Assembly (NCBI GenBank): GCA_039591655.1 | Contig: JBDHDE010000031.1 | Span: forward strand, 1-29,448 | Reading direction: 5' to 3' | Source: Gemmatimonadota bacterium | GTDB taxonomy: Bacteria; Gemmatimonadota; Gemmatimonadetes; Gemmatimonadales; GWC2-71-9 | Length of the DNA: 29,448 nt | In this document: positions 1 to 29,448 of the stretch, in pieces | How the letters are laid out: every line of letters begins with the position of its first letter | Position numbering within the stretch: position 1 is the first letter of the stretch | Position numbers and translations under genes: made by a program | The notes under the pieces: model-generated | The model's database searches: none | Told to the model about the DNA's origin: nothing | What the model saw: the letters and a program-made list of their open reading frames with translations, nothing else

Positions 1-1
1 C

Positions 2-1333
2 GAGCAGTACGCGAGCGGGGGCGGCGGCGGGTGGAGCTTCGGCGTGAGCCTCGGATGGGGCTGGCCCGGATTCTCGATCGGATGGGGCTGGGGCGGCTGG
101 GGCTGGGGAGGCTGGGGTTGGGGATGGGATTACCCCTACTACTGGTGGCCTCGGTACGGCTACTGCTGCGGGTACTACTACTACCCCTACCCGCACCACT
201 ACTACTACCCGTACTACGGCTATGGCGGCTACGGCTATGGCCGCTACGGATACGGCGGCTACGGCTACTACGGGTACAGGCACTACGGCTACAACCGGTA
301 CGGCTACGAGCGGGTGGGGCTCTCGCGCTACACGTTCAAGTCCCAGCGCGCCAGCTTTGGTGAGGGCGGTATCACGGTGTGGGGGCGCGACCGCGGCGCG
401 GCCACCCGTTACACGTCCGGCAGCGCGACCTCGTTCCGGCGCAGCGCCACGACCAGCGGCCAGCTGACCCGCCGGGCGGCACCGTCCGCTGCCACTGGGG
501 CGCGCCGCACGACACCGTCCAACGTCCAGACGACCGGGCGGCGCACTACGCCGTCCAACGTCCAGACCACCGGACGGCGTGCCGCACCGGACAACGTGCA
601 GACCACCGGGCGCCGCACCACGACCCCGGACCGGACCACGACGGGCCGCCGCGTGCAGCCCGACGGCTGGGGCATTACCGACGGCCGGCGCACCATCCAG
701 ATGCGGGACCAGACGGGAGAGCGCCGCACACCGACCAACCCCAGAGCCACCGAGGGGCGGCGGCAGCCCAGCGCGGCGGACCAGCAGCGGCGCATCCCGG
801 AGCGCGGCGTGCAGCAGGGAGCGGAGAGGCACACGCCCAGCGGTCGCTCACTCGAGCAGCAGGGGCGGCGTGAGACTCCGAGCGCCACGGGCCGGGCTAC
901 CAGCAGCAGGTCCGCCAGCGGTGGCACGCCACGGCGCGCCACGACGCAGCAGCAGCTGCGGCAGTCAGCGACCCAGGAACCCAGGACCGCGACCGGCCAG
1001 CGGCGGACGACGCCGCAGTCTACTGGGCGCGCCGGTCAGGGCAGTCCCAGTCGGCCGAGCTTGGAGCGCCGGGCGGCACCGAACCGTACCGCATCACCGA
1101 GATCCAGCCCCCCTTCGTCGGTACGGACGGCTCCCGCCCGCCGCCCCGCTCCACAGCCCACGGTGCGCGTTCCCAACCGGAGCTCGCGGCCCAGCGCGTC
1201 GCCGGCACCACGGTCCGCACCACGGGCGGCACCACGGTCAGCGCCGCGAGCGGCACCACGATCCGCGCCGCGGTCGGCCCCGCGATCCGCCCCCCGCGCA
1301 CCGCCGCGGCGGTCGTCACCCCGGCGGCCCTGA
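2..1333 (+). CDS. Low-complexity protein, 5'-truncated by the window edge: Gly/Trp/Tyr-rich block followed by a long Arg/Thr/Ser/Pro-rich disordered tail
   Basis: Frame is open from position 2 (EQYASGGGGGWSFGVSLGWG...) to TGA at 1331-1333. Internal repeats are in codon register, and a hairpin follows the stop. No recognisable folded domain in the visible part. Confidence 0.8.
   Translation, partial: EQYASGGGGGWSFGVSLGWGWPGFSIGWGWGGWGWGGWGWGWDYPYYWWPRYGYCCGYYYYPYPHHYYYPYYGYGGYGYGRYGYGGYGYYGYRHYGYNRYGYERVGLSRYTFKSQRASFGEGGITVWGRDRGAATRYTSGSATSFRRSATTSGQLTRRAAPSAATGARRTTPSNVQTTGRRTTPSNVQTTGRRAAPDNVQTTGRRTTTPDRTTTGRRVQPDGWGITDGRRTIQMRDQTGERRTPTNPRATEGRRQPSAADQQRRIPERGVQQGAERHTPSGRSLEQQGRRETPSATGRATSSRSASGGTPRRATTQQQLRQSATQEPRTATGQRRTTPQSTGRAGQGSPSRPSLERRAAPNRTASPRSSPPSSVRTAPARRPAPQPTVRVPNRSSRPSASPAPRSAPRAAPRSAPRAAPRSAPRSAPRSAPRAPPRRSSPRRP
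509..616 (+). repeat. Three tandem 36-nt coding repeats (TTPSNVQTTGRR x2, AAPDNVQTTGRR)
   Basis: Visible in both DNA and translation; synonymous differences between units. Confidence 0.9.
1205..1300 (+). repeat. Eight tandem 12-nt coding repeats encoding APR[S/A]
   Basis: Translation APRS-APRA-APRS-APRA-APRS-APRS-APRS-APRA with degenerate codons. Confidence 0.9.
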
Positions 1334-1341
1334 GCTCATGA

Positions 1342-1370
1342 AGAGGGGAGCCGATTGGCTCCCCTCTCTC
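1342..1370 (+). terminator. Probable intrinsic terminator hairpin
   Basis: Perfect 11-bp stem AGAGGGGAGCC-gatt-GGCTCCCCTCT, 8 nt after the stop codon. Tail is pyrimidine-rich but not poly-U. Confidence 0.65.
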
Positions 1371-1491
1371 GTGCCCCCACCTGGCGAGCGGCCCGGTACG
1401 CCCGTAGGTTTCGGGCGCTGATGCCCCCAAACCTCGCCCGTTCCCGACCGATTCCCATGCACGCGTGCCCCGCGGCGCGTCCGGAGCACTC

Positions 1492-4287
1492 ATGATCGGC
1501 CGCGTGCTCACGTCCCCGCTCATCAAGGTGCTCTTGTACTATGCGCTGCTGGCGGCGGGCGTGGTGCTCCTGGCGCAGCTGTTCCCCGTACTGGAGAGCG
1601 CGTTCTCTCTGGAGCGGTTCCGCTCGCTGATCGGGCTCGGTGACTTTGAAGCGGTTTTGCCCGAGGGCGCCACCACGAGCGCGAGCGGCGGCGGCTTCCT
1701 GGGGCAGCCCAACCCAGGCCTGCGCACCCTCATCGCAGTGGTCGGGGCCCTCATCCTGGTGATCCCCATCGCCTGGGTCTACATGGTCACCAAGCGGGAG
1801 GTCCGCTACGACCAGTCTCTGGTCCACACGATCATCATGCTGCCCATCGCGGTGACGGGCATCGTGATCATCGTGCAGGACTCCATTGCCCTCGCGTTCT
1901 CCCTCGCCGGGATCGTGGCAGCAGTGCGCTTCCGGCACACGCTGCAGGACACCAAGGACGCGGTCTACATCTTCCTCGCAATCGCCGTGGGCCTGGCTGC
2001 GGGGGTGCAGGCACTGACCGTCGCGCTCGTGGTATCCGCCCTCTTCAACGTCGTGGTGCTCGCATTGTGGCGCTTCGACGTGGGCAACATCTATGCGCAG
2101 GAGAGTCTGCCGAGGGAGGGGCGCCGCCCCACACCGCCCTCCCTTCCCAGTCGGCGCGCGGGCTCGGACGTGCTGCAAATCTCGGGCCTGCTCGCGGAGC
2201 AGGCCGGCGCCGCAGCCGAGCAGCCGGCCGACGCCATGCGGCCGGTCATCAACCCCGAGCTCTCCCTGTTGGAGTTCCACTCCCGGGTACTGGCTCTGGC
2301 CGAGGATGCCACCACGCCGCTCATTGCCCGGCTGCGATTCCTCTCGATCTTCAGCTCCAACATCGACGAGTACGTGAGCATCAAGGTGGGCGGCCTCAAG
2401 CAGGCGGTCGCGGAGGGAATCACGAGGCGCTCCATCGATGGCCGGATGCCGCGGGAGCTGCTCCACGCCATCGCCATTCGGCTGCGCGCGCTGATGCGAC
2501 GCCAGTACCGGTGCTTCAACGAGCTGCGAGAGCGATCGCTGCCGCAACACGGCATCCGCATCCGCTCGTGGGACGGTCTCTCCAAGGAGGAGCTGGCCTA
2601 CCTGAAGGGCTACTTCGACGAGCGTGTCTTCCCGATGCTCACGCCCAAGGCGATCACGCAGACGCCGGGGCACCCGTTCCCGTACATCGAGGAGCTCATG
2701 CTCTCCCTCGCGGTTGTGGTCCGCGACCCGCGAACCTCGCGCGACCACTTCGTGCTCCTCGACATCGCGGACGCCATGTCGCGCTTCGTGCAGCTGCCCG
2801 AGAGCAGCGACTTCGTGGCCATCGAGGACCTCATCCGCGCGCACATCGACGCCCTCTACCCCGCCCGCCAGGTCCTCGAGGTACACACCTTCCGGATCAC
2901 CCGGAGCGCCGAGGTCGAGTTCGGCGACGCTACGGCTGACACGTTCCTGGAGGTCGTCGAGGATGAAGTGCAACGCCGGCCGCAGGGCGCCGTGGTTCGG
3001 ATCGAGGTCGAGCGCTCCATGCCCTATGCCATTCGCGATCTCCTGCTGCGGGAGCTGCGCCGCGAGGAGGCGGGTAAGGGTGTCACCATCGAGGCCTCGG
3101 ACATCTATGAGACCGATGGCGTGGTGGACCTCGGCTCGGTCGTGGAACTCACGGATCTCCCCATGCCGGAGCTGGATTACCCGCCGTTCGAGCCGGCCAT
3201 CCCCATCGAGCCGGACCGCTCGGTCTTCGAGGTCCTGGACCAGCGCGATGTGCTGGTGTACCACCCTTACGACTCATTCGAAGCGAGCGTTCAGCGCCTC
3301 ATCGTGGACGCGGCCAGCGACCCGGATGTCGCCTCCATCAAGCTGACGCTCTATCGGCCCGGGGGACCATCCGAGATCGCCGACGCCCTGCTGCAAGCGG
3401 CGGCCGGCGGCAAGGATGTCACGGTGTTCGTCGAAGTGAAGGCGCGGTTCGACGAGGCGCTCAACATCTATTGGGCCAAGCAGCTGGAGCGCGGCGGGAT
3501 CCACATCGTGACCGGCATGGTGAAGCACAAGACCCACTCCAAAGTGGCCCTCGTCGTCCGCCGCGTGGGCGATGAGCTGAAGCGCTATGCGCACGTCGGC
3601 ACCGGCAACTACAACCCGGAAACCGCCTGTCAGTACACCGACCTCGGGCTCCTCACTTCGGATGAGGCCATCTGCTCGGACCTCAGCGTGCTGTTCAACG
3701 AGCTCACCGGCTCGTCGACCCCGCCGGCAGGCAGGTACCAGAGGATCCTGGTATCACCGACCTTCATGCTGCGGCGCTTCCTGGAGCTCATCGAGCGAGA
3801 GGCGGAGCACGCGCGCGCCGGACGGCCGGCTCACATCAGGGCCAAGGTGAACGGCCTGGCCGACGCCGAGATCATCGAGGCGCTGTACCACGCCGGCAAG
3901 GCCGGCGCGCGTGTCGACCTCATCGTGCGCAGCATCTGTGCGCTGCGTCCCGGCATGCCCGACGTCTCCGAGAACATCCGCGTAGTGAGCGCGGTAGGCC
4001 GCTTCCTGGAGCACGCCCGGATCTTCGCGTTCGCCAACGGAGGGGAGCCGGAGTTCTACATCGGCTCGGCGGACTGGCGACCCCGCAACCTCCGCCGCCG
4101 CGTGGAGGTAACGGCCCCCGTGCTCGACCCCGTGGCGTGCGAGCGGTTGGACCGGATCCTGGAGACCGAGTTGCGAGACCCCACTGCATGGCACCTGCAA
4201 ACGGACGGACAGTACCTGCGGGGGAGCGCGCACCAGGGGGCCCGCAGCGCCCAGGACCAACTCCTGGAGCGGGCCACGGAGGCTTGA
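1492..4287 (+). CDS. ppk1: Fusion protein: N-terminal DUF4956-type membrane domain (about 6 hydrophobic segments) plus full-length polyphosphate kinase 1
   Basis: GGAG at 1483-1486 precedes ATG 1492 (alternative GTG 1465). DUF4956-like motif ALAFSLAGIVAAVRFRHTLQDTKDAVYIFLAIAVGLAAG. From about 2236, PPK1 motifs: HPFP, HPYDSF, TLYR, EVKARFDE, KTHSK, HVGTGNYN, GRFLEHAR, GSADW, RNLRRRVE. Confidence 0.9.
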   Translation: MIGRVLTSPLIKVLLYYALLAAGVVLLAQLFPVLESAFSLERFRSLIGLGDFEAVLPEGATTSASGGGFLGQPNPGLRTLIAVVGALILVIPIAWVYMVTKREVRYDQSLVHTIIMLPIAVTGIVIIVQDSIALAFSLAGIVAAVRFRHTLQDTKDAVYIFLAIAVGLAAGVQALTVALVVSALFNVVVLALWRFDVGNIYAQESLPREGRRPTPPSLPSRRAGSDVLQISGLLAEQAGAAAEQPADAMRPVINPELSLLEFHSRVLALAEDATTPLIARLRFLSIFSSNIDEYVSIKVGGLKQAVAEGITRRSIDGRMPRELLHAIAIRLRALMRRQYRCFNELRERSLPQHGIRIRSWDGLSKEELAYLKGYFDERVFPMLTPKAITQTPGHPFPYIEELMLSLAVVVRDPRTSRDHFVLLDIADAMSRFVQLPESSDFVAIEDLIRAHIDALYPARQVLEVHTFRITRSAEVEFGDATADTFLEVVEDEVQRRPQGAVVRIEVERSMPYAIRDLLLRELRREEAGKGVTIEASDIYETDGVVDLGSVVELTDLPMPELDYPPFEPAIPIEPDRSVFEVLDQRDVLVYHPYDSFEASVQRLIVDAASDPDVASIKLTLYRPGGPSEIADALLQAAAGGKDVTVFVEVKARFDEALNIYWAKQLERGGIHIVTGMVKHKTHSKVALVVRRVGDELKRYAHVGTGNYNPETACQYTDLGLLTSDEAICSDLSVLFNELTGSSTPPAGRYQRILVSPTFMLRRFLELIEREAEHARAGRPAHIRAKVNGLADAEIIEALYHAGKAGARVDLIVRSICALRPGMPDVSENIRVVSAVGRFLEHARIFAFANGGEPEFYIGSADWRPRNLRRRVEVTAPVLDPVACERLDRILETELRDPTAWHLQTDGQYLRGSAHQGARSAQDQLLERATEA

Positions 4288-4296
4288 GGGACTCTC

Positions 4297-5757
4297 CTAT
4301 GTCGCCAGGTTGACGTTGAGATAGGCCGGCTCGCCAGTCACCTCACGCTCGACGACCGGTGCCAACCAGGCCGGGAGCTCAACGGACGTGTCGGGAGCGG
4401 GAAGCTCGACCTCCGCGAGCACCAGGTCCCGGTCCAGAAACTCGTCGATTTCCCAGGTCAGCGGCCCGTCGGGTACAAAGTGGCGCCGCTTGCGCAGGCG
4501 TCGTCCTTCGGTGAGGGGCCAGAGCTGCGCGAACAACTCCGCCGTGGTCTCCTCCTCCAGCTCGGTGCGGCTGATGCCAGCACCCAACTTCACGGTGCGG
4601 TAGTGACGGATCTCGACCCCCCGCTGCGCCCGGCGGAGCCGCTCCTGGAGCTTGGCGCCCGGCAGCCATCCCTGCTCGATCTCCGCTGACTCCGCTCCGT
4701 TGACGGCCTCGGGAACAGCCCGCAGCAGGTACTTCCGCTCGACTTCTACGAGGGCACGGCGGTGCTCGGCCAGGATCCGTAGCACGGCCTGGAGCACGCT
4801 GTGCAGCGCCGCCGGTGCGCCGTTGTGCCATTCGGCAGCGAACTGCTGGAACAGCCGGTCCTGGGCTTCCCGACCCAACCGCGCCAGTGTCAGCATCCCC
4901 GGTGTGGCGTTGCGCCGGCGCGCGGCCCGGATCTCCCGCTGGTCCGCAGTGGCCCGCGCCTCCACCTCGTGCAGCCTGCGCACGTGCTCGGCAGCCGCCA
5001 CCTCCCCGGCCGCCGCGAACTCCCGGTCCACCACCTGGGCGTCGCGCAGATCTCCCAACACGGTCTGCAGCGCCTTGAGCCGTTTCACGGCTTCCCGTGA
5101 CGGCTTCACATCCTGCGATACCAACTCGAGCAGGTAGCGCAACCGCTTCGCACGGATCCGCGCCGCGTGCACCGCGACCTCGTCACCGGCGGCGCGGATG
5201 CCGCCGATCAGCTCCTCGAGACCGGCGGCATGATCCTCCACGAGGTCGGCGAGGACGCCGGCGTACGTCGCGACCGACTCCTCGACCGCGCCCCGACCGG
5301 CAGCCTCCGTCAACCATTTGCGGGTACGCCGCTCGAGACGCGGGAACGTCCGCTCGATGGCCTGCCGACTCGCCGCGTACGCGTGGTCGCGACGCTGCTC
5401 CAGCTGTTTGAGAAACCAGGCAGCTCCGACCCGCTGCCCCCGGGTCAGGTGCTCTCGCTGCGACCGCACCCAGAGAATCTGCACCTCGGTGTCCCGCGCC
5501 TCGTTGGTGGCGCGCTGCAGGTCCCGCATACGGCGCCTGAGCTTCTTGGATGGCGGGTCGTCGAGGTACGGGCGGAAGGCCCGCAGCACGCTGCGTAGGC
5601 GACGCAATGCGACCCGGAAATCGTGCAGCGCCTCCGGGTCCTCTGGGTCATCCAATCGCGCCCACGCCGCCTGTGCGTCTTCCAGCAGGGCGACCCCGAT
5701 GGCCCCTACCGCCTCCGGCGGGGAGCGCTCCAGCAGGTTCCGCGGATACTTAGGCAC
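4297..5757 (-). CDS. CHAD domain (N-terminal) plus CYTH/triphosphate tunnel metalloenzyme domain (C-terminal)
   Basis: CHAD motifs EALHDFRVALRRLRS, HAARIRAKRLRY and LQTVLGDLRD. CYTH motifs EVERKYL, IEQGW, TVK, KRR, WEIDEF, LAEVEL and EVTG. GTG start overlaps the end of sixA. Confidence 0.9.
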   Translation of the reverse strand: MPKYPRNLLERSPPEAVGAIGVALLEDAQAAWARLDDPEDPEALHDFRVALRRLRSVLRAFRPYLDDPPSKKLRRRMRDLQRATNEARDTEVQILWVRSQREHLTRGQRVGAAWFLKQLEQRRDHAYAASRQAIERTFPRLERRTRKWLTEAAGRGAVEESVATYAGVLADLVEDHAAGLEELIGGIRAAGDEVAVHAARIRAKRLRYLLELVSQDVKPSREAVKRLKALQTVLGDLRDAQVVDREFAAAGEVAAAEHVRRLHEVEARATADQREIRAARRRNATPGMLTLARLGREAQDRLFQQFAAEWHNGAPAALHSVLQAVLRILAEHRRALVEVERKYLLRAVPEAVNGAESAEIEQGWLPGAKLQERLRRAQRGVEIRHYRTVKLGAGISRTELEEETTAELFAQLWPLTEGRRLRKRRHFVPDGPLTWEIDEFLDRDLVLAEVELPAPDTSVELPAWLAPVVEREVTGEPAYLNVNLAT

Positions 5758-6265
5758 GGGCCCCGCCCAGCAGTCGGAGATGTTTGGGGGCTAGGGACCA
5801 CTTGAGCTGACCACCGCCGCCCTCAGGCTCACCGGAGAAGGTCACGAGGCAGGCCGCGCCCTTCTTCAGCTCGATGAAGGTGTTATCGGAATCGGCCAGG
5901 AGGTAGCACACCAGCCAGCTCAGGTCGGGTTCGTGTCCCACCACTGCCACGGTACCGCTGGCGCCCGTTCCCCGGAGCCACTCCACAATGGCAGGGGGCT
6001 CGGCGCCGGAAGTCAGCGCTCCGACTTCCTCGATGGCAATCCCCCCGTAGGCCTCGGCCACGATCACCGCTGTCTGCCGGGCGCGCACCAGCGGGCTCGA
6101 AGCCAGCAGATCGATCTGTGGCACGACGCGGGCGAGCCCCCGGGCACCCTGCGCCATCTTCTTGCGCCCCTCATCGGTCAGTGGACGCTCGCCGTCGTCC
6201 TGACCCGATCGGGCGAAGGTCTCGCGATCCTCGGCGATGGCGTGCCGCACCACGAGGAGGTCCAT
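5750..6265 (-). CDS. sixA: Phosphohistidine phosphatase SixA
   Basis: RHAIA catalytic motif, RPLT..G, SSPLVRARQTA, VGHEP and LKKG; GGAGG RBS. Confidence 0.9.
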   Translation of the reverse strand: MDLLVVRHAIAEDRETFARSGQDDGERPLTDEGRKKMAQGARGLARVVPQIDLLASSPLVRARQTAVIVAEAYGGIAIEEVGALTSGAEPPAIVEWLRGTGASGTVAVVGHEPDLSWLVCYLLADSDNTFIELKKGAACLVTFSGEPEGGGGQLKWSLAPKHLRLLGGARA

Positions 6266-6277
6266 CCCATCACCTCC

Positions 6278-8437
6278 CTACGTGGGACTCCGCTGCCGTC
6301 CGGCTCCCTCGCGCCGTTGCCGTGTGCTGGGAGGGAACGGCACGCGGTGCTCGCCGCTATCGATAGCCGCCTCACGGGCGAGTCCCTGGAGCATCGTCTG
6401 GGACCGCACCAGTGACTCGTCGTCGGGCGCGCGATGCACGTAGCTGCCATCCGGCCACAGCACGCGCGCCTTGACGTTGTCGGCGAGCGCCATCTCCAGC
6501 ACCTCATCCACGATGCGCTCCCTGAGCCGCCGGTCGACCACGGGGAACATCACTTCGATACGGCGGAAGAAGTTGCGCGGCATCCAGTCGGCGCTCCCCA
6601 GGAAGACCTCGGGATCCCCGGCATTCTCGAAGTAGAACACCCGGGAATGCTCCAGGAACTTGTCCACGATACTGATCACGCGAATGTCGTCGGACACTCC
6701 CGGTAAACCGGGCAGCAGGCAACAGATCCCGCGGATGATGAGGTCGATGGAGACGCCCGCCTGGGAGGCCCGGTACAGGGCGTCGATCACCGAGTGCTCC
6801 ACCAGCGCGTTCATCTTGACGATGATCCGTGCCGGCTTGCCCGCCTCGGCGTGCCGCTGCTCCCGCTCGATGAGGCCCACGATCTGCTCCCGCAGACCCT
6901 CCGGGGCCACCAACATGCCGTGCCACTCGTGCCCCCGGGCGTAGCCGGTCAACAGATTGAACAGCGCCGTCGCGTCCTCGCCGAACTCGGGCTTGGCGGT
7001 GAACAACCCGATATCGGTATACACCCGCGCCGTCACCTCGTTGTAGTTGCCGGTGGAGAGATGGAGATAGCGCCGGATCCCGTCGGGCTCCCGCCGCACC
7101 ACCAACGCCGCCTTGCAGTGCGTCTTGAGACCCACCACCCCGTACACGACGTGAACGCCCGCCTGCTCCAGCTGCCGCGCCCAGTTGATGTTGTTCCGCT
7201 CGTCGGCCCGCGCCTTGAGCTCCACCAGCGCCGTCACCTGCTTGCCGTTCTGCGCCGCGCGGCCCAGGGCCGAGATAATGGCGCTCGGCGCGCTGGTGCG
7301 GTACAGCGCCTGCTTGATGGCCAGCACGTTGGGGTCGTCTGCCGCCCGCTTAATGAACTCCACCACCGCGCCAAACGACTCATAGGGGTGGTGCACCAGA
7401 ACGTCCTGCTGCCTGATGACCTCGAAGATGTCCTCGGCGTGGGCGAACGCCGGCACCGAGCGGGGAACCAGGGGCGCGTCCTTGAGGTGCTCGAATCCCT
7501 CCGCACGGTGCAGGGCCATGAGGCCCGTGAGGTCCATGGGGCCGGTGACCCGATATACGTCGCTGGGATCCAGCTCATGCGCCTCGGTCAGCGAGTCGAG
7601 CAGCATTGCTTCCACCCCGGCCGCTATCTCCAGCCGCACCGGATCGCTCTGCCACCGCTGCTGCAGGCTCTCCTCGATGGTCTCCAACAGGTCCTCGGCC
7701 TGTTCCTCCTGGATCGTGAGGTCCGCGTTGCGGGTCACGCGGAAGACACCGTGACTGATGACCCGGAATCCCTGGAACAGATCCCCGAGGTGGCGCTGGA
7801 TGATGTCCTCGAGGAGGATGTAGCGCAGCTGATCGTCGCTCCGGGATACTACCACCACCCGGTCCAGGACCGACGGGACCTGCACCACCGCCAGGTGCGC
7901 CTGCTCCTCGCCGTTCGACTCCACCCGCAGGGCGATGTTCAGGCTCTTGTGGTGCACGTGGGGGAACGGGTGGCCGGGATCCACTGCCAGGGGAGTCAGG
8001 ACCGGGTGAATGCTCACCCGGTAGAACGTCTCAACGGTATCCCGCTCGTCGGCCGTCAGATCGTCGTACTCCACGCGCACGATGCCCGACGCCTCGAGGG
8101 CGGGAGTGAGCTCTTCCTCCAACAGGCGACGTTGCTCCCCCGCCAGGTCCCGGACCCGCTCATCGATGGCCAGCAGCTGCGCGTCGGGGCCGGAGCCGTC
8201 GGCCCCGTAGTCCTGGGGCTCGACGCCGGCGACGACCTGCTGGTGCAGGCCCGCGACCCGAACCTCGAAGAACTCGTCGAGGTTGGAACTGAAGATCGCG
8301 AGGAACTTGAGGCGCTCGAGCAGGGGATTGCCGGCGTCCGCGGCTTCTTCCAGGACGCGGCCGTTGAACTCGAGCCAGCTCAGCTCACGATTGAGGTAGT
8401 GCTCCGCAGAGTACTGCGGCCCCGGTCGCTTTCCCAT
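6278..8437 (-). CDS. ppk1: Polyphosphate kinase 1 (soluble, conventional size)
   Basis: NRELSWLEFN, SSNLDEFFEVRVAGL, HPFP, HHPYESF, LKTHCK, HLSTGNYN, FLEHSR, GSADWMPRN and RRIE. Confidence 0.95.
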   Translation of the reverse strand: MGKRPGPQYSAEHYLNRELSWLEFNGRVLEEAADAGNPLLERLKFLAIFSSNLDEFFEVRVAGLHQQVVAGVEPQDYGADGSGPDAQLLAIDERVRDLAGEQRRLLEEELTPALEASGIVRVEYDDLTADERDTVETFYRVSIHPVLTPLAVDPGHPFPHVHHKSLNIALRVESNGEEQAHLAVVQVPSVLDRVVVVSRSDDQLRYILLEDIIQRHLGDLFQGFRVISHGVFRVTRNADLTIQEEQAEDLLETIEESLQQRWQSDPVRLEIAAGVEAMLLDSLTEAHELDPSDVYRVTGPMDLTGLMALHRAEGFEHLKDAPLVPRSVPAFAHAEDIFEVIRQQDVLVHHPYESFGAVVEFIKRAADDPNVLAIKQALYRTSAPSAIISALGRAAQNGKQVTALVELKARADERNNINWARQLEQAGVHVVYGVVGLKTHCKAALVVRREPDGIRRYLHLSTGNYNEVTARVYTDIGLFTAKPEFGEDATALFNLLTGYARGHEWHGMLVAPEGLREQIVGLIEREQRHAEAGKPARIIVKMNALVEHSVIDALYRASQAGVSIDLIIRGICCLLPGLPGVSDDIRVISIVDKFLEHSRVFYFENAGDPEVFLGSADWMPRNFFRRIEVMFPVVDRRLRERIVDEVLEMALADNVKARVLWPDGSYVHRAPDDESLVRSQTMLQGLAREAAIDSGEHRVPFPPSTRQRREGAGRQRSPT

Positions 8438-8441
8438 CGCG

Positions 8442-10076
8442 TCACTTCCCCGGCGCGGCGGCGCCCTTCCGCTTCGCGCCGCGCGCTGCGGCCCCCGGAC
8501 GTCGCTTCGTCGCAGTGCGCCGCCTGGCCCACTCGAGCGTCAGCTGTACCCCGAAGGCACTCTCGAACAATGCACTCTTGCGCTCGGCGTCCGCCAGCTC
8601 TACGGCGGGACTCCGCGTGGCATCCACTACCATCGTTACGGCTCCGTCACCGACCTCGCACTCGACGCCCCGCACGATCTGACCGTGGGTCCGATCGAGG
8701 CCGTCGGCGACCCGCAGGATCCCGCTCAGATTCCGTATCAGCAGGCGGTCGGCTCGGTCGAGGTGGTGCAGGTTCTCGTGCCACCTCTTCGGGAAGGCGC
8801 GCCGGTGGTACCGGGCAACGTTGGCGATCAGCTCGACCTCGCCCGGACTGAAACCTCGGAGATCGCCGTGCATAATCAGGTGGTAGGCATGCTTGTGGTG
8901 CTTGGCATGATTGATCAGGTAGCCAACATCGTGGAGCAGCGCCGCCGCCTGCAGGATGTCCCGGCCCGAGGACGGTAGCTCGTACGGCTCCCGTAGCTGC
9001 TCGAAGATCTGCACGGTCAGGGACGCAACGTGCTCGCAGTGCCGCTCGTTGGAACGGCACTTCCGCGCGAACTCCCGCACCCACTCCATGCGGTCCTGCA
9101 CCGGGGCGCCGGCAGCCCCAGCGGCGCCGAGTTCCTCCACCATCGATACCAGAAGGCCGTCGCGGACTCCGCGATCGTTCACGAGGATGCGCTGCGTCCC
9201 GAGACGCTTCGCCAGACGCTGGATCGCGGCGGCTCCGGCGACGATGATGTCGGCGCGTTTCGGGTTCAGTCCGCAGAGGCCGCGGCGGGCTCCCAACGGG
9301 GTCTCCAGCAGCCGATCCAGCACGCGCGCGAGGTCGGCCCGGCTCATGGCGTAGTTGCCCACCTGGGTCACGCGCCCCTCCCGCTCGCACTGCACCATCT
9401 CGCCCAGGTTGGTGAAGGTCCCTCCGCTGCCCACCATCACCTCGGCCGCGAAGGGCGGTCGCCCCATGGTCTGCTTGATGGTCTTGTCGATGGCCCGCCG
9501 CAGCTTCTTCCAGTGCTTCGGCCTGAGCGGATCGGACTTGATGTACCGCTCCGTCAGGCGCACCGCACCCAGCGGCAGGGAGTGCACCTGGTTCACCACG
9601 CCGTCGGCGGCCAGGACGACCTCGACGCTCCCTCCCCCGATGTCCACCACAGCGATGGAGCGCTCCTCGAGGGTGAAGTGCCGCATCACGCTCTTGAACG
9701 CGAGGCGGGCCTCCTCCTCGGGCGGGATCACCTCGATGCGCACGCGGCAACGGCGCGACGCCTCGCGCCGGAACAACTGACCGTTGGAGGCCTCCCGCAC
9801 TGCGCTGGTGGCAACCACCCGAAGCTCCTGCACACCGAACCCGTCGGCGATTGCCCGCATCTTTGTCAGCGCTTCCAAGGTGCGCTCCATCGGCCCGCGT
9901 CCGATGCGGCCGGTGCGGTAGAGCCCGCGGCCCAGCCGCGTCATCGCCAGCTCCTCATCCAGCACGCGGTAAGTACCGTCGGGCACCACCTCCGCCACGA
10001 CCAGGCGGATGGAGTTGGTCCCCACATCGATGGCAGCGAGCCGGGGCCGGTCGCCGTTGCCCGACGCCTCAGCCAC
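8442..10076 (-). CDS. ppx: Ppx/GppA exopolyphosphatase with C-terminal HD domain
   Basis: AAIDVGTNSIRL, ATSAVREASN, EEARL, DIGGGSVE, GSGGT, GVRDG, AALLHDVG, HHKH and ARYHRR. Stop is 4 nt upstream of the ppk1 start. Confidence 0.93.
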   Translation of the reverse strand: MAEASGNGDRPRLAAIDVGTNSIRLVVAEVVPDGTYRVLDEELAMTRLGRGLYRTGRIGRGPMERTLEALTKMRAIADGFGVQELRVVATSAVREASNGQLFRREASRRCRVRIEVIPPEEEARLAFKSVMRHFTLEERSIAVVDIGGGSVEVVLAADGVVNQVHSLPLGAVRLTERYIKSDPLRPKHWKKLRRAIDKTIKQTMGRPPFAAEVMVGSGGTFTNLGEMVQCEREGRVTQVGNYAMSRADLARVLDRLLETPLGARRGLCGLNPKRADIIVAGAAAIQRLAKRLGTQRILVNDRGVRDGLLVSMVEELGAAGAAGAPVQDRMEWVREFARKCRSNERHCEHVASLTVQIFEQLREPYELPSSGRDILQAAALLHDVGYLINHAKHHKHAYHLIMHGDLRGFSPGEVELIANVARYHRRAFPKRWHENLHHLDRADRLLIRNLSGILRVADGLDRTHGQIVRGVECEVGDGAVTMVVDATRSPAVELADAERKSALFESAFGVQLTLEWARRRTATKRRPGAAARGAKRKGAAAPGK

Positions 10077-10152
10077 GCCACGCTCCCAGCAGCAGCGGTT
10101 GGTGCGGGGTCGCGAGCGGCACTGTAATCACTTGTGGCGTAATGAGTTAAGG

Positions 10153-10203
10153 TGTGGCCCCGGAGCGGGGCGTAAAGCGGCGGCCCCGTATCCGGCGGGC
10201 CAC
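10153..10203. other. Extended imperfect GC-rich hairpin in the intergenic region upstream of ppx
   Basis: Nested pairings GTGGCCC/GGGCCAC, CGGA/TCCG and GCGGGGC/GCCCCGT. May terminate the upstream minus-strand small genes. Confidence 0.45.
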
Positions 10204-10274
10204 CTCCCCGTGAAACACCGCTTCCAGCTGAATGGTGCCGCTGAAGCGACGATCACGCAACAGTCGGTCGCCGG

Positions 10275-10460
10275 CTATCGCTCCAGCTTACGGGCGAAGC
10301 GCCGGTAGAGCAGGTACGTCGCGGAGCAGGCCACCAGGAAGAGCAGCGCCGGCACCACGATGCTCCATACCGGGCCGCCAATGGGCGGCGTCGCCGGCAG
10401 CGTGAGGGAGTCGGCCGGGACCTGGCCTCCGTGCGAGGCGAGCGCGCTCAGGCACAGCAT
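10275..10460 (-). CDS. Small single-pass membrane protein (61 aa)
   Basis: ATG at 10460 overlaps the previous stop (TGATG). Hydrophobic stretch WSIVVPALLFLVACSATYLLY followed by a basic tail. Confidence 0.65.
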   Translation of the reverse strand: MLCLSALASHGGQVPADSLTLPATPPIGGPVWSIVVPALLFLVACSATYLLYRRFARKLER

Positions 10461-10591
10461 CACCGTGCCCCCTCGCCTTCCTCGCCGCGCCGCTGCCGCC
10501 GGCGCCAGGCCCAGTAGGCCAAGCCCATCCCGAGGAGGGAAGCGAGGTAGGCAATGCTCATGCCGCTGAGCGTAACGAGACCTCGGTCCAT
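10460..10591 (-). CDS. Small single-pass membrane protein (about 43 aa)
   Basis: GGGAGG RBS about 9 nt before ATG 10591 (alternative GTG 10597 overlaps the upstream TGA). One hydrophobic segment, then RRRQRR. Confidence 0.65.
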   Translation of the reverse strand: MDRGLVTLSGMSIAYLASLLGMGLAYWAWRRRQRRGEEGEGAR

Positions 10592-10593
10592 GG

Positions 10594-10914
10594 TCACGTA
10601 CCTCCCGCGCCGGCGGACCCGCCCGATGCCTGGTTCTCCCACCGGAGCTGGCGCTCCAGCTCAGCGAGATAGCCGGCCTGTTTGGCCTCATAATCCGAGG
10701 AGACCGCCCGGAGCTTGGGATCGATCACCCAGTAGAGCAGCAACGCACCGGCCACCGCCGCCACGGTGAGCCACACGCCGGTGAGCTGTCCCAATATCAG
10801 CTTGGTGACCCCGATCATCACCAGCGCGAAGACGACGGGGGAGAGCACGATGGCGATCCAGTCCTCCCGGGTCCACTCATCCGCCGCCTCCGGCGTCCAC
10901 TGCCGGCGGATCAT
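10594..10914 (-). CDS. Two-TM hypothetical membrane protein (MIRRQWTPEAADEWTREDWIAIVLSP...); may instead be a C-terminal module of the upstream symporter remnant
   Basis: Two hydrophobic helices and a charged helical tail. In frame with the symporter-like fragment, with no stop between them. Confidence 0.6.
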   Translation of the reverse strand: MIRRQWTPEAADEWTREDWIAIVLSPVVFALVMIGVTKLILGQLTGVWLTVAAVAGALLLYWVIDPKLRAVSSDYEAKQAGYLAELERQLRWENQASGGSAGAGGT

Positions 10915-11170
10915 TGGCCGCGGTGCCGACTGTGCCGGTAGCGACGGCTGCGGCGCGACGAGCCCCCGTCGCTCGGCCTCACGGTGGACCGGTCCCCACC
11001 AACCCAACGGCCGTGTCATCACGTAATAGCGCAACCAGGTGATCCATCCGCTCCGGCGGCGTGAGCAACGTGGCCGGCACGAAGACGAGAGCGCCCAACG
11101 CCATCAACATCCAGAACTGCACGTAATCCGGCAGCGGCGGCAGCGCCCCGAAGGCCGGAAGCACCCACTG
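10915..11170 (-). pseudogene. 3' remnant of a sodium:solute symporter-like gene, 5'-truncated, with an apparent 1-nt insertion near 11034
   Basis: Joining two frames gives ...FVPATLLTPPERMDHLV/RYYVMTRPLGWWGPV, which resembles the C-terminus of SSS-family transporters. An in-frame TAG lies just upstream of the fragment, leaving no room for the rest of the gene. Confidence 0.6.
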
Positions 11171-11261
11171 AAGCTACTCAACGGTCTCCCGTGTCTGGGG
11201 ATCGCTCGGCTCGGAGTCTGCCGATTCTACTGCGAGGACCTCTGCACCACAACATCTGTCG

Positions 11262-11291
11262 TTGACAAACACAGTCTACCATCTGCATTGT
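11262..11291 (+). promoter_or_regulatory. Candidate sigma70-type promoter for the cytochrome gene
   Basis: Perfect TTGACA at 11262-11267 in a locally AT-richer gap, overlapping a short TGTC-N3-GACA dyad. The -10 match is poor. Confidence 0.3.
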
Positions 11292-11362
11292 CGTAAGAGT
11301 ACAGCGGTCTCGATTCACGACGTTGCCGATACTGGTTAGACCATGAGTGGGGAGGTGAGGAC

Positions 11363-12631
11363 ATGCGGAGACTGTCGGCCTTCTCGGTGATGGGTTTGGT
11401 GGCGGTCGCCCTCGGCATGTTGCCCGAAGCCGCCGCGGCACAGGACGGCGCACCGGCCTGCCTCGACTGCCACACCCGGGAAACACCTGGGATCGTCTCT
11501 GACTGGCAGATGAGCCGGCACGGCCAGCAAGGCATCACGTGCTCGGTGTGCCACGGCGCCGATCACTCCACGGCGTACGATACCGACGCCGTGAAGATCC
11601 CGACGCCGCAGACGTGCGAGCTGTGCCACAGGGATCGGGTAGTGGAGTTCACGCGGGGCAAGCACGCCGCTGCCTGGGCCGCCATGAACGCGATGCCCAC
11701 GACACACGCGCTACCCATGGCCCTCACCCAGGGCATGCGGGGTTGCGGCGGGTGCCACAAGATCGGCCTCAAGACCGACGAGGAGATCCAGGCGCTGAAG
11801 GAGAGCGGCACAGGGTTCGGCGTCGCCTCATGCGACGCATGCCACACCCGCCACCTGTTTTCCGTGACGGAAGCGAGCCAGCCCCAAGCCTGCCAGACGT
11901 GCCACATGGGGTTCGACCATCCCCAGTGGGAGATGTACTCCGCCTCGAAGCACGGCGTGCGGTTCTTGCTCAGGCAGAACGGGACGCTGCCGGAGCACGT
12001 AGCTGCGCCCACGTGCCAGACCTGCCACATGGTGGGCGGCAACCACGAGGTGCGCACGGCGTGGGGCTTCCTGGCGGTGCGGCTTCCCCTGCCGGAAGAC
12101 GAGCAGTGGGCAGCGGACCAGGCGACGATCCTGCAAGCTCTGGGTGTGCTGGACCCGGAGGGCAACCCGACGAGCCGGCTCGATGTGGTCCGGGCTGCCG
12201 ACGTGGCACGCCTCACCCAGGAAGACTGGGACCGGGAGCGGGGAATGATGATCCAGGTCTGCAGCCGCTGCCACTCGGAGAACTTCGCCAGGGGAGAGCT
12301 GCAGAAGGGGGACGAGATGATCCGGGAGACGGATCATCTTCTGGCCGAGGCCATTCGGATCGTGGCCGGCCTGTACGAGGAAGGCACACTGGAGCAGCCC
12401 GAGAGCTACGCCTACGCGTTCCCCGACCTGCTGACCTTTCATGACGCACCCACGCCCATCGAGCAGAGGCTCTTCGTGATGCACCTGGAGCACCGGATGC
12501 GGGCGTTCCAGGGCGCGTTCCACGCCAACCCGGATTACTCGCTGTGGTACGGCTGGAGCGAGATGGTGCGGGACCTGGCGGAGATCAAGCAGATGGCGGA
12601 GGACATGCGGCGCCACGCCGCGGAGCCGTAG
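11363..12631 (+). CDS. Octaheme cytochrome c, hydroxylamine oxidoreductase (HAO) family, with signal peptide
   Basis: Eight CxxCH motifs: CLDCH, CSVCH, CELCH, CGGCH, CDACH, CQTCH, CQTCH, CSRCH. HAO-family segments GKH, HTRHLFS, CHMGFDHPQWEMY..SKHG and HANPDY. Signal peptide ends AAAA-Q; strong RBS. Confidence 0.88.
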   Translation: MRRLSAFSVMGLVAVALGMLPEAAAAQDGAPACLDCHTRETPGIVSDWQMSRHGQQGITCSVCHGADHSTAYDTDAVKIPTPQTCELCHRDRVVEFTRGKHAAAWAAMNAMPTTHALPMALTQGMRGCGGCHKIGLKTDEEIQALKESGTGFGVASCDACHTRHLFSVTEASQPQACQTCHMGFDHPQWEMYSASKHGVRFLLRQNGTLPEHVAAPTCQTCHMVGGNHEVRTAWGFLAVRLPLPEDEQWAADQATILQALGVLDPEGNPTSRLDVVRAADVARLTQEDWDRERGMMIQVCSRCHSENFARGELQKGDEMIRETDHLLAEAIRIVAGLYEEGTLEQPESYAYAFPDLLTFHDAPTPIEQRLFVMHLEHRMRAFQGAFHANPDYSLWYGWSEMVRDLAEIKQMAEDMRRHAAEP

Positions 12632-12653
12632 CGCTCCCGGACGCCGCTGCCGC

Positions 12654-13532
12654 ATGCATACCCGTCCCCTCGGCCCTGCAGCCCCCTCCGTGTCGGCCAT
12701 GGGCTTCGGCGGCATGCCGCTCTCCATCCAGGGACGGCCCGACGATGAGCAGACGGCGGTGCGTGTCATCCACAGCGTACTGGATGCCGGGGTCACGCTC
12801 ATCGATACTGCGAACGCGTACTGCCTGGACGACGACGATATCGGGCACAACGAGCGACTCGTAGCCAAGGCTCTGAAGAGCTGGTCCGGCCCGCGGGAAC
12901 ATGTGGTGGTCGCCACGAAGGGCGGGATCACCCGGCCTCAAGGTCGCTGGGAGCGGGACGGCCGCCCCGAGCAGCTCGAGCGGGCATGCGAGCAGTCCCT
13001 CGCGGCCTTGGGCGTAGAGCACATCGACCTGTACCAGCTCCACGCGCCCGATCCGAAGGTGCCGTTCATCGACAGCGTCGGCGCTCTGGCGCGGCTGCAA
13101 CAGGCAGGGAAGATCCGCTGGGTCGGTCTATCCAACGTCTCCGTGGAGGAGATCCGGGCCGCCGGGACCATCGTCAAGGTACAGACCGTCCAGAACCGGC
13201 TGAACCCGTTCTTTCGCGAGGCCGTCGAGGGGGGCGTGGCGCGGTTCTGCGCCCAGGGGGGCATCGGGTTTCTGGCGTACAGCCCGATGGGTGGGGGACG
13301 CTTGAACAAGAAGCTCCCCGACCACCCCACGTTGCAGCCCATCGCTGGGCGTCACGGCGCGTCGCCCCACGCGGTGGTGCTCGCCTGGGTCCTGGCTCAG
13401 TCGGAGAGCGTGATCCCCATCCCAGGCGCACGGACGGTGGAGCACGCGCTGGATTCGCTGACGGCCACAGACATCAAGCTGAGCGGCGCCGAGCTGGCGG
13501 CCATCGACCAAGCGGAGTTCTCGCGGTCGTGA
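12654..13532 (+). CDS. Aldo/keto reductase
   Basis: GFGGM, IDTANAY, VATKGG, IDLYQLH, GKIRWVGLSN, AYSPMGGG and IPIPG. Confidence 0.93.
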   Translation: MHTRPLGPAAPSVSAMGFGGMPLSIQGRPDDEQTAVRVIHSVLDAGVTLIDTANAYCLDDDDIGHNERLVAKALKSWSGPREHVVVATKGGITRPQGRWERDGRPEQLERACEQSLAALGVEHIDLYQLHAPDPKVPFIDSVGALARLQQAGKIRWVGLSNVSVEEIRAAGTIVKVQTVQNRLNPFFREAVEGGVARFCAQGGIGFLAYSPMGGGRLNKKLPDHPTLQPIAGRHGASPHAVVLAWVLAQSESVIPIPGARTVEHALDSLTATDIKLSGAELAAIDQAEFSRS

Positions 13533-14512
13533 CGTCCGGCGCCTGGCCCATCTCCCTCTCGGACATCCGGTCTGCCCGGGAGCGGATCCGACGGTTCCTC
13601 CGGCCTACGCCACTCCGGCGCTATCCCACACTCGATGCGGCCGTGGGGAACGACATCGGCGTCTTGGTCAAGCACGAGAACCACAACCCCACCAACTCCT
13701 TCAAGGCGCGCAACGGTCTCTCGGCCATGACGACGCTCTCGCCCGAGGAGCGCGCACGAGGAGTCGGTGCGGCTACGCGGGGCAACCACGGCCAAGGCAT
13801 CGCCTATGCGGGTCAGGTCCTCGGCATCCCCGTGACCATTTGCGTGCCCCACGGCAACAACCCCGAGAAGAACGCGGCGATACGCGGTTTCGGGGCGGAA
13901 CTCATCGAGGAAGGCCGCGACTACGACGAGTCGCTGACCGTCATGGAGGGGCTGGTCGCGAAGCGCGGGCTCACGATGGTTCACGGGACCAACGACCCCC
14001 GTGTGCTGGCCGGCGCCGGGACGGTGACGCTGGAGATCGTGGAGGATGAGCCTGAGCTCGACGCCATGGTAGTCGCCGTGGGCGGCGGATCGCAAACCGT
14101 GGGCGCGCTCACCGTGTTGCGGGACTTGAGGCCGGCCGCACGGGTCTATGCCGTACAGGCCGAGGGCGCAGCTGCGGCATACGAATCGTGGAAGGCGGGC
14201 CGACCGGTGGCCACCCCGTCAGCCAACACCTTTGCCGACGGAATCGCCACCCGCTCGACCTACCAGCTCACGCTACCTACCCTGCTCGAGGGCCTCGCCG
14301 GGTTCGTGACGGTGAGTGACGGGGAGATCGCCGAGGCCCTGCGGCTGCTCCTCTGCACCACCCACAACCTGGCCGAGCCGGCTGGGGCCGCAGGGTTGGC
14401 CGGACTCATCAAGCTGCGGGAGGAGTTGGCGGGCCTGAAGGTCGCCGTGATTCTCTCGGGCGGGAACATCGACGCGGCAACCCTGGCGCGGGTAGTGAGC
14501 AAAGAGATCTAG
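13529..14512 (+). CDS. PLP-dependent threonine/serine dehydratase family protein (no regulatory ACT domain)
   Basis: GTG 13529 overlaps the AKR stop (GTGA). Motifs KHENHNPTNSFKARNG, TRGNHGQG, VGGGS, ADGIA, EPAGA and SGGN. Confidence 0.9.
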   Translation: MTSGAWPISLSDIRSARERIRRFLRPTPLRRYPTLDAAVGNDIGVLVKHENHNPTNSFKARNGLSAMTTLSPEERARGVGAATRGNHGQGIAYAGQVLGIPVTICVPHGNNPEKNAAIRGFGAELIEEGRDYDESLTVMEGLVAKRGLTMVHGTNDPRVLAGAGTVTLEIVEDEPELDAMVVAVGGGSQTVGALTVLRDLRPAARVYAVQAEGAAAAYESWKAGRPVATPSANTFADGIATRSTYQLTLPTLLEGLAGFVTVSDGEIAEALRLLLCTTHNLAEPAGAAGLAGLIKLREELAGLKVAVILSGGNIDAATLARVVSKEI

Positions 14513-14537
14513 TCGCCCGGCAGCTACCCCGTTCGGG

Positions 14538-15518
14538 TCACCCCCATAGCGCCGCCCGCGGTGGCTCAAGCACGCTCCCCTCCACACTGAGCGCATCCGG
14601 CCGGTCCTTCGCCACGAGCAGCGGCGCATCGAGATCGGCGTAGCGCGCCGCGAAGCCGAGCAGTGTCGCCGGCGCGACACCCAGTGACGTCCCCACCATG
14701 CACCCGACCATGATCCCGAGGCCCGCATCCTCTGCCGCCCGGACCAGGCGTAGGGCCTCGGTGAGCCCACCCGTCTTATCCAGCTTCACGTTGACGAAGT
14801 CGTAGCGGTCGGCCAGCGCCGACACGTCGGCGGCCACGTGGCACGATTCGTCGGCGCATACGGGCACCGGATGCTCCATCTCGGCAAGGGCCCCGTCCCC
14901 GGCGGCGGGCAACGGCTGCTCAATCAGCTCGACGCCCAGCTCACCCAGGGACGGCGCCAGCTCCCGGTACAGATCCGCCGCCCACCCCTCGTTGGCGTCG
15001 GTGATGATGCGGGCGTTCGGCGAAGCCTCGCGGACAGCTCGCACCCGCTCGAGGTCGCCCTCGCCGATGAGCTTGAGCTTGAGCAGCGGCGCGTCGGCGT
15101 GCTCCCGGGTCTGCGCGGCCATTTCAGCCGGGGTGCCGAGGCTGATCGTGTAGGTGATATCGAGCGGCTGCGGCTCAGGCACCCCCGCCAGATCCCAGGC
15201 GCGGCTGCCCGCCTGCTTGGCCTCGAAGTCCCATAGCGCACAATCCACTGCGTTGCGGGCGGCGCCGGGCGGGAGCGCCTCCTGGAGGGCGGCGCGGTCG
15301 AGACCTCCGGCCACGGCGCCGGCCAGCGACTCGATCTGGGCCATCACGCCCCCGACCGTCTCGCCGTATCGCGGGTAGGGCAGGCACTCGCCGCGACCCC
15401 GGTGGGTGCCGTCGTCGATCTCGGCGACGACCACGTTGGCCTCAGTGCGCGCCCCGCGGGAGATGCGGAAGACGCCAGCGAGGGGAAATGTCTCGTGGCG
15501 CACGATCATCCGGCGCAT
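14538..15518 (-). CDS. dgcA: L-Ala-D/L-Glu dipeptide epimerase / N-acetyl-D-Glu racemase (enolase superfamily)
   Basis: FRISRG, GECLPYPRYGE, KLKL, DANEGW, EQP, DES, KLDKTGG, GCM and DLD. Confidence 0.85.
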   Translation of the reverse strand: MRRMIVRHETFPLAGVFRISRGARTEANVVVAEIDDGTHRGRGECLPYPRYGETVGGVMAQIESLAGAVAGGLDRAALQEALPPGAARNAVDCALWDFEAKQAGSRAWDLAGVPEPQPLDITYTISLGTPAEMAAQTREHADAPLLKLKLIGEGDLERVRAVREASPNARIITDANEGWAADLYRELAPSLGELGVELIEQPLPAAGDGALAEMEHPVPVCADESCHVAADVSALADRYDFVNVKLDKTGGLTEALRLVRAAEDAGLGIMVGCMVGTSLGVAPATLLGFAARYADLDAPLLVAKDRPDALSVEGSVLEPPRAALWG

Positions 15519-15524
15519 GGCAGC

Positions 15525-19573
<4,049 letters not shown>

Positions 19574-19587
19574 GAGGGAGAAGACCC

Positions 19588-20547
19588 ATGGTCAAGACTG
19601 CAAAGGGCGGCCGCCGCAAGAAGCAGCCGGAGCCCAAGTCCCGAGGCTTGGGGGCGACACGGCTCGCGTCGGCCAGCCCACCCCAGGCGATCGAGCAGCT
19701 GAGGCAGGTGATCGAGATGGAGGGCGGCTCGGTGCTGGGAGCCTACCGGGATCCACTGGGCGGCAACTGGCAGGTGCTGGCGGGACTTCCCATCGATCTC
19801 GTGGAGCCAACGCCGTTCCAGCGGGATCTCTCCGAGGCCCATGTGAAGCGATTGGCGACCGCCATCGACAAGCTGGACCGCTACCTCGATCCCGTCGTCG
19901 CCGTGCGCTCCGAGACCACCGGAACCTACTGGACGCCCAATGGCTACCACCGCCTCGCCGCGGTGCGCGCCCTGGGCGGCAAGTCCATTACGGCTCTGGT
20001 GGTCCCCGAAGAGGAGATCGCCCGCCGCATCCTGGCCCTCAATACCGAGAAGGCCCACAACCTGCGGGAGCGGGCGCTGGAGGTCATTCGACTGGCGGAA
20101 GGGTTGGTGGAGCTGGACGACAGACCCGAGCGGGAGTTCGAGGCGGAGTTCGAGGAGCCGGCGCTTCTCACCCTCGGTCTCTGCTACCAGGAGAAAGGCC
20201 GCTTCTCGGGCGGTGCGTATCAGCCGGTTCTCAAGCGCGTCGAGAAGTTCCTCGGGGCCCGGCTCTCCGCCGCCCTCGATAAGCGGCGCGCTCGGGCAGC
20301 GAGGATCTTGGAGATCGATGACGCCGTCAACTCCGCCGTCGCCACGCTAAAGGAGCGCGGCTTCAGGAGCCCCTATCTCAAGGCCTTCGTCGTAGCGCGG
20401 ATCAACCCGCTGCGTGGCGCTCCGCCCCGCACCAAGGCCGGCGTCGACGAGACCATCGACAAGATGCTGCGTGCGGTCCAGCGGTTCGACGCCACTAGGG
20501 TGAGGCTCGACCAGGTGGCCGGCGCCGGAGGGCCACCAGACGATTAG
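19588..20547 (+). CDS. ParB/Srx N-terminal domain protein
   Basis: PTPFQR, DPVVAV, TPNGYHRLAA and LALNTEK motifs; GAGGGAG RBS. Confidence 0.8.
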   Translation: MVKTAKGGRRKKQPEPKSRGLGATRLASASPPQAIEQLRQVIEMEGGSVLGAYRDPLGGNWQVLAGLPIDLVEPTPFQRDLSEAHVKRLATAIDKLDRYLDPVVAVRSETTGTYWTPNGYHRLAAVRALGGKSITALVVPEEEIARRILALNTEKAHNLRERALEVIRLAEGLVELDDRPEREFEAEFEEPALLTLGLCYQEKGRFSGGAYQPVLKRVEKFLGARLSAALDKRRARAARILEIDDAVNSAVATLKERGFRSPYLKAFVVARINPLRGAPPRTKAGVDETIDKMLRAVQRFDATRVRLDQVAGAGGPPDD

Positions 20548-20677
20548 GCGTGGCGTCGAGCCACACCGGCGACTGAGCCATGGCGCCGTGCGACGACGCT
20601 GGACAGCATGAGTCCGAAGACGTAGTTGTATGGGAGCGAATGGCACACGACACCCGGAATCCCAGAGGAGGTGCACC

Positions 20678-21304
20678 TTGAGACACTTGGCTACAGTCGC
20701 ATTGGCACTCGCCCTCGCGGTCTCGACCGCGGACTCCACGCTGGCGCAGTCGCGCCGGGCCGGCATCATGGCCGGCGCAACGTACTCCCAGCTCACCGAC
20801 GATTTCACCTCCAGCTCGAACTTCGAGTGGGGCTTCATCGGGGGCGGCTACCTAGAGTGGCAGTACCACCCGCAAATCGCCGGCCAGATCGAGATCAACT
20901 ACGTCCAGCGCGGCGGCTCCGGCACGCGCGCCAGCAATGGTGATGACTTCGATATGGATCTGGCCTATCTCGAGTTCCCGCTGACATTCAACGCCATGAT
21001 CCCCGTCACGCCCACCGTGGAGTTGCGTGGGGGAATCGGTTTCACCTTCGCCCTCAGCCTGTCCTGCAAGGCCGCCATCGACTCCGGCAGCAAGCAGTCG
21101 TGCGGCACGACGTTCCCGGGTCTCGACAAGTCGTCCATCGAGTGGAGCCTCCCGTTCGGCGCCGGGGTCGGGTTCAACCTGGGTCGCAACAAGGTCGTGC
21201 TGGAGGCGCGCTACCACCTGGGGCTGTCCAACGTGCTGAAGACGGTGAACATCAAGAACCGCAGCTGGGAGTTCATGGCGCGGTTCGGGCAGGCGATCTT
21301 CTAG
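20678..21304 (+). CDS. Outer-membrane beta-barrel protein (porin family, PorT-like)
   Basis: GAGGAGGT RBS before TTG 20678, signal peptide, EINYVQRG, YLEFPL, EARYHLGLSN, alternating beta pattern and C-terminal Phe. Confidence 0.82.
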   Translation: MRHLATVALALALAVSTADSTLAQSRRAGIMAGATYSQLTDDFTSSSNFEWGFIGGGYLEWQYHPQIAGQIEINYVQRGGSGTRASNGDDFDMDLAYLEFPLTFNAMIPVTPTVELRGGIGFTFALSLSCKAAIDSGSKQSCGTTFPGLDKSSIEWSLPFGAGVGFNLGRNKVVLEARYHLGLSNVLKTVNIKNRSWEFMARFGQAIF

Positions 21305-21338
21305 GCCGCCAACGGTCCACTTCGCGGCTCGTGGCGAA

Positions 21339-21366
21339 GAAGGCCCGGTCGGATGACCGGGCCTTC
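21339..21366. terminator. Probable bidirectional terminator hairpin between convergent genes
   Basis: Perfect 12-bp stem GAAGGCCCGGTC-ggat-GACCGGGCCTTC. Confidence 0.7.
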
Positions 21367-21446
21367 GTATCTTCAGTCGACGGCCTCCGCGTTGACATGA
21401 GGCTGCGGTGGACGTGTCCCCCAGCCTGTCCGCCGTTTGGCGATCA

Positions 21447-22688
21447 CTAATCCACCCAGTTCTCCAGGAACCGCTGCTCGCCGCCCTCGTGCTCGTCCAC
21501 CAGGGCCCGGAAGACGGCCCGCAGCTGCGCGTATGGGAACGTCCCGATGACCATCCGATTGTTGATAATCATCGTGGGCGTGGAGCGGATGCCGTGGGCG
21601 TAGCGCTCCGAGGTCCTCTCGTACTCCGCGCCGGTCTGGATCATCTCATAGACCAGCGCCTTAGTGGCAGAATCCTCCAACGCTGTCTCGACCCCGTAGC
21701 GCCGTGCCAGCTCCGCCCGCCACTCCGGCGTCTTGGCCGCCCGGAAGTTGTCCCATACCTCGTCGTGAATCTGGAGGAACTTGTCGGGGTCGTAGGCCGC
21801 CATGTACGACAGGTCACACGCCCCCGGGTGCTTGTCCTTGTCCACCACGTCGTTGCACTGAGCATCCAGGGGGAAGAACTGGAACGCGATGTTGAGCTGG
21901 CCCTCGAATTCCTGCTTCAGCCGCTTCAGTTGCTCGTGCAGGATCAAGCAGTCGGAGCATAGGAGGTCGCCGTACTCGATCACCCGGATCGGGGCGTCCT
22001 CGAACCGCTCAGTCGACCTGACCGTCCAGTATGGCGAGATGAGGCTCGGCTCCTCCACCAGCGGCAGCGAGTAGTACTGCTCCACGATGCGGGCGGCCAC
22101 CCCGCCGGACTGGGCGTCCTGCTTGGCCTGGTGGTACAGCCGTGCCCCGTAGGCGCCGCACAGCAGCAACACAGCGAACGTAGCCAGATACCCGGGCGAC
22201 GCACGGAACCACTTCGTGAAAAACCCAGGCTCCTCCACGTCGATCCCGTACTTCCAGAACAGTCCCAGACTCGCGAGCGACGTGAGCCAGTAGCCGCTGC
22301 AGAAGACGCACAGGCTCCCCAGAGACACCGTCGAGAACAGCGCGAGGAACACCACTCCGATCCCGTTCACCAGGGCGATCGTCTTGTTGGTGCGCTCGAA
22401 CTCGACGGAGGGAAAGAGCACACCCAGCACCACCAGCAACCCGACGAACAGCCCGAAGTAGCCCAGCGGCACCCCGGCGATCACCGACAAGGCCGAGTAC
22501 GCCGAGCTGTCGCAGTTGAAGAACGCGCTGACGTCGCAGAAGGAGCCCGCGTAGATGGACTTTGGGTAGTTCGCCGCGAAGAAGTGCCGGATGGTGAGAG
22601 CGGAGGCGACCACCATGCCGAGACCCACAAGGAAACTCGCGGCGCGCCGCCCGATGTTTCCGCCCAACGTCAACGACTGCTGCATCAC
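21447..22688 (-). CDS. Vitamin K epoxide reductase (VKOR) fused to a DsbA/thioredoxin domain
   Basis: Loop cysteines CDVSAFFNC, membrane CVFC, thioredoxin CSDC and cis-Pro motif STPT. Start is GTG 22688 or ATG 22685. Confidence 0.88.
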   Translation of the reverse strand: MMQQSLTLGGNIGRRAASFLVGLGMVVASALTIRHFFAANYPKSIYAGSFCDVSAFFNCDSSAYSALSVIAGVPLGYFGLFVGLLVVLGVLFPSVEFERTNKTIALVNGIGVVFLALFSTVSLGSLCVFCSGYWLTSLASLGLFWKYGIDVEEPGFFTKWFRASPGYLATFAVLLLCGAYGARLYHQAKQDAQSGGVAARIVEQYYSLPLVEEPSLISPYWTVRSTERFEDAPIRVIEYGDLLCSDCLILHEQLKRLKQEFEGQLNIAFQFFPLDAQCNDVVDKDKHPGACDLSYMAAYDPDKFLQIHDEVWDNFRAAKTPEWRAELARRYGVETALEDSATKALVYEMIQTGAEYERTSERYAHGIRSTPTMIINNRMVIGTFPYAQLRAVFRALVDEHEGGEQRFLENWVD

Positions 22689-22730
22689 ATTCCCCTCCCA
22701 AAGACCGCCCGCAACCTAGCCCGCCGGCCC

Positions 22731-25229
22731 CTACTCCACCGGCTTCCTCTTCTCCGTCGCAGCTGTCCCACCCTTCAGCGCCCGCGCCGCCGGCTCGTCG
22801 ATCGACCGCACGTGCAGGTCACGCTGCGGGAAGGGGATCTCGATACCCGCCTCTATGATCGCGTCGTTCACCGCCACGGCGACCTCGCTCGCAACGAGCC
22901 ACCAGCGGTCGAAGCGGTCGGTCCAGAACCGCAGCGTGAAGTCGAGGGAGCTCTCGCCGAAGCCGTTGAAGATCGCGTAAGCCATCGGCGACGGCAGCAC
23001 GTCGTCGTGCGCCTTCGCCGTGTCGCACAACATGTCGATCACCTTCTGGGGAGGCGTACCATATGCCACGCCCACCGGGATCTCAATGCGCCGGCGCCGG
23101 TCCGACAGCGTCCAGTTGGTGACGCGCCCCGAGATGAGATCGGCGTTGGGCACGATGACCTCGGCCTCGTTGAACGTGCGGACAATGGAGGCCCGAATCC
23201 CGATGTGCTTCACGATCCCGAGCAATTCGCCCACCTCCACGGTGTCACCGATCTGGATGGGCCGCTCGAACATCAGGATCAGTCCCGAGATGAAGTTGTT
23301 CACGACGTTCTGGAGTCCGAACCCGATACCGACACCCAGGGCGCCGACCAGGAGCGTGAGGTTGGTCAGATCAAAGCCCGCGGCACCGGCGGCGAACAAG
23401 AACCCGATGAACAGGATGACGTAGCGGGAGAGCGCCGAGATCGTGCCCGGAACACCGCGTGGCAGGCTCAGGCGCGGCAGCACATCGTCGTCCAGCACCG
23501 CCTGGACCAGCCGCGCAAACATCATCGCCAGCCAGATGGCCACGCCGAACGCGATCACATCGCGGATCGAGATCCCCCAGGAGCCCACCGACAGCTCGGC
23601 AGTCAGGATCGAGCCGAGCAGGCCGAGCAGGAACCCCTCCATGCGGAACTGCCGCAGCACGACCCAGAGGAACAGCAGCAGCGCGGCGGCATGCACCACA
23701 GTCTGACCGCGTCGGATCAGCGCCTCACTGTGGGTCTGCGCCGACTTGAGGACGCTGAGCGGGCCCTTGCGCACGATCAGCGGGACCAGCCCATCGACCG
23801 TCTCGACCGCCAAGAAGATCGCCACGCCCACGAAGGCGCTCTTGATCGTCGCCCCCGTCAGCAGCTCCGCCAGGTAGACGAAGCCGATGAGGTTCGCGAG
23901 GAGCGAGGCGGAGAACACTAACACGGCCACTGGACCGGCCCGCAGCGCGGCCCGCCACCAGCCGCTCTCGCTCGCGGTCACCAGGCCGGACCCCGGACGC
24001 AGGTCCCGCACCAGCAGCCACACCGCCACGGCGGTCAGACCGAACTCCGCAAACCGCCTGAGCGGCGACGGATCCAACAGGAGCGCGGTCATCTCGTACA
24101 GGAAGAACACCAGGGCGACGTGGTACAGCGGCCGCCGCAGCCGGTCAGCGATGAGTCCCGGCGCGAGGCGCAGCACAGGGATCAACGCCGACAGGCGGAG
24201 CACGTCCCCCAAGATGGATGGCGCGTTCGGATAGTACTCGGTGCTGAACATCAGGGAGACGAGGAACGCCGCGGAGATCGGCCGGCGCATGACGTACGCC
24301 GCCGGAGCGAACGAGTCGTCGAGATCCCACCGGCGGCTGCGGCGGCGCAGCTCCAAGATGCCTACCAGCAGCAGCACGAACACGATGACGTGAATCCGGA
24401 TCCGCTCGCCGTTCGCGCGGGCGAACGACTCCAGGGTCGCAAGCCGCTGGGACCACCCTTGCCGCACCGTGGCGGCTACGGCAGCCGGCCCTCCCGCACC
24501 GGCGAAGGCTCGCCACAAGGGTGGGCTGTCAGCCGCCAGGATGCGCAACTGGACCTGCCGCTTAGCTTCTTCGATCTCGGCGAGCCGGGTGGTGAGGCCG
24601 ATGCTCTCGCTGGAGAGACGGGTCTGCAACGTGAGAACCGCGTCCCTACGGTCCCGCAGCTGGGCCTCGGCCGAGTCGGTTGCGGCAACCAGCTCCCCTA
24701 TACGTTGGACGGCAGCCGCGGGTAGCTCCTGCGCCTCCGCCGACTCCAGCGTCGCCTGCCACACCGTCCGGATGCCTGCCAGGCTATCTCGCTCCACCTC
24801 CAGTTCAGCCGACCGGCGCTCCAGCACGCTCAACGCCTGCCGCAGTCGCTCGTCGAACGCCCGCCACTGCTGTTCCAGCGCCTCGAGCTCGTGAATGCGC
24901 AGATCCGCGAGATCTGCCGAGTCCGCATGGAGCTGGGCGAGAGAGTCGGCGAACGCCGGCAGCAGCGAGTCGATCTCCGCAACGGCCCGGGTCTCCACCA
25001 GCCGCCCGGCAATATCCCGTAGCGCCACGGCGGCCAGCTCAGCCTGCTGGGCAATCTCGGCTGCCGGAATCGCGGCGGGTCCCGTCGGCACCTGCACCGT
25101 GTCTTGCGTTGCCGGCTCCTGCGGCGGCTGGTCTTGGGCCAGTCCGCTGGCCGGCAAGGCCGTCACCAGGACAAGCAGCAAACCGACCGAACGGAACCGG
25201 AACCGAGTCATCTTTGTCGCTCTCAACAT
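22731..25229 (-). CDS. Large MscS-family mechanosensitive channel (MscK-like, periplasmic coiled coil)
   Basis: Signal peptide, helical N-region, many TM segments, GALGVGIGFGLQNVVNNFISG, ERPIQIGD, VPN, VGVAYG and IPFPQRD. Confidence 0.92.
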   Translation of the reverse strand: MLRATKMTRFRFRSVGLLLVLVTALPASGLAQDQPPQEPATQDTVQVPTGPAAIPAAEIAQQAELAAVALRDIAGRLVETRAVAEIDSLLPAFADSLAQLHADSADLADLRIHELEALEQQWRAFDERLRQALSVLERRSAELEVERDSLAGIRTVWQATLESAEAQELPAAAVQRIGELVAATDSAEAQLRDRRDAVLTLQTRLSSESIGLTTRLAEIEEAKRQVQLRILAADSPPLWRAFAGAGGPAAVAATVRQGWSQRLATLESFARANGERIRIHVIVFVLLLVGILELRRRSRRWDLDDSFAPAAYVMRRPISAAFLVSLMFSTEYYPNAPSILGDVLRLSALIPVLRLAPGLIADRLRRPLYHVALVFFLYEMTALLLDPSPLRRFAEFGLTAVAVWLLVRDLRPGSGLVTASESGWWRAALRAGPVAVLVFSASLLANLIGFVYLAELLTGATIKSAFVGVAIFLAVETVDGLVPLIVRKGPLSVLKSAQTHSEALIRRGQTVVHAAALLLFLWVVLRQFRMEGFLLGLLGSILTAELSVGSWGISIRDVIAFGVAIWLAMMFARLVQAVLDDDVLPRLSLPRGVPGTISALSRYVILFIGFLFAAGAAGFDLTNLTLLVGALGVGIGFGLQNVVNNFISGLILMFERPIQIGDTVEVGELLGIVKHIGIRASIVRTFNEAEVIVPNADLISGRVTNWTLSDRRRRIEIPVGVAYGTPPQKVIDMLCDTAKAHDDVLPSPMAYAIFNGFGESSLDFTLRFWTDRFDRWWLVASEVAVAVNDAIIEAGIEIPFPQRDLHVRSIDEPAARALKGGTAATEKRKPVE

Positions 25230-25250
25230 GAGTTGCCTCGTAACGGCCCC

Positions 25251-26336
25251 CTAGCCTCCCAGCGTGTATGTCAACGCCGTCGTCAGCTCGGTGTCGTTCT
25301 TCTCGGAGCCGGCCGTGGGGGTGTTATCGTACTCCCACAGGAGTTGAATGCGGAAGCCCAGGCCGGCAATCACTCTCGCAGTGAGGCCAGTGATGGCCAG
25401 TACCTGATAGTCGTTGAAGTCGTTGAACGACGGGGCGTAGACGCCCCGGAGGTCATAGTTGAAAGGGCCCAGCTCGGCCCGGAAGGCGGCGTCCAGCGAG
25501 CCCGTTCCGACCGTGGTCGAGCTATCCACCATGCCCTCCTGGAGGAAGAACTTCTCGTAGCGGATGCCGGCGCCCACTGAGCTGCGCAGGTCCAATTTGG
25601 GCTGTTGGATGAACTGGTAGCCCATCCCGGCGGTGTAGAACGATCGCAGGTCGATGTCCTTGAACCGGTCGCGTGACTGCCGGGTGGTACCGAAGACGAA
25701 CAGCTTGGGCGTGAAGAACACGTCGTACCGCAGGCCAGCGAGGTACTTCCCCGCCGTCTGGACCAGCGAGTCGCCGTCTACGCGGTCGTGATCCTGGCTC
25801 AGCTGAACGGTAAGACTCAACCGATCCAAGGCAGTGGCGCGCTCCATGTCCAGGTAGAACGTCCCGCTGCGGGTGTTGGTGTTCCCGTCCTTGACGGACA
25901 GACCGAAACTCACCGTGGCCCGCCAGAACTTGAAGAACGGGCTCAGCAGCTTGACCTCGACGGGGCGCAGCGCCTCGAGGTCGTCGGGCGCGCCGGCGGC
26001 GGCGAGATCGGTCGTGGCTACGGTGCGTGTCGTTCCATCCGCTTCCTGCAGGCGCAACCCGCCAACCACGGACTCCACCGTGGCGGCCAGCAAAGTACCG
26101 TCGGCTAGCCGGAACCCCACGGGCTCGGGCGCCACAAAGGCAGCGACATCGGCCGCCGCGATCTCAAGATCCTTGCCGGCGTAGGTGAATACCCACGTGC
26201 CGTTATCGATGCGGGCCAGGGAGCCAGTGAGCTGGTCACCGTTCGCCAGGGTGAGCGTCTGCTGCGCGATGGCGGCGGGCGCCGCAGCCCCCAACAGCAG
26301 TAGCACGAGAATCGAGCGGACAGCCAACGATCGCAT
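25251..26336 (-). CDS. DUF481-like outer-membrane beta-barrel protein
   Basis: AGGAGAGG RBS before ATG 26336, signal peptide, LANGDQLTG N-domain, GNTN, DRFKDIDLR, YDNTP and terminal LTYTL. Confidence 0.8.
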   Translation of the reverse strand: MRSLAVRSILVLLLLGAAAPAAIAQQTLTLANGDQLTGSLARIDNGTWVFTYAGKDLEIAAADVAAFVAPEPVGFRLADGTLLAATVESVVGGLRLQEADGTTRTVATTDLAAAGAPDDLEALRPVEVKLLSPFFKFWRATVSFGLSVKDGNTNTRSGTFYLDMERATALDRLSLTVQLSQDHDRVDGDSLVQTAGKYLAGLRYDVFFTPKLFVFGTTRQSRDRFKDIDLRSFYTAGMGYQFIQQPKLDLRSSVGAGIRYEKFFLQEGMVDSSTTVGTGSLDAAFRAELGPFNYDLRGVYAPSFNDFNDYQVLAITGLTARVIAGLGFRIQLLWEYDNTPTAGSEKNDTELTTALTYTLGG

Positions 26337-26429
26337 TACCTCTCCTACCTGAGGAGGACGTGCCGCGGGCCCGTCCTCCCGGGCGACGCGACAGCACACT
26401 TGGAATCGGCCAAAGATAATAGAGGGGAC

Positions 26430-27323
26430 CTAGAGGATCAGCGCCACCACCAGCGTCAGCGCCAGCACCATGTTGGTCCCCAGGTTCCACATCACGTTGC
26501 CGCCTAGGGCGGGGATCGGCACCGGCTCAGCGGGGCTCCCGAAGGCCCAACGCAGCGCCTTGACCAGGAGAAGAGAAGGCAGCACGGCAGCGAGGGAAAC
26601 GACGGGGAGGGCATCCGCTGCCACGGCGCCCACAATGGAGATCGGCGTCAGGATCCCGGCGGCGGCGTAGACCCGGGCGGCGAGGGTCCTCCCCAGGAGG
26701 ATTGCCAGGTTGCGGCGCCCTCCCGCCCGATCCGCGTCCTCGTCGGGAAACTCGTTCAGCAGCAGCAGGTTGAACGTCATGAACGTGGCGGGAATCGCCG
26801 CCGCGACCGCGGCCGGCCCCAGAACGCCGTCCTGGACCAACGCGGTCCCGATCACCGGCAGCCCACCCAGGCCGAGCCCGGCCGCCACCTCTCCCAGCCC
26901 CAGCCGCGCCAGGAAGTCGGTATAGCCCAAGACGCAAACCGCCCCCAGGACCATGATGGGGAGCAGCACCCACCCGACCTTGGTGAGAAACCAGACGCCG
27001 ACGGCAAGGCCCACCATGGCCGCCGCCAACCCAAAGATCAGAGTGGCGCGCAGGGAGATGGCGCCGGCAGGCAGCGTCCCGCTCCCTCCCGAGAACGGCG
27101 TGCGCCGGGTCTTCAGGTCGATTCCCGTCCGCATGTCGCTCCACTCGTTGAGCACGTTGACCGCAACGTGGAGCGCTACGAGTCCGATCAGCGCTAGGAG
27201 GGTGTGCAGCCAGCCGAAGTGACCGTCGTAGGCCGACGCCGCTGCGCCCGACGCCACGAGGGTGACCGGCAACAACAGGAACGGGACGCGGGCCACACCC
27301 GCGAACGCTTTGAGGCTAGCCAT
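26430..27323 (-). CDS. menA: UbiA-family prenyltransferase, MenA-like (1,4-dihydroxy-2-naphthoate polyprenyltransferase)
   Basis: NEWSDMRTGID, FSGGSG, NEFPDEDADRAGGRRNL and multiple TM helices. Exact substrate cannot be determined from sequence. Confidence 0.72.
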   Translation of the reverse strand: MASLKAFAGVARVPFLLLPVTLVASGAAASAYDGHFGWLHTLLALIGLVALHVAVNVLNEWSDMRTGIDLKTRRTPFSGGSGTLPAGAISLRATLIFGLAAAMVGLAVGVWFLTKVGWVLLPIMVLGAVCVLGYTDFLARLGLGEVAAGLGLGGLPVIGTALVQDGVLGPAAVAAAIPATFMTFNLLLLNEFPDEDADRAGGRRNLAILLGRTLAARVYAAAGILTPISIVGAVAADALPVVSLAAVLPSLLLVKALRWAFGSPAEPVPIPALGGNVMWNLGTNMVLALTLVVALIL

Positions 27324-27381
27324 GGTCGTCAAAATTGCTCGTCACCGCGACCCCAGCGGCCGCCGTTCCCCGGAAGCGTAC

Positions 27382-28189
27382 CTACTTGGGGAACAGCATC
27401 TTGAACTGCAGCCGCAATGTCCAGTCGGCGGCGTCGTCCGGCTTCACCGCGTTGTAGAACACCTGCGCCTGCCCGTCAACCGGCATCTTCCCGAGGCGGA
27501 ACAGCTTGCCCACGCCACCGCCGAACGGGATGGTCCACTTCTGCCCGCTCGCTGCCTCCCAGTTGGCCGTGATGATGGGCGACGTGGTGAGGTACAGGTT
27601 GGGCAGGTTGTAGTTGATGAAGTACTGGGACAACAGGAAATTGACGTCGCTGCGAGCAGAGTCCCCGGCGAATGACCAGACGTTCTGCGCCAACGCACCC
27701 AACACCCACTGTCCGGTCATCGCCAGGACCACCCCCCCCCACACCGGCGGACCACTTGCCCGTGCCCAAGCGGTCGCTCGTGGCGGTGGGGATCAAGAAC
27801 GAGGGGCCCACGCCCCAGGTCACGGTGCCTGCCTCGGCAGGCGAGAAGAAGGCCGTGTAGCTCAGGTCGCCCAGGCCGAACTCACTCCCGATTCCCGCCA
27901 CCACCTCTCCCTGCCAGATCACCGGTAGAATGGCCCGGTTGATCATGTTCCACTTGCCGATGGTGACCGGGTATACGGGCTGGATGTTCAGTGTGTTCAC
28001 CGTGGCATCATTCAAACCCTGGCCGAAATCCGTGTTGTTCTGTAACGGCAGGCTGATGAGGTTGGCGATCGGGTTCTGTGACTGCTTGGCCAGCGCCTGG
28101 TCGTCCTGGGCGGACTGCGCGGCAGACGGCTGAGTGACGAGTGCTGACACCGCAAGCAGTGCGATGCTGGCCACGATGGTCCGTGTCAT
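27382..28189 (-). pseudogene. Outer-membrane barrel/transporter-like protein split by a +1 frameshift in a G9 tract (true lesion, phase variation or sequencing error)
   Basis: ATG 28189 with signal peptide, LAKQSQNPIANLISLP, NIQPVYP, GLGD and GTGKWSAG. Continues in another frame as VVLAMTGQW...WTLRLQFKMLFPK. Removing one G from 27732-27740 restores a single ORF. Confidence 0.8.
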
Positions 28190-28354
28190 TTCCTGTCTCC
28201 CCCGAATGGGTGATCTGGGCTCCGTCGCCGACGCTGCCACGACCCGACGCCCCATGATAGCCCATGGACACCGTGCGGTCACCCCCGCCGGACTGGCGCT
28301 CACCGTCCCCACGCAATAGTTTGTGCGCTTCGCTCGCCTCCCGGAGCGCTGGCC

Positions 28355-29448
28355 CTGGAAGACATCCTCGAACGCCTGCAGGAAGCCCTCAGAGACCTCT
28401 ACCGCGTCGAGCGCGAGCTCGGCCGAGGCGGCATGGCAACCGTCTACCTCGCCGAGGACCTGAAGCACCGCCGCCGCGTGGCCCTCAAGGTCCTCAAGCC
28501 CGAGTTGGCCCAGGCCATCGGCACGGGGCGCTTCCTCAAAGAGATCCAGATCGCCGCGCAGCTCACCCACCCCCATATCCTGCCGCTCCACGACTCGGGT
28601 GAGGCCGGTGGGCTGCTGTACTACGTCATGCCGTACGTCGAGGGAGAATCACTCCGCGACCGGCTGGACCGCGAGAAGCCGCTTCCCCTGGACGACGCGA
28701 TCCCGATCCTGCAGGACGTGGCGGATGCTCTGAACCACGCGCACGGCCTCGGCGTGATCCACCGGGACATCAAGCCCGAGAACATCCTCTTCACGGCGGG
28801 CCACGCGGTGGTGAGCGACTTCGGCATCGCCCGGGCCATCGACGCGGCGGGGACGGAGCAACTCACCGAGACGGGGTTCGCCGTGGGAACGCCCTCCTAC
28901 ATGAGTCCCGAGCAGGTGAGCGGGGATCGCGCGATCGACGGGCGCAGTGACGTCTACAGTCTCGGGTGTCTCGCCTACGAAGTGCTGGGAGGGGAGCCGC
29001 CGTTTACGGGCCCGACCCCCCAAGCGGTCATGGCCAGGCACGTGATGGACCCGGTGCCCAACCTGCGCACGCTGCGGTCGACCATACCCGCCGCGACGCA
29101 GGCCGCGATCGAGAAGGCCCTGGCCAAGCTGCCGGCAGACCGGTTCCTGACCCCCAAGGCGTTCGCCGATGCGCTGACGAGTGAGATCGGGGTGGCATCC
29201 CCAACCGGGGCACCGAAGCCATCCCTGACTCCCTCAAAGTGGCTCCGGCGCCTCGGCTACGCGGTACCGACCGTCCTGGCGGTGTTCGTCGTGGCGTGGG
29301 CGCTGTGGGGGCGCAGCGGTAACTCGCCGGCCGGTGACCAACCGGGTAGGATCAGGCCGCTCACCAACTTCATCGGCTGGGAGTGGTCCCCGAGTTGGTC
29401 TCCCGACGGCTCCATGATCACCTTCACCCACACCGCGGGCGGCAACGC
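28355..29448 (+). CDS. Hanks-type Ser/Thr protein kinase with a TM helix and the start of a PD40/TolB-like propeller; runs off the window (absent from the ORF track)
   Basis: Manual translation gives LGRGGMATVY, VALKVL, HRDIKPEN, DFGIA, GTPSYMSPEQ, DVYSLG, TM AVPTVLAVFVVAWALW, then PSWSPDGSMITF. Start inferred at CTG 28355. Confidence 0.92.
   Translation, partial: MEDILERLQEALRDLYRVERELGRGGMATVYLAEDLKHRRRVALKVLKPELAQAIGTGRFLKEIQIAAQLTHPHILPLHDSGEAGGLLYYVMPYVEGESLRDRLDREKPLPLDDAIPILQDVADALNHAHGLGVIHRDIKPENILFTAGHAVVSDFGIARAIDAAGTEQLTETGFAVGTPSYMSPEQVSGDRAIDGRSDVYSLGCLAYEVLGGEPPFTGPTPQAVMARHVMDPVPNLRTLRSTIPAATQAAIEKALAKLPADRFLTPKAFADALTSEIGVASPTGAPKPSLTPSKWLRRLGYAVPTVLAVFVVAWALWGRSGNSPAGDQPGRIRPLTNFIGWEWSPSWSPDGSMITFTHTAGGN

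Follow-up and report, generated by a model that had tools for sequence, protein, structure and literature searches.

The yeast VTC complex couples polyphosphate (polyP) synthesis to membrane transit. As described in the accessible part of PMC9911596, basic TM1 residues line its pore. In bacteria, polymerases of the VTC type pair with DUF4956 membrane proteins in pel operons (available text of 10.1101/768473), and the accessory genes of Gram-positive pel operons comprise cotH, a polyP polymerase and DUF4956 (10.1101/768473 and PMC12345266, in excerpt). According to the excerpt of PMC12345266, the soluble C-terminal domain of free DUF4956 forms bears an ACT label, and deletion of the membrane gene or of cotH in S. 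intermedius cut aggregation; no such decrease is reported there for the polymerase gene. Salmonella MgtC acts by binding PhoR (available text of PMC6658541).

Here we describe a gene of a Gemmatimonadota bacterium encoding DUF4956 and PPK1 in one chain, within a window of 29,448 nucleotides (the whole stretch of DNA that was analysed; Table 1). In the non-subscription literature searched, no direct DUF4956-PPK1 fusion, no transmembrane or integral-membrane PPK1 and no work on Gemmatimonadota ppk1 was found. Like Vtc4, Vtc3 and Vtc1 in the partial yeast account (PMC9911596), the fusion joins a cytoplasmic polyP polymerase to a membrane domain. Its polymerase is PPK1 (PLD-like) whereas that of VTC is a triphosphate tunnel enzyme (the VTC catalytic profile PF09359 has no match in the protein or its genome), and its membrane domain has six predicted helices and is MgtC-like where VTC has three. 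The fusion has no SPX domain and no basic residues within its core helices, and polyP transit is proposed only. The Gemmatimonadota loci hold a trio comparable to the pel accessory genes in the excerpts cited, namely DUF4956, a polyP polymerase and a CotH-like protein predicted to be exported. Their polymerase, however, is a fused PPK1, an additional N-terminal helix precedes the fused DUF4956, whose soluble domain has been lost, Omp85 barrels occur among the partners, and a scan of the loci identified no pel genes. With E. coli Ppk (PDB 1XDO/1XDP; TIGR03705) the fusion shares four domains and the catalytic residues; it differs by its N-terminal six-helix integral membrane domain and by its place in a separate paralogue clade with substitutions of its own.

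Table 1. Features of the fusion locus, with positions in the window
Feature	Position	Strand	Basis
GGAG, ribosome-binding-site-like (putative function), 5 nt upstream of the fusion ATG	1483..1486	+	sequence
DUF4956(TM)-PPK1 fusion gene P0001; single frame, ATG 1492 to TGA 4287, 931 aa	1492..4287	+	ORF, profile matches, orthologues, contigs
Extra N-terminal membrane helix, residues 9-30, then predicted periplasmic loop	1516..1581	+	hydropathy, charge pattern, AlphaFold2
Five-helix DUF4956/MgtC-like membrane core, residues 75-194	1714..2073	+	Pfam, alignment, AlphaFold2
Cytoplasmic linker, residues 194-252, 59 aa (49-75 aa in orthologues)	2071..2247	+	alignment
Conserved basic linker motif, residues 221-229	2152..2178	+	pattern search of short fusions
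Complete PPK1, DUF4956-linked paralogue clade	2248..4284	+	Pfam, TIGR03705, alignment to 1XDO, tree
CHAD-domain protein, convergent neighbour	4297..5757	-	Pfam
SixA-like histidine phosphatase, convergent neighbour	5750..6265	-	Pfam; below TIGR00249 cut-off
Ordinary soluble PPK1, 41% identical to fused PPK1, separate clade	6278..8437	-	TIGRFAM, hydropathy, tree
Ppx/GppA-family exopolyphosphatase	8442..10076	-	Pfam, TIGRFAM

The fusion gene and its linker

The joining of DUF4956 to PPK1 in some uncultured Gemmatimonadota is real. The original prediction, read from the window, of one continuous ORF carrying both domains is confirmed by Pfam and TIGRFAM profiles, by homologues and by an independent contig. 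Pfam DUF4956 (PF16316) matches residues 90-202 with 44.7 bits (cut-off 30.6), all four PP_kinase domains exceed their curated cut-offs over residues 253-915, and TIGR03705 scores 697.5 (cut-off 465.85). The same architecture, which the prediction had proposed to look for elsewhere, recurs in 10/10 genomes of the genus and in four genera; 67 of 73 hits contain both domains, and membrane part, linker and PPK1 start are all matched in 22 of 301 family genomes. Together with the independent contig, which covers the whole gene with zero gaps or indels, these observations rule out an assembly artefact or a stop codon in the linker, the latter a worry raised at the outset. Elsewhere in the set, a TAG in the G006 fusion lies near the C-terminus, and the short frame of G506 stems from an N gap within PPK1. 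Purifying selection acts on both halves (pN/pS about 0.04-0.2). Between positions 1200 and 4500, nothing matched a promoter or terminator consensus.

The linker had been taken for a Pro/Ala filler of roughly 50 residues. It is somewhat longer and includes a basic motif, R-(K/R)-R-G-S-x-hydrophobic-hydrophobic-D, that is conserved in 52/58 short fusions by a strict pattern and in 58/58 by a loose one, within an otherwise variable stretch (47-79% identity). All three forward frames are open over the linker, and GC3 in the 90-base segment from 2122 is highest in frame (0.87 versus 0.80 and 0.67), as had been argued; composition alone is weak there, and it is the homologues that settle the single frame. 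Translation from an internal ATG at 2236 (Met249), also considered in the original prediction, is unlikely to be conserved since a Met occurs at this position in 1 of 53 parsed linkers.

The membrane domain

The six or so hydrophobic segments first noticed correspond to six long helices by both hydropathy and AlphaFold2 (residues 9-30, 75-100, 108-127, 132-150, 154-171 and 175-194; mean pLDDT 85.3 for the model of residues 1-205). The pattern of charges around them follows the positive-inside rule and places the PPK1 half on the side predicted to be cytoplasmic, as foreseen. Conserved K/R residues are confined to helix ends predicted to face the cytoplasm (K101, R146, R148, K155), and helices 2-6 are nearly charge-free, the family means reaching at most 0.15 K/R per helix. 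Small residues abound in helix 4, which terminates in R146 and the invariant R148 on what is predicted to be the cytoplasmic face. The assignment to DUF4956 stands for the membrane part only: of the 169 profile positions the match spans 4-116, and the fusion lacks the soluble C-terminal domain. Free DUF4956 relatives have about 80-150 extra C-terminal residues compared with the fusions, which we take to be an ACT-like domain.

By profile similarity, the kinship of the membrane domain with MgtC is distant. PF02308 (MgtC/SapB) matches the fusion core with E 0.054 and 14.3 bits, below its cut-off of 31.4, and canonical DUF4956 with E 0.0003; the Atlas cluster of the membrane domain, a lead only, combines PF16316 (94%) and PF02308 (21%) with a score of 0.86. 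By hhalign, the comparison with a shallow local MgtC alignment yields a probability of 0.4%. DUF4956 resembles the MgtC/SapB family also in that its free forms bear a soluble domain at the C-terminus. Unlike MgtC/SapB proteins, the domain is joined to an enzyme, and a separate true MgtC gene exists in the same genome (G000). Searches with the membrane model gave 0 Foldseek matches at E<=0.001 and, with VIA, a best Z of 9.5 to unrelated helical bundles within background. VTC chains are absent from these fold-search matches, a result compatible with VTC kinship. A profile search of the PDB with the domain was blank, and against a single bacterial DUF202 protein it reached 0.5%. The core is more conserved than the enzyme, with identities of 92% versus 79% for PPK1 (G000-G007), 97% versus 91% (G003-G004) and 83% versus 79% (G000-G004); a passive anchor would not need such conservation.

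A PPK1 paralogue and its genomic company

The fused PPK1 is predicted to be an intact enzyme synthesizing polyP from ATP. Its KTHSK motif, noticed at first reading, places His682 on E. coli H435, and D717, H841 and E872 align with D470, H592 and E623 of 1XDO; these residues are retained in 54-55 of 55 short fusions. A clade-specific Arg863 replaces Met beside the SADW motif, a change seen in 54/55 short fusions and 13/13 CYTH-type proteins and in 0/7 ordinary PPK1. In the tree, the fused enzyme belongs to a dedicated paralogue apart from ordinary PPK1. The unfused members found in relatives carry CYTH-like N-terminal domains; next to them lie a DUF4956 gene of its own and genes for CotH-like or Omp85 proteins that are predicted to be exported. 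Their CYTH-like domains do not begin with ExExK, presumably the start motif of CYTH domains.

A single origin of all fusions is rejected by the AU test (p 6.8e-10), as is one clade for the long fusions (p 2.7e-57), the tested groups having been defined by domain content after a tree had been viewed. The PPK1 tree (LG+G4, quick search) holds 24 of the 61 short fusions; it was trimmed by BLAST and includes P0034, P0035, P0039, L018, L024 and L031, while an earlier motif-trimmed tree left out 6 rows lacking the trimming motif. It nests the short fusions in neither long group and so lends no support to descent of the short from the long type. Resolution of the membrane-domain tree is poor, with 25 of its 71 forks open. 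The unfused sisters retain the C-terminal DUF4956 domain that the fusions have lost, so fusion is the likely direction, and DUF4956 was probably fused to the PPK1 paralogue at least three times, each time with loss of this domain. Two further candidates, P0072 and P0068, have no contig, are probably spliced gene calls and were left out of the fusion count; the membrane part of P0072 is identical to the unfused one of G171.

In a tally over 61 genomes, whose kin are not independent, DUF4956 occurs in 19 of the 20 genomes with the paralogue, and the paralogue in only 19 of the 38 with DUF4956. DUF4956 is likewise present in 30/31 genomes with a CotH-like gene, a CotH-like or Omp85 partner accompanies it in 38/38, and all 12 fusion genomes in this set have a CotH-like partner. 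In G252, G353, G388 and G395 the short fusion is immediately preceded by a CotH-like gene, while G000 has two CotH-like genes and a phosphoesterase-Omp85 pair away from the fusion locus. Genes for metallophosphoesterases, SdiA-regulated/phytase-like proteins and phosphodiesterases flank DUF4956 in several loci. Two genomes of the same family, G035 and G016, encode canonical VTC-DUF4956 pairs. In five genomes (G042, G044, G046, G054 and G056; 85-100% complete), DUF4956, a CotH-like gene and PPK2 are present, and no PPK1 or VTC was found. The partners, which lay beyond what a reading of the window could show, appear to be exported, judging signal peptides by eye, and are the best clue to the destination of the product. 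The CotH label is weak: the Pfam domain matches 2 of 21 members, and an Atlas neighbour has PF08757 in 17% of its members. A profile comparison of the CotH-like family with the Omp85 N-terminus gave 0.2%; the Omp85 part therefore owes its kinase-fold label to a D-R-H motif recognized by eye. With both, PDB profile searches were blank.

In most genomes checked, the fusion adjoins a ppx-ppk1-sixA-CHAD storage operon. In two 97%-complete genomes, G004 and G008, which fall in separate subclades of the earlier tree, this locus is contiguous and has lost ppx and the ordinary ppk1. Neither genome shows a further PPK1, a PPK2 or a PPX above cut-off, and both keep the fusion with its two partners (CotH-like and Omp85). 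The PPK1 reaction is reversible, and these two organisms could recycle cytoplasmic polyP without PPX.

Possible roles of the fusion

We tentatively favour a role as the membrane polyP synthase of an envelope phosphate-delivery module feeding exported kinase-like partners. PPK1 would make polyP from ATP at the inner membrane face, and oligomers of the DUF4956 domain would let the chain, or short fragments, through into the periplasm, with a putative cytoplasmic arginine ring (R146, R148) at the mouth of helix 4. CotH-like or barrel-linked kinase-fold enzymes could then use polyP as phosphoryl donor where ATP is lacking. Fusion would stand in for the C-terminal domain of free DUF4956, which may otherwise dock the polymerase. 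The partnership of DUF4956 with two unrelated polymerases, VTC and the PPK1 paralogue, counts for this role, as do the repeated fusion, the regular company of CotH-like or Omp85 partners, the strong conservation of the membrane core and the retention of fusion and partners in G004 and G008 without another PPK1, PPK2 or PPX. Against it count the MgtC-likeness of the domain, its occurrence without PPK1 or VTC, the paralogue's presence in only half of the DUF4956 genomes, the long and variable linker, the weak CotH label, the possible recycling of cytoplasmic polyP by a reversible PPK1 in G004 and G008, and the aggregation effects in S. intermedius that have no polymerase counterpart; the charge-free helices, compared with the basic yeast VTC pore, count against translocation. 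Somewhat more speculatively, the protein may be a one-chain bacterial analogue of yeast VTC, built several times from unrelated parts and exporting polyP, with DUF4956 as an export pore served by VTC- or PPK1-type polymerases. Of the delivery or anchor function originally predicted, the tie of DUF4956 to polyP holds, while the channel claim is weakened by the same MgtC-likeness, charge-free helices and five relatives without PPK1 or VTC.

The main rival, which we consider unlikely although a serious contender, is that of an MgtC-like regulator or scaffold: the domain would respond to a signal in the envelope, which the exported partners might provide, or attach to a complex in the membrane (ATP synthase or PhoR, for example), and would switch or position PPK1, polyP staying in the cytoplasm. 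The Pfam and Atlas similarity to MgtC, the uncharged helices and the persistence of DUF4956 without PPK1 or VTC agree with it, strong core conservation would fit a binding surface too, and PMC12345266 (in excerpt) labels the membrane gene of S. intermedius as MgtC together with ACT. However, it explains less simply the exported kinase-like partners in every DUF4956 genome and the retention of the fusion where PPX and PPK2 were not found, and the hhalign result and the separate MgtC gene of G000 speak against it. A reverse flow is improbable. PPK1 would here make ATP from stored polyP by the membrane, and DUF4956 would pass ATP or another small phosphoryl donor to exported kinases without polyP ever crossing. 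DUF4956 and CotH-like proteins do form the constant core, with the polymerase optional, the CYTH-like domain without ExExK could be a polyP-binding module, and the storage operon is usually adjacent, but no other polyP synthase was found in G004 and G008 to supply the substrate, and PMC9911596 (accessible part) describes VTC, the canonical partner, as a synthase. Still less probable is phosphate scavenging, whereby exported phosphoesterases and beta-propellers would free phosphate for import by DUF4956 and storage as cytoplasmic polyP by the tethered PPK1. The phosphoesterase-type genes near DUF4956 suit it, and MgtC promotes phosphate uptake, though via PhoR (PMC6658541, in part); PPK1 uses ATP rather than free phosphate, so that the fusion would give no channelling, and it would be odd for G004 and G008 to store polyP with neither PPX nor PPK2. 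Least probable is a neutral fusion by deletion between genes that are adjacent in relatives, and a frameshift artefact, as the three open frames of the linker might have suggested, is refuted, in view of the recurrence, gap-free contig, selection on both halves and conserved linker motif set out above.

Even if transport is wrong, the repeated fusion and the two unrelated polymerase partners make a strong Rosetta-stone case for placing DUF4956, a widespread DUF, in polyP metabolism; this part of the original prediction is strongly supported, also by the VTC-DUF4956 pairs and the near-constant company of paralogue and DUF4956. A well-understood enzyme and a candidate conduit lie in a single polypeptide, so the function of DUF4956 can be tested with one gene and without a multi-gene rebuild. 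Whether bacterial polyP outside the cell arises by secretion or lysis is an open question (PMC12248826, available text). The phosphoryl donor of exported kinases in the absence of ATP is unexplained, and the fusion bears on this question. Its architecture suggests bacterial polyP made at the membrane and handed to enzymes outside the cell; if so, polyP would be the power source of kinase-like enzymes located in the periplasm or on the cell surface.

A continuous gene for membrane domain and polymerase

The DUF4956-PPK1 fusion is no artefact: it is real and conserved. The predicted single ORF uniting a DUF4956 membrane part with a complete PPK1 was borne out on contig C31, complete in the window, from a genome 95% complete. 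Pfam places DUF4956 at residues 90-202 (44.7 bits for a cut-off of 30.6), and residues 253-915 match all four PPK1 domains; TIGR03705 scores 697.5 for a cut-off of 465.85. The E. coli residues H435, D470, H592 and E623, whose roles are described in the accessible parts of PMC12248826 and 10.1101/567040, correspond to H682, D717, H841 and E872 in an alignment to 1XDO. These four catalytic positions are retained in 54-55 of 55 short fusions, i.e. those joining DUF4956 directly to PPK1.

The joined frame runs without a linker stop in all ten same-genus genomes and in the related genome G022. A marine sediment contig (run X1) covers the gene, differing by 9 substitutions and without gaps; a run X2 contig covers 1846-4291. 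Both runs come from one study, possibly the source. The linker measures 49-75 aa; a conserved basic motif was recognised within it for 52 of 58 short fusions. An internal start at ATG 2236 found little backing, a Met lying close to the linker end in just 1 of 53 linkers.

The same architecture occurs elsewhere: 22 of 301 family genomes, from four genera, match across membrane domain, linker and PPK1 start. Any DUF4956 match was obtained in 180 of the 301, a tally taking in four unpublished genomes, none of them among the 22. Both DUF4956 and PP_kinase were present in 67 of 73 database matches to the N-terminal 260 residues: 60 short ones, typically 910-955 aa (including some partial sequences and the fusion's own cluster), and 7 of 1255-1319 aa. 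Close homologues bear the source labels Gemmatimonadota or Gemmatimonadales. The architecture had been thought undescribed; the literature searched yielded no account of a DUF4956-PPK1 fusion or of an integral-membrane PPK1, and databases do hold these proteins, named merely polyphosphate kinase. In two other database proteins (P0070, P0071), DUF4956 is coupled with a YjiK/SdiA-regulated propeller or with a CotH-like domain, at junctions that look like frameshifted read-through.

Residues 1-205 are modelled as six long helices (AlphaFold2, pLDDT 85.3, 138-sequence alignment). Clusters of basic residues mark the N-terminal end, two loops (100-109 and 146-156) and the stretch following helix 6, and a long loop, 32-79, carries a net negative charge. 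By the positive-inside rule this pattern would place PPK1 in the cytoplasm, in agreement with the original prediction. The fusion is a PPK1 and falls outside VTC because its polymerase differs; it may nevertheless function like VTC.

Features of the polyP locus and related loci
Feature	Location	Coordinates	Strand	Remarks
Trp/Gly/Tyr-rich protein	window	44-1333	+	repeated TTGRR units, low-complexity Pro/Arg tail
DUF4956-PPK1 fusion	window	1492-4287	+	931 aa encoded
CHAD protein with C-terminal extension	window	4297-5757	-	
Ordinary PPK1	window	6278-8437	-	ARAD in place of orthologues' ARFD (Phe 6/7, Ala 1/7)
Multiheme cytochrome c	window	11363-12631	+	several CxxCH motifs
Two tandem CotH-like genes (L043)	same genome, C15	7425-9651		49% identical
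Metallophosphoesterase, then Omp85 barrel (L044)	same genome, C5	7510-11243		
CYTH-like-PPK1 (L025)	G053	6600-9356		919 aa, no second domain

Among the neighbouring genes, the Trp/Gly/Tyr-rich protein has no Pfam or NCBIfam match and, in several relatives, its gene likewise precedes the fusion; the cytochrome gene is syntenic with the polyP locus throughout the genus. The extension of the CHAD protein begins with an ExExK-like motif and is presumably CYTH-like; Pfam CYTH gave no match at E<=5, and the extension is absent in G008. Its CHAD-then-CYTH order inverts the usual one in the accessible part of 10.1101/567040.

A dedicated PPK1 clade and repeated fusion

The fused PPK1 is 41% identical to the ordinary PPK1 2 kb away, which belongs to a convergent ppx-ppk1-sixA-CHAD operon. 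It falls in a paralogue clade (SH-aLRT 100) whose unfused members have at the N-terminus a domain resembling CYTH (Pfam E 1.7e-4, under the cut-off) but lacking the ExExK start, and a second domain that, by eye, looks Nudix-like. L025 represents a further paralogue architecture.

Short fusions form a single clade (55 rows in one tree; 24 of 61 sampled in another). The long fusions (DUF4956-CYTH-X-PPK1), also found in G289, split into two groups that are interspersed with unfused proteins. AU tests rejected a single clade of all fusions (p 6.8e-10) or of long fusions (p 2.7e-57), under LG+G4 with a quick search, 24 of 61 short fusions and groups defined by domain content after the tree was seen; one row was L013, from G023. 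The soluble C-terminal domain of DUF4956 is present in unfused sisters and absent from fusions, and repeated fusion, in at least three events, is therefore simpler than repeated fission. The short fusion additionally lost the CYTH-like part, found in 0 of 12 fusion genomes with the query used.

Genomic company of DUF4956

Contiguous syntenic loci have lost the entire ppx-ppk1-sixA-CHAD block in G004 and ppx-ppk1 in G008. These two genomes, each 97% complete, yielded no PPK1 other than the fusion, no PPK2 and no PPX above the cut-off, while CotH-like and Omp85 genes are retained. Thus, with the reserve that the genomes are incomplete and that the PPK1 reaction is reversible, the fusion follows its envelope partners rather than cytoplasmic polyP turnover.

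Across 38 selected DUF4956 loci, the paralogue occurs in 18, a CotH-like gene in 20 and an Omp85 barrel gene in 12, neither partner being present in 6. Among 61 genomes examined, DUF4956 is present in 19 of 20 with a paralogue (the exception, G023, is unpublished and 83% complete) and in 30 of 31 with a CotH-like gene. A CotH-like or Omp85 partner accompanies DUF4956 in each of the 38 genomes that have it, the paralogue in just 19 of them. A CotH-like gene lies immediately upstream of the short fusion in G252, G353, G388 and G395, which parallels the cotH, polyP polymerase and DUF4956 genes of pel operons in the accessible part of 10.1101/768473. The canonical VTC-DUF4956 pair is present in G035 and G016.

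The window's genome carries both partners (L043, L044). Both L043 proteins show conserved Cys residues and a hydrophobic signal at the N-terminus, and CotH-like genes occur in 2-3 copies in many genus members. The N-terminal part of the L044 Omp85 protein has a kinase-like D-R-H motif, and no solved structural relative was found for it. PPK1 was not found in family f3 genomes G038, G040, G050, G058, G060, G042, G044, G046, G054 and G056; the absence was rechecked in five, all with PPK2, so that f3 is possibly a PPK2-only lineage.

Possible roles of the fusion

In the reading tentatively favoured, the fusion would act as a membrane-bound polyP synthase whose product is passed through the inner membrane to kinase-like enzymes exported beyond it. 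Several observations count in its favour: two polymerases converge on DUF4956, fusion took place repeatedly, the partners are probably exported, the membrane core is more conserved than the enzyme, R146 and an invariant R148 lie where a helix rich in small residues reaches the predicted cytoplasmic side, and the SADW loop of the paralogue has additional arginines. Against it, helices 2-6 are almost without charges, where yeast VTC has a basic wall formed by TM1 (accessible part of PMC9911596), and five relatives have DUF4956, a CotH-like gene and PPK2, with neither PPK1 nor VTC found; the CotH label of the partner is itself weak.

The membrane domain is also MgtC-like, which counts against hand-over; MgtC acts through binding PhoR (available portion of PMC6658541). 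A further point against hand-over comes from S. intermedius, where loss of SIR_1592 or CotH cut aggregation by >50% in sputum medium, a comparable decrease not being reported for the polymerase gene in the available text of PMC12345266. There SIR_1592 has four TM plus ACT; gene order suggests that it is DUF4956. A role as MgtC-like regulator or anchor, the main rival, is somewhat unlikely. The remaining readings fare worse: a reverse flow of ATP appears improbable, phosphate import more so, and a neutral fusion can hardly be entertained.

Overall, a real and conserved fusion makes the question of how bacterial polyP gets outside the cell testable with one gene.
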